A stretch of DNA of 64,000 bases from Thecamonas trahens ATCC 50062 (GCF_000142905.1 NW_013657667.1:6801-70800), one strand, 5' to 3'; shown: positions 1-64,000, counted from the stretch's first letter. The notes: a model not told the origin generated them from the letters alone. Program-made: numbers and translations.

Positions 1-272
1 TGTTCGGTAACCGAAACCGACGTCCCGCCCCCCCTCCCCCCTCCCCCCCCCCACCCCCACCACACACACACACGAATACATACTTTACATACACAAGCCA
101 TCAACTACAACTACCACAGTCTCCACAATCTTCAGCGCCAGAGAAATCCATCGTCCGGGTGGGATCCACGCATCGCCACCTGTCGCCATCTTTTCATTTC
201 GTTGATCTTCAATGTGTGACCACACTTCTTCACAGACCTGCTCCCTCCTCGCAAGCTTTGCGCCGGTTGTTA

Positions 273-2339
273 TTACTCCTCACCGCCATCATCCTCGCTT
301 TTGTGCAGAATGCTCCGCAGCAGCGCACCCTTTTCCTTCCGTGAGAGTTCCGGGTCGCGGATGGCGGCGCGCTGTTCCGGAGTGGGATGGACGCGGGTGC
401 AGGCTTCGTCGCCACACGCGCCAGAGTCCATCATGTTGCGGCACATGCGGGCCTTGCGCTTCTGGCGACTCCGCTGGCGCTCCATCTGCGCCGGCAGGAG
501 GCCGGTCGCTGACTCGTCGCCGGGCTTGCGCTTCTGGCCGGTCGCCCGCATCTTGGGCCCCCAGAAGGCCTCGGGATTCTGCGGGAACTTGGACAGCCGC
601 CGCTTCTGGCTCGAGGCCTTGGGCAGGATGCTGGTGTCGAACGAGACCTTGCTGTTCACCTCGCGGGCGATGATCTTCTGCCATTCGACTGATGCCGGTG
701 CACGGACCGGCGGAAACTTGGCCGCCCACGCCCGGAGGACGTCGTACACGGCGCCGGCCGGCGCGTTGGTCTTAAAGCCCGAGACGGAGGCGTGGGTCTC
801 GGTCACCTCATAGCCGAGCGAGACAAGGCCCGCCATGAACTCATCCTTCTTCACCGGAGTCAGGTTGAGAGCCGAGAGCATCGAAGGCAGGTCGTAGTAC
901 AGCGGGGAGCCCTCCAGCTCATCATGACACACCACCAGCCGGCCCATCATCCGCGGCAGCGTGGCAAACTTGGCCGCGTACGCCTCGTGGTCGCTCTCGA
1001 GCGTGTCGAGCACCCGCCGCACAAATGGCCGCGAGTGGAGCTCGCCGGCCCAGTACGGGCCGCCGAGCTGGAACCGCCCGCCGCACTCGCTGCACTCGCT
1101 GCCCACGGTCGGCGCATACGCGCCGCGGACGTGCGTGGTCTTGCCAGACTTGGCCGGCTTCTCGCGCCCGAGCGGCTGCCAGTGGAACGCCGCGCATCCG
1201 CCGCACGCGTACAGCTGGCTCAGCCGCAGCGCAGACCGCTTCGACTCGGCCGCCGACGTGTGGACGCGGACAAAGACCCGCGAGTAAAAGTCGATCGAGC
1301 ATGAGAGTAGCGGTTCGATGTACTTTTTGTGCAGCGAAGCCGCACGCTCGAGGCTCGCCAGCAAGATCCGCACGCCACCCTCGTGGCAGAACCGCTTGTG
1401 CAGCGGCATCGAGCCGTACTTGGAAAAGCACGTCTCCGGCCGCGCTCCGGCCAGGACCGCCATGTCGGTGCAGGTAACCGCGAGCAAGCCGCCGTCGGCC
1501 ACAGACATCATCGTCGCGTTGAGGAACGGCGCCGCAGAGCCGTACGGATCCAGGTCGACAACGTCGTAGTGCTCACCGGCCGCCGCAGCCTGCATCATCA
1601 CAATGTTGGCGTCGCCGCATGACGGAATGACCTGGCTCTCCGGGTCCAGCCCGTTGCGGACCACGTTGATCCGGATGGCCTCGGCAGCCTCCGGCTTGAG
1701 GTCGTTGGCCACTACCTGGTCCACCTGCGGCGTGATTTCGTTGTAGTACCGGATCGACCGCAGCCCGGTCGCTGAGAGCGCCTCCATGATCCGGAGCCCG
1801 CGCGGTGCCGTCGGCTCGAACCCGTCCTCCCCGCCGCGATCTTCTCGTTGTACTTGGCCAGCCTCCGCGCGTGCCGCTCCGCCTGCTCCTCAGCCCGCTC
1901 CGCCGCAAACTGCGAAATGATCGCCGTCGAGAGGTCGCGGTTGAAGACCTGGACCTTGTTGTAGAACACCTGGTTGCCCTCGGGAAAGTGGATCTTGGCA
2001 CTGCCCTCCTCGATCGTCGTCCCGCCCGCACCAGCCTCGGAAGTAGACGGGCCAGCTCCAGTCTCCTGTGCGAGTAGTTGGTACTGTGAGTTGAGGAAGG
2101 GGAAGGGGGAAAAGGTTGGGCGGGGTGGGGGTGGGAGGGTAGGGGGTGGGGGGGGGGGCAGGACCCCGGACTACGAGGGAGAAGCCGAGTCGAAGCCAGG
2201 ATGGCAGCTCCAGTAGCAGCGGGAGACGAGAAAGGGGGAGGCGGAGGGTAGGGGGGAGGGGGTGAGGGGGGGGGGAAGGAGGAGGGCATACCATATCGAT
2301 AGGCTGCTCGGTTGTTGACGCAGCGGTAGATGATGCCAT
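273..2339 (-). CDS. TRM1: tRNA (guanine26-N2)-dimethyltransferase with C-terminal CCCH zinc finger. Exon1 2339-2292, intron 2291-2066, exon2 2065-273 with an apparent 1-nt frameshift at ~1830
   Basis: Motifs VFYNKVQVFNRDLS, EALSATGLRSIRY, DVVDLDPYGS, GGLLAVTCTD, IDFYSRVFVRV. Donor GTATGC and acceptor CAG join in phase 0. Adding one G to a G4 run restores the frame. Confidence 0.93.
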
Positions 2340-2562
2340 TCTGGGAGCGTGCGTCAGTCCAACTGCGGTTGTGGTGGTGATTGCTGTGGCGATTGCGTGT
2401 CGCTGTCCGAGGCCAATGACAGTCAGTCGGAGCATGCAGCGACAAGTGACGGACGTCGCCGGCTACGCACACTCCCACTCCTACCTCTCATTTGGGAGTT
2501 CGCTTTACCACCGCCCCTGCAAAGGTGAAGTACAGTAGACCAGAGCTGGCTGGTGACTGGGA

Positions 2563-5032
2563 TTAGGCAAAGAGCTCGGGATCCTTGACCTTGTAGATGC
2601 GCACAAGCCAGTGCTCGGTGGTGTAGGCCTCCTCCATGTAGTCGAGCTCGATGTCCTTGTTGCCGATCTCGACCTGACGGACGCGGTCGTAGCCGGCCGG
2701 CTGGCCGCCGTCGGTGTAGACCTCTCCAAAGCGGTAGTAGCAGAGCTTGTACATGAGGCAGTTGAGCATACGCGGCGAGCCGGACGAGTCAATCTTGAAC
2801 TCGCCCTTGGGGCTAAAGTACTCGGACTCGATGATGCGCGAGTCGGGGAGCACGTCCGAGGTCGTCGAGTTGCCGATGCGAACCATCCACAGGAACTTGT
2901 TGATGTCGTCGGACGAGTAGCCGGTGAGACCGCCAAAGATGACGAGCACATAGTTGACGTCGAGCCGCTTCATGATGAGGTACGCGTCCTCCTCGGGCGA
3001 CGCCATGGCGCGGCCGACCTGCGAGATGTGGGTGTTGTTCCATGTGTTGTTGTCCACAATGATGGTTCGGTTGGCCATGGCCGAGATCTGGTACCCATAG
3101 TCCCACCACGACATGACCCGTGCGTCTTCGGGCGTGTTGTGGCGAAGCCACCAGTACGCCTCACGGAAGTCGTCAAAGATGATGCGCGAGCCGTCGCGCT
3201 GGCCGGCCGCAAGCACAATCGACGGTGACGAGTAGGCCTCGGCCGTCACCCACGAGCAGTGGTACGTGTACAGAACAAGGAAGACCATGACTCCGGCCAC
3301 CATCACCGCCGCCACCTCGCGGACGTACTCGGGCTGACCAGCGCCCTTGCCCTTCTTGCTCGAGCTCTTCCGCGAGCTTCCGCCCTTGCTGCTGCCCGAA
3401 TCGGCCCCGCCGCGCTGAGCAGCTCGCCGAGGTGGATGTCTAGGATCGTTGAGAGGCCAAGCGCCGAGATGACGCACGCGACCGGGGCGAGAATGAGCAT
3501 GAGACGGACCATGACGCCCGAAAAGTACACCGCGGCAATGGCGTAGATGATGACAAACACGTTGCCATCGTTGAGCTTGCGGAACGAGTAGAACATGCCC
3601 ACCGGGATGAGGTACGTGAGAAAGTGGAGGTCGAAAAGTACGAGGCCCACGTGGTCGGCTGGTGCTCAGAGACAGAGGCAATGATCGGAATGTGCTTCGA
3701 CGCGTACGTCGGGTCGAGCATGACGTAGAACCGCCCAGTAAACGGCGAGATGTACCCGGTCGCCAGCGCAGCGCCCACCCCGAGCGCGCCCACGCTCCCG
3801 ATCGAGACCAGCAACAGCCGGAGGAGCGCGTCAAACGACTCGGGTGCAAGGAGCGACCGCAGCCATGCCACGCCAACGTACGCCTGGAGGAAGACAAACA
3901 TGCCTGCCGCCGCCATGTGCTCAGAGCTCTGCACTGGCTGGAAGCCCACAAACGCAATCTGCATCGAGAGCAGTGTGCCGAGCATGTAGAACGATGAGTA
4001 AGCCACGTACAACCGGTGCGAGAACCGGCCCGAGACCACCATCACCAGCGTGTAGAGCGGAATGAGGTTGATGATGAACACGTACCCACCCCACGCAGAG
4101 ACCATGTAAAAGTACGCCAGCGCGCACGCTCCCGCCCATGAAAGTGACCCGGTGTTCACCGCGCGGATCCAGAGCGTGTACGTGAGGAGGAGCGCGAAAA
4201 TCGCCACAGCCTCGTTATCGTACGACCCGGCCACAGACCGCGAGATGTAGCCCGGCACAATGGCAATGAGCCCGGCAGCAAGCATGCCGGCGCCCTCAGA
4301 CTTGACCTCGCGACCCATAAAGTACGTCACAAGCGTGGTAAACGACGCAAAGAGCGGCGCCGTAAACACGCACACGTTGCGGATGTCGATCGTAAAGTGG
4401 AGCGCATGCAGCGCGTTGTACATCGCTGCAGCAGTCACCATCAGCCCCGGATAGATCGTTCCGCCAATGATCCGCCCCAGCGGGTACCACGCCCGGTCGT
4501 CGAACCAGTTGTGGAACTCGTAGAACCCGTTCTCCACCAGGTACTTGGTCGTCCGGAAGTTGAAGTACGGGTCAAACTCATGAATGACAGACTCGAACCG
4601 GAGCACCGCGTTGAGCCTCACAATGAATGCTGTCCGCCGCCGCCNNNNNNNNNNNNNNNNNNNNNNNNNNNNNNNNNNNNNNNNNNNNNNNNNNNNNNNN
4701 NNNNNNNNNNNNNNNNNNNNNNNNNNNNNNNNNNNNNNNNNNNNNNNNNNNNNNNNNNNNNNNNNNNNNNNNNNNNNNNNNNNNNNNNNNNNNNNNNNNN
4801 NNNNNNNNNNNNNNNNNNNNNNNNNNNNNNNNNNNNNNNNNNNNNNNNNNNNNNNNNNNNNNNNNNNNNNNNNNNNNNNNNNNNNNNNNNNNNNNNNNNN
4901 NNNNNNNNNNNNNNNNNNNNNTCCACCTCCCCCCTTGCGCCCCCTCTCACTGGACCTACCCAGCACGCAAATGCCTGCGAGGATAGCTGTTCGCAGCAGC
5001 GGCAGCTGGTCCTTCCCAAGCAACTCGACCAT
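2563..5032 (-). CDS. STT3: Oligosaccharyltransferase catalytic subunit STT3. Exon1 5032-4960, intron 4959-4630 (contains N-gap), two apparent frameshifts at ~3636 and ~3406
   Basis: Motifs [54 protein letters not shown]. Three ORF pieces join if one T (T4 run) and one G (G4 run) are added. Confidence 0.95.
4645..4921. other. Assembly gap (N run) inside the STT3 intron
   Basis: Run of N flanked by C-rich sequence. Confidence 0.99.
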
Positions 5033-5325
5033 GTTGGACTGTGTTGGAGGCAAGTGTGCACAACCACTGCCACCAGCCCCCACAGGCCAGACCAGCCAGC
5101 CGCCTTGATCCCGCTGGCTTTGAGCCCTCCCTTCCCCACACTGACAAGCTCCCCCTCCCTCGTCCTCACCCTCCCCCCTCCCCCCTACCCCTCCCTCCCC
5201 TCCCCCCCACCTCCCCCTCCCCCCTCATCACTGCCCATCCGATGATCGCCATCCCCCATCGCAGCTGTCCCTCTTCCCCAACCCGATCCGTCGTCCCTAC
5301 CACCCCTCTCTCTTTACACTCTCTC

Positions 5326-7768
5326 ATGTCCGCAGAGACGCTCGAGTCTGTGCAGGAGCTGCTCAACCTTGAGATTGCCAAGGTCAAGGCACTCAAGGCA
5401 GCCAATGCATGCAAGGATGAGTACATCCCCATCATTGCCGCACTTAAGGATCTTAAGAAGCGTCGTGATGCCTTCCTCAAGAACGTCGAGGACCGTGTCA
5501 AGTTCCCCGTCAACCGTGAGGCCCTCGAGTCGGTGGCCAAGCGCCGGTTCTTCTTCATCAACGGCTTCGAGATCTACGGCGGTACGTCATGCCGCTCCAC
5601 ATTACAGCTCCCCTTCTCCAACCCCTTCCCACCCTCTTCCCACACCATGGTATAAGCCCGTGTCATGCCTTCCTTCCCTCCTCCTCCTCCTCCCCCCCCC
5701 TCTTCCTCCCTCTCCTTCCCCGCTGTGCCGCTCTTGGTCTCTGTCCATTTTTTAAGTGTGGATGGCAGCGGGCAAAGGTGCGACGCCCTCGCCCTCGCCA
5801 TCGACGCCACATCGAAGCCCCCAAGCACGTTCAATGCTCCGTCGTCACATCAAAGCCCACACCGATGAGGCGGCGGTATACATTGCACCGCAGTCGAATC
5901 GCTTGTGCTCTGCACGCCGGGCATCGGAGGTGTTGTCGCTTGATTCGATGATGGGCATGGGCAGAGCCTCACTCACCCCGCGGGTACGCTTGGTTGTGAC
6001 CTTAGGTGTTGCCGGCCTGTTTGATCTCGGCCCGCCGGGCTGCGCGCTCAAGAACAACATCGTGGACACGTGGCGGTCGCACTTTGTTCATCGCGAGTCG
6101 ATGCTCGAGCTCGAGTGCTCGATCCTCACGCCGTACGACGTGCTCAAGACGTCTGGCCACGTCGACCGGTTTGTCGACTACATGGTGACGGATGTGGAGA
6201 ACGGCGAGGCGTTCCGCGCGGACCACCTGCTCGAGGACTTCCTGGAGAAGAAGCTCGAGGCGACCAAGGACGCCGAGACGCGCAAGTCGCTCAAGAACGA
6301 CCTCGACAACGTCGAGTCGTTCACGCTTGCCGAGCTCGGCGAGCGGCTGGCTTTCTACGACGTCAAGTCGCCCGAGACCGGCAACGCGCTCACCGAGCCT
6401 GTGCCGTTCAACCTCATGTTTGCGACGTCGATTGGCCCGTCGGGCAACACGCCGGGCTTCCTCCGGCCGGAGACTGCGCAGGGCATCTTTGTCAACTTTA
6501 CGCGCCTTCTCGACTACAACGCATCGCGGATGCCGTTTGCGGCGGCGCAGATCGGCTACTCGTACCGTAACGAAATTGCGCCGCGCAATGCGCTCCTCCG
6601 CGTCCGCGAGTTCCAGCAGGCCGAGATTGAGCACTTTGTTCACCCCAAGCGCAAGGACCACCCGCGGTTTGCCGAGGTCGCCGACCTCGAGGTCGACCTC
6701 TTCCCGTGGGAGAACCAGCTGGGCTCGCGCGAGATTGTGCGGACCACCTTTGGCGCCGCTGTTGCCGAGGGCGTCATCGACAACCAGACGCTGGCGTACT
6801 ACCTCGCGCGCACCATGCTCTTCATGCACTCGATCGGCATTGTGCCCGAGCACCTCCGCTTCCGGCAGCACATGCCGACCGAGATGGCGCACTACGCCTC
6901 GGACTGCTGGGACGCCGAGATCAACACCTCGTACGGCTGGGTCGAGGTTGCCGGCCACGCCGACCGCTCGTGCCACGACCTGACCGAGCACGCCAAGGCC
7001 ACCAACTCGAAGCTGGTCGCCTACGAGCGCTTTGACGAGCCGCGCGACGTCGAGGTGGTCGAGATCGATCTCAACAAGAAGCTCATCGGCAAGACCCACC
7101 GCGGCAACGCCAAGCACATCTTTGCCCACCTCGCCGGCCTCGACGACGATGCCAAGCTTGCGCTCGCCAACGAGCTCACGGCCGCCGGCGCCGTCACCAT
7201 CGCCTCGCCTGTCGGCGACCTCGAGCTCACCGCCGACATGGCCACCATCGCCACCGTCACCAAGCGCGTCTCGGGCGAGTCTTACACCCCGGCGGTCATT
7301 GAGCCCTCGTTCGGCATCGGCCGCATCCTCTACTCGGTCCTCGAGCATACCTTCTACACCCGCCCCGACGACGAGGCCCGCGCCGTCCTCGGCTTCCCCA
7401 TCGGCATCGCACCTATCAAGGTCGCCCTCCTCCCGCTCTCGGCCAACGCCGCCTTTGACCCGGCTCTCGCTGACATCCGCGTCCTCCTCGAGAAGGCCCG
7501 CATTACCTTCAAGGTCGACGCCTCGGGTGCCCAGATCGGCCGCCGCTACGCCCGCTCTGACGAGGTCGGCATTCCGCTCGCCATCACCGTCGACTTCCAG
7601 ACCGTCGACGACAACACCGTCACCCTCCGCGAGCGCGACTCGATGACTCAGGTCCGCGCCTCGGTTGCCGACGTCGTCGCCGCCGTCGGCTCGCTCGTCA
7701 TGGGCCTCAAGTCGTGGGAGACCATTCGCTCCGAGCTCCCGCACTTTTCCACCGCCACCGAGGAGTAG
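5326..7768 (+). CDS. GARS: Glycyl-tRNA synthetase (eukaryotic alpha2 type) with N-terminal WHEP-like helix pair. Exon1 5326-5581, intron 5582-6005
   Basis: RRFFFINGFEIYGG|VAGLFDLGPPG across a GTACGT..TAG intron. Motifs LRPETAQGIF, RNEIAPRNALLRVREF, EMAHYASDCWD, VIEPSFGIGRI, IGRRYARSDE. Confidence 0.96.
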
Positions 7769-8052
7769 TAGAGACTGTCGCTTGGCCTTTTTGCCGCAGA
7801 ATACAAGGAAAGTGTCCATGTTCTCAGTTGGTATCACCACCTCGCTAGCGCAGAGAGAGGACCGGCACCCGCTGTCAGCCATGATCCGTTCTGATCCGCA
7901 GCAGCCACGACGCGTCGGCCACCGCAGGCACACGGTGACCGCTTTTATCCCACCTCACCCTCCTCCGCCCCCCCCCCCCCCCTCCCCTCCCACTCCCGCT
8001 TCCATCCCCTCACCCACCACTGCCTCCCTGGCACCTCTTTTCCGACCACACC

Positions 8053-8829
8053 ATGCTCTTCTCCCGCCTCGCCGTCCACCGGTGCCGAGTCGCCGCTGTC
8101 TCGGCCACACTCACCGAGGCGACGTCGGCTGGCAGCAGCAGAGGCAAGAACAGGAGCAGACGCAGTGCAGCTGCGGTGACGTTGGCTGGCAGGCGAGAGA
8201 CACCAGCATGTGGCGGAGCAATGACATCGACCTCGCTGGGCGCATCGATCGGATCGGTGCGGACGTTTCTCGAATATCTCCGTGGCGGCGGCAGCCAACC
8301 GCAATCAGACGGCCCGCGCGGCGACAAGCACCACTCGGAGACCACTGTGGTGCCGTACTCACGCGAGCTGGTCTTTGACGTGGTGGCGGATGTTGATCGG
8401 TACAAGGAGTTCATTCCGTGGTGCAGGTCGTCGCGGACGCTGCCATCGACCCAGGCGCGCAGCAAGGAGACGCCGCAGGGCGCAGAGCTTGTGGACGCCG
8501 AGCTAGTCATCGGCTTCCCGGGCTTCTCCGAGTCGTACGTCTCGCACATTGTCCTCGATCGGCCGAACGCCATCGTGGTCCGTGCTCAGCGCGGCCTCCT
8601 CTTCAACCATCTTGTCACCGAGTGGGGCTTTGCCGACGGCGATGCGCCCAACACCACCCTCGTCACCTTTTCGCTCTCTTTTGACTTTCAATCTGCGCTC
8701 CACCGCCGCGCCGCCGACCTCTTCTTCTCGCAAGTAGTTGAGACCATGGTCTCGGCCTTTGCTTCCCGCTGCGCCGATCTGCACGGCCCGCCGACGCCAC
8801 CGCGACCGCGAGCTGTGATAAAGCCGTAA
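8053..8829 (+). CDS. COQ10: Coenzyme Q-binding protein COQ10 (START/polyketide cyclase fold) with a mitochondrial-type presequence
   Basis: Motifs VFDVVADVDRYKEFIPWC, AELVIGFPGFSESYVS, LFNHLVTEW, F.FQSALH, MVSAFASR. Arg/Ser-rich N-terminus. Confidence 0.88.
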   Translation: MLFSRLAVHRCRVAAVSATLTEATSAGSSRGKNRSRRSAAAVTLAGRRETPACGGAMTSTSLGASIGSVRTFLEYLRGGGSQPQSDGPRGDKHHSETTVVPYSRELVFDVVADVDRYKEFIPWCRSSRTLPSTQARSKETPQGAELVDAELVIGFPGFSESYVSHIVLDRPNAIVVRAQRGLLFNHLVTEWGFADGDAPNTTLVTFSLSFDFQSALHRRAADLFFSQVVETMVSAFASRCADLHGPPTPPRPRAVIKP

Positions 8830-9071
8830 CCACCAGCGTGTTGATGGCTCTTAGCAACCATGGTCTCCCCACATGGCCCCAGCTGCCACTCGCAACCACA
8901 GGCAACCACGCCCCGCCGATCGGTGTCTCTGGCCAGTTGTTGACCAACCAACCAACCGCCGGCCGACCAACGCGTCACCCCCCCCCTCCCCTCCCCCCCC
9001 CCCCCCCACCCCTCTCCCCCACCCCCATCTCCACACCTGACTCTCCCTCCTGCACGTGCATGCCCCAAGGA

Positions 9072-9787
9072 ATGCAGTTGCGTATCAATTGGTCCGAGGG
9101 CTTCTTCATTGTGGCTGTTGCGCCTGATGCCACTGTTGACGAGCTCCGTGTGGCCATTGCCTCGTCCCTCGACCGCGACCTGCCGGACACGGCCATTCTC
9201 TCTCCTCCTGGATCGGGTCCTGGCACCAACCTGCTCGGCATGGGTCCTGTGGCTCTGACTGATCTGGGTGTCACCTCGGACTCTGTCCTCAATCTGACCC
9301 TCTCCCCCCGCAGTCCTCCTCGCCTGCTCCCTCGCCGGCAGCAGAGGCCGTGGCAGCTGTCGAGGCTGCGGTCGAGGCTGCGGCAGAAGATCTGGCCACT
9401 CGCTCCTCAGCCGCGGCAGAGGCTGTGGCAGAGAAGGCCGACGAGGCCCGCAAGGCGGCTGTGGACGTTGCTGAGGATGTCATCGAGTCGGCGTCGGCCG
9501 CCGCCTCGGCTGCCAAGGAATCGGCGTCGGCCGCCGCCTCGGCTGCCAAGGAATCGGCGTCGGCCGCCGCCTCGGCTGCCAAGGAATCGGCGTCGGCCGC
9601 CGCCGCATCGGCCGCCGATGCCGCCGAGAACGCCGGCGAGGCGCTGCAAGACGCTGCCGCGTCGTCGCTGGCCACCGCATCGGACGTCGTTGCCTCGGCT
9701 GACTCGTCAACCGTGCTGTACGTGGCCGCCGGCGGTGTCGCCGTGGTGGCCATCATTGCCGGTGCGCTCCTTCTCTGGCGCCGTTAG
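9072..9787 (+). CDS. Small protein: ubiquitin-like N-terminal domain, Ala-rich repeats, C-terminal transmembrane tail anchor. Apparent frameshift at the C6 run ~9304-9309
   Basis: MQLRINWSEG..VAPDATVDELRVAI..LTDLGVTSDSVLNL has a beta-grasp pattern. The second frame ends in VLYVAAGGVAVVAIIAGALLLWRR*. Confidence 0.65.
9485..9605 (+). repeat. 33-bp coding tandem repeat (ESASAAASAAK) x~3.5
   Basis: Direct repeats of ga[ga]tcggcgtcggccgccgcctcggctgccaag. Confidence 0.9.
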
Positions 9788-9838
9788 GTCCCCCATCCGT
9801 AACACACACTGCGCCTGCCGCCCGCTACCTGCTGCCGT

Positions 9839-12057
9839 TTACTTGCCCCTCGTCTTGCCCTTGCCCTTGCGAGTTGCCTGGCTTGTGGCGAGCTCGACCT
9901 CCATCCGGGTCATCTTCTCGGACAGCGCGCGCTGGACCTCACGCGACTTGGCGTACTTGCGCTCGAGGCTGCGAACATCCTTCTGGGCAGCCTCTTTTTC
10001 AAACTCGGTCTGTGCCAGCTTGAGCTTGGTAGAAACAAACTCGGTCTCGAGTAGCTCGCGCTCATGCTTGGCGAGCTCGGCGTCCGAGACGGCCAGCTCG
10101 AGCATGGTTTCGAGTGCGCGGATGCGAACGCCGTCCTCGGAGAGGCTGAGGTCATCGCACTCGGTGCCCGGCGCAACAGTCTTGGGTGCGCGGACATCGT
10201 CTGGTGCATACAGATCGACCAGCCGCTGAAGCGCGCCGACCTCGTCTGCAAGGAGCTCGTTGCGACGTTGGCTCTCGGTGAGCCTCTCGCACATCTCGTT
10301 GTAGTCGTCGGTGAGCTGGCGGAGCTCGCGGCGCTCGGCGAGAGTTCCCGGAGTCCGGAGGCTCGGCGATGGCGTTGCCGCCGCTGCTGCAGCAGCCGTC
10401 GGGAGCTCGCTGCCGTCAGTGGCCAAGATGGCGCGCCCGGACGCGGTCACCACTCGGCGGCCCTCGACGTCGAGCTTGATGACTCGCCCGTAGCCGGGCA
10501 CCTCGTCCTGCAGGCCGACCGAGAGCGTGCGCCCGCCGGGCGTCCGCAGCGTCGCTCCGTCGGGCGAGAGCGCAGCAAGGGAGTACGCAGACAGCGCGCG
10601 CTCGCGAGCCGGCGGCGGCGTGGCCGGTGCGGCGGCGGCTGTGGACGCGCGCTCGAGCGCCGCCTCGGCCGCCACTAGCCGGCTCTCCAGTGACGTGATC
10701 TCGATTTTGCGCGCCTTGTTCTTGGCCTTGAGCGCGGCGACCTTGGCGGTCGAGTCCTCCAGCAACGCGAGCAGCTCGTCGCGGGTTGCGCCGCTGCTGC
10801 TCGCTCCTGAGCCGCTTGCGGCCTCCAACGACGCGTTCAGCCGCGACTCGGCCTCGAGCTCGGCGATGCGGTCGTCGGCCTCGTCGAGCTGGCTCTTGTA
10901 TTGCAGGATGATGGTCGCCTTTTCGGCTACCTCCATTTGCAGCTCTTCGATGGTCTCCTCCTGCCGCTGCTTCTCTTTCCACGCGTCGGTCAGCTGCTGC
11001 TGCAGCATCTTCTGCAAGTAGCGAACCTCAGACGCGCCACCAGCGCCGCCCGGCACAGCGCCGGGGCCGACCGGGACCGAGACCGGTGCAGCTGTCGCCT
11101 CAGCAGGCGATGCTACCGACGCATCAGTCTGGCGCGAGCCGCGGAGCGACGGCGACCGCCGCTGCCGCGGCGGCGACGCCCGCAAACTGGTTGGGTGTGC
11201 TAGCGGCTGGCTGGTTGTGCTGGGCGGCGGCGGCGTTGCTGCTGCCGAGAACGACAGCGCAGGAGGAGGAGCGCTGTCCTCCTCGTCGTCCGATGAGCAG
11301 CCGGAAATCTCTGAGACCGCGGACATGGACATCGAGTCCGAGTCCGACTCCGAGTCGGATCCTGCTCCATGAGCAGCCGGCCCGCTTCCAGCGTCGTCGA
11401 GGCAGACCGAGGTGATAGTGACGGTGAGCGAAGCCGACGCCAGCTTCTTGGACTTGATCTTGAGCGCAAGCGTCTTGGTCACCGGCTTGGCGGTCACAGT
11501 GGCGTACTCGCCAAAGTCGACGCTTGTGGTGGCCAACGTCTTCGTCCGCGGCTTCTTCCCCGCGCCAGCCGAGGCATCGACGGCGAGCAGACTGAGGCGG
11601 TAGAGCTTGGCGTCCGCGACCGGCGCCTCGGGCGACTTGTACAGCGTGGCCAGCATGCACAGCGAGGTCTGCCACTCGACAATGCCCGAGTTTGCCACAA
11701 ACGGCGCAGCAGGCGTCGATGCCGTCCGCGGTCCGCGGCGCCATGTCACAGCCAGTGGCACTGGGCGCCTGTGTGGCAAGGCGAAGCCAGACCAGCCGTT
11801 CATGCCCCCGCCATACACACACAACACACGTAGCCGCACAACCACCAGGTACAGACAGGCCAGGCCATACATACACAGACGCAATCACCCAAAGTAGTGT
11901 ATAAGTACCTTCCATCCCCCCCTCTTCCGCTCACAACCCCACCTCACCACCCATGGCCATACCACTTGGTCTTCGGCACCAGACTGGCCGAGTGGACGAC
12001 GACGTCAAAGCGGAACCTCAGCTTGGCCTTGCCTATCCTCTTGATGCTCTTAATCAT
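9839..12057 (-). CDS. NT-C2 (EEIG1/EHBP1 N-terminal C2) domain plus long coiled-coil protein with an embedded DotF/IcmG-like domain. Exon1 12057-11963, intron 11962-11769
   Basis: Exon1 MIKSIKRIGKAKLRFRFDVVVHSA splices (GTATGG..CAG) to W-RPVPLAVTWRRGPR..VEWQTSLCMLATLYK..SVDFGEYA, a typical NT-C2 pattern. Heptad-rich C-terminal half. Confidence 0.82.
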
Positions 12058-12504
12058 GACAGAGTACACCACGGACGAGCTAGTACCAGTACCGCTACTA
12101 CTATCACCAAGCACACTCTGTTGCTATCTCCTCCCCAGAACCTGTCTCTGATCCCGCGTTGAGTGTGCCCTCACCCACCTCCGAACACTGACCATTGTTC
12201 GCTACGGAGCCATGTCGCACTGTTCCTGGCCACCACCACCACCACCACCACCGCCACCACCGCCACCGCCCCCATCATACCCACCACCATTGCCACCACC
12301 ATCATCATCATTGCCACTCACCATCCCCACTGCCCCTCTGCCCACACCTTGGCCGCGGTGCAGGTGACGACGCTGTGCTGCTGAGTCCGTACCCACATCC
12401 GCGCACAGGTGCGAGCTGCGTGCTCAGTCTGCCCCTCTGTCGTCTTCAGCCTGCACCACTACCAGCAAGAAGCTTACAGCTGCGGTCGCAAGGGAACAGC
12501 TTTA

Positions 12505-12986
12505 TCACGTGTAGGTGGGCACGGTGAGGTTGATAAGGGCCTCGATCGTCAGGGGTTCCAGATCATGTCCATGATGTGGTTTGCCCGCGGGCTCGAACTC
12601 GGGCTCACCGACATCCGAAGCGGCAGCGGGACAGTATCGTTCGCAGGAGGTGTGTGTTACGAGGGATACGCAGGGATATGCCACGGTAGGAGCAGCTCGC
12701 GGCTTCCACTGTGCGCCGGCCCATCCGCCGCATCCGATCGCGCCACAGACGGTCGCCGTGCCGCGCGCTGGCACGGTTCCACACCGTCAGGCGCATCTGG
12801 GTCCCACCGGCGCGAGCCATGCCTTGCCCCATAGATGGGCATGCTGCCGAAATAGTGACCGTCACCACTCCCATCATCGAAATCGCTCACTACGAATGAA
12901 TCGGCCGACTCCGTCTCTGAGATGGATCCAGGCGCGCCAGAGGCATCACCATCCGAGTCGACCACCATTGACATAACAAAGTCCAT
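12505..12986 (-). CDS. Possible short hypothetical acidic protein (structure uncertain)
   Basis: ORF 12657-12986 starts MDFVMSMVVDSDGD with coding-like composition. An overlapping frame continues to 12505. No recognisable domain. Confidence 0.25.
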
Positions 12987-13407
12987 GTTGCGCTTTTGAG
13001 TCGCAATGAGTCAAGTGTCCTTCTGTCCGGTGCGATCTATTCCCATCCCACTCATTCTCCCAGTCCAGTACAATCCAAAGTGTGACGTTTGGGCGACTCG
13101 ATCCGACCAAGCCAACCGACCACACATGCCCTGGATCAGCGAGCCAGGGGCTGGAGCCCATGCATCTTACCATCCCTGCGCTAAAACCTTTATATCTCGC
13201 CGCCTCCACAGCTCCTGAACATGGTCTTTGTCGCAGCCCACATTCCTCGCCTTCCCCATCCCACTGCACCATGCATGCCGTGCCCCTCCCTCAACCCGCT
13301 CGCCGCGAGTCACACACCACCTACACGCCGCGAGACACGCCGCCACACGCCGTGACGCTGCCTCCACGTACCGCACCCGACTCCCCTCGACAGTGTCGAC
13401 CTCACTT

Positions 13408-16302
13408 ATGGAGACCCTGTTAGCGGTACTCCACACACCGCTGGGTGCGGTGGGAGGCGTCCTTGCATGGTCTGGCGTCTTTCTCTTCGGCATTGTCTCG
13501 GGTGCTCTGCTGGCTACGGCAGGCATCGCCTACTTTCTCCTCTTTGCCTCGTCCAAGGCCATCGTCTTTGCTGATGGAGTCTCCACCACGGCTCCTGGTG
13601 CGAGCTATGTTCGCCTGACGGATGCCGATGCAGCGTATGCTGGCCATGCTCCGCTTTCGGATGCTGATGCAGAGATGCTTCATGGCGCTGGCGTGGAAGT
13701 CATCGACGCAGATGCGGCGTCCGTGGCTGGCCTCGGCGCGCTCGTCCACAACCTCACTGATCTCGGTGCATACCTCACTGTCCTCCGCAGGAGAAGAAAG
13801 CACGGCGCGGCGCCCACTCGTGGCGATGCGACGGTGCGTGCCCGTGCCCGCAATGCATCGGAAGCCTTTCGCGCGGCAGAGCACAACCCGGACGCCCGCG
13901 TCGCCAAGGCAGACATCATCATCCGCGAAGGCTTGGTCGACATGATCGGCGGTCGGTTCCGGACGTGGAAGCATCGCTTCCTAGTTGTTGTCGATGGCCT
14001 GCTCAAGGTCTACAACAAGAAGGGCACTGAGCTCCGCTACGAGGTCCAGCTCCGCGAGGCTGTGCTCAAGGAGGACGCGAACCGCGACCCGTCGAACCAC
14101 ACCTTTATCCTTGCGCTCCCCACACATACCTCTGGCCCTCGTACCGACGAAGCACACGTCGAGTACTTTAGGTGCGCCGACGCCGACGACCGCGCAGCCT
14201 GGATCGTCGCCCTCACCCGCGCCATCTCGGGCGCGCGTGCCTTGGCCACCGACTCGGACTCGGACGACGGCATGGCTGCTTTTTCAAGGCCCGCAACCGC
14301 GCCGTCAACACCCAAGGCCACCTCCCGCCCGCTCGGCCTTGACTCGGCTTCCTCGACGATCCCGGACCTTGCACACGCTGACGACTACTCAACCCTCGAC
14401 TCGGACTGGGCTGGCGGAGCGCGCACGCGGGCGTCGTCGTCGTCTGCCGCTGCTGCCGCCGCCACTGCCGACAACGACGCGGGCCTGCCGCAGGTTCCGT
14501 TTGGTGCACCGGTGTGGGAGTCGGCCGAGTGGCTCAACACCCTTCTTCCACTCTTCTACCACGACCTGGTTATCTCCCGGCGAATCGCGCAGTACGAGAA
14601 CTACATGCGTCTCAAGTTTGCGCACCTTCTCAATGCCATTGAGAAGCCCAACTTTGTCTCGACCTTTGTCGTCTCGCACTTTGAGCTCGGGAGCGATCCG
14701 CCTGTTGTCGAGTCGGTCAAAGCCTACCCGTTTGACGACGCTCGTGACGAGCTCACGCTCCGGGCGCACATCCACCTCCCAGCCTCCACCACCATGACCA
14801 TCTCGACCACCATCTTTGGCGCCATTCCAGTCGTTGTTACCGTCGATGTTTCACAAGTGACTGGAGAGATCGAGATTGTGCTCCCTGGCTCGCTCAACCG
14901 GCTCTCGACCCTCGCCTTTGTCCGCCCGCCGCACCTTGCCGTCCGCATTGTCTCGCGCATCGGCAAGAAAGAGCAGGTCAAGAACATTCCGCTTCTTGCC
15001 GAGTTTCTCACCTCGCGCATCCACGCCGAGGTTGCTCGTCAGTTTGTGGCCCCGCACAAGCGCTACTTTTCTATCCCCTTCAACGGCCGCCCGTTTGCGC
15101 TCTACTCGGATGAGCAGATGCTGCAGCTCGCCCGTGGACTTCCGCTCGAGCGCGACGAGTACTTTTACGACGAGGATTCGATGGCGGCGTTTGTAGGCTC
15201 CCACCCGCGGACGCACTCGGAACGCTCGTCCGAGGCCTCGGTGAGCACAGCGCCGTGGCGCTCGTTCAAGGCCGGCTTTCTCTATGTCGCTCTTCCCAAC
15301 GCCCCGCCCACCACCGCAGGCTCGATGTACGTTGTCCTCTCGGGTAGCACGCTCGCGCTATACGCCTCGCGGGCCGAGCCAGAGCCGGAGCGGGTCCTCA
15401 ATCTCCACGACGCGTTTGTGGACTTTGTGCCCGCTGCCCGCGACGGCGCCGAGGCCGCCCACGGCTTCCCATGGCGGCTCGACGTCAACGGCGTTCATGC
15501 TGTTGATCTCTACGCCGCCTCGGCTGTCGAGCGGACCGAGTGGATTGCTGCTCTCCGCGCTGTCGGCGGACAGGTCGACGAGGCATGGCTCGAGCTCGAG
15601 CTCGCCGCCCGCCATGCCGCCGCCACCACCATCCAAGCCTGGGCTCGCGGCCTTGGTGCCCGCGCCCGCCTTGCCGCCATCCGCGCCCGCCGCGAGCTCC
15701 TTGGCATTCTCATCGAGAGTGAGGCCTCGTACGTCGCCGACCTCGACACGCTTGTGACTGGCTACCGAGCTCCGCTCCTTGCTGCGCTCGGCTCGGACGA
15801 GCCGATTCTGTTTTCGGCCGACGAGATCGATGCCGTCACTGGCACCGGCTCGTCACAGCTCCTTGTCCTCCACCGCACCTTGCTCACTCAGCTAACGTCC
15901 AAGGCTGCCGCGTGGAACGCGTACACCACGCTCGGTGACGCCTTTGTTGCCCTTGCACACGACGGAAAGTCGCTGTTCAAGGCCTACGGGAAAAACGTGG
16001 CGATCTGCGTCTCGCGGCTCTCACGCGCCCAGGCAAGAGCCCCAGCATTCGCTTCGTTCCTCCAAACCCGTGAGCTGACCGACGGCCTTGTCGGCCTCTC
16101 GCCGCTGCTGAACAAGCCGATGTACCGGCTCGAAAAATACGCCATTCTACTGCGCAACGTGCTCGCACATACCCAGCGGCTAGTCCGCCATCACGATCTA
16201 GTCCTCCTCGACACTGCCATTCGCAACATTGAGGCCGCAGCCGCCAGCATGCACTCGGCCGCAGACCGCGCCGGTGCTGCTCTCGCGGCTACAATCACGT
16301 AG
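13408..16302 (+). CDS. Membrane-anchored PH-SMP lipid-transfer protein (Nvj2/TEX2-like) fused to PH-IQ-RhoGEF (DH)
   Basis: N-terminal hydrophobic hairpin. PH: IREGLV..WKHRFLVV..DRAAWIVAL. SMP: ESAEWLN..KPNFVSTFVVSHFELGSDPP..AFVRPPHL. Second PH: ERTEWIAALR. IQ: TIQAWARGLGAR. DH: RELLGILIESEASYVADL..LLNKPMYRLEKYAILLRNVLAHT. Confidence 0.82.
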   Translation: METLLAVLHTPLGAVGGVLAWSGVFLFGIVSGALLATAGIAYFLLFASSKAIVFADGVSTTAPGASYVRLTDADAAYAGHAPLSDADAEMLHGAGVEVIDADAASVAGLGALVHNLTDLGAYLTVLRRRRKHGAAPTRGDATVRARARNASEAFRAAEHNPDARVAKADIIIREGLVDMIGGRFRTWKHRFLVVVDGLLKVYNKKGTELRYEVQLREAVLKEDANRDPSNHTFILALPTHTSGPRTDEAHVEYFRCADADDRAAWIVALTRAISGARALATDSDSDDGMAAFSRPATAPSTPKATSRPLGLDSASSTIPDLAHADDYSTLDSDWAGGARTRASSSSAAAAAATADNDAGLPQVPFGAPVWESAEWLNTLLPLFYHDLVISRRIAQYENYMRLKFAHLLNAIEKPNFVSTFVVSHFELGSDPPVVESVKAYPFDDARDELTLRAHIHLPASTTMTISTTIFGAIPVVVTVDVSQVTGEIEIVLPGSLNRLSTLAFVRPPHLAVRIVSRIGKKEQVKNIPLLAEFLTSRIHAEVARQFVAPHKRYFSIPFNGRPFALYSDEQMLQLARGLPLERDEYFYDEDSMAAFVGSHPRTHSERSSEASVSTAPWRSFKAGFLYVALPNAPPTTAGSMYVVLSGSTLALYASRAEPEPERVLNLHDAFVDFVPAARDGAEAAHGFPWRLDVNGVHAVDLYAASAVERTEWIAALRAVGGQVDEAWLELELAARHAAATTIQAWARGLGARARLAAIRARRELLGILIESEASYVADLDTLVTGYRAPLLAALGSDEPILFSADEIDAVTGTGSSQLLVLHRTLLTQLTSKAAAWNAYTTLGDAFVALAHDGKSLFKAYGKNVAICVSRLSRAQARAPAFASFLQTRELTDGLVGLSPLLNKPMYRLEKYAILLRNVLAHTQRLVRHHDLVLLDTAIRNIEAAAASMHSAADRAGAALAATIT

Positions 16303-16332
16303 TGCACTCCGCCTTTGGAGTCGCCACATTGC

Positions 16333-17973
16333 TTACCCGCTGCCCAAAAGCGGCGTGGCTTCCGCGGCATTGGCCGGAGCATTCGCGCGCAGCGAGCGCG
16401 TTGAGCGCGCCACCAGCACTGAGCTGCAGTCGCGGCCATCGGGTTCGTCCATTGGCACAAATTCGCCGACGTCGTCGTCCTCGTCGGTGGTCGACGAACC
16501 GTAGTCACCGACCCGCAGCAGCACGTTTGGCGCCACCGCTGGGATGTTGCGGACTGAGATGGAGAAGGCCACCAGCGTGACAAAGCAGAGGCCAGCCATG
16601 ACAAAGTAAGCGATGTACATGGCACTCGCCGACGCAGGATTGCCAAACAGGCCGGCCGCAATGAGCGAGCCGACCGCTTGCACAATCGACCACATCGCCG
16701 TCACCTGGTTGCGCAGCGCCGGCGGCGAGCGCGCATACGCAAACTCGAGGCCCGAGACGCCGATAAAGACCTCGCCGATGGCGATGGCCATGTACTGTGG
16801 CAATTGCCAGTAGACTGGGACCACGCCCTTGCCCTTTGCATCGATCTCGCGCTGGACAAGCGCGGAGCCGACGTATGCCAGCACGCCGCAGCAGAGGCCA
16901 AACTTCATCCGCGGAATCGAGCGGAACGGCACGCCAAAGACCCGCTGGTAGCCCGGCGCCACAAGGTACTCGATGACAACCGCACCAAGGATGCAGCAAA
17001 TGTCTTCAAACGCAAACATGGCGTCGGCTGGAATTTCAAACGAGCCAACATGGCGGTCCATGTCCTCAGACTGGTACACCCACACCGAGTAAATGGCAAA
17101 GAGCGCCGTGTAGAAGATGGGCAGTGACCAGAAGCAGAGCACGACCGGGCGCAGGACAATCGCCATCTCGCGCGCTTGCTTCCACAGCGAGAGCAGCTTC
17201 TCCCACAGCGGCTGCTGCATGCTTTGCTGCACCAATCTCCTTGGCTTGCGCTCCGGCTCAAGCTTGACGTAGTACCGCGAGCCGGCCAAGAGCGCAAGCC
17301 AGCCCAAGACCGCGCATCCGAGCAAGGCGAGCATGGCTGCCTGCAGCGAGACGTACGCCCGCAAGATCGGCGCACCAACATCTCCCACCAGTGCGCCGAC
17401 GTTGCACCACGCGTAGAACATGGAGAATGAGGCCTCAAGCTCGGCCGTCTCGACGGCGTCAAACTGGTCGGCGAGAAAGACCGACTGGACCGGGTTGATG
17501 GCGCCGTAGCCGATGGCAATGAGTGCCATCGAGAGTGAGGAGAACAAATACCGCCAAAGCGCCCATGGTGCGGCGGCGTTAAAGGCCGAGATAGCCATGA
17601 GCACAGCACCAATGACCCAGGTCGACGCAGCGATGCGCTGCAAGCGATAGCTGCCCAGGATCGAGTCGGCAACGTACGCGCCGACAACGCCAGTGAGCGA
17701 GTATGCAACGATAAACAACGAGGCAATGAGCGAGGCTCTCCACTCGACCATGCCCACATGATCTCGGAGGTAGATGACCATGACAACTTGAAGGCCCATT
17801 TGCGCTGCAGACTGGAAAACAAGCATGCCCGAGATGGCAGCGACGGCCACTCGCCGGCGCCGCCGCCTGCTCGGCACCTCTGACCGTCGTTGGTTCTCGA
17901 CCATGGCCAAGTCGTTCTCTGTCTGCGCCCCGAACGGTTCCACTTGGGTCGTGGTGAGCATGGTGCTCTCCAT
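16333..17973 (-). CDS. Proton-dependent oligopeptide transporter (POT/PTR, SLC15 family), MFS
   Basis: About 12 hydrophobic segments. Motifs GAYVADSILGSYR, FLADQF, FYAWCNVGAL, WQLPQY..GEVFIGVSGLEFAYARSP. Confidence 0.9.
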   Translation of the reverse strand: MESTMLTTTQVEPFGAQTENDLAMVENQRRSEVPSRRRRRRVAVAAISGMLVFQSAAQMGLQVVMVIYLRDHVGMVEWRASLIASLFIVAYSLTGVVGAYVADSILGSYRLQRIAASTWVIGAVLMAISAFNAAAPWALWRYLFSSLSMALIAIGYGAINPVQSVFLADQFDAVETAELEASFSMFYAWCNVGALVGDVGAPILRAYVSLQAAMLALLGCAVLGWLALLAGSRYYVKLEPERKPRRLVQQSMQQPLWEKLLSLWKQAREMAIVLRPVVLCFWSLPIFYTALFAIYSVWVYQSEDMDRHVGSFEIPADAMFAFEDICCILGAVVIEYLVAPGYQRVFGVPFRSIPRMKFGLCCGVLAYVGSALVQREIDAKGKGVVPVYWQLPQYMAIAIGEVFIGVSGLEFAYARSPPALRNQVTAMWSIVQAVGSLIAAGLFGNPASASAMYIAYFVMAGLCFVTLVAFSISVRNIPAVAPNVLLRVGDYGSSTTDEDDDVGEFVPMDEPDGRDCSSVLVARSTRSLRANAPANAAEATPLLGSG

Positions 17974-18213
17974 TCTACCTGCGTCTGCTATGGCCTCTCA
18001 GCTGGGGGCCTCCTCTACCTTCTTGGCCCCGCTCTTCCGCCTCCTCCAATGCCGTGTAGCCGCGCTGGCAAACCACAAGTCTGGACGAGAGACAACTAGC
18101 TTTGTCCAGCGGCGTGGCCAAAATTGCCGTGCCGCATCCTGCGTGCCACTCGCGGAGGGGGAGCGTGTGGTGGTGCTCGCAGCGGTTTAAAGGGCTTGAG
18201 ACGTGTCCCAGGT

Positions 18214-21200
18214 CTACAGCATGGCGTTCCAGGCATTGAGCATGGCGGCCGAGTGCTCGCGGTTGATAAGGACAAACTTGTCGATGAACGACGAGATCTC
18301 GTTGACCTGCTTGGAGCGAAAGTACTCGGCCTCCTTGTCGAGGCAATAGTTGACAAAGGCAAAGGAACGGCGTGCCTGGGCCACGGCGCGGTTCTCCGCG
18401 ACGCGGGCCTCCTCGGCGCGATCGACACCATCAGTCTTGCCGCCGCGGCGGAGCTTCTGGACCTTGGCCTCGGTCGAGCGGAGCTTCTTCTCTTGCGAAG
18501 CGAGTGACTTGGACTCCTTGGCGGCGGTGTCAAAGAGGGCGGAGAAGGCCTCGGCGCGCCGGGCGTGCATCCAGACGCGGATGAGAACACGCGATACAAG
18601 CTTGCTCGAGGTGGAGGAGAGGACCTTGTCGGCGACGCCGACCATGCCCTCGCCGAGCTTGACCATGTCCTCGGCCTGGATGGCAAACGAGGAGTCGGTC
18701 GAAGACCACGACGCGATGCCGGACTCGTCGCCTGCGCGGCGGGTCATAGCGGTGCCGAGCCCTGAGATGGCCTCGGTGTAGGCCGAGTGGGCGACGGCGG
18801 CGTCCATGCAAAAGTCAGCGATCTCGCTGACGGCAAGCGCTGTCGACTTGACTTCGGCGTGGACAGCTTCGAGGTAGGCGTCGATGCCGGCGCGGAGGAG
18901 CTCGCCGGCATCCTGGGAATGGACGTGAAATTCGAGCTCGGTCTCGGGCTGTGCCTTGCGCAGCTCCTTCTTGGCGCGCTCAAAGCCCTTGCCCTCCTCC
19001 TGGAAAAAGGCGACAAGGATTTCGGGCTTTTGGTAGAAGACCGGCCGCGAGAGCACGTTGTTGACAAACTCATTGAGGCCGAGGCGGCGGAACTCGGCAA
19101 AGTCCTCGTCGGTCAGCTTCTTGACTGGCTTCTTGGGCGGGAGTGCCGGGACGAGCCGGAACGGATAGACCTCGGAGAGGACGTCGGCGAGCCACTGAAA
19201 GTCCGAGTACCGCCGCTTCACCACAGACAGCTCCGAGCCAGCGGTGACCTGGACCGTGTACTCGGTGTGCTTGACAAAGATGTTGCCCTTGCGGGTAACG
19301 TCCTTGGCTATCACCGCCCGCCAGCACTCAAAGTCAGCCGGGAGTTGCTGGATCCGCGCAGCACGCGACGACGTCCCGCCTCCGGCGGGCGCGGTTGCCG
19401 ACGACGAGGCCCGCGACCGCGTGCCCGAGCTCGACCCGGCGTCGTCGTGATACTCGAAGCTCGAGTCAAACGACGGCCACTCCAGCGTGCTGGAGAGCGT
19501 CTCAAGCCGCTCCAGCGAAGCCGGTGGGCCGTGCTGCTGAACCAGCGCCACAAGCTTGGCTCCGGTGATGAACGCCGATCGAGTGAGGGTCGCCGAGCCT
19601 TCGGCGGCCAGGTCCCACACCTGACGGAGGACGGACTTGGGCAAGTTCGACTTTTTGAACACCGCCACCGCCCTCTTGGCCGACATGCCCGCCGGTGAGT
19701 CGGTGTACTGCGCAAAGAGCGAGTCCCACCCGGCCATGGTGGTTCCGGCAAAAAGCGATGCAGCCGAGTCGTTGCCAAACGGGTTGGACGATGCGTCTGA
19801 CATGGTCGACGCCGGCGTTGCCGCCCCGCCGGAACCAAATGCAGATGCAAGGTCAAACGGCGCGGACTTGGCGCTGCTTGCGGTAGGAGTCGGTGTCTCG
19901 GGCGTCGCAATCGCCGGTGATTCGGCCCCTTCAACGATACCGGCGCCGGCTGTCGATGGCGCGCCGAAGACGTCAAAGCCTGCCGGCGCGACTGCTGGCT
20001 TGGGCGTGTCGGATGCGTTCGATGCCGGTGCACTCATGCCGGCAAACAAGTCGGTGTTGTTGGTTGCAGCCGGCGTGCCAAAGGTGTCAAAGCCTGCCGG
20101 CGCGACTGCTGGCTTGGGCGTGTCGGATGCGTTCGATGCCGGTGCACTTATGCCGGCAAACAAGTCGGTGTTGTTGGTAGCAGCCGGCGTGCCAAAGGTG
20201 TCAAAGCCTGCCGGCGCGACCGCTGGCTTGGACGCGTCGGATGCGTTCGATGCCGGTGCACTCATGCCGGCAAACAAGTCGGTGTTGTTGGTTGCAGCCG
20301 GCGTGCCAAAGGTGTCAAAGCCTGCCGGCGCGACCGCTGGCTTGGACGCGTCGGATGCGTTCGATGCCGGTGCACTCATGCCGGCAAACAAGTCGGTGTT
20401 GTTGGTTGCAGCCGGCGTGCCAAAGGTGTCAAAGCCTGCCGGCGCGACCGCTGGCTTGGACGCGCCGGATGCTGCCGCCGGCGCGGGGTTCGGCTCGGCT
20501 GCCGCGCCTGCCGCCAGCTTCGACTTGGCAAGCAGATCACCACCCGTAGTCGGCTCGCCAAACACTGGAAATACAGAGCCTGGGCTCGGGCTCGGGCTCG
20601 GATTAGGGCTGGGGCCGGGCTTTGCCTCGCTGGAGCCAAAGACTGCAAACGGCTCGCTGGCTGGTGCCCCAAACGTTGCAAACGCGTTGTTCGACTGCGC
20701 AGGCGCGGCTGCCGCTTCGTCGAATGCTGGGAACGCAGCAGCCTGGGTGGCGATGCCGGAGCCTGGGCCCGAGGCCACGGCGAACACAGCGTACTTGTCC
20801 TGGGCTGGAGCCGCAGCTTGGGCCGGAGCCGCAGTCTCCACCGGGGCTGGTGTGTCATTGGCCAGTGATGCGGGTGCGGCTGCCGCTTCGTCGAATGCTG
20901 GAAACGCAGCGGCCTGGGTGGCGATGCCGGAGCCTGGGCCCGAGGCCGCGGCGAACACAGCGTACTTGTCCTGGGCTGGAGCCGCAGCTTGGGCCGGAGC
21001 CACAGTCTCCGCCGGGGCTCCGCCAAAGGCAGCAAATCCGCCATGGGTAGCAGGCGGCTGGCTGGTGCCAAACGTGGCACCAAAGCCGCCCTGATCAGGC
21101 TGTGCCGCGCTCGCGCTGCCAAACACAGCCTCAAAACCTGCTGCTTGCTGCCCGCTACCCGGCCGAGCCTGCTGCCCTCCGCCGAGCTGAGCTTGCTGAT

Positions 21201-21808
21201 CTCCGCCAAACACCGCAAAGTTGGCAAAGCCACTGGCCCCGCCCTGAACCGGCTGTGATGCCGGGAGACCAGCTGCCGGTTCAAAGCCAGCAAAACCGCC
21301 ACTTGCTCCACCAGCAGCCGCTCCAGTTCCAGCCGCTGCACTAAACATTGCGAGTCCGTTTTGGTTTGCCGGCTGCGCCTGCTGCGCCTGCTGCGCCTGC
21401 TGCGCCTGCTGCGCCTGCTGCGCCTGCTGTCCCCATGGCATGAGACCGCCACCAGCCGCGGGCTGTCCCCCAGCCTCCGCTCCGCCAGCCCCAAAGAGAC
21501 CATCCAGCTGGTACTTGGACCGCTCAGTAAAGGCGCTTCACCCATTCAACAACATGTGAGTGCAATTCGTGTGCGTGTGTGTATGTGCATGTACATGTGT
21601 GTGTGTAACAAACCGGGGGGGGGGGGGGGGGGGGGGGTGACTGGTTGTGTACGTACCCTCCACCCGCAGGCGCAGTCGCACCACCACCAGCACTACCAGC
21701 GCCACCAGCGCCGCCAGTGCCAGCACCAGGCCATCCACTGGTACCACCACCACCACCACCACCACTTGGAGGGGCACTATCTCCTGTCGTAGGGAAGCCC
21801 CAATCCAT
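18214..21808 (-). CDS. Sorting nexin, SNX8/Mvp1-like (EH + PX + BAR), with a long low-complexity FxxF-rich N-terminus. Short exon1 from 21808, intron ~21656-21508
   Basis: PX: VKRRYSDFQWLADVLSEVYPFRLVPALPPKK. EH-like: FKKSNLPKSVLRQVWDLA. Helical BAR-like C-terminus. The splice phase needs one extra base at a G run next to the GTACGT donor. Confidence 0.82.
19972..20462 (-). repeat. 114-bp coding tandem repeat x~4.3 (GFDTFGTPAATNNTDLFAGMSAPASNASDASKPAVAPA)
   Basis: Near-identical units with a 114-nt period. Confidence 0.95.
20705..21010 (-). repeat. Internal coding duplication with 171-nt offset (APAQDKYAVFA.ASGPGSGIATQAAAFPAFDE x2)
   Basis: Two near-identical blocks 171 nt apart. Confidence 0.9.
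21372..21429 (-). repeat. 9-bp tandem repeat encoding (QQA)n
   Basis: (ctgcgcctg)n on the + strand. Confidence 0.9.
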
Positions 21809-22312
21809 AGCACGATATAGAGAGAACAATGTCCTCTACCTCGGTCGCCACCTCCACTCCGCCTGGTCGCCCCGCCCTCGTCTCCTGGCTATCGGGCAAC
21901 TCGGCGCGCCGACGACGAATATGAGCGACCGCCATTCCCCATCTCCACGTGTTCCTTTCTCACTTGAGACGCACACTCGTATCGCATAACTTGCATCGTT
22001 GTGAGTCTTGCTCCTCAGCTGGGAGGCGGCGATGGGTCGACCTGGCCAAAGTCGTGCGTGGGCCACGCCACCGTCCACCACCGCCCTCTGCAATATATAC
22101 CCCGCCCGATGACAACACTTTGCACACGCACCCTCCGTATATCCTTCGATCGTTCAACTCGCCCCGATCTACGTCCTCTACAACCCAGCATTGCAAGCTG
22201 CGACTGAGCTGCCTGGGCCCACGCTGCCTCGCAAGCTCTCTTCTCGCCAACCGCCGACTCCACCCCACGGTACCTACATACACCCACCCAACTCCACAAC
22301 GTTGTTATCACC

Positions 22313-23043
22313 ATGTTGGGATTTGTCATGCGGACGGTGCTGCGGACGGTGGTGGTGGGACTTGCGCTTGCTGGCTGGTTCTGGTCGCAGAATCTTCTCG
22401 CTACTCGGCTGACCAACCCAGAGGTGGCGGGCGGTTTCTTCATCGGTGATCGTGTTCATGATCTCCTCACGCCGCTCACCGACATGATTCGGGCCGACAA
22501 GCGGCTGAGCGATGGTCTTCTCATTGTGTCGTCGGCTGCCATCGATTTCTTTGGCGTCTCGTTTGCCATCTACTCCATCTTTGGTCCCTCGGTCCGTCCA
22601 CTCGTTGGCATCCTCATGTGCTTTGTCATGCGCCAGGCCATGCAGGCGGTGTGCATTCTCTCGGCTCCGCCGGGTGTCATCTGGTACGATCCGGGCTTCC
22701 CAACCCTCCTCGTCACCTATCACTCTCTCAACGACTACTTCTTCTCCGGCCACACCGCCATCGCCACCCTCTGCGCCATGGAGCTGATGCGCCTCGGCAA
22801 CAATGGCGAGCGCTACGCGTCCGGCTCGTGGCTACTCTCTGCCCTTGCTGCCGCCTTCTTCACCCTTGAGGTCTTCACTGTCCTCGTTCTCCGCGCCCAT
22901 TGGACCATGGACGTCTTCACCGGCGCTGTCGCCGGCCGCTACTCCTCCATCATCGCTCTCTGGTTTGCACCCAAGATCGACGCCGCCATTGCTGCGGCCA
23001 TCGCCTCTTTCTCCCCCCTGCCGTCCACACCAAGGCAGAGTAA
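22313..23043 (+). CDS. PAP2_C / sphingomyelin-synthase-like integral membrane phosphotransferase. True stop probably 23043 after a frameshift at the C6 run ~23013-23018
   Basis: Catalytic motifs DYFFSGHT and RAHWTMDV. About six TM segments. Adding one C gives the ending ..PPAVHTKAE*. The ORF-track fusion with the next gene spans an N-gap and is artefactual. Confidence 0.8.
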
Positions 23044-23231
23044 CAACAAACTTTGTGCTCTGTGTCCGATCCATCTTTCTTCTCACTATGCGTCGAAACT
23101 ATTTGCTGACTCTCCCACGTTTCCCGATCCGGCAACGACCGACGGCTGGGCGCGCGCGCCAACTTGCCACCACCTCACCGCTCCCCCCACCCCCACCACC
23201 CCCTCCCTCCCCCCTCCCCTCTTCCCCCACC

Positions 23232-25156
23232 ATGTCCACCGACAAAGAAGAGTTCAAACTCANNNNNNNNNNNNNNNNNNNNNNNNNNNNNNNNNNNNNN
23301 NNNNNNNNNNNNNNNNNNNNNNNNNNNNNNNNNNNNNNNNNNNNNNNNNNNNNNNNNNNNNNCGCCTAACCCCCCCCCCCCCCCCCCCCCCCCCGTCCCC
23401 GCGGGACACTCACCCTTCCCCCCTCTCCTCCTCCCCTCCCCGTCCACACCCACCACAGGAGAGCATCCGCCTTCAAGAAGCCCTGGACAAGCCCGAGTTC
23501 CGCGAGTTGCTGTTAGAGTATGTGCGGGAGATTTCTGATCCTGCTACGCTTGCTGCTCGTGAGGCGGAACTGATCGCCATGGAGAAGGAAGCCGGCAATG
23601 GTGACGTCGCCTTTCTCCATCCTCGTCCAGGTTTCGTGGTCAAGACCTACGTGGCCGGCGATGATGAGGACAAGGTCTTTATCAACATGGCGATCGCCGA
23701 TGGCATTGATCCGGCTGTTCCCACGCCTTCGGATGGGGGTGTCCACTGGGCTTTCCCCTACGCCCTGACTTCGTCGCGCACTGATGTGGACAAGTCGGGC
23801 AACGAGGTCACCGTCTACGACGTCGCCTTCCATCCCGATACCGTTGCCCTTGCCAACAAGGACAACATGCCGTCGCGTCTCCGCGACACCCTCATCCTCA
23901 CCGCCATCGACGCTATTCGCGACGCCTACAACGTAGAGCTCCTCCGCCCCGGCTCTGACAAGCTCGTCGTCCTCCGCAACAAAAAGTACTTTGGTGTCGC
24001 CCGCCCCTCGGTCATCCGCTCCTCATCGGGCTCTACCCCTTCCGCTTCTACTGCCGCCGCCGCTGCCGCCGCTTTCGCCGCCCCCACTCCCACCTCCAAC
24101 TCCACTCCCGCCCCAGCTCCCGCTCCCGCCCCCGCCCCGTCGCCGCTCATCGAGGATCTCGGCCCGGCTGCACCAAGCACCCCAAGCCTCACCACTCCGT
24201 CCTACAAGCTCGTCCATCAGGGCACCTTTGACATGCGTGACCATCTCATGACTCGTGTTGCCTCCCGCAGCACCCGCCCGGCCAAGCTCGTTCTCTCCAT
24301 CGAGCTACCCGAGTGCGCGTCGGCCGGAGGTATCGATCTGGAGCTCGACGAAGGCTCGGTCTCGCTCTCTGTTCCTGACCTCTACGAGCTCCATGTCGCG
24401 CTCCCGTTTCCTGTCGATGACGAGTTTTCTCGTGCCCAGTTTATCACCGCCTCGCGCACCCTCCGCCTCGAGATGAAAGTTGTACCCGGCGAGCTTCCGC
24501 AGCTCCCTGCGTCTGAGCCGACTACCGAGCCAACTCCCGAGCCGACTCTCGAGCCAACTCCCGAGCCGACTCCCGAGCCGACTCCCGAGCCAACTCCCGA
24601 GCCGGCCCGGACACCAGACGCCGACCATGAGCGCCCGAGCCACACGATTGACCTCACGGCCACGTCTCTCACCGTCACCATTCCCATCGCGTCGATCAAC
24701 CGGTCGACGCTCTCGGTCGAGTCGACACCTACCCGCCTTGTCGTTGCCTTTCACACCTTTTCGGCGCCCGCCACTCTCTACAAGCTTGATCTCCCGCTCG
24801 ACGCACACCCGGTTGTCCCGGACGCCACGACCTCGACTTGCACCCTCTCGAACCTCACTATCGGCCTCACACGAGCCGCCGCCGCTCCTGTCTCCGATCT
24901 CGAGCCGACTTCCACCCCTGACTCGCACGGCCCCGTCGCCGTCGATGATCCCATCCTCGCCGCCGCCAAGCGCTACAACGAGACTATCGCCCGCAACCGC
25001 AGCACCTTGTCGTCTGTCACCCCGAAGCTTTCCGCCACCCAGCCGGTCGCATCACCTGCCACGCCTCGTGCCCCCGTCCGCAACCCCATCCCTTCCCTTG
25101 TCTTCAACACCCGCGACATCATCCTCTCCAATGAGCTCATGTACCGACTCGAATGA
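23232..25156 (+). CDS. DNAAF2: Kintoun / PF13 axonemal dynein assembly factor (PIH1 + CS domains). The first intron lies in the N-gap, acceptor ~23458
   Basis: MSTDKEEFKL..EALDKPEFRELLLEYVREISDP..LHPRPGFVVKT..KVFIN..VYDVAFHPDT..RPAKLVLSIELP..LPFPVDDEFSRAQF. Confidence 0.85.
23263..23362. other. Assembly gap (N run)
   Basis: 100 N next to poly-C. Confidence 0.99.
24514..24604 (+). repeat. 12-bp coding repeat (EPTP)n
   Basis: gagccgactccc-type units. Confidence 0.85.
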
Positions 25157-25200
25157 AGCCATCGCTCCCCTTGCGACCGCCTGCCACCACCTGTCGCACC

Positions 25201-27584
25201 ATGCTTGTCGTCCCCGAGCCCGTCCTCGGCACAGGCTTTGCTTGGAAGAAGAACGCCAAGCTGAGCAACAACTACTTTACCACACAATCCCCTTCCCTGG
25301 GTATGTGACACTGCCAGCATTCTCTCCCCCACCATGCTCACCCTCATTTCATTTCATTGGCAAGCACTCACGTCCCGCTCTTGTCCCTCGCGCAGCATTC
25401 GGCTCGCGGCTGCTGGGCTTCTCTCGCTTTCGTGTGGTGTCGTCCATCTGTTCGTTTATGTTTGCATCGGCAGAGAGTGAGGAAGAGATCGAAAATGATT
25501 TCTACCGACTGACACGTGCCTATGTCAAGGAGTTTGGCGAGTACCACAAGAACAATCTCCAGCCAGACTGGCAGAACGTCATCATCTTCTTTACCGATCT
25601 CGCAGAGCGCATCGCTGCCGCAGATGGTCGTGGCGAAGCGCTCGCCGATCTTCCCAGCGAGTCAGGGCCTGCTGCTGGTCCTCGGCATGTCTTGAAAGCC
25701 CAGGCTGAAGCCCCGGCCGAGCACGTTGTCGCACCGCCATCGTCGCCCACATTGTCCAGCTCCAACGATCCACGCTCTGCGCTCGAGCGCGCTGCTGACA
25801 TCCGTCATCGCGTCGAGGCCTGCGAGTGGGCTGACGAGCTGGATTCCGCCATGTGGAGCAGATCGTACGCTTTGCCTCCGATGATGGCCTCGCCGGCGAT
25901 GGCCGCGCTTGTCGAGGCCGACCGCGCCTGGCTCCACCGAGTAGTCACGCACTGCTTCCTTGTCCGCAACCGCGAGGAGATCATGGCCGGCCTCGACGTG
26001 ACCATGAATGCCGTTCTTGCTCGCGAGCGCTCGGCGCTCTCCGAGATCAAGACATACCTCCCGGTTCTCCTTGGCCGCATCCGCCACCCGCTTGGCTGGC
26101 TTGCCGCGAGCTGCAAAGCTGACTTTGTCGAGCTCTTTGTGGCACCAGCCGAGGCCGACGCGGCCGCCGGGCGCCTTGATCCGACTGCTGTCCGCGAAGC
26201 ACTCCGCGATGCTCGTGCCTTTGTCGACAAAGCCGCCGGCACGGTTGCGGACGCCTTCTTTGCAACCTTTGCCATCCTCACCTCCTCCTCCGACGCCTTC
26301 CAAGACCAGGTCCGCGCCTCGGTCCGTGACGCTCTCATCGAGCTCTTCTACCCGGCGCTCCTCGATCTCTACAGCGTTGCACACGCCGAGGAGCATGCCC
26401 GGTTTGAGGCCAATGCCGCGGGTATGGCCGACATGTCTCCCCACGACCTTGGCCTCTCTGACAAGTTTGTCGACGGCTTCCTCGCCTCAACCGCACTCAC
26501 CGATGCACTTGCTACCATGGCAAACCACGCGCTTCCGGTCCGCAAGCTCAAGGCGCTCATTCATGGCATCGAGAAGCTCACTGCTGACGTTGCGGAACAC
26601 ATCGCTCGCACCGATGCGGCTGCTGTCCTCGCGCCACAAGTTATGGTCGTCCTTGGCGCCGGTGGTGTCGGCAAGACCACTCTTGTTCGGTCGGTAGCCG
26701 GCCTCCCGTTTGATGCCGACTACGATCCTACGCCGCGCCCGGACCTTGTTACCACCCGTTTCCGCCTTGAGAGCCACGACAGCGAGCTGCCGCTGACGCT
26801 TGTTGACACGCCATCGTCCGATTTTTTTGCTGACCAGATCCCCGACTGGATCCACACGGTCTCCTCGTTTGTCTTTGTCTTTTCGCTCGTCTCATACTCG
26901 TCGTTCATGCACGTTGAGCAGTTGGCGGCCCGTGTCGCTGCCGCCCGCAACACCTCGCTCTCCTCGCTCAACGTGGCCCTGGTTGGGACCCATGCCGATC
27001 GCGTCGATGACCGTGTCGTTGCTGCCGACCTCATTGCCACTCTCGCCGACCGCCTCGGCTGCATGGTCTTTGAGATCTCGTCGGCCGAGCCGTCGGTCGC
27101 CCCACACTTTGTCACCGCCGCCATCAGCGAGCTTGCTCTCCATCATGTCCGCACTGAGCGGACCACTGTCACCTTTGCTGCCGACGACGTTGTCCCCATG
27201 ATGTGCTGGGCAGCCGTCTCTGCTCCCATCATACACCGCCTCGTCCCGCAGCTCTACTTTATTGACGACTACCTCGACATCGCCTACACCCGTGGTCAGT
27301 CTGGCTACATGCTCTCCACCGCCTCCACGGCCATCTTCTACGTCGCCATGACTCCGCTGTCTAGCATCCGTGGCGCTTCTCCCGTTCCGGCACCCGATCC
27401 CGTTCCGCGCTCGCCGTCGTCTGACCATCTCTCCACCGACGCCGCAGACGGCCTCGTGGAAATCGATGCTTGCAAAGACGAAGCGCTTCAACTGAACGAT
27501 CTTCCCGCTCCCGTACCGCCACCCTCCGCCGAGCCGCCCGTCACCGAACCCTCGCCAGAGTCCGATCTACTGGCCGGCCCGTAA
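25201..27584 (+). CDS. VPS9-domain protein (VPS9D1-like Rab5-family GEF) with an inserted Ras-like G domain. Exon1 25201-25300, intron 25301-25473
   Basis: A GTATGT..CAG intron keeps the frame. VPS9 elements: HPLGWL, LFYPALLDLY, PVRKLKALI, FAADDVVPMMCW, GQSGYMLSTASTAIFYV. P-loop GAGGVGKT lies between them. Confidence 0.78.
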
Positions 27585-27612
27585 CTTGTCTCCGCCCGTC
27601 GCACCATCTCAC

Positions 27613-30029
27613 ATGGCATTCACCCTCGACGCCCGCATCGACGCCTACCTCGCCAGCTTTCACCGCTCTGAGTTGGATGCATTCGGCGACGCCGTCGCAA
27701 CCACCGTCCAGTCGGTGTCTGCCGCTGGCCCAGGCACCGCCTCCCCCGCGCCACCGGCACCGTCGTCGCCGCGCCGCCGTCGCGCCGTGCCTCGCGATCA
27801 CCTCGCTTTTCTTCCTGTCCACCTCACCGTCTTCCACATCGCTCTCGCCATCGATGCCATGAACATGCTGCATGTCGACCGTACGCTCGCTCTTGCCCCC
27901 ATCCCCATCCCCTGGGTCGTTGTTGCCACGCCCGCGCCCGCGATCGCAATCGCGATCGCGATCAATCGCCAAAATAGCCAAACTCAGGAAAAAGCCGCAG
28001 TTGGTCTGGCCTCTCTCTTCGCTACAAAAAGATCGTGCTTCCCACCCTCAGATCGTGCTTCCCACCCTCTCCACTCACTCCCATCATGCGCTGCTGTTCT
28101 TCTACTCTCAGCTGAGCTTGGCCATGCGCTTCTTCCGACTGACACCGAGTCCTCGCTCGACTGGCAGGCAGGCAATGCCGCGCTTGCGTCTTCTGTCGCC
28201 CGTTTCCTCGGCATGCCGGGCATTGCCGGCGTTAACATCCACGTCCACCGCTCACTCACCAGCTGGCCGGCGGCGTCGAGTGTGGCGGCACGGACGCCGC
28301 AGAGGCTTGGGCGCATTGTCCACCTCCATGCGCTGGTGTGGGAAGTCGGCCCACCCGCTGAAGCCGCAGTCGGGCACTGCTTCACCTGCCCGCGGCTCGA
28401 GTGCCACCACCCGGGCACCCTGGTCCGCTCACGGACAGCCGCAGCCAGCCTCGTCTGTCCGGGCTGTGGCGCTCGGGTTGTCGAGGATCTCTCTGCCCGC
28501 GCCGTCGTCGCCCACCACCACGCGCTGGTTGTCCGTGCTGACGCCTCGCCGTTTGCGGCGCGGACCCTGCTCGTGGTCATCACACCTGTGGCCGGCGATC
28601 CGCACGCCTTTGGCATCGCCCCGCGCAAGCTTGCGCCTGGCCAGTGGATCACCTGCATTGGACGGATCGAGGAGGCCGACAGCATCCGCGCCGCGCCGAT
28701 GGTTGTCACCGCCTCGGTCAATCATGTTCCGCCGCCGCTCCCCCGCCGCTCCCTTCACCGTGCCTTGCGCCGCTCCCCTCCATTCTTAGCGATCCGGCGC
28801 TCATCCACGCCTGCCCGTTCCTCCTTCTCCAGCTCGGTCTGGTCGTCTCGGCAGTAGCAAGTGCGGCAGGTGGGCGTAGCGTCGACGCGCCCGCTGCCGC
28901 CGCTTTGTGGGCTACCCATGTCCTTGTTGTGACCTCGGCCGACGACGCAGGCGTCCGCGATGTGGTCGTCGGCGAGGTCTGCGCCTCTACCGCAGCCATT
29001 GTCCTCGCCTCGACCACGCTCAAAACCAGCATTAGCGCCGACGTGTCCAAGTCGGGCTGGTCGCGGTCGGGCGCACTCCCGCTCTGCTCCCACCGCGTCA
29101 TCGCGCTCCCACACGCCGACCATGTCCGCAAGGCCGACGCCTGCCAGATCGGCCTCATCATGTCGGCCGCACGGGTCCCACTTCAGCGCGCCCAGCACGG
29201 CGCAGACTCTCTGGCGGTCCCGGCTTCGGTGTGGGCACTCACGACCGCTGCCGCAAGCTCCGACTCCGGTCCTGGCCCCGGCTCCATCTGCTGTGACGAC
29301 TTTGTCGACCTCGCTGCTTCGTCGTCGCGCCGGGTCGTCGCCCCACTGCCGAGTGCCACCCGTCGTACTCGGCTCCATCTCGCTTCCAAGATTGTCGCTG
29401 CCCACATCGCGCCGCACGCTCACCTTGTCTTTTACATTCCGCACAGCTCGAGCTCAAAGCAGTACATGGCTGCCCGGTTCGGGAGCCAGCTGGAGCCTGA
29501 TGGCCGCGTCGACTTTGGAACTCGGTTCCTCTGGCACGCCCAGGCTGTTGCCCGCCAGGCCGATCTTGCCCGCATTGTTTCCCTCTCGACGCCGGCCTCG
29601 GACCTCCTCGACCGCTACTACCAGAGCCAACGCGCGCGTGGCGGGCTCATCCGCGTCGCCGACCTCGACACCCTCGCTCGCTGCGCCAAAGTCATCTGTG
29701 CGCTCGACGGCGGCACGTCCTTTGGCGCTGGCCCTGTCAACGATGACGCCTCGACAGACGTCGACGACGACTCCGATGATGACAGCCGTCACGCCGATAG
29801 CCTGCCGCTTGCCCAGCCGGTCCACGCCGCGCTCGCGGTCGTGCTCATGGAGGAGACTCTCATGGCGCGCCACGGGGCCAGCGCTGCGCTTCTCCTCTCA
29901 TTCAGCGAAGCTTTTGCCCGTGGAATTGGAACATCGGCTCTAGTCACTGACTACGCCGGCGCCACTCTTGGTGAGCGCGCGCTTGCGTTTGCCCATGATC
30001 TCGACAGCTTTCTCGCGCGCGAGTGGTGA
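27613..30029 (+). CDS. MCMDC2: MCMDC2-like atypical MCM protein. Exon1 27613-27880, intron 27881-28111, apparent frameshift at the C5 run ~28740-28744
   Basis: Splicing gives NMLHVDPELGHALL. Zn-binding CxxxxC..CxxCG..VED. OB-like LAPGQWITCIG. Degenerate AAA+ with no Walker A/B. C-terminal LSTPASDLLDRYYQSQR and AVVLMEETLMARHG. Confidence 0.62.
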
Positions 30030-30167
30030 CCGCGAGGCGAAACCGCCAAACGTCATTCGGCAGTTGAGCGACGACGGCTCGCATAACAACGGCCACCGAC
30101 GCAAGACACAGCCCACCCCCCACACCACTCCGCTCTGTTCTGCCAGTAAGGGCTCGAGGCAAAGCTC

Positions 30168-32830
30168 ATGGGCCTCTTCTGTCGGTCAAGTCGTGGCAGT
30201 AGCAAGAGCGGAAAGAAGGGCCGGGGCAAGGCCGATGGAGGCATGACGGCCAAGGAGGTGAACGCTGCGGTAAAGAAGGCGACGGCCGTGGCCAAGACTT
30301 CGGGATCCGGCACGGTAGTTCTCCTCAATGTTCCGCTCTCCCCGGCTGCACTGCCAAAGCCGTTGCTCAAGCTCGGTAGAGAGCTCAAGTCGCTCACGCT
30401 TGGCTCGAACGGTCTCGGCCGGCTGCCCAAGGACCTGCTGACCTTTGCGTCGTCGCTCGTGGAACTCAACGTCCACGACAACCCCATCAAGATGCTCCCG
30501 GTCGGCTTTGAGCAGTTTACCATGCTCGAGACGCTGCGGGTGGCCCGAAACGACCTGTCGCCGTCGGTGCCAATGACGCTCGGCATGCTCAAGCACCTGC
30601 GGATCCTGGACATTTCACACAACCGGATCAAGAGTCTCAACTCAGGCCTCACCGGCCTAGCTGCACTCACCAAGCTCGATGCCTCGCATAACGCCATTGC
30701 TAGTGGTGATGAACACATCATGGGCCTGGAAAACTTGACCTCGCTCGACTTGTCGCATAACAAGTTGTCGGCGGTGAGCGATCGGCTCTCCGCGCTGGCA
30801 CGCCTCGTCTCGCTCAATGTCGGTCACAACGCGCTGCTTGAGCTCCCAGACGTGTTTGACTCGCTCACCAGCCTTCGCATGCTTCAGCTCGATGGCAACA
30901 TGCTGCAGACGCTGCCACTTTCACTCGGAGCGCTTGCCGGTGGCATTCTCTCGGTCGTCTCGCTCGGGGGCAACACTCTTGATGACATGCCGGACTCGGT
31001 CATGCCTGACATGGAGACGGCCGAGCTGTTGGAGGCGCTTGCCGCGCTTGCGCACGGCGACGACGAGCCTACAGCGCCGACGCTCACGGGCGAGGTGAGC
31101 GGCTCCGACGCCGACGGCTCACGCCTCGACTCGGATGACGAGCCCGACAGCGACGGCGACGAGCATGACCTGTTGCTGCCCTCGCCGTCACGGCCGCTCA
31201 TCCCACCTGACCTCCCAAACCCGCTCGCCACCGATTCGCGTGAGGGGACTGGGGAGTGGCAGGGCTCGGGCTCCGATGCCTGGGCAGTGGTCCCAGCCAC
31301 AGGTGACGACGGCGACGTGGCGTCGGACCAGTTCTACGGCGAAGACCTTGTTCTTGCCCACACCTACGAGCACACCTACGAGCACACCTACGAGCACACT
31401 TACGAGAACATCTACGAGCAGAGCGGCAAAGACGATGGCGACGACGGTGACGGCAATGACAATTACGAGTACGAGCAGGATCCTGGAAGCGACGACGGCT
31501 ACGAGAGCGCGAGTAGTCACGACCTTCATCACCGGCGGGTCATCTCCTCTGTGGTTCTCGACAGCGAAGACAGTGTCGCCGAGCTTGTGGCTCGCGCCCG
31601 CGACGCCGATGCTGACGAGTCCGAGCGGTTTTGAGCGCGGGTGAGCTGCTGCGGTCGATATCGCTCGGCTCGCTGGGCTCGGTCCTCACCGCCACGTCCG
31701 AGTCGTCAGCGTTTGTGTTTCCGACTGCGCCTGCATTGGGCCCGCGGTCGCGGGCATTGCGCGACCACAATCCGAAGCGACGTGCTGCTCGGACAGCGTC
31801 AAACAAGGACCTCGGAGTCCGCCGTGAGGTTACTCAGCTCATTAACGATGTCATGCTCACGGTGGCCGAGGCGTCGGACCGCGCCCGTGCGCTTCCGCAC
31901 TGCTCGGCCAAGCTTGAGTTGCTGGCGCACATTGCCGAGGTCAACAAGGCCTCGCTCCAGCTCGTCAACGCGGCGTCTGCACTGTCGCAGGCCGCAGAGC
32001 CGGTGACGGCGTCCATGACGTTGCAATCTGAGATGGTGACCACTCGCGCATGCCTAGTAGCTGTCCGCGCTGGCATGGACAAGCTGGACACGAAAGAGAC
32101 GCCAGTGCGCAGGTCGCCACCGCGACAATGTCCTGTGCGCCGCCACGCCTCGCCGCAGGCCTCGCCCATCACCGCGGTCGAGTCGCCTCACCGTACAGCT
32201 CGACAGGACTCGGTTTCTCCGCCAGACACCGGTATGCGTGCTCTGCAGGCTTCACTCCACGAGGCGGACGCAGTGCTGAGCATGGTCCGCGCGGCATGTG
32301 GGCCGGAGCTTCTTCCGACGCCGGTGCGGCCGGCTCGGGCACTGAGCCCGTCGCCGCTCGACGAGCACCTCCGAGCGATGGCCCTCGCGGCTCGCGAGGC
32401 CGAGCTGGCGGCCCGCGAGGCGCAACTTGCTGAGCGGGAAGCGCAGCTGGCTGCCGCCGCCGCCGCTGTAGATGAGACGGAGACGGAAGGCTGCTGCCGC
32501 GAGTCGGACGATGCGTTTACTCTTGTGAATCCGGCCGATGACGACGAGTGCGAGCTGCTGATGCAGGACTTGCTTGCGGAAGGACTGCAGGTGCCAGCGG
32601 CGGCCGTGGCCGCAGCGATCGAGGGCAGCAGCACGCCCAGCAAGCGGACAGCGGCACTAGGCAGCGGTGAGCCGCCGCTTCGGTGGGCGCCGTTGGGCTC
32701 ACCGCCGCGGCGCGGGTACTACCAGCGCGGATTCCACCGGCCGGTGGAAGCAACGCCGTCGGTGCGGCGGCTGGCTGACGTCGATGCCGTGGAGCGGGCG
32801 GTGCCGCTGCGGCACCGACTGGGCGGCTGA
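30168..32830 (+). CDS. Leucine-rich repeat protein with N-terminal acylation-type motif (MGLFC), acidic linker and coiled-coil tail. ORFs 30168-31634 and 31631-32830 probably join via a frameshift at the T4 run 31629-31632
   Basis: About nine LxxLxLxxNxL repeats. The second ORF lacks an ATG start and overlaps the first stop. One added T gives RFLSAGEL. Confidence 0.72.
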
Positions 32831-32835
32831 GCCAG

Positions 32836-33789
32836 TTACAGCTTGATCTCGGGCGGGACATCCTCTTCAACGGCGTCGGTCTCGTCCTCGCCATCGAGCA
32901 GTTCCGAGACGTCGTAGCCCTGGTTGGCAAAGTGCTCGAGGAGCATGTCCTGCCGCTTGCGGCCCATGGTGTAGTAGTTGTTGATAAACTCGTTGCATTG
33001 GTCGACGCCGTGGGGAAAGGCGTGGTGAAGCGGGCGCGGGTGGCCCATGATGGAGTGGTGCCAGACCCGGATGAGGCCGTCGACGGCGGCCTTGGGCAGG
33101 AGGAGGAAGCGAACAAAGAGCAGCTCTTCCCAGGTGGGGTACTCTGCGCCAAAGACGCGAATCTCGTTCTCATCGATGCTCTCGTCGACAGACGCCTGCT
33201 GAGCCTTCAGCTTCTTCTTGGCCTTGCGCAGCGCCTTCTTGGACAGATCCTTCTTCTTGAGCTCCTTCTTCAGCTCCGAGGCCTTGATCTTGACCACAGC
33301 CTCGCGGGCCTTTCCATAGTAGTGGCGATAGTTGTACATGCGGACCGAGTAGTGGAAGAAAGTGAGGAGCGTGAGGATGCCGGCCACCACCGTCGGCACA
33401 GGAGTCTGTCTCTGCCGCGTCCGGTACCGATCCATCATGGTCGCCTCGTACCGATCCATGGGCACGTCGTCGATGCCTTCACGGAGCTCTTCTCCGGTAC
33501 GGAGATAGTGCGAGAGGCGATCATCATACCTCCTCCGCTCTTTCTCGTCCGAAAGTACCTCGTACGCCGCAGCAACTGCGATAAACAGGTCCTCGGCATC
33601 AGGATCCGGGTTCTTGTCCGGGTGGAGCGCCACCGCCAGCTTGCGGTAAGCCCGTTTGAGCTGCTTGGGCGTTGCTGTCGGCTCGACTCCAAGCAGATGG
33701 TAGTAGTTCTCCAAAGCCAAAGTCGGCGCACACATGCACACCACCACAAGAACGGCTACACTCACCACCATGACTCGTCCGAACTGCAT
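32836..33789 (-). CDS. ER-type DnaJ protein (signal peptide, J domain, TM; DNAJC25-like)
   Basis: Hydrophobic signal, NYYHLLGV..AYRKLAVALHPDKN..AYEVLSD. TM VVAGILTLLTFFHY followed by a Lys-rich segment. Confidence 0.87.
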   Translation of the reverse strand: MQFGRVMVVSVAVLVVVCMCAPTLALENYYHLLGVEPTATPKQLKRAYRKLAVALHPDKNPDPDAEDLFIAVAAAYEVLSDEKERRRYDDRLSHYLRTGEELREGIDDVPMDRYEATMMDRYRTRQRQTPVPTVVAGILTLLTFFHYSVRMYNYRHYYGKAREAVVKIKASELKKELKKKDLSKKALRKAKKKLKAQQASVDESIDENEIRVFGAEYPTWEELLFVRFLLLPKAAVDGLIRVWHHSIMGHPRPLHHAFPHGVDQCNEFINNYYTMGRKRQDMLLEHFANQGYDVSELLDGEDETDAVEEDVPPEIKL

Positions 33790-34008
33790 ACTTGTACCGA
33801 GTGCCGTCAGTAGAGTGAGGTAGCTGCTACCCGCCCCCCCCCCCCCCCCCCCCTCCCTGTCGAGGGATCGCAACCACATTCGCCAGTCGCCAGTCACCCC
33901 AGCAAATTTCCGAAACATCCCCCCCCTCCCCCCCCCCCCCAACCCCCAACCCAACTCCGCAACACGGCACCGCACCGCACCCCACCCATCACTCCTCACT
34001 CCCCACCA

Positions 34009-34744
34009 ATGTCGTCGTCGTCCGCCGACTACGACCGCTACAGGACGTCATGGGAGGCCAAGCAACGGAATAAGAAGATTATTGTGGGCTACCTCGATTC
34101 CTCAGAGGGTAAGAAGAAGGCAAAGCTCAAGTACGTCACATGGCATATGTATTACCTTCCCCATACCCATACCCCCCCTCCTCCCCGTCTTGCCTACTTG
34201 CACCCCCTCCCCCCTTTCTCCGTCACGCGTGGCAACGAACGTGCGACCCAATTTTTGCTTCGCCGCCTATTGGGCAACCACCGCATGACGGCCCTGACAA
34301 CCATGGGTATAGAGAGCCACCATGGATAGTTATCATCTTCCCGACCATCCACGTACCCACATGCATGGTTTGTGCATGTATGGAGTGTGTTTGTGGATCG
34401 GTGGCTGTCTTTGTGGCTCCTGTTGTGCCTCTGGAACACCTGGGCACGTGGTCCGACGCCGCTAACCGCTAAACCCATCGGCCCAAGCTGACTCTCACGT
34501 CGCTTGCTTGCTTGCTTCGCATCAGCTGGCCGAGATCGGGCTGCTCACGGCTCTGCTGGCCTAGGCTGGCTGGTGGCTGAGGTTGACTGGTCATGGGATG
34601 GGTGTGGGTGTTGGTGGAAGCAGACTCACGTGATTCTTGGGTGGTGTTCGGCGGGGGCCTGCGTCCTTGCTGGTTACTTGCTGGTTACTTGCTGGCTGGC
34701 TGGTTGTTCGCTTCTGCTGACTGACGCTTGCTGCTGACTGACGC

Positions 34745-34777
<33 letters not shown>

Positions 34778-36673
34778 CTGCTGATGTGGCTGGCCTGGCT
34801 CCATCGAACCCGGCTGGTGGAGGACAGGAAGTTCAAGGAGTACTACATTGTGGTGACAGGCGAGGTCTTCTCGTTTGCCAAGAGCAAGGAGGACTTTGAC
34901 AAGGGCAAAGCCCGTGGCGAGATCTGCTTCACCGACGTCAAGGGCATTATCTTCCCCACCACCCATGAGGAAGCATTTGCGGCCGAAGAGACGTCGGGCT
35001 TTGACATTGTCCACGCCGAGCCAACCAAGAAGGGCAAGGAGAAGATTGTCACGTACACGTTCCACGGCCAGGATGCCAAGCAGACGTTTGACTGGTTCAA
35101 GGCGGTCAAGGAGGCGTACCTCAAGCACCCCAAGATCGTCGAGGAGAACGCCGTGCCCATCCCGCCGGTCAAGCCGCCGCAGCCGGAGACCATGACGCCG
35201 GAGCAAGAGGTCGAGTGGGAGGACAAGATGGAAGAGTACGAGCTTGCCAAGTACAACTTTTGGTCCGCCACCTCGGTCCGCCATCCCAACTCGAAAACAA
35301 CTGTCGGCTACGTGCCCCGCAAGCTACGCAAGAAAAACGTTGAGCCCGAGGACGCCACGAGGTCCGGCCGCAAAAAGCTCTCCAAGGCCGAGGTCTTGGC
35401 CGCCAAGTCGAGCGAGGCGACAGCGTCGGCGCCAGTGCCGGGAGCCGCCCCTGGCGCGGGTGCCCCCATCCCCGGCATGCCGCCACCGGCGGCTGCGCCC
35501 GCACCGATTGCCGGCTTCCCGCCGCCTTCGGCGGCGCCTGCTATGCCGGCTATGCCGGTCATGATGCCTGGCGACCCGGCGATGCAGGTCCAGCTGCCTG
35601 GTATGGACGGCGCCGCTGGCTTCTTCCCGCCGCCACCCGACGACGCCTTTGACCTTCCACCGCCGCCGGACCCTGACATGATGGACATGATGCCGCCTAT
35701 GCCCGACGCCGTGCCTGCCCCGGTTCCTGGTGGCGTCGCCATGTTCCCGCCGCCGGCCGGCGACTTTCCGCCACCGATGGCTGGTATCCCGCCGCCGGCC
35801 GACGATCTCCCGCCGCCGGTCCCAGGTGGCATCGCCATGTTCCCGCCGCCGGCCGGTGACTTCCCGCCGCCGATGGCTGGTATCCCGCCGCCGGCCGACG
35901 ATCTCCCGCCGCCGGTCCCAGGTGGCATCCCCATGTTCCCGCCGCCGGCAGACGACGTTCCGCCGCCGATGGCTGGTATCCCGCCGCCGGCTGACGACCT
36001 TCCGCCGCCGGTCCCAGGTGGCATCCCCATGTTCCCGCCGCCGGCAGACGACCTTCCGCCGCCGATGGCCGGTATCCCGCCACCAGTCAACGACATCCCG
36101 CCGCCGATGCCTGTCGCCATCCCTTCCTTCCCTCCCCCGGTCGACGATGTGCCGCCACCCATGCCGTCGCCAGTTGCTGCTACACCGAATCCTGCCCCGG
36201 CCCCAGCTCCTGTTCCGGCTGCCAAGCCCTCCCCGCCGATCCCCGCAGCCAAGCCCGCGCCTGCCGTCCCCGCCCCGGCCCCGCCGATCCCCGCCGCCAA
36301 GCCGGCCCCTGCCCCGACTCCCATCCCCGCCGCCAAGCCGGCCCCTGCCCCGACTCCAATCCCCGCCGCCAAGCCGGCCCCTGCCCCGACTCCCATCCCC
36401 GCCGCCAAGCCGGCCCCTGCCCCGACTCCAATCCCCGCCGCCAAGCCGGCCCCTGCCCCGACTTCAATCCCCGCCGCCAAGCCGGCCCCAACTCCTGCCC
36501 CCGCCCCGACCCCGGCCCCGGCCCCCGCCCCGGCCCCGGCCCCTGTTCAGGAAGAAGTCTGGCAGGCTGTGTGGAGCCCGCCGCACAACGCATACTATTA
36601 CTTCTCCAAGGCCACACACGAGACGGTGTGGGTCGCTCCGGTCAACGGACGCATCATCTACCCCGGCCAATAA
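34009..36673 (+). CDS. PH domain + FPPP/proline-rich repeats + C-terminal WW domain. Exon1 34009-34130, intron 34131-34827
   Basis: The GTACGT..CAG splice gives KAKLKKFKEYYIVV. PH ends DWFKAVKEA. WW: WQAVWSPPHNAYYYFSKATHETVWVAP. Confidence 0.8.
35715..36545 (+). repeat. Coding repeats: (VPGGIAMFPPPAGDFPPPMAGIPPPADDLPPP)x~4, then 36-bp (PIPAAKPAPAPT)x~6
   Basis: Direct repeats visible in both DNA and protein. Confidence 0.9.
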
Positions 36674-36687
36674 GCTTCCCCTGCACA

Positions 36688-39072
36688 TCACGAATGAACC
36701 AAATACGGTTGGAGCGAGTCGATCTGAAGTGTCGCGCGCACAACGCTGGCATCCACCTCGATAACACGCCCGAACACAGGGACCTCTGCTGCTCCCGGCT
36801 GCGTGCCGAGTCCGAAACCAGGGCTCGCCACTTCGACCACCGACAGCGCGTCGAGTGCGGGCATGCCTCTAGTCACTGCGTACAACTCCATCGCCGCCGC
36901 AAACGCCTCGCTCGGGCTAGCAAACCATCGCAAAAAGCGCGACGCCCAGTAGCCACGAAGGACAGGATGAGGTATGACCTTGAGCCGAGTGAACACTGCC
37001 TGGATCGAGAGCCAGAGCCGGTCATGTACACGCAACTCGCGCAGGTCTGACACGGTGTACTCGGCGTCGCGGGTGTCGTCCGCATGCGCCTCGAGGCTAT
37101 CGCGGATCCAGGCCGGAAGAGAGAGGTAGCCGCCGTCCAGTGGAGCGTACGCCGCCATCCTTGCCATAGCCTCCCGATCGACCACAAAGGCGTCCATAAG
37201 CGCGTGCCGCGTCGCCATCGAGCAGCCGGCCCGGATGCATGCCACAACAACCGATGGCCCCGAAAGCGCACCGTGTCGCACATCTGCCAGTAGCGGTATC
37301 ACTGGTGCAGTGGTCGCTTGAAGAAATAGCCGCCCGAGGTCTAGCCCGAGCACTCGTTTGGCCTCGGCGTCGACGTCCGCACCTGCCCGCGGCTCGATGG
37401 CAGCCAGCCGCCTGCACGCCGCAAAGCGAGGGTCGTTCATCAGAGCCGTTGGGAGGAACAGCTCACTATCAGAGCCGTACTGGAAGAGCGGTGCGGCGAT
37501 CTGAGCAGGCAGTGCTGGATGGACTTTGTCGCCCATCGAGAGCGTGTCCGAGACCCAGACCCGCTGCTTGACCTCGAGCGCGGCGCCGAGCTCCGCCTTG
37601 GGCACCACCCGCGCCCGCGGAAGTGCCGTGTGCGGAAGACATGCGTCAGATTCAAAGCCAAACAGCGGTGCACTGCCGTTTGCCGCCAATTGCGCGGCAA
37701 CAGCCTCCAGCAGCGGATCGGCCGGTCCAGCAAGCGGGACGTCAGTAAAGACGTAGAGCGGTGCAAAGGCGGTCAGGAGTTGGAGCAACAGACCCACATG
37801 GTCATCGACCTTGGGTGGAACCATCATCGCTAGTGTCGGCACTCGCCAACGGTCGGCAACCACAGCAAGGAACTGCATCACCGCGTTCACAGTCGCAGCC
37901 TCGTTCGTGCTGACGAGTGCGATTACCAGCAGCGGCAGTCGCGTAGCCTCGGCCTCGCGCATCGCTGCATGCAGCGCCCAGTTGTGCGCCGTCCGTGCTG
38001 TGCTCCGCACCCAGTACACCACACATCGTGGCTCGTGCGGAAGCTCGCCCACCTCGCTTGGTACCCAGTACTCGACCGCCCTCGCGCGCAACTTGCCAGG
38101 CCAGCCGAGACTCGGCAGACATGTCGGGAGTATCGGCGGCACAGTCTGTGGATTCGGGGCCGCATCACGGATGCCGCTAGCCAGCCCAGCTGCCGACGCC
38201 ATCGCAACGGTCGTTTCCAACTTGACCGCTCCTGTCCGTCCGCGGCGCGCCTTGCCTGGGTAAACCGCCCGAGGCCCGGCCGAGAACAGCGACTCGCGAT
38301 TCGCCGCTGGGGCCAGGTGCAGTGACAGCGGCAGCGCTAGATTGTGTTCAAGCTTCATCTTGGCTCGCGGCCGCTCTGGCGCAATGCGAGTTAGCTCAGG
38401 GGGGAGGTGGTGCCGGGCCAGTGGCGACGAAGTCAGTGGCGACTCCGATCGCCTTAGCGGGCGTGGACGCTTGCTTGGCGGCGACTCTGACTCGCTCGCA
38501 TCAAGCGCCGGTGGGCTCTCTGACGGCGGCACGCCCACGACAGCGTCATTATCGGCCCTCAGCAACTTGCGCTTCCGCGAGCCAGGCCTCCGCCCCGCGA
38601 GAGCAAAAGCAATGGGCGCCCCGCCCGTTGCAGGCGCAGCGATGAGTTCGGATGCCGCAAACGCAGTGCTACCGACACCAACATGTGATTCTTCCTCGCG
38701 CGCCGGAGCATGACGCACACCACGCACCGCGTTGTCCTTGGTGGTAGTGTCATCGAGCTTGATGGCGTGCCCATCACTGGGTGGACTGCCACCGCCAACA
38801 CCGCCATGGCTCCATCGGGGCAAAACCTTGGTCTCGTCGATGTCTCCACCTTGACGACGAGTGTTGCCATCCTCTTGGGTACTGTCTCCTCCCGCCGCCT
38901 GCTCCTTCAGTGCTTGCCAGAGACCAGGAGGCAGGGGCGCCGACGAGGTGTCGAGGAGGCGCACAGGTTGCCCGGATGGGGACAGGGTGAGACGGGTGGG
39001 GAACTCGCCCAGTGCCTGAAACGACGACATGGCTTGGACGAGGGGCGTGTGTGGTGCTCTTGGTGTGGTCAT
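36688..39072 (-). CDS. Divergent class II CPD photolyase-like protein with a long disordered N-terminus (start uncertain)
   Basis: VVYWVRSTARTAHNWALHAA, LPAWIRDSLEAHADDTR..Y, HDRLW, RGYWASRFLRWFASPSEA and PVFGRV occur in class II photolyase motif order. Confidence 0.7.
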   Translation of the reverse strand: MTTPRAPHTPLVQAMSSFQALGEFPTRLTLSPSGQPVRLLDTSSAPLPPGLWQALKEQAAGGDSTQEDGNTRRQGGDIDETKVLPRWSHGGVGGGSPPSDGHAIKLDDTTTKDNAVRGVRHAPAREEESHVGVGSTAFAASELIAAPATGGAPIAFALAGRRPGSRKRKLLRADNDAVVGVPPSESPPALDASESESPPSKRPRPLRRSESPLTSSPLARHHLPPELTRIAPERPRAKMKLEHNLALPLSLHLAPAANRESLFSAGPRAVYPGKARRGRTGAVKLETTVAMASAAGLASGIRDAAPNPQTVPPILPTCLPSLGWPGKLRARAVEYWVPSEVGELPHEPRCVVYWVRSTARTAHNWALHAAMREAEATRLPLLVIALVSTNEAATVNAVMQFLAVVADRWRVPTLAMMVPPKVDDHVGLLLQLLTAFAPLYVFTDVPLAGPADPLLEAVAAQLAANGSAPLFGFESDACLPHTALPRARVVPKAELGAALEVKQRVWVSDTLSMGDKVHPALPAQIAAPLFQYGSDSELFLPTALMNDPRFAACRRLAAIEPRAGADVDAEAKRVLGLDLGRLFLQATTAPVIPLLADVRHGALSGPSVVVACIRAGCSMATRHALMDAFVVDREAMARMAAYAPLDGGYLSLPAWIRDSLEAHADDTRDAEYTVSDLRELRVHDRLWLSIQAVFTRLKVIPHPVLRGYWASRFLRWFASPSEAFAAAMELYAVTRGMPALDALSVVEVASPGFGLGTQPGAAEVPVFGRVIEVDASVVRATLQIDSLQPYLVHS

Positions 39073-39205
39073 GGTGGTAAGCGTGGTGGTGGTCGGCGTG
39101 GGCTTGCCTCGCTCGGCCTTGGCCGTGAGTCGAGTGGCGGTGGTGCCCGACCGCGGTGCGACTACAGCACTCTCCTGCTGCACACTGGTGTTTGACTTGC
39201 ACTCA

Positions 39206-42081
39206 CTACATGTCCATCTCCTGGAGATAGTCCTGGTAGACGGTGCGACGGACGCGATCCTCAAAGTCGCGGATCTGGGCGTCAAGGCCGGCCTTGACAC
39301 GGCGGTTGTTGCAGACCGAGACGAGGACACGCTCGCGGTCGCGCATGACGCCGAGGAGTCGGGTCGCGCCCTCATCGCCGATGAGGTTCTCGTTGAGGAA
39401 GAGCTGGGTGACGGTACGGTTGAGGTCGAGCGCGTCGGCGAGTGTGAGCGCGCCGAGGTCCGAGATGGCGTTGGCCTGGAGGCCAAGGTGCCGGAGCGCG
39501 ACGTTAGACATGAGCATGTTGGCGAGGACGGCGGCGCCAGCATCGGCGATGTCGTTGTTCTGTAGGACAAGACCCTGCAGGTGGTGCTGATGGTGGAGCG
39601 CCTGCGCAAGCGCAGCTGCGCCCGAGTCGCCGATGTGGTTGTACCCGAGGTCAAGCCACTTGATCCGTGCCCCGGCCTTGAGCGCGTCAGCAATGGCAAA
39701 CGCCGCGTCCGGACCGAGGTTGTTCTCGTTAAGGTCGACCGACCGGAGCGAGGCCAGCCGCGGTGCCATCCGTGCCTCGCGGAAGAGAAGGCCAGCTACC
39801 GCAGCGGCGCCCTCGTCGCCGAGATGTGCGTTCCAGAACCGCAGCCGGTGCAGGTTGGGGCAGTTGGCAAAGACATCGCAGAGGTTAGCGGTAGCTCCGG
39901 GAGAGATGGTGCACTTGGAGACGTCAACGTCCACAACCGAGGCCCGGTGGGGGATGAGTTGCAGCTCGCACATCTGCCGCGAGAGCTCATCGTCGAGCTT
40001 GAGGTGCCGCAGCTCGATGTGCCGAACAAGCGTGTCGGTGTCGACTGGCGCGCTCGCGAGGTCATCACTGGGGATGAGGCCAGGCGCCGAAGACGAGGTG
40101 GCAGCGACAACGGCCGGCGCGCTGGGTGCCGCGGGCGCCGCCGCTGCTGCCGCTGCCGCTGTGGCGACGTCGTCGTTCTTGGTGATGGCGACCGTGTTCG
40201 AAGCCGAGGCCCGCGATGCCGACGCCGCACTAGTGTCCTTGGCATCGCCGAGAAGCCGTGAAACGTGGCTGGTGAACTTGTCGACGGCTTCCGAGGCTTC
40301 CGCCACCAGGTCGCCGACCGACGCCTTGTCAAGCTCCTGCAGGATGGGTGAGACCGTGGCCAGTGCCTCCTTGACAAGCGTCTCAATCTGCTGTCGCGAG
40401 GTGAGGACCGCCTTGTAGTGCTCCTTGTACGAGTTACGCCGCGACTTGGCGATCGACTTGACAAGGTCGGCCTTGCGGCCCTCCTCGTACGGCGCCGAGA
40501 CAATGTTGCAGATCGCCTCGTCGGCGGCGAGGTTGATGCGCCCCACCGCAGACCGGATCTCGGCCACAAGCGCCGAGACAATTCGGAGGAGGTACCCCAG
40601 GTGGGTGTTGACCTCGCGGTGGCCGCAGATCGAGAGGTTACCGCCGGTGTTGGCGACTTGGACCGCCTGCGCAAACAGATCCTTGCACGCTGCAAGGTGC
40701 TGCAGCCGTCCAAGCAACGAGACAAAGGTCTCCATGACCAGCGGGTCGCGCAGAAAGAGCGGGAGCACGCCCGACGCGACTCCGGACGCCTGCTCGATCT
40801 GATCGAAAAAGTACCGTGGCGAGGTGTCGACCGATGGGACCGCAGCCTTGTACCGAAGGAACACACCCGGTGGCACAATCGAGGCTCCGCGGTGGTCGAC
40901 GAAAAAGTTGGCCGGCAGCGGGTGGCCTTGCCGCATGTACTCGTCCTCGGTGAGCGAGCGGACATCGTCCGCCCGCTCCAGCGCCACGCGTGCGTCCGGC
41001 GAGGTCAGCAGCTCGCGGACTGTGAGCGTGATGGCGGTCTTGTACTGCGAGTTGAGGTTGTCCACGTCGCGGTAGAGGACGTCGAGCGTCCGCGAGAGGT
41101 CATCCGTGTCGGCAAAGACCCGCATGCAGTACTTTGCCGACTCGTTGATGAGCATGTTGACCTTGTCCGACAGCTCCGAGAGCTGGTACGAGACCGAGAG
41201 GTCAGCAATGCCGTTGCGGATGAGCGGGATGAGCGTATCGTTGAGAATCGCCAACACCTGCAGGACCGTCTGCTCAAACGTCTCGGTTGTCCAGTTAAAG
41301 TGCTTCGACGGGTAGAAGAAGCCCGAAAAGATGACATGCTCTACATAGTCGCGCCGCGCCTCGGCCTCCTGCAGGCTCGCTTCGGTATCCATCGGCGACG
41401 ACGAAAACGCCACGATCCAGTCCTTGAGCTCATCCAGAAACAGGTGGGTCGGATCAGAGAGCTTGCCCTTGCGCGTCTTGCGCCGCGCCCGCGCCGCCTG
41501 GTACGAGCAAATCGTCCGCAACAGCGAGTCAAACACCGGCAACTTTCGCGAGAGCCGAGCCCGGTACGCATCTGACGAGAACGAGACCCGCGAGACTGCG
41601 TAGCTGGGCACGTACTGCCGCTTGAACTTAAACTGCTTCACCGCGTTAAAGTCCTCGTTGATGTACAGCTGCAGCGTAGATGAAAAGCGTGCCGTCGCGC
41701 CGACCAGAGACGGAGAGACCCGAGAGATCGGGAGGTATGAGTCATCCGAAGCCTTTGTGCTCCCGGCTGCCGACGACTTCTTCCCCTTCCCCCCCTCCTC
41801 CCTCCTCCCCCTCACTCTTCCTCGCCTCAAAAACTTACTCTGTACGCCTGTTCGATGCGGTCGATCTGGTTCCGCTTCCTTGCCGAGTACCGCTTGAGCC
41901 TACGGAATGCAGCTCTTCCGGCAGCGACAAGAAAGCCAGATGCCACCGCTCCAGTCGCTGCTGCTGCGGCAGGGTTGGCCTTGGCCAGCGCCACGCCCTG
42001 TTCCAGAACCGACTTGTCGCCGGCCGAGCTCGCTCCAGCTTCGCCCTTACCCTTGTCGGGCGCCGCTCCTCCAGAAGACAT
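39206..42081 (-). CDS. Protein with an unknown helical N-terminal region and C-terminal RI-like (NLRC3-type) LRRs. Exon1 42081-41839, intron 41838-41669
   Basis: GTAAGT..CAG phase-0 intron. 28-residue repeats LxxLxLxxNxIGDxGAxxLAxAL. Confidence 0.82.
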
Positions 42082-42554
42082 AGCTATCGTCCTTTGGCGA
42101 ACACAGGAGGCACAAGTGTGTTGAAGAGGGAGAGAGGCTTAATAGTTGAGTGTCGTCACTTCCCGTCGTCGCTCTCTCCACCTCCCTCCCCCTGCGCCTC
42201 CGTCTCGCTCTCCTCCCAGGCGCCACGCACGCCGACTGCAAAGGAACATGACCATTCGCCGCTTGAGCGCTTTGTTTTCGCAGCCTCTCCGCACACAACG
42301 CGACCGCCACCCGTCACTCGGCAGAATCAAGGCGCCATGGTTCAATGACCATGAGTCATCGCGTGCAGTTGCTCCACCACCGTGTCCCCACTCCCCCCAG
42401 ACCTCACACCCGCCCCCGCCCTCACCACCCTCACACGCCCACCTCCGCCCCCGTGCTACGACCATTCGACTCTACCCCCGTCCATTACGCGACACACCCT
42501 TTTTTGTCACAACACGAACTCCGCTTCACCCGCTGCCTCAGGTCCGAGACTACC

Positions 42555-43620
42555 ATGAGCAGTGAACGTGGTGTGGGCAACCGGGTGGGTGAGCAGGTGG
42601 GCGACTACGTCATTGCCAAGAAGATTGGACAGGGCATGTTCTCCACAGCAGTCTACCAAGCACATGCAGTAGATAAGGAAGACGAGGTGGTGGCCATCAA
42701 GGAAATTGATATCTTCTCAAACTCCAAAGAAGAGCGGGAGTCCATTCTCCATGAGGTCGAGCTTCTCAAGGTACTTTACCCGTTGCTTGCCCTGCCTTCC
42801 TTCTCTCCTCCTCACCCACCACCGCCACCCCCTCCACATACCACATGCCACACTCACCCCTCCCCCCTACCCCACACCCCCACCCCACACCCCCCACACA
42901 CACACCCTTCACACCCCGCATGCCTCTCATCTTGGCCTTGTCGGCACACTTGCGCAGAGCTTCAACCATCCGAACATTGTGCGGTACTTTGACTCGTTTA
43001 TCGACTCGAACACCAACAACCTGTACATTGTTATGGAGTACGCCCAGTGTGGCGATCTGAGACGGATCATCGAAAAGGCAAGGGCGCGAAACACTCCGCT
43101 GGCAGAGCGGACCATTTGGAAGGTCTACTTTCAGATCTGCAACGGCCTCCGCTACATGCACGAGCGGAAGATCATGCATCGTGACCTCAAGCCGGCAAAC
43201 ATCTTTGTCTCGTCGGGCGGCAAGGCCAAGCTCGGCGACATGGGCCTCGGCCGCGAGCTCTCGTCCACCACTGGACACGTGTTTACCATGGTCGGCACGC
43301 CCTTCTACATGGCACCCGAGCGCATCGCCGAGGAGGGCTACAACATGGCTGCAGACATCTGGTCGCTCGGCTGCATCCTCTACGAGATGGCTGCTCTCCG
43401 CAACCCGTTCTTCCGCGAAGGCATCGACCTCATCTCGCTCATGTCCATCATCACCGCCGCAGACTATGCCCCGCTTCCAGAGGACACTTACTCGGAGGCC
43501 CTGCGTTCGCTCGTCGACTCGATGCTGGTTACCAACCCCGACGATCGGCCAACCGCCAAGCACGTCTTCCGAACTGCTCGATCTCAAGTTGAGTCGCTCC
43601 TTTCTGCGTCATCAAGTTAA
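42555..43620 (+). CDS. NIMA-related kinase, NEK6/7-like. Exon1 42555-42770, intron 42771-42957
   Basis: Motifs IGQGMFS, VAIKEI, HPNIVRY, ERTIWK, MHRDLKPANIF, KLGDMGLGR, GTPFYMAPERI, DIWSLGCILYEMAAL. Kinase-only architecture. Confidence 0.88.
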
Positions 43621-44013
43621 CACCATCGCCTCCCTCCCACCCGCCCGCCTTCCAAATGTCCCAATCTCGCCGCAAACCAACCGAAAGAGCACGGAGCACA
43701 CTGGATCTTCCGCCACTTTCGCCTAACCCGCACGCCTTCACCACCGCTCTCGACGCCTGCAGCCAGACACTTTCATACAAAGCCGGCTGCAGGTGAAGAG
43801 ACACTCACTTGCATAACGTATGTTACCTCGCTACCTTCTTCATCCCTTTCTCTGCTCTGCCTGTCCAACGAGCCTCCCCGCTTCCCGCACCCCCCCCCCC
43901 CCCCCCCCCCGCCCCCTGTTCCTCCGCATACTTGACGCGCCTCACTCTGCTGTCACTCACATGTTGTCAGGAAACGATCCCACAGCGCGAGACACACGGC
44001 TAGTTGAATCGGC

Positions 44014-46535
44014 ATGTCTGCTGTTGTTCGAGGCCTCAAATCGGTTGTCTCGGCGCTGACAGACATCAACCCTGCGACACTCTCGGGCGCCATCGATGTG
44101 GTGGCTACAAAGCACCCGGACGGTCACATCGAGTCGACGCCGTGGCATGTCCGCTTTGGCAAGATGCAGATCTTCTCTGCATCCGCCACCCCTGTGGTCC
44201 GCATTCGCGTCAATGACAAGGAGACGGACCTGGCCATGGTCGTCGGCCATGCCGGCGAAGCCTACTTTATCTCGCAAGAGGAGGCGGCTCACCTCGAGGC
44301 GGCGGCTAGCGGAAGCGCGGGCGGAGGTGAGACCGAGACAAACAACGCGCTTGACTCGGACGATGAACCAGACTCGACCAGTAGTGACATCGCGCTGCCG
44401 GCGCCACATGCTGTTATTCGTGATGACTCCATCTCTGGCGGGCCGAGCGGCGAGCTTGTCCTGCCCGAGTCGCGCCTCGCCTCGGCCGAGCCGTCGCCGG
44501 TCTCTTCCACCGCAGCTTCGATCAATGGCGAGCTGACCGACGACCCCGACGCCGACGACGATGACAATAGCAACGACGACGACGACGGCGACGATGAAGA
44601 CGACGACGATCTCGCCGGCCCGGCCATGTTCGCCTTTGACGAAGACTCTACAAATGGCTCGCCAGAGCGCGAGAGCACAGACAGCGCCAGCGGGCGGTTC
44701 GCGCCGCTGAGTGTTGAGCGTGTTGCTGCCCACAACCTGTCGCAACAGAGCAGCGTGGCGACAAACTCGCCCGCAATTGACGCGCTCTCGCCGCGGTCTG
44801 ATGGCGTGCTCGAGACTGACATTCCGCGCTCGTCACGGCGATGGGAGTGGCAGTGGGGCGAGGGACCCGAGCGGCGCGAGGAGGCTGCGGGCGTCGACGC
44901 TGGCATCCACGTTCCGGGCTCGTTCCATCGCCACGGCTCGGGGCGGGTCGCCACCCTCAAGCAGCGAGCAGTCTCAGCTTCGCCAGAGCTCATCTCGCGC
45001 TCGCTGCCAGACATGAGCACCGCGCCGGCAACCGAAAAGTACGACGAGATGAACACATCAGTCCGCGAGGTACTGATGACGCGGACGCCGGCGTCGCCGC
45101 GGCGCTCGCGTGGCTGGTCGTCGTTCATCAAGTCGCTTTTCTTTTCGTCGTCGTCGACAACGTCTCGGGCCGACAAGGCCGGTCAAAGCGACGCCACAAG
45201 TCACGGCGACGCGTCGACGTCGTCGGCGCCGGTCGGTACTGGCAACGTCACCGACTCGACGCAGGCCTCGTCGCCGGCGCAGCTCACTGCGCTTTTGAAT
45301 GGCGGCTCGGTCCGCGTCGAACTCTCAGCATGCGGTGAGCTGCTGACCAGTGACGAAGCCACGGGTCTGAGCTACGCCGAGGCGTGTGCCATCTTTGACG
45401 CCCACGCCATTTCGTTTGAAGCCTTTGCCGCCGACCCGGTGACCCACACCCGTGACGCCTCGCACATTTTCCGCATCAACGACTCGTTCTATGTGTGGTC
45501 GGTGGCGGCGCCAATCATCTTTGCCAAGGTTCTGTTCAACCGCCCGCTCCCTGCCGATGCATTTGACGGCCAACCAGAGCTGAGCTTTGACTCTGGCAAC
45601 GACGCGTTTTTGACGCCGCAGGCGAGTAGCACACCGCCACTGCCGACCAATCCGCTCTCGACATCAATGCCATCGATGCCGTCGGTGCCGTCAGGCGAGC
45701 TCGGAGAGAGCGGAGAAAATGATAGCGCCGAGGACGCTGAGGCATGTGTGGCTGCCGAGGACGCGCTGACGATGCAGCGGCGACAGAAGCGGCTGGTTCC
45801 GACGCCCGAAGAACTGGCCTCGCTTGATCTGCACGACGGCGCCAACGAGCTCACCTTTGTGGTCCGCGGCTGGCGCGGGACGTGTGAGCAGCGCGCGTTT
45901 CTCTACCTGTGGTCCGCAACGAACTCGCGGGTGGTTGTCTCTGACCTCGACGGAACAGTGACCTCGTCGGATGCGCTCGGTCACGTCCTCCCTGTCCTCG
46001 GCGTCCAGTGGGCTCACTCGGGCGTGTCAAAACTCTTTGACGCCATCGTCTCCAATGGCTACAAGATCGTGTTTCTCTCCTCGCGCGCCATCGGGCAAAT
46101 GGGCCTCACACGGTCGTACATGGACTGGGTCTCCGAGGACGGCGTCCACCTCCCGCCGGGTCCCATCCTTGTCTCGCCTGACCGGCTCTTCACCTCGTTT
46201 CACCGCGAGGTCATTCTCCGCAAGCCCGAGGAGTTCAAGATCGCGTGCCTCCGCTCGCTCCGCTCGGTCTTCCCGGCCCAGGTCAACCCGTTCCACGCCG
46301 GCTTTGGCAACCGAATCACCGACGCCATCGCCTACGCCGAGGTCGGCATCCCCACCTCTCGCACATTTATCATCGACCACCGCGGCAAGGTCGTCCGCGA
46401 GAACCTCCCGTCCACCACCTACAAGGAGCTCAAGGAGCGGGTCGACTACGTCTTTCCGGTGGTCACTCAGGAGAGGACGACGACGCCGTGGCGCCGTCTG
46501 ATGAGTATGGCGACTTTCTCTTTTGGAAGATGTAG
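44014..46535 (+). CDS. LPIN: Lipin / phosphatidate phosphatase. True stop probably 46535 after a frameshift at ~46470
   Basis: N-LIP: INPATLSGAIDV..HVRFGK. HAD motif SDLDGTVTSSDALGH, plus HREVI.RKPEEFKIACL and AGFGNRITD. The conserved-looking tail EYGDFLFWK lies in the -1 frame. Confidence 0.92.
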
Positions 46536-46786
46536 GCCATGCACATACCGTGGCCCTCCACCCCGAAAGAAAAGAAAAATAATGAAAATACTTCGATGTC
46601 CTGAATCACCCGTATCCCGTCCCACAGTCGTCGTAACCCGCTCGTGCGCCCGTCTCCCTCCACCACCTCACCACCACCCGCCACCAGCGCCAGTACGAAA
46701 ACAGTACGAACCCGCTCACTACCATACCCTCTCCCCCCCCATACACACACCTCCACACTCTCCCCCTCCCCCTCCCCCCCCCCCCC

Positions 46787-46886
46787 NNNNNNNNNNNNNN
46801 NNNNNNNNNNNNNNNNNNNNNNNNNNNNNNNNNNNNNNNNNNNNNNNNNNNNNNNNNNNNNNNNNNNNNNNNNNNNNNNNNNNNNN
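46787..46886. other. Assembly gap (N run)
   Basis: 100 N after poly-C. Confidence 0.99.
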
Positions 46887-47113
46887 TTCCCCATTCCTCC
46901 TCGCTGTCACCACCTTGGCTTCGGTCGGTCGCATGGACCGTGCTCGCACCACCACTTTGCTTCCGCAGTGGTGACTCTCATCATTATTCGTTGGCCACTT
47001 TGAATACTCCCTCCCACCCTCCTCCTCCCCACCGAGCCACTCGCATGCAGCCATACAGACAGTGTACCATTTCCAAAGGGGAGTAGCGATCCCAGTAGGA
47101 CCAGTACGGGTTC

Positions 47114-47114
<1 letters not shown>

Positions 47115-47155
<41 letters not shown>

Positions 47156-47178
47156 CATATATTCTCTCTCTCTCTCTC
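47115..47178 (+). repeat. (CA)n followed by (CT)n microsatellite
   Basis: Direct inspection. Confidence 0.9.
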
Positions 47179-47516
47179 TTCCCCCCCCCCTTCTCCCCCA
47201 CACCCATTTATCGTTCCCACCTCACACTCACGCCATGTCACGTGCGCCACTCACACTCCCGTACCCATACCCCCTCCCCCCTCCCCCCACCCCCCACCCC
47301 CTCATCTCCTCATCCAGCACGTTCCTCAACCTCACCTGTGAAGAACTTTGTGTGTACCTCCCCACACACTCGCAACGTGTGTGTGCGTGAGAGTGAGAGC
47401 GCGCACCTGTCCGTGTGAGCGTGATTGTTGGTCGCCTCTCCCTCCCTCCCCTCCCCTCCCATCCCATCCCATCCCATCCCCTCCTCTGTCCCCTGTACTG
47501 GCAGTATCCGTTGCAT

Positions 47517-50457
47517 ATGAGTGGCAAGGCTGGTAGTGGCGGATCAAAACCGTCATGGGCTTCCGTGGCCGTCGACTCTGTTCTCGAGCCGCAGCTCCCG
47601 CCGCCGGGCATTCCGCAGACAGCCGCGGTCAAGCCGAGTGGTGAGAGTAGCGGCAAGGTCATGTCGTTGGCAGATCGCAAGATGAGGCGACAGAGGAACA
47701 AGCGCTCGTCGTGGACTGGCTCCGGCTCGTTTGCGCTCCCGCCGCGGCCGGATGGCAGCGCCCCGGCCACGCGGTCGGCCACTGGCACACGGGCGGTCGT
47801 GACGAAGCGGCCGAGGGCCAACACTGGCGCACTGCCGCTGCCCAAGCTCGACCAGATGCAGCCGCCGCCTCGCCGCAACGGTCGCGGTGGACGCGGTCGG
47901 CGGCGCGACGGGTCGTCTGGTGGCTCGCGTTCGCGCTCGGGCACTCGATCGCAATCGGGCTCCAAGTCGCGGACTAAGGTCTCCAACTTTGCTCCTTTTG
48001 TGCATGTCGAGCCGCAAGCGGCAACCTCGCAGTCGCCGTCGCGGTCGATCTCGGCATCGCGCTCGCGCTCGCGCTCCAAGTCAAACTCACGGTCGCGGTC
48101 GCGACCCGGCCTCGAGGACCACCTTCTGCGGGTGACTGAGGACAACGGCAACGGCGACGACAGTGGCGCGCCGCCGCGCCGCAAGCGAACCATCTCATTT
48201 TCGTCGCAGCAGAAGCTGAGTCTGGTGTTCAACCCTACGACCGGCAAGACCCGAACAGCAGCGGTCGACGCGCCTGACAGCGAGGCGGTTGACGGCGAGC
48301 TGGTCATCATCCGGCCCGAGCCGCCGAGCGCCGACGGTGACGCCGCCACCGCCGGTGGAACTGACGACGCCGACGTCGACCTTCAGCTCGCCGCCAGTGA
48401 GCAGGCCGAGATGGCGCTCGCCTTTGAATGGGAGTTCTGGTTTGACGAGTGCTGCCCCAAGGGCATCTCCAAGGAGGCGTACGAGGCCTCGATCAAGTCG
48501 TGGGGCACATTTAGCTCCATCCAGGGATTTTGGCGGTACTGGAACAACATGGTCGACGTCCACTTTCTGCCGACCTACTGCAACCTGCGTATGTTCAAGG
48601 CAGGCATCAAGCCGCTGTGGGAGGATCCCGCAAACACCAACGGCGGGCGGTTTGTCATCCGCTTCCCTGACGGCTCCGGCCGCGAAATCATCAAGTGGGT
48701 CTGGGCCGAGGTCGTCCTCGCCGTCATTGGCTCCACCATTCCACACTGCGAGGAGCTGTGCGGCATTGTCCTCCAGATCCGGCCCAAGTACAACTCGATC
48801 GCCATCTGGACGACCAACGCCTCGGCCAAGGACAAGATTGCAGAAATGGAAGCCGTATTCCCGTCCCTTTTCCGCCTTCCCAAGCGCGTCTCCCTCGCCT
48901 ACCAGGTCAACCAGACCGCACTCGCCTACAACAAGAACTTTGTTCCGCTCAACAAGCGCTCGGCCCGCCGCCACAACCACGCCGCCGGTGCCGCCGCTGG
49001 GCCGAGGACTGGCAAGCGAGCCTCCGTCTCTGGCCCGGTCGTGCGGAGCCGTGGCCTCGGTGACGACTCGACGTCGCCGCCGCCGCGCGGCCGCACTGCC
49101 AACTCGCTTGTCCCTCCGGCTCCCCGTGCAGCGTCGATCTCGCCCAAGCGTGCCAACCCACCGCCGGTCCGCGTCTCCGGCCGCTCGCCAACCAAGCCGG
49201 TGGACATTCCCCGCGAGCTTCCGATCTCGGTCCCCGCTCCCGCTGATCCTGTGTCTACAAGCCCGCTAGGCTCGTCGCCGAGCTCGAGCTCGGCGTCTCC
49301 CGCCAAGTCCAAGTCGAAGACCAAGGACAAGGACAAGGACAAGGACAAGGACAAGGACAAGGACAAGAAGAAGAAAAAGGACAAGGACAAGGCAAAGTCC
49401 AAGACAAAGTCCAAGGCCAAGCCCGCCACGCCAACGGCAGGCACCCCGCGCGCCGACGGTGTGGTGGCTGAGCTGCTATCGCGCGACAAGCCGCCGTCGG
49501 CGGCAGACCTCCGTGCAGCCGCCGGTCTCGACTCGGCCATTCCGGAGCGAACGTCTTCGCTGGACGCACTGATGCTGAAGGCGCTAGCGACTCCGGCCTG
49601 GAAGACCAAGAAGAAGAAAGATGTGGCCACCTCGCCTGTGGCTTCACCGTCGGCCCGTCCATCCGCCTCCGGTACCGCCTCTCCGCTTGCCCGCTCGGCC
49701 CGCTCGCTACCCAACATCACGTCGGCCCGCGACGGCCTTGTCCTCGCAACGTCCTCGTCTAGCACGCTCAACAAGAGCAACATCGAGGTCGAGCTCGGCG
49801 CTGACGACCTCGCGTTTGTCCTTGACGACGCTGTCGCCCCCGCCGAGCACTGGGACCCCGAGGCCGACGACCCCGAATCGCGCCCGGTCTCGCCGGTCGG
49901 CTTCACCCCGCCCTCGGGCGTCTTGGTGGGTGCCGGCTCGCCCGAGCTCCCGGCCGCACCCGACAAGGTCATCTCGGCGCTGGAAGCGTTGCTTGTCGCC
50001 GGCGTCGCCGGCCCACCCGCCGCCGCCCCGTTGCGCACCACCTCGCTGATGCCGCAGACCCAGACCGTGTCCGAGCCCGAGCCCGAGCCCAAGTCCAAAC
50101 CTGAGCCCAAGTCCAAACCTGAGCCCAAGTCCAAGCCCAACTCGGCGCCCGAGCCGGTGCCAGACTCGGCGCCCGCGCCAGCAAAGGACGACAAGCCCGC
50201 CAAGCCGACAAAGAGCTCGGAGTCTCAAGCCCGATCAAAGCCGCACGGTGGCAAGCGAAGAAAGGCCAACAAGACTCGCCATACACCCACCTCGGATGAG
50301 GAGCTGCTGACCAAGACCCAGGGTGCAGCCTCGGGCGTCTCGCCGGCCGTCCTTGCCGGCACAATCGCCGGCACAATCGCCACCGCCCTTGTCGGTCTTT
50401 GCCTTTGGTCTCATCCCGCTCGGAACCGACGCCATGGCGCAGGCACAAGAGCTGTAG
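47517..50457 (+). CDS. eIF4E-family cap-binding domain protein with long RS/P/KD-rich extensions and a C-terminal hydrophobic segment (5' end and stop uncertain)
   Basis: eIF4E core: WEFWFD..FSSIQGFWRYWNN..FKAGIKPLWEDPANTNGGRF..WAEVVLAVIG..LCGIV..IAIW. Removing one T at ~50398-50400 gives ..LVGLAFGLIPLG..QEL*. Confidence 0.78.
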
Positions 50458-50670
50458 TCGCATCCGCATCCCCCCCCCCCTCCCTCTTCTTCTGCCCCAC
50501 TCCCCCGTTTGAGGACGTACGCGTACGCATTGAACCCACCAGATCGGCCTTGACGCTCCGTGGCAGCGGCAGAGCTGCGCCCATCCATCCATCTCCGGAG
50601 GCGACAAGACCCAACTCGCACCCCTCTACGCCAGCGCTAGTACAGAGACGTCTTGTATCTGGAAGCAGCA

Positions 50671-53430
50671 ATGGGCAAGAGCGGAGGTAGTCGCTGGGGA
50701 GCCATCCAGCAGCGGAAGAGGCAGCGCGAGGAGAATGAGGCCCATGAGCTGGCCATGGACGACGGCTTGGTCGAGGGCCTGTATCCGAGTGGCGGACATG
50801 GTGCAAAGTCATCAACACCATCCATGTCGTCCATGCTGCCCATGGTGGAAATGGAGCCCAAGCGGAAGAAGCCACGTGGACTCAAGCGCAAGATCAAGTC
50901 CAAGAAGGCCAAGTCCCACAAGGCCGTCGCCAAGAAGGGCTCGGGCAAGAAGTACACCATTCTCCGCCCGGTAGACTCGGACGACGAGTCAGACCTCTCG
51001 TCGTCGGCCTCGGACTCGAGCTCGGAGACCTTCCGATTTGCGGGGAACGAGACCGGCGATGGTAAGAGTGGTCGCAATCGCCTGATGGGCGAAAGGATCG
51101 GCGGCGGACGGTCGTCGGTCGCCAAGCTCGTCCAGGTCATCCAGGATGCGCGGTCAAAGTCGGAGAGCGAGGGCGAGAGCGACGACGACGGTTCCGACGA
51201 CTCGTTTGATGTCAACGATGCCCTAGATGCGCTCGACGAGCTCAAGGAGCAAGTCGGCGGCGATCTATTGGCAACAGACTCGGGCGACGATGGGTCGGCG
51301 AGCGCGTCGGGTGACGACGACGAGGATGACGCCGCGATCGAGGCCGCTGTGGTCGGCGCAACAGCAGGTTCCGAGCTTGACGACGACCAGGTCGCGCCCG
51401 GCGACGACCATGACGGTAGTGGCGGCGAGGATGCTAATGATGCTGTCGCCGAGGATGCGCCTGCAGAGGGTGATGAGCGGCTGAAGAACAAGTTGCCGGC
51501 CGACGACCCGTTCCGCAAGTTTATCGAGACCGACCTCGTCCACAACGACATCGAGGACATGCAAAGGGTGACGGTGCGAAGTGCGAGCGAGGCGCCGGAC
51601 AAGGACATGACATCGCTGGGCAAGATTCACTACGATGCAGATACAGTCGACATCAAGGCGCTGGCGGCATGTGAGATCGGCGTCGACCATCCGCAGTTTG
51701 CTGTCTCGCCCGCCCTTCTCCCGGGCTGGGCCGAGTACACTCAAACTGCGGGCGCGCTGACCGAGGAGCAGCGTGTGGTTCTCGGCACAGTAAGCAGCTA
51801 CTCGGACATGCTTGTGGCCTCGCCGGCGCTCGACGACATCGACGTCCGCGACGAAGTGACCGATGCAGTCCTGCTTCATGCGCTCTCGCACGCGGTCAAG
51901 GGCTGGCACGGAGTCCGCGCAAACAACGCCAAACTGGCCGCCAAGGCTGCGCGGCGCGAGGCGCGGGCCAAGGCCCGCAAGGCGCGGGCCAAGGCGCGGG
52001 CGCTCAACAAGGCCGCGGCCGGGTTCAAGAACTCCGGCTCGGGCTCGGGTTCAGGTTCAGGCTCGGGCAACGCCAACGGCGCCGGCTCCGATTCGTCCGA
52101 TTCCGACTCGTCGTACTCGTCAGACGAGGACTCGGACGACGACGCGCTGCGTGACCAGGGCTACACGCGGGCACGGGTGCTGATTGTGACGCCGATGCGG
52201 AACCGTGCAATGCGAATTGTGCACACGCTGTTGGCGCTGATGCCGGGCACGTCGGTGAGCGAGGGCAAGAACGTGGTCAAGCTCGACTCGTTCACCAAAG
52301 AGTATGCCGGCGAGCCGGACACAAGCGAGCAGTTTGCGGCCAAGCCGCTCGACTACCAAGAGCTGTTTGACGGCAACACCGATGACTCGTTTTGCTGTGG
52401 CATCCGGTTCCTGGGGCGGAGCGTGCAGTTGATGGCGCCGCTGTACTCGGCTGACATCATTGTGGCCTCGCCACTCGGGCTTCGTCTGCTGACCAAGACA
52501 AGCGAGGACACAACGTCGCGGCGCAACTATGACTTTCTCTCGTCAATCGAGCTGCTTGTGGTGGAGAGCGCACACGTGCTGCTGATGCAGAACTGGGAGC
52601 ATCTGACAACAGTGCTCGAGGTGACCAACGCGCCGCTGCTCCGGCCGCGCGATACGGACTACTCGCGGGTTCGTAACTACTTTTTGGACCTCCTTGCCAA
52701 GCACTACCGGCAGACGATTGTGCTGTCGGCGGTGGCCGCTCCGCAAGTGCTCGCCCTCTTCAACAACGCTTCGCTGTGTGGCAACAACCGGGCCGGGAAG
52801 CAGGCGGTCTATGCGCTGCCGCCCAAGATCAAGCTCGGCTCCATCTCGTCGGTCCTCCTCCCGATCGACCAGGTCTTTGTCCGCATTCCGCTTGCGCTCT
52901 CAGAGCTCGCATCGGAGCCCGACGTTCGTTTCCAGGCCTTTGTTGAGACCGTCTGGCCCGAGCTGGTCAAGGTCCGCGAATCGCAGGGCGGAACGGTGGC
53001 GATCTACATCCCGTCGTACTTTGACTTTGTCCGAGTCCGCAACCACCTCGTGGCCGAGAGCGCCAAGTTTGAGGTCATCTCCGAGTACTCGACACTCTCA
53101 CAGGTTGCGCGCGCGCGGTCCAAGTTCTACCATCACGAGACCCACTTTCTGCTCTTCACCGAGCGCTTCTACTTTTATCTCCGCTACCGCATCCGCGGCA
53201 TCTCACGCCTGGTCTTCTACGCCCCGCCGACCTTTGCCCGCTTCTATCCCGAGCTCATCAACGACATGGAGTCCGAGTCCGATCCGCTCGCCACCGCCGC
53301 CCTCCTCGCCACCCGCAAGGTCTGGACCCTCTACACCATCGCCGACAAGCACCGCCTGCTTCCGATCCTCGGCAGCGGAAACTACAAGGCCGTGACAAAG
53401 AGCGCCAAGCGGACCCACCTCTTCGCATAA
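50671..53430 (+). CDS. UTP25: U3 snoRNA-associated protein 25 (Def/DIEXF)
   Basis: Motifs RDQGYTRARVLI, FDGNTDDSF..G, YSADIIVASPLGLR, DFLSSIE, MQNWEHL, YIPSYFDFVRVRN, TERFYFYLRYRIRG. Confidence 0.93.
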   Translation: MGKSGGSRWGAIQQRKRQREENEAHELAMDDGLVEGLYPSGGHGAKSSTPSMSSMLPMVEMEPKRKKPRGLKRKIKSKKAKSHKAVAKKGSGKKYTILRPVDSDDESDLSSSASDSSSETFRFAGNETGDGKSGRNRLMGERIGGGRSSVAKLVQVIQDARSKSESEGESDDDGSDDSFDVNDALDALDELKEQVGGDLLATDSGDDGSASASGDDDEDDAAIEAAVVGATAGSELDDDQVAPGDDHDGSGGEDANDAVAEDAPAEGDERLKNKLPADDPFRKFIETDLVHNDIEDMQRVTVRSASEAPDKDMTSLGKIHYDADTVDIKALAACEIGVDHPQFAVSPALLPGWAEYTQTAGALTEEQRVVLGTVSSYSDMLVASPALDDIDVRDEVTDAVLLHALSHAVKGWHGVRANNAKLAAKAARREARAKARKARAKARALNKAAAGFKNSGSGSGSGSGSGNANGAGSDSSDSDSSYSSDEDSDDDALRDQGYTRARVLIVTPMRNRAMRIVHTLLALMPGTSVSEGKNVVKLDSFTKEYAGEPDTSEQFAAKPLDYQELFDGNTDDSFCCGIRFLGRSVQLMAPLYSADIIVASPLGLRLLTKTSEDTTSRRNYDFLSSIELLVVESAHVLLMQNWEHLTTVLEVTNAPLLRPRDTDYSRVRNYFLDLLAKHYRQTIVLSAVAAPQVLALFNNASLCGNNRAGKQAVYALPPKIKLGSISSVLLPIDQVFVRIPLALSELASEPDVRFQAFVETVWPELVKVRESQGGTVAIYIPSYFDFVRVRNHLVAESAKFEVISEYSTLSQVARARSKFYHHETHFLLFTERFYFYLRYRIRGISRLVFYAPPTFARFYPELINDMESESDPLATAALLATRKVWTLYTIADKHRLLPILGSGNYKAVTKSAKRTHLFA

Positions 53431-53836
53431 AGCAGACAACCATAGAGTCATGATTGCCAGTCATGGTGTGCGCTCACATCGGAAGCTTCCGCCTGCAAAC
53501 GAGTACCATTGGCGATGGCGCGCGGTAGCGCGGTAGCGTGCGATAGCGTGCGATAGCGCCCGATACCTTGCGGCCATGTGAGGTAGCGTGCGTATATGCA
53601 ACAACGTATGATCAAATCCCAGAGATGGCATCAATCCACAGAGGTGCGTATAACGGGCCCTTGACCAAGCGCCGGACGGGCATGGTTGGGAGAAGGCGCG
53701 AGAGCGCAGGACGGACGGGCCTAGCCGGGCCGAGCTGAGCCTAGCGACCCGAGTCGGACAGAGCGAAGGAGAGGACACTCAACTCGGTACATTCAAAGGA
53801 GGGAAGGGTTTGGCAAGGACGTGAGGTTGTATCACC

Positions 53837-55858
53837 ATGGCAGCAACAAAGACGGAGGCCAAGTCCCCGGATGAAGTCATGCCCATGGGCGCCGAGTGTG
53901 TGGGCAGGCGAGTCCAGAGTCGCAAGAACGACTGGCGGGGTACCATCCGGTTCTTTGGAAAGGTCCCGCCCACGCCACGTACGCAACGAGTGGGCATAGG
54001 CATAGGCATGGGCAGGGGAGAGAAGAGGGAGGTGATGGAGGTGATGGAGGTGATGGAGATTGGGGAAGTGGTGAGACGGTGGACTGCCATGATCGCATCA
54101 GAGGGGGTCATCCTGATCCTGTCGGTGCTGCCGCTGAGGCTGGGGCTGGAGTCATAGTCGATGTAATGGTACTACCGCATGCAGTGTCGATCGCCGCGAG
54201 CTCTGTCATTGTCATGCTGCCGTGTGTAAGTACCATGGCCGCCATGGTGGCGTTCGTCGCGGCATGGGCGAACGATATTAACTCACACGCTGCTTGCAGA
54301 CGACTGGTATGGCATCGAGTGGGATGACCCGTCTCGCGGGAAGCACTCGGGATGCCACGAGGGCGTCAAGTACTTTGATGTGGCACAGGACGGTGCAGGC
54401 TCGTTTGTCAAGGCCAGCAAGCTCGCGAGCAAGTTTGTCTTTGGCCGGTCGTTTGCCGATGCCTTTGCGGAGCGCTACGAACAGGCGCTTGATCACGCAC
54501 CGGTCGAGCGGACCATCGATGAGGCTGTCAAGCCCGGCGATGACATGTCTATTTTGTCAACAACACGGGCGGTGGCTGTCGAGTTTGTTGGCGCAGCCAA
54601 GATATCCACTCGCCTCTCCAAGCTCGAGGCGCTCGACAAGGTTGGCCTCGTTCGCGAGCAGGTCGCAAGCGCCGGTGTGCTCGGTCACCTCGCCGGCCGG
54701 CTTGATGCCGTTCGAACCCTCGACCTCGCCTGTAATCTGCTCACCTCGTTTGACGACGTCGCTGCCATCGCCGCCATCCTCCCCGCCCTCGTCGAGCTCG
54801 GCGTCGCCGATAACCGCTTTGACGAGTCGCGTGCCCACGCCGGCGATGCTATCCCGCTTCCCGGCCTCGAGATCTTGGTCGTCAACCGGTGTCGACTGGG
54901 CCTTGCTGCCGTCGCGCAGCTGGCTGCTCGCCACCAGATGGCATCACTCCGTGAGCTGCACATGGTCGAGTCCGGTCTGACCACGCTCGACGCAGACCTC
55001 GGTGGGCTCGGTGCCTCACTGCGGCTCCTCGACCTCTCGTACAATCCGCTGACATGGGCTGGCCTCGCCCCGGCGCTTCGCGCACTCCCACACCTCTCCA
55101 CGCTCGTCCTCGCTCACACAGACCTTGACAGTCTTGACCCGGCGCTCGGCGTCCTCCCGCCAATGCTCACCTCGCTCTCGCTGGCGTGGAGCAAGGTAGC
55201 GTCGCCGGATGTCCTTATTGTCCTTGCCGGCCTCGGCACCCTCACCCACCTCCGCCTTCACTCGACGCCGCTCGATGCCCTGCCGCTCGGTGACGCCGCG
55301 CTCTCGGTCCGGGTCCTGGTCCTGGCACTGATGCCGGGCCTCGAAGTCTTCAATGGCGGCTCGCGCATCTCCAACAAGGAGCGGAGCCAGGCCGAGCGGA
55401 CCTTTGTCAAGTACGCCGACTCCCTTGTGGCATGCGAGCTCCGGTCGGCCTTTCTCGCCCGCGCCGGAGAGCTGGCCGCCAAGCATCCAGACGTGATCGA
55501 GGAGGCGGCCAAGGCCGCAACTCTGCCGCCGGCGTCGATGCTCCCAACCGCAGGCTCCGGTCGTGCCGGCCTTACCCTCGTCTACGGTGAGGCAACCAAG
55601 AGTAAGCGGCTCAAACTCTCGACCCAGATCGCCAAGCTGCGGACACTCATCGGCCGGCTCTTTACCGTCGCAGTCGTCGACCTCGAGGGCCTGCACCTGG
55701 TCTACTCGCACCCGTCAGCGCCGGGCGTCCACTATGCTCTCGACGACTCGCTCGTCGACCTCGGGTTCTACAACGTCGAGGACGGCGGAGTCATCGAGCT
55801 CTGCGAGGACGCGCCGATCGAGCAGGCGTACAGCATTCATTCCGGTGCGCTGGCATGA
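53837..55858 (+). CDS. TBCE: Tubulin-folding cofactor E (CAP-Gly + LRR + UBL). Exon1 53837-53978, intron 53979-54299
   Basis: The GTACGC..CAG splice gives [32 protein letters not shown]..GVKYF. LRRs follow, then ERSQAER and a C-terminal UBL (DLGFYNVEDG). Confidence 0.9.
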
Positions 55859-55867
55859 GTGCCGCGC

Positions 55868-57700
55868 TCACGACTTGAGGTCCGAGAGCCAGAGCTCGGC
55901 GAGCCGGTTGTAGCGGTGGCTCGGCTCGCCGTCGTCGTCCTCGCGCGCCGTAAGCCCGTGCTCGTACTCGTAGTACACCCGCATGGCGTCGATAAACTCG
56001 TCACGCGTGATTGGATCGGTCGCCTTGATCCGGCTCGGCGTGGTCGGCCGCGGGCGACTCGGGTCCTCCGCCGCCAGCTCGCGCTCGCGCAGATACTCTT
56101 GCCGCTGCTGCTTGCGCATCCGCCGGTAGCGGACCCGCCGGATGAGCTCCCACAGTCGCGGGTACTGCTCCACCGTGTCGTCGATGAGCGATCGCAGCTC
56201 TGAGATCGAGATCCGACCGTCGTGGTCCGAGTCAAACAGGTTGAAGATGGCGCTGACCTCGCTCCGCTCGCTAGTCGAGAGTTCGTACAGCCGCTCGCCA
56301 CCGCCGCCGCCGCCACCGCCACCACCACCATCGCCGACAACCGGGTCGCCGCCGCCAGCGGTGGCCTTGGCCTTCCCCGCGGCTCGCCGACGAGTCCCGT
56401 GCTTGCTTCCGCTAGCACCGCGCCACCGCGACTCGTTGGCGCGCTGCTCCTCCTTGACCGACTCGGCGTACGTGTCCTGCACATACTTGAGCTTCTTGTC
56501 CCAGTGGTCCCACGGCAGCGGAATCGGCTTAAACCGCATCTTCTTGGCATCGTACTCGCGGCGCTGCGATCCAACGTCCGGGTACGAGACTGGAAAGTCG
56601 TAGTTCTTGGCGTAGAACCGCCACGGCTTGCGGTTCGGCCCGGTCACCGACTCTGGCCCATAGTCGACCGACGCGTGCATAACCTGGTCGACCGCCATCC
56701 GCCGAACCGACCGCCGCGCCTTGGCCTCCACATCCGCGCGATGCGAGTGGTATGCTGCCCGCTTGCGTCCAAGCTCGCGCTCGCGCTGCGCCAGCCGAAA
56801 CTGCCGCTGCCGGAGCTGCGTCACAAAGTCAGTGTCGTCAAAGTCGAGGCCGGCAAACTCAGCGTCTACCTCGTCCTCCACTCGCCGCAGCATTTCTTCC
56901 GCGAGGAGCTCATCGTCGTCGTCGTCGCCAGCCCCACCCTGCCCCTCACCCTCGCCGCCGCCATCAGACGTCATCGACCGCTCCATTGTCGCCCCCAGCG
57001 AAGCCACAGAGTCGCCAAACCGTAGCCCTGGCTCGCCGCCCGAGCCCGAAGCCTGTCGCACAAACGAGACCCGCGGCGCCCGGACCTCGTCTGGCGGGAG
57101 CGCAAAGCCAAACATCGCCACGTAGTTATCATCACCGTCGCTCTCGCCCCAAACACCGCTGAGCTCATGCTCATCCGCCACGCCGCCAAGACCCGGGCCT
57201 GCGGGACCAGGATCGGCTGCAGCCACATTATGCATGGCCTCGACCAGCTTGCGATAAATGGCCGACGAAGCGTCCGCCGATCCGCCATGCCCGCTCGAGC
57301 TGCCCCCACCCGCCGCCAGAGACGTCGGAACTGGCGGTGGGCCAGGAGCTCCTGCAGCTCCCGCAGCGCTCGAAGCGCCCGCAACGCCTTGCCTGCCCTC
57401 GCCGGACCGACGACCCGAGCCATAACCTTGTCTTGTTCTCCCCTTGCCCGATCTTGTCCGTGACCTCTCCAGAGCCTCCCATGCCTCCCTCGATGCTGCC
57501 CGCTTCGCCGCCCGTCCCGCCAGCCGCTCCCGGTGCCGAGCTGTGGCCCTGTGCTTGTACGGGTCGACCACCGTCACGGCATCCTCGTCGAGAGGAACCA
57601 GCTCGAGGGGAGCATTCCAGTTACGGTCGGCAATAGCAGGTGCACCGGCTGTAGCCGTCGTCGTCGTTGTCGTCGTCGTCGCTGGTCGTGGGCGCGACAT
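55868..57700 (-). CDS. Hypothetical protein with C-terminal EF-hand
   Basis: 610-aa ORF. Canonical EF loop IFNLFDSDHDGRISISEL and a second partial hand ITRDEFIDAM. Confidence 0.72.
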   Translation of the reverse strand: MSRPRPATTTTTTTTATAGAPAIADRNWNAPLELVPLDEDAVTVVDPYKHRATARHRERLAGRAAKRAASREAWEALERSRTRSGKGRTRQGYGSGRRSGEGRQGVAGASSAAGAAGAPGPPPVPTSLAAGGGSSSGHGGSADASSAIYRKLVEAMHNVAAADPGPAGPGLGGVADEHELSGVWGESDGDDNYVAMFGFALPPDEVRAPRVSFVRQASGSGGEPGLRFGDSVASLGATMERSMTSDGGGEGEGQGGAGDDDDDELLAEEMLRRVEDEVDAEFAGLDFDDTDFVTQLRQRQFRLAQRERELGRKRAAYHSHRADVEAKARRSVRRMAVDQVMHASVDYGPESVTGPNRKPWRFYAKNYDFPVSYPDVGSQRREYDAKKMRFKPIPLPWDHWDKKLKYVQDTYAESVKEEQRANESRWRGASGSKHGTRRRAAGKAKATAGGGDPVVGDGGGGGGGGGGGERLYELSTSERSEVSAIFNLFDSDHDGRISISELRSLIDDTVEQYPRLWELIRRVRYRRMRKQQRQEYLRERELAAEDPSRPRPTTPSRIKATDPITRDEFIDAMRVYYEYEHGLTAREDDDGEPSHRYNRLAELWLSDLKS

Positions 57701-58321
57701 GCCGGCAGAGTCGCGTGTTGTCCCCCCCCTCGCCGCTGCGCCAACGGGTCAGCTGCGCCGCCGACCAACATTCGGCTGTTCGGCCTTGACCCGGCACTGG
57801 GCTGTCACGGCGGTGACAAGAAAAATCACGGTGATGGGCTGTCCCCAAAACGAATCGGTCGCCGCTCGCTGGTCGGATCATCCCATGATCGACCGGCGTA
57901 CGACGCTGCCTCGCGCTGGTAGCTACCGCTTTGGGCTTGGGCTGTGGACTTGTGATGTGGGCACCCGCTGTAGTGGCTCGAGTGCTCGGAAGAAAGATGA
58001 TCGCTGTCCAAGCGCTGGTGCAGACCGCAACAATTATCCGTCGGTACTCGGCACATCAAGACCGGCAACGACAACAGCACGCTGGATCACCATGCGCCTC
58101 CAGTGCCAAGCCATCCAAGCCACGACTCTTTCTCGCTCGCCTCTCCCTATCGCCAGGACGCAGCCTCCCGCCATCGCCTGCTCGCGCCCGCCGCCAAATT
58201 GTTCGCCAGCGGAACGCGCCGAAGCGGCGGCCCGTCACCCAGCCACCGACCCAGCTCGCGGACGCCGTTCCTATCCAGAACCCAAGGTGGGCAGACGTGA
58301 CTCGGCCCATACTCGGCAGTG

Positions 58322-60565
58322 ATGTTTAACCGGCTGCGACGACGTGGTAAACGGGCGCACAAGTTTGTATTCCTTCTCACGGTCCACTCTGCCGAGGTCA
58401 AACGTGCTGCGCTGTCTGAGGGCTGGGAAGCCGAGGCCCGCGGCTTTGTGGCGAGATGGACGCATGGGGGACATGAAGCACGGACGAGTACAGCTGTTCT
58501 TGAACGGGGAGAAGTAGTGTGGGATGAAGAGCTGTCGATGACGGGCCGTTTGTACAAGCGGAGGGATGGCGATGACTACGATGACAAGCAATACAAGCTG
58601 AGATTGATTGAGGATGGCAAGCGATCGCACACAAGAGCCGTCCTCGTCCTCAACTTTGCCGACTTTGTCGCCGCTTCGCCTGTCCGTGGCGGCTTCCGTC
58701 ATCGTGTCTTTCTTATGGACGCAGACGCCAAGCGAGTCGCGCACTGCTCCATCAACATCTCGCTCTCTTGGCAGCGCATCTCCAAGGAGACCGGATCGCC
58801 GCTCGCCGACAACGTGCTCGACGAGACCACTACTTCGCTGACCCCCGGTGACCTCTCCGCCATGAACTCATCCGAGGACGAGACCTCTGACGGCTCATCC
58901 GCTGTCCCGCATGACTTTCCGCCTCACCATCTCGAGTCTGACGACGGCGGGATCGACGGCCTTCGTCGGAGCTCGTCGCGCCACCGCCACCACCACCATC
59001 GCCACTACCACCGCTCGCGGCGGAGCTCGTCAGCGACGGTGGCGGCGGCGGCGGCAGAATCTAGTGAGCTGCTGGATCTGGCTGGCCTCTCGCCGGCCGA
59101 CCGCGCCGCGGCCATCGAGGCTCGCGCTGCCCGCGCCGCCCGCCACCGCCGCGCCGATCAGTCGTGGGTCGAGGGCATCGTCGCCGCCGCCATGTACGCA
59201 CTGGCCCTGCCGCTGACGGCAGCGAGCCTGGCTGCCTGGTTTGTAGCCCTCCGCCCGGCGCCACGCACTCTTGCCGGCGCGCCAATGCGCGCACTCGCCG
59301 CGCTCAGCTGGTGCCTCATTGCCTTTGTCTGGCTCCGCGTCCTGGTGCTCGCCATCGGCACGCTCGCAACGCCGAGCTCGGTTGTCTGGTGGGTGCTCTC
59401 GCTCCTTGTAGGCACGCTGCTTGTTGGACGAGGCGCCGCCGCTGGCGCCGATGGCCCATACGACGTCTTGGGCCTGCCCAACATCCGCCCACGTGAGTTT
59501 GCACCCGAGCTCGGCTCGGCGATCCTCCTTGACACTCTTGCGGTCGTTGGCACCGTGTACGTGGCCGCAACTCTGACTCGCGCCCCTGCGCTTCTCGCTC
59601 TTGTCACCGCGCCGCCGACAGAGCCGGACTCGCTGCACTGCGCGATCGAAGTCTTGGTACTCGTCGGCGAGGCGACGCTCAATCTGACGGCACTGCCGCT
59701 GTGGGGCATGCTCCTTGCTGCGCCGTGGCGACTCGGAAGCCTCAAACTGAATGACGGTGCGGGTGCTGCAGCCGCTGCGCTTCTTGCCGGTGCCCTCGAT
59801 TGGATCTTGCTCGTGGCTGCCGGTCTGGCGTCGGCAGTCTCGCTCTCGCTCCCTCGCTGGGTGAGGGAGCTGCGCGCAGCTCAAGACGCCGACGGGCGGC
59901 AGGCCGTGTGCGTCGAGTATGTACAACGCGCCGCGACTCGCGTTTACGCTGCTCTTGTGACCTCGAACCCAGTCGGGCGAGGCGTGGTGGGAGCTGTTGC
60001 GACCTGTGCCCAGCTCGTCATCACCGGCGTCAACGCCGTTGCCGGCCTCATTGCAGATGCCGCCGGTAGCTCTGCCGCTGCTGCCGCTGGGGGTCTCTCT
60101 GGCTCGGGCGCGGTGCTGGCAAGCGCCGCGCTGGCGAGTCTCGCATGGGCCGGGCCGGCTGCGCTCGTGCTCATGCTCTCTACCGCCGCATGGGCGGCGT
60201 CGTGCGCCGTGGCGCCGCTAGCTGCCGGCGCGAGCGTGGCCAAGGACGGCGCGACGGCAGGCGCCGCGACTGTCGCCGACCTCATCGAGCCCGTCGTCGA
60301 CACCTGGCTCGCGGTATTGCGCGGCGGCGTCGGCCTCGCGCGCAGCATTGGAGTGCGCGGCTCGGTCCTTGTCGCGCAGCTGGCGCTTGTCGTCGTCGTT
60401 GGCGTGTGGCTCGCCCTCCCGCTCATCGGCGCAAGCGCGATTCTCCCGGGCTCGAGCATCGTCGCCGCCGCCAGTGTCATTGCCACCACCGCTCTCCTCC
60501 GCCGCGCCCCGGCCGAGATCGAGACTGCGTGGCACGAGTCGTCGGCGATGAGCGGGCGAGCGTAG
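58322..60565 (+). CDS. NT-C2 domain fused to a multi-pass hydrophobic membrane region
   Basis: KFVFLLTVHS..ARWTHG..VVWDEELSMTGRLYK..YDDKQYKL..LNFADFV is NT-C2-like. Many Leu/Ala/Val/Trp-rich segments follow. Confidence 0.72.
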   Translation: MFNRLRRRGKRAHKFVFLLTVHSAEVKRAALSEGWEAEARGFVARWTHGGHEARTSTAVLERGEVVWDEELSMTGRLYKRRDGDDYDDKQYKLRLIEDGKRSHTRAVLVLNFADFVAASPVRGGFRHRVFLMDADAKRVAHCSINISLSWQRISKETGSPLADNVLDETTTSLTPGDLSAMNSSEDETSDGSSAVPHDFPPHHLESDDGGIDGLRRSSSRHRHHHHRHYHRSRRSSSATVAAAAAESSELLDLAGLSPADRAAAIEARAARAARHRRADQSWVEGIVAAAMYALALPLTAASLAAWFVALRPAPRTLAGAPMRALAALSWCLIAFVWLRVLVLAIGTLATPSSVVWWVLSLLVGTLLVGRGAAAGADGPYDVLGLPNIRPREFAPELGSAILLDTLAVVGTVYVAATLTRAPALLALVTAPPTEPDSLHCAIEVLVLVGEATLNLTALPLWGMLLAAPWRLGSLKLNDGAGAAAAALLAGALDWILLVAAGLASAVSLSLPRWVRELRAAQDADGRQAVCVEYVQRAATRVYAALVTSNPVGRGVVGAVATCAQLVITGVNAVAGLIADAAGSSAAAAAGGLSGSGAVLASAALASLAWAGPAALVLMLSTAAWAASCAVAPLAAGASVAKDGATAGAATVADLIEPVVDTWLAVLRGGVGLARSIGVRGSVLVAQLALVVVVGVWLALPLIGASAILPGSSIVAAASVIATTALLRRAPAEIETAWHESSAMSGRA

Positions 60566-60629
60566 CCGGCTGCTTCAACAGCCGCTCTCTGTCTGCGCAG
60601 TGCAGTACAGTCGCGGCCAATAGAGCCGC

Positions 60630-61621
60630 TCAGCGGTTGCGCGAGACTGCCGCAGCCAGAGCTGCAGCCAGATCGCGAGCCTGGCTAAACGCCATCCGGG
60701 GGAGGACGGTGATGTTGGCAAGCAAGTTTGCCGCGAGGTCGCCCGACGCAAAGTACCGCCCAAAAAACTGCAGGGCGCGGAGCTGCGAGTCCAAGACGGC
60801 ACCAGCGCGGGCTGCGATTCGTGCGCCAGTCGCCTTGTACACATTGTACCAGTCTTCAGATTGGTACGGCGTGCCTCGGATGTCGCGAGCCAAAAGCGCT
60901 TCCTTGGTCGGGAAGCGGGCCCGCAGCTCCCGCCGCTTGCGCCCGAGCCGGGTGAGCATGACCGAGAGCTTGCGCGAGAGCAGAAAGTCTTCGATGAGGC
61001 CGAAGAGTGCGTCCGATGGCACCCATGCAGCCTTGGGCACAAAGACAAACTCCGGCAGGCCGTGGAGCGAGCGGGCAGGATCGGCCATGCTGTGATCCGA
61101 GTTGACCCTCAGCCGCGGCGGGCCGTGGCGGGCAAGCAGCTGTGCGTGGGCGCGCGATCCCCATGAGACAACGTGAAAGGTGACCCACATCGGCGACTCA
61201 AAGTGCTCAAACGAGTGGATGATCGAGACGTTGCGGAGAGTGTGCCGGGCGTACGGCTCGGGAAGACCTGGCTCGCCGAGAAGGCTCGCCTCGGGCGCCG
61301 CCGTGTACGCCTTTCTCCGCCAGCCCAAGCAGATCGAGGCATCGGACCATCGGATGACCAAGCCCACAGAGGTATCACTCTCCAGCACCATGGCAGGCAG
61401 CAGGAACTCGTGTGCCACAAAGGACAGTGCCTCAAGACCTTCATGAATCCGAGGGATGGAGGCGAGGAGCGGGCCGGTCTGACGCCACATGCCCGCCGCA
61501 CGGACGTGGCCATCGCTCGGGAAGGCCAAGTGGAGGAACTCGAGGTGGAGGAGCCGAGACGGTACCGCATACTCGCCCGTCCGTGTGAACCGGAGCGTGG
61601 GGAGAGTCCGGGCGTTGCCAT
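60630..61621 (-). CDS. Hypothetical protein. Probable start 61621 with a frameshift at the 4-base run 61599-61602
   Basis: The 299+ aa open frame lacks an early ATG. One added C links it to MATPGLSP. No domain recognised. Confidence 0.5.
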
Positions 61622-61735
61622 GGAGGTGAGCGGGCGCGAGTGAGGTGGCTGTGGGAAGGAGGGGACGGGCGGTGCGACCATGGCCGCCACTGGCCGCGGC
61701 TGAGAGCGGCTGACTACCGGGCCGACGCTCGGTTT

Positions 61736-64000
61736 TTACTTAAACTGGATCGGCGTGAACGTCTGCTCGGGCACAAACTGCATGGGCTCGCCGCGGAGCA
61801 TCCGCGATGCGTCCGACGGGCGGACAAACCAGCGGTACGGCGACTGGAAGACCGGGTGCTCTTCCTCCTCAATGACCGGCGGCTCGGCCTCGATCTCAGC
61901 GAGGACCTTGCGGGCGTGCTTAAGGTACGACGCCCGGGCCGCCGCGAGCTCGCCTGGCGCGACCTTGCCGGTGTGGATCTCGGGCGCGTGCGACATGCAG
62001 CCAGCGTCATACGAGATGTCGCGGAGCGTCCGCATGCGGTTGCTGAAGCCGACATGGACCCAGTCAGAGCCGTTGACAATCTCGTACACGGTGAGGAACT
62101 TGTACCCGTGCTCGGCCACAAAGGCCAGCGCGTCGAGCATGTACTTGACGTCTTCGGCGTTGAAAAAGTAGGCAAGGCCAAACCGCGAAAAGCCGGGCTT
62201 GACAATCGCCGAGTCATCGTCGAGCGACATGGCCTCAAAGAACGCCTGGATCTCTGCCCGCGTCAGCTGGAGGAGGTATGCGCCGAGCGGGCCGGCGCAT
62301 GCGCATCCGCCACGCGTCTGAATACCAAACAGATCGTTGAGGAGGACTGAGACAAAGTTGTGGTGGAGGTACAGGTTCGGATGGTCGTCGGGCCCGGCGT
62401 CGGGCACGGACGACTCGGACGTACCGGCGCCTGAGAGAGCCGACCGCGCCGAGTCGAGGTGAGTGTGCCACGGAACAGAGATGAGGAACGAGAAAATGGT
62501 CAGGTGCTCTGCTGACGACGCTCCCAGAATGTGCACGTTGTCCATGGCTCTGAACGCCTTGCGCGCCTTGGCAAGGTACTTGGCCTCGCGCGCGTGGATC
62601 GCTGCAGGCGTCACCGCTGCCTTGAGCTGGAACACAAGTCCGGCCCGGATGGCGCCGAGAATGTCCGGCGTGCCACCCTCCTCGCGGTACACCACAGCCT
62701 CGAGGTACGCATGGTCGTCGGCCGTCACCCAAAACACCGTTCCGCCACCTGGGTCCGCGCACGACTTGGAGCCAAACAGCTTCTTCTTGGCCACAAGCAC
62801 GCCCGGCGTCCCCGGCCCGCCCACAAACTTGTGGGTCGAGATGAACACAGCATCCTTGTCGGACACGTCGATGTCGACATACGGCGCCGCCGCAGCGTAG
62901 TCAAACATGACCAGTGCCCCGTACTCGCGGAGAACCTCGGTAATCGCCTTGGTGTTCGTCATCCGGCCGGTCACGTTCGAGCCTGCGGAGAAAGATCCGA
63001 TGAGCAGCTCGGTCCGCGATGCGTACAATTCCAACTTCTCGGCGAGCTCGTCCATGTCCGGCTCGCCAAACTCGTCGAGCCCGATGAGGACAACGTGCGC
63101 CCCGGACTCGCGCCACGGCAGCAAGTTCGAGTGGTGCTCCATGAGCGAGGTAAAGACCACAGCTTGGTACGAGTCCTGCAGCTCCATGCTCTTGGTCTCG
63201 TTCCACGCGCAGTGCGACGGCTCGAGCCCTAGCACGCGCGCCACCTTGAGAATCGCGCCTGTTGAGCCCGAGCCGGTGAAGAGGACCACGTCCTCGCACG
63301 CCGAACCGTGCACCGCCTCCAGAATAATCGACCGCGCGTCCGCCATAAACGATGATGTTTGCATCGACGTAGCCGTGTTGGACGAGTGCGTGTTGCCGTA
63401 CAGCGGGAGCACCTCGTTTCGCATGTAGTGTTCGATAAACTGCAGCGACCGCCCCGACGCCGTGTAGTCGGCATAGAGCATGACCCGATCGCCAAACGGC
63501 GTCGTCACAATCTGGTTGCATCCAATCACTGCATCCTATTCCCGCCAATAGCCGCCCGCCACAGCCACATCGCCGCCACCGCCACATCACCGCCACATCG
63601 CCACCGCGTCACCCCGCCACCCCCCCCCCCCCCGCGGCCACGGAATATCCACCCCGTCCGTCCGCCACAGTCCGCCACCACCATTCCCACCCACCCAATG
63701 TAAACATATACAACGTCTTCGTGTGAGTCTGGTCTTTGTGTGCTTCCCCCCTCTCCCATGCGACCCTCCAGCCGGCCTTGCCCGGGGGGGGGGGAGGGGG
63801 GAAGGGCGGGGACGATCATGATCGTGATCACCGCCACACGGCGGGGATCAAAGGCGGGGGAGGGGGGAGGGGGAGGGGGCCCGTTGAGAGGGCAACAGTC
63901 ATGGCAGGGCGATGGCCAGGAAGCGTACGTGGATGTACTCGAGAATGTCTTGACCTTGGCAAATAGCCCCCGAGTTGGCATTGTTGCCAGAGCTACACAG
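61736..64000 (-). CDS. Class-V PLP-dependent aminotransferase / cysteine desulfurase-like. Intron 63928-63536; the 5' end runs off the window
   Basis: Splicing gives ILEYIH|DAVIG..TPFG. Motifs YADYTASGR, YGNTHS, EHHSNLLPWRE, DYAAAAPY, ISTHKFVGGPG (PLP Lys), LLNDLFGIQTRGGCACAGP. Confidence 0.9.

What the first reader, a model, noticed from the sequence alone, without database searches (positions are those of the whole stretch)
10427..10585. Dot/Icm type IVB secretion DotF/IcmG-like domain embedded in a eukaryotic NT-C2 coiled-coil protein
Seen in sequence: between two coiled-coil stretches, flanked by Ala/Pro linkers, sits a compact beta-rich segment YSLAALSPDGATLRTPGGRTLSVGLQDEVPGYGRVIKLDVEGRRVVTASGRAI. 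Established, but recalled from memory rather than searched: the C-terminal periplasmic domain of Legionella DotF/IcmG reads approximately YYIQAVIPGRAWLIGSNGSTLTVREGSKIPGYGMVKLIDSLQGRILTSSGQVI. The two align without gaps over the whole segment and share the A..P..A.L, G.TL.V, (I/V)PGYG.V..(I/L)D and R..T.SG..I motifs. The host gene has a spliceosomal intron, host-like codon usage and eukaryotic neighbours, so contamination is unlikely. Inference: a domain acquired from a Legionellales-like symbiont or pathogen was integrated into a membrane-binding host scaffold. It could be an integrated decoy or sensor for T4BSS components, or a repurposed oligomerisation module. I know of no described eukaryotic example.
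Basis: partly seen in the sequence, partly recalled or inferred. Interest (0 to 1): 0.92.

Follow-up and report, generated by a model that had tools for sequence, protein, structure and literature searches.

The report
DotF-type secretion domain inside protist protein
A small beta-domain otherwise found only at the tail of the bacterial type IVB secretion protein DotF/IcmG sits in the middle of an expressed, intron-bearing membrane-binding coiled-coil protein of the protist Thecamonas trahens, a rare case of a piece of bacterial secretion machinery being built into a eukaryotic protein.

Summary
Confirmed. The 53-residue segment is encoded exactly at 10427-10585, on the minus strand. It lies in Thecamonas trahens gene AMSG_03425 (674 aa): NT-C2 domain, coiled coils, this domain, coiled coils.

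Sequence and predicted structure both point to the C-terminal domain of DotF/IcmG:
- The NCBIfam IcmG_DotF profile gives E 9.5e-7.
- A profile made only from the two eukaryotic copies hits PDB DotF (7MUC) at E 2.8e-6; the next hit is 0.41.
- Eight of the 15 hits among 1.84 billion proteins are DotF-family C-termini.
- An AlphaFold model built with no bacterial sequences matches DotF best (Z 10.0, 63/63 residues). GspC-HR and PilP follow.

All bacterial relatives carry the domain at their extreme C-terminus, and those checked lie next to dotH.

The eukaryotic gene is real. Its 194-nt GT..AG intron is spliced in a metatranscriptome contig. A syntenic ortholog from marine metagenomes keeps the domain. 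A T. trahens paralog with the same overall architecture lacks it.

Best reading: an old bacterium-to-eukaryote transfer of one domain, inserted into a host scaffold and probably used as a protein-docking module. The donor is unresolved, so "Legionellales-like" is not shown. The decoy/sensor idea has no support. No earlier description was found.

The parts
9839..12057 (-). Whole gene AMSG_03425 of Thecamonas trahens ATCC 50062 (674 aa): exon 1 at 12057-11962, intron, exon 2 at 11767-9839 including the stop
   Evidence: The spliced translation equals database protein P0001 exactly. ORF; exon 1 read.
11768..11961 (-). Spliceosomal intron of 194 nt. The canonical GT..AG reading is 11769-11962, which gives the same mRNA.
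   Evidence: Metatranscriptome contig X2 record 18 joins 11767 to 11962 and skips 194 nt, with ends CT..AC on the plus strand.
11390..12057 (-). NT-C2 (N-terminal C2) membrane-binding domain, residues 1-158, interrupted by the intron
   Evidence: Pfam PF10358, E 4.3e-12, 46.3 bits against a 25.2 cut-off. 58% identical in the ortholog P0002.
11012..11389 (-). Acidic, Ser- and Pro-rich linker, probably disordered, residues 159-284
   Evidence: Read from composition. Only 39% conserved between orthologs over residues 159-277.
10616..11011 (-). Heptad-like helical stretches upstream of the domain, residues 285-346 and 368-416
   Evidence: Crude heptad scan. Weak matches to coiled-coil families: SMC_prok_B over 290-418 at E 7e-5; DUF4407 and Spc29. 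67-79% conserved in the ortholog.
10586..10615 (-). Ala/Pro linker before the domain, residues 417-426
   Evidence: Sequence. Residues 406-426 are 33% conserved between orthologs.
10427..10585 (-). DotF/IcmG-C-terminal-type beta domain (HR/PilP fold), residues 427-479, six predicted strands
   Evidence: Sequence. Structure.
10346..10426 (-). Ala/Pro linker after the domain, residues 480-506
   Evidence: Sequence. Residues 480-505 are 46% conserved between orthologs.
9884..10345 (-). C-terminal heptad-like region, residues 507-660, with motifs shared with the domain-less paralog
   Evidence: Heptad scan; alignment with the paralog L052.

Best explanation
Residues 427-479 of T. trahens AMSG_03425 are a true homolog of the C-terminal periplasmic beta-domain of the type IVB secretion protein DotF/IcmG. 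That domain has the GspC-HR/PilP fold. It most likely came by horizontal transfer from a bacterium or conjugative element with a type IVB system. The transfer happened before T. trahens split from an uncultured marine relative. The domain ended up in the linker between coiled-coil segments of an existing NT-C2 coiled-coil scaffold.

Shown: the homology, the eukaryotic gene context, splicing, conservation in a syntenic ortholog, and absence from a collinear paralog.

Inferred: the direction of transfer, from the domain's distribution. Also inferred: the mechanism. The protein has no membrane-spanning segment, so the domain now works in the cytosol. It would be held on a probably dimeric coiled-coil stalk whose NT-C2 end binds membranes. 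There it would serve as a small protein-docking module, as it does in bacteria, where one face binds DotH or Dis3 and the related HR/PilP domains bind secretin N0 domains. The partner is probably new, because bacterial invariant residues have changed.
For: Sequence:
- NF038218 IcmG_DotF gives E 9.5e-7 on the 83-aa piece, over profile positions 203-259 of 266.
- Single-sequence phmmer against PDB puts DotF 7MUC first at E 0.0025.
- A profile of the two eukaryotic copies alone gives DotF at E 2.8e-6; the next hit, GspC, is 0.41.
- phmmer against 1.84e9 representatives gave 15 hits. Eight are DotF/IcmG-family proteins matched at their C-terminal ends, 38-46% identical.
- An HMM of 30 DotF domains picked through NF038218 scores P0002 33.2 bits and P0001 30.4 bits. 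That is E 0.0035 and 0.026 even at Z = 1.84e9.
- 19 of the 27 columns that are at least 60% conserved in gamma-type DotF are identical in P0001.

Structure:
- An AF2 model from an alignment of the two eukaryotic copies alone has core pLDDT about 85. An exhaustive VIA-align search puts DotF first: Z 10.0, 63/63 residues, 32% identity. GspC-HR (Z 8.3), PilP, LspC and PulC follow.
- A model built with DotF sequences gives Foldseek TM 0.84-0.87 and rmsd 1.1-1.3 A to 7MUC DotF.
- The ESM Atlas's own single-sequence model matches IcmG(DotF) clusters at TM 0.84.

Bacterial context:
- Every bacterial relative carries the domain at its extreme C-terminus.
- All five bacterial genomes tested have dotH; in the four I located, it lies 1-3 kb from the DotF-like gene.

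Eukaryotic context:
- The intron is spliced in RNA.
- The ortholog P0002 comes from two independent marine metagenome assemblies and has the same architecture.
- Its convergent ubiquitin-like neighbour is conserved too.
- A paralog on contig C37 is collinear from NT-C2 to the C-terminal motifs but has a gap where the domain would be.
- No second copy and no DotH were found in the 28.7-Mb genome.
- There is no TM-like segment: maximum KD19 is 1.07, against 2.3-2.5 in bacterial DotF.

Role of the domain in Legionella: PMC8486379.
Against: - The domain is only about 55 residues, so single-sequence E-values are modest.
- The tree (57 columns) does not nest the eukaryotic pair inside any sampled bacterial clade. 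Neither donor nor direction follows from tree topology.
- Only two eukaryotic lineages are known to carry the domain, so loss from the paralog cannot be told apart from insertion.
- No contig listed in the read-laying output covers 10463-10578, the middle of the domain.
- The docking function is inferred from bacterial relatives. No partner is known.
Confidence: 0.8

Rival explanations
1. The domain is mainly a self-association module. It would clamp or register the two chains of the coiled-coil dimer, or link dimers into higher-order assemblies, and would not recruit a different partner.
For: It lies between two long heptad-like stretches, so two copies would be held close together. DotF is present in 31 copies per Dot/Icm machine (PMC8486379).
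Against: In the Dot/Icm structure the described contacts of the DotF domain are with Dis3 and DotH, through one face. No DotF-DotF contact is described. The homodimer prediction could not be run.
Confidence: 0.15
2. This is a host decoy or sensor that binds type IVB secretion parts, such as DotH, of invading bacteria.
For: The domain is homologous to the DotH-binding part of DotF. From general knowledge, phagotrophic protists meet Legionellales-like bacteria.
Against: The DotF domain and DotH are periplasmic; I infer they are not presented to the host cytosol. The R and W of RAW and the G of GD, invariant in the gamma-type DotF domains compared, are replaced in the eukaryotic copies. There is one copy only, with no family expansion.
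Confidence: 0.04
3. The similarity is chance or convergence. The segment would be an unrelated small beta domain that happens to share a PGYG-type motif.
For: The domain is short. Several top phmmer hits are unrelated repeat proteins such as WD40 and SpaA. The motif LRTPGGRTL alone also occurs in an unrelated actinobacterial-like ORF.
Against: The alignment is gapless and full-length. The signal grows when profiles replace single sequences, in both directions (10, 57). DotF is the top structural match by three independent routes, including models built without bacterial sequences. 19 of 27 conserved columns are kept.
Confidence: 0.04
4. This is an assembly chimera or bacterial contamination.
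For: None beyond the bacterial affinity of the domain.
Against: A single ORF is continuous with the NT-C2 domain and the coiled coils. The intron is spliced. GC3 is 0.91, like the host. The same architecture appears in two independent metagenome assemblies, with synteny. Metatranscriptome contig X1 record 3 crosses the downstream domain junction. No other type IVB gene was found in the genome.
Confidence: 0.01

Closest known systems
DotF/IcmG C-terminal domain (Legionella pneumophila Dot/Icm T4SS, PDB 7MUC residues 207-269; NCBIfam NF038218)
   Same: The same ~57-residue domain of two three-stranded sheets. The alignment is gapless, with 34-36% identity to the Legionella pneumophila DotF of 7MUC and up to 46% to the nearest family member. 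The Y..A..P, G.T..V, PGYG.V..(I/L)D and T.SG motifs are shared.
   Different: It is internal, not C-terminal. There is no N-terminal cytoplasmic region or transmembrane helix. The setting is cytosolic and eukaryotic, not periplasmic. There is no neighbouring dotG or dotH. The R and W of RAW and the G of GD are replaced. The whole protein scores 31 bits against the family's 200-bit cut-off.
GspC/PulC/LspC HR domain and PilP (type II secretion and type IV pilus)
   Same: The same fold: Z 8.3 for GspC 3OSS, 7.7 to 5.5 for PilP chains, 5.7 for LspC, 5.3 for PulC. These are docking modules that bind secretin N0 domains.
   Different: No significant sequence similarity: GspC E 0.41, 10-22% identity. 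DotF is clearly closer.
TraP of IncI1 conjugative plasmids (NCBIfam NF033885)
   Same: The bacterial DotF relatives found here also match TraP weakly, so TraP belongs to the same wider family.
   Different: The eukaryotic segment does not hit the TraP model. tblastn against 72,556 plasmids found nothing.
NT-C2 proteins (PF10358: EHBP1, EEIG1, plant PMI1 type)
   Same: An N-terminal C2-type membrane-binding domain followed by long helical regions.
   Different: No described NT-C2 protein carries a secretion-system domain; a literature search for IcmG together with NT-C2 found none. This NT-C2 is divergent, and only one ortholog was found among 5.8e9 proteins.
T. trahens paralog on contig C37 (locus L052:1576-3432, minus strand)
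   Same: 31% identical and collinear: NT-C2, acidic linker, coiled coils and the C-terminal conserved motifs.
   Different: It has a gap where the DotF-type domain sits.

Membership tests
DotF/IcmG full-length equivalog (NF038218) | Whole-protein score at or above the curated 200-bit cut-off | tested here: not met
   31.2 bits for the whole protein and 28.7 bits for the domain piece.
DotF/IcmG full-length equivalog (NF038218) | N-terminal region followed by a single transmembrane helix | tested here: not met
   Maximum 19-residue Kyte-Doolittle score is 1.07 in P0001 and 1.22 in P0002, against 2.25-2.53 near residue 51 in bacterial members. The N-terminus is an NT-C2 domain instead.
DotF/IcmG full-length equivalog (NF038218) | Beta-domain at the extreme C-terminus | tested here: not met
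   Bacterial members end 3-18 residues after the domain. Here 195 residues follow it.
DotF/IcmG full-length equivalog (NF038218) | Gene lies in a type IVB cluster beside dotH/dotG | tested here: not met
   All five bacterial genomes tested have PF12293 (DotH), within 1-3 kb of the DotF-like gene in the four located. None was found in the T. trahens assembly. The neighbours are eukaryotic genes.
DotF C-terminal domain family (domain level) | Significant, full-length, reciprocal profile similarity to the C-terminal ~57 residues | tested here: met
   E 9.5e-7; E 2.8e-6; 30-33 bits, HMM positions 2-55 of 57; eight DotF-family hits.
DotF C-terminal domain family (domain level) | Fold of two three-stranded beta-sheets that superposes on 7MUC DotF | tested here: met
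   Predicted models only: six strands; Z 10.0 over 63/63 residues; TM 0.84-0.87 and rmsd 1.1-1.3 A; ESM Atlas TM 0.84. There is no experimental structure.
DotF C-terminal domain family (domain level) | Binds DotH/Dis3-type partners through one face | not testable with these tools
Residues invariant in the gamma-type DotF domains compared (R and W of RAW, G of GD) are changed.
HR/PilP fold (GspC-HR, PilP) | Structural similarity to solved HR and PilP domains | tested here: met
   Z 8.3 to 4.4 for ranks 2-10, all from type II secretion or type IV pilus proteins.
NT-C2 (PF10358) | Score above the Pfam gathering threshold at the N-terminus | tested here: met
   46.3 bits against 25.2; profile positions 24-135 lie in exon 2. 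Exon 1 supplies the first 32 residues of the protein.

The most novel reading that the evidence does not exclude
The domain still recognises type IVB periplasmic parts such as DotH. It would then act as a host-side detector or trap for Legionellales-like bacteria once their envelope is breached in the phagosome or cytosol. More modestly, it could be a molecular fossil of an old apusomonad association with type IVB-bearing intracellular bacteria.
Probability: 0.05. Interest if true: 0.9.

Novelty: new variant of a known kind. Interest (0 to 1): 0.6.

Why it matters
In every bacterial sequence found here, this domain sits at the tail of DotF/IcmG in type IVB secretion or conjugation clusters. 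Finding it in the middle of a cytosolic, membrane-binding coiled-coil protein of an apusomonad shows that even a structural piece of a secretion machine can be captured and reused by a eukaryote at the level of a single domain. From general knowledge, apusomonads are close relatives of animals and fungi.

It offers three things:
- A dated marker: the insertion came after a gene duplication and before a species split. This may bear on past contact between apusomonads and bacteria carrying type IVB systems.
- A natural experiment on what a ~55-residue HR/PilP-fold docking module can do outside the periplasm.
- A concrete, testable question about its partner.

It does not settle any long-standing problem, and its function is still inferred.

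Tried and rejected
- Plus-strand reading of the coordinates: it gives an unrelated peptide. The feature is on the minus strand.
- Six of the 15 phmmer hits (P0003, P0004, P0005, P0008, P0011, P0015): these are WD40, SpaA-type or other multi-stretch repeat proteins with no DotF signal. Treated as spurious.
- The coiled-coil part of the NF038218 profile: it matches 12 other loci in the genome and rings in 9 of 14 control genomes. The apparent extension of the match to residues 311-426 adds only about 2.5 bits. It is not evidence that the coiled coil also came from DotF.
- Whole-protein, domain-region and NT-C2-region word searches of 5.8e9 proteins: only P0001 and P0002 were found. The domain-region search returned only P0001 itself plus WD40 noise; it missed P0002 despite shared 12-residue words.
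- JGI metagenome scans: nothing with gene-wide motifs. One hit with domain motifs (L053) turned out to be an unrelated GC-rich ORF sharing only LRTPGGRTL.
- IMG/VR viral scan: nothing.
- Plasmid tblastn: nothing.
It was redone with four sequences.
- Donor identification by tree: unresolved.
- Earlier scan notes by words: none on T4SS.
Searches used the exon-2 reference, the domain reference, or the database protein id P0001. The exons were joined only inside a script, to check identity with P0001.

Full report
**What is at the coordinates.** The plus strand of 10427-10585 gives an unrelated peptide. They lie in a 681-codon minus-strand ORF at 9839-11884. Upstream there is a short first exon beginning with ATG at 12057. 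Exon 1 (12057-11962) joined to exon 2 (11767-9839) translates exactly to database protein P0001. P0001 is the uncharacterised protein AMSG_03425 of Thecamonas trahens ATCC 50062, 674 aa. The join was made only inside a script, for that comparison. All searches used references or the id P0001.

A metatranscriptome contig (X2 record 18) joins 11767 to 11962 and skips 194 nt with GT..AG ends on the minus strand. So the intron is real and is removed in RNA. Contigs from a seawater metatranscriptome (X1, at least 99% identical) cover most of the gene. One of them (10254-10462) crosses the downstream domain junction. No listed contig covers 10463-10578.

**Architecture.**
- Residues 1-158 are an NT-C2 domain: PF10358, 46.3 bits against a 25.2 cut-off.
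- Residues 159-284 are an acidic, Ser- and Pro-rich linker.
- Heptad-like, Pro/Gly-poor stretches lie at 285-346, 368-416, 507-550 and 573-660. There are weak matches to coiled-coil families.
- The segment of interest is residues 427-479, with Ala/Pro linkers on both sides.
- There is no hydrophobic segment that could span a membrane.

**Is the DotF similarity real?** Yes.
- *Family profile.* The 83-residue piece around the segment hits NCBIfam NF038218 (IcmG_DotF_IVB) at E 9.5e-7, over profile positions 203-259 of 266.
- *Solved structures, sequence level.* A plain phmmer search of all PDB sequences puts Legionella DotF (7MUC, residues 207-263) first at E 0.0025.
- *Eukaryote-only profile.* A profile made only from the two eukaryotic copies improves this to E 2.8e-6. 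The next hit, GspC, is at 0.41.
- *Large library.* phmmer against 1.84 billion representative proteins returned 15 hits at E up to 1e-3. Eight are 79-334-aa proteins that NCBIfam assigns to IcmG/DotF. They match at their C-terminal ends with 38-46% identity. The other six are WD40, SpaA or other repeat proteins, and I discount them.
- *Control for selection bias.* I built an HMM from 30 DotF domains picked through NF038218 in 301 bacterial genomes, not through the query. It scores P0002 33.2 bits and P0001 30.4 bits, gapless over positions 2-55 of 57. That is E 0.0035 and 0.026 even for a 1.84e9-sequence space.
- *Conserved columns.* Of 27 columns at least 60% conserved in gamma-type DotF, 19 are identical in P0001.

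**Structure.** Three routes agree.
- An AlphaFold2 model with DotF sequences in the alignment has core pLDDT about 88 and six strands. By Foldseek it matches 7MUC DotF chains at TM 0.84-0.87 and rmsd 1.1-1.3 A. PulC, GspC-HR, PilP and LspC come next.
- That alignment could bias the model, so I refolded with only the two eukaryotic sequences. The result has the same six strands and core pLDDT about 85. I searched it exhaustively without Foldseek. DotF is first with Z 10.0, 63/63 residues and 32% identity. GspC-HR (8.3), PilP chains (7.7 to 5.5), LspC and PulC follow. Unrelated folds start at about Z 4.
- The ESM Atlas's own single-sequence model of residues 420-485 matches IcmG(DotF) clusters at TM 0.84.

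All of these are predictions, not solved structures.

**What the domain is in bacteria.**
- Every bacterial relative recovered carries the domain at the extreme C-terminus, in proteins of 184-592 aa.
- The gammaproteobacterial ones match NF038218.
- Five relatives from Acetobacteraceae and an unclassified Proteobacteria MAG escape that model but have the same C-terminal domain.
- All five bacterial genomes tested have dotH (PF12293). In the four I located, it lies 1-3 kb from the DotF-like gene.
- In the Legionella machine this domain (207-269) is two three-stranded sheets. It occurs in 31 copies and uses one face to bind Dis3 in the outer-membrane cap and DotH in the periplasmic ring. Its authors likened it to GspC and PilP (PMC8486379).

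**Is it really part of the eukaryote's genome?**
- The T. trahens assembly (28.7 Mb) has no second copy of the domain and no DotH.
- The domain's GC3 is 0.91, against 0.80 for the rest of the gene. I read this as fully host-like composition and therefore an old event.
- An ortholog, P0002 (688 aa, intronless), occurs in two independent marine metagenome assemblies, one of them Tara Oceans. It is 51% identical by BLASTP and 57% in the pairwise alignment. Three near-identical variants exist.
- P0002 has the same architecture. In the domain, the stretches LRTPGGRTLSVG and EVPGYGRV are invariant, while the flanking linkers are only 33-46% conserved.
- Its convergent downstream neighbour matches the ubiquitin-like gene that lies next to our gene in the window (54% identity). 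So the two loci are syntenic.

**Insertion into a host scaffold.** T. trahens has a paralog on contig C37. It is 31% identical and collinear from the NT-C2 domain through the first coiled coil to the C-terminal motifs. Where the DotF-type domain sits, it has a gap. Either the domain entered after the duplication or the paralog lost it. The domain's distribution makes entry the simpler reading.

**Donor.** A 57-column tree of 49 domains joins the two eukaryotic sequences (98/85 support). It places them as a long branch between the alphaproteobacterial-type group and the 42 gamma-type DotFs. The nearest sequences by path belong to long-form DotFs of uncultured Gammaproteobacteria, but without support. 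The donor is therefore unresolved, and "Legionellales-like" is not shown. No relative was found in plasmids, in viral contigs or in JGI metagenomes. The single metagenome hit was a false positive.

**How it probably works.** This part is inference. The NT-C2 end binds a membrane. The helical regions form an extended, probably dimeric stalk. The beta-domain, on flexible Ala/Pro linkers, offers a docking surface for another protein, as HR/PilP-fold domains do in secretion machines. The R and W of the RAW motif and the G of GD are invariant in the gamma-type DotF domains compared, yet they are replaced here. The RTPGGRT loop is invariant between the two eukaryotes. This suggests a new partner.

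Self-association is a live alternative. The decoy or sensor idea is unlikely. The bacterial domain and its partners are periplasmic, and I infer that they are not exposed to the host cytosol.

**Novelty.** Full-text searches found no paper naming AMSG_03425 and none that combines IcmG with NT-C2. I file this as a new variant of a known kind. It is a member of the DotF C-terminal domain family at the domain level. It is not a DotF ortholog, because it fails the score cut-off, the transmembrane helix, the C-terminal position and the gene-cluster tests.

Noticed in passing
G000:C37:207073-209136 (L052:1573-3636, minus strand): A paralog of AMSG_03425: NT-C2, acidic linker, coiled coils and the same C-terminal motifs, but no DotF-type domain. 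It is useful as a natural 'minus-domain' control.
   Followed up: yes
window 9039-9787 (+) and L009:8236-9300 (-): The tail-anchored ubiquitin-like gene that converges on the 3' end of AMSG_03425 is conserved in the same position in the marine metagenome ortholog locus (54% identity over 90 residues).
   Followed up: partly
L017-L021 (Acetobacteraceae and unclassified Proteobacteria MAGs): Proteins of 420-520 aa end in a DotF-like domain with a PGLAML...PGYG.V motif. They get no NCBIfam hit (L017-L019 scanned). The two I located (L017, L018) lie 1-3 kb from dotH. One genome (G005) has at least four full dotH copies. These look like unannotated DotF equivalents of alphaproteobacterial type IVB or I-type conjugation systems.
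   Followed up: partly
L012, L013, L016 (uncultured Gammaproteobacteria MAGs): Long-form DotF homologs of 518-582 aa (from the first ATG), about twice the Legionella length, with the conserved domain still at the C-terminus.
   Followed up: no
L009:1-5670 (-) and L010:76-5823 (-): In the marine relative, the upstream neighbour of the ortholog is a protein of about 1,915 aa with FG-GAP repeats. T. trahens does not have such a gene on that side of AMSG_03425 in the window.
   Followed up: no
window 5756-7768 (+): Long ORF in the window that looks like a class II aminoacyl-tRNA synthetase, glycyl-type by eye. Another ordinary eukaryotic gene near AMSG_03425.
   Followed up: no
window 12195-12330: A GGT/GGC-rich simple repeat, His/Gly-rich in some frames, just upstream of the gene's first exon.
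   Followed up: no
(tool behaviour): The domain-region word search did not return P0002, although P0002 shares exact 12- and 8-residue words with the query region. Blanks from that tool should not be read as absence.
   Followed up: no
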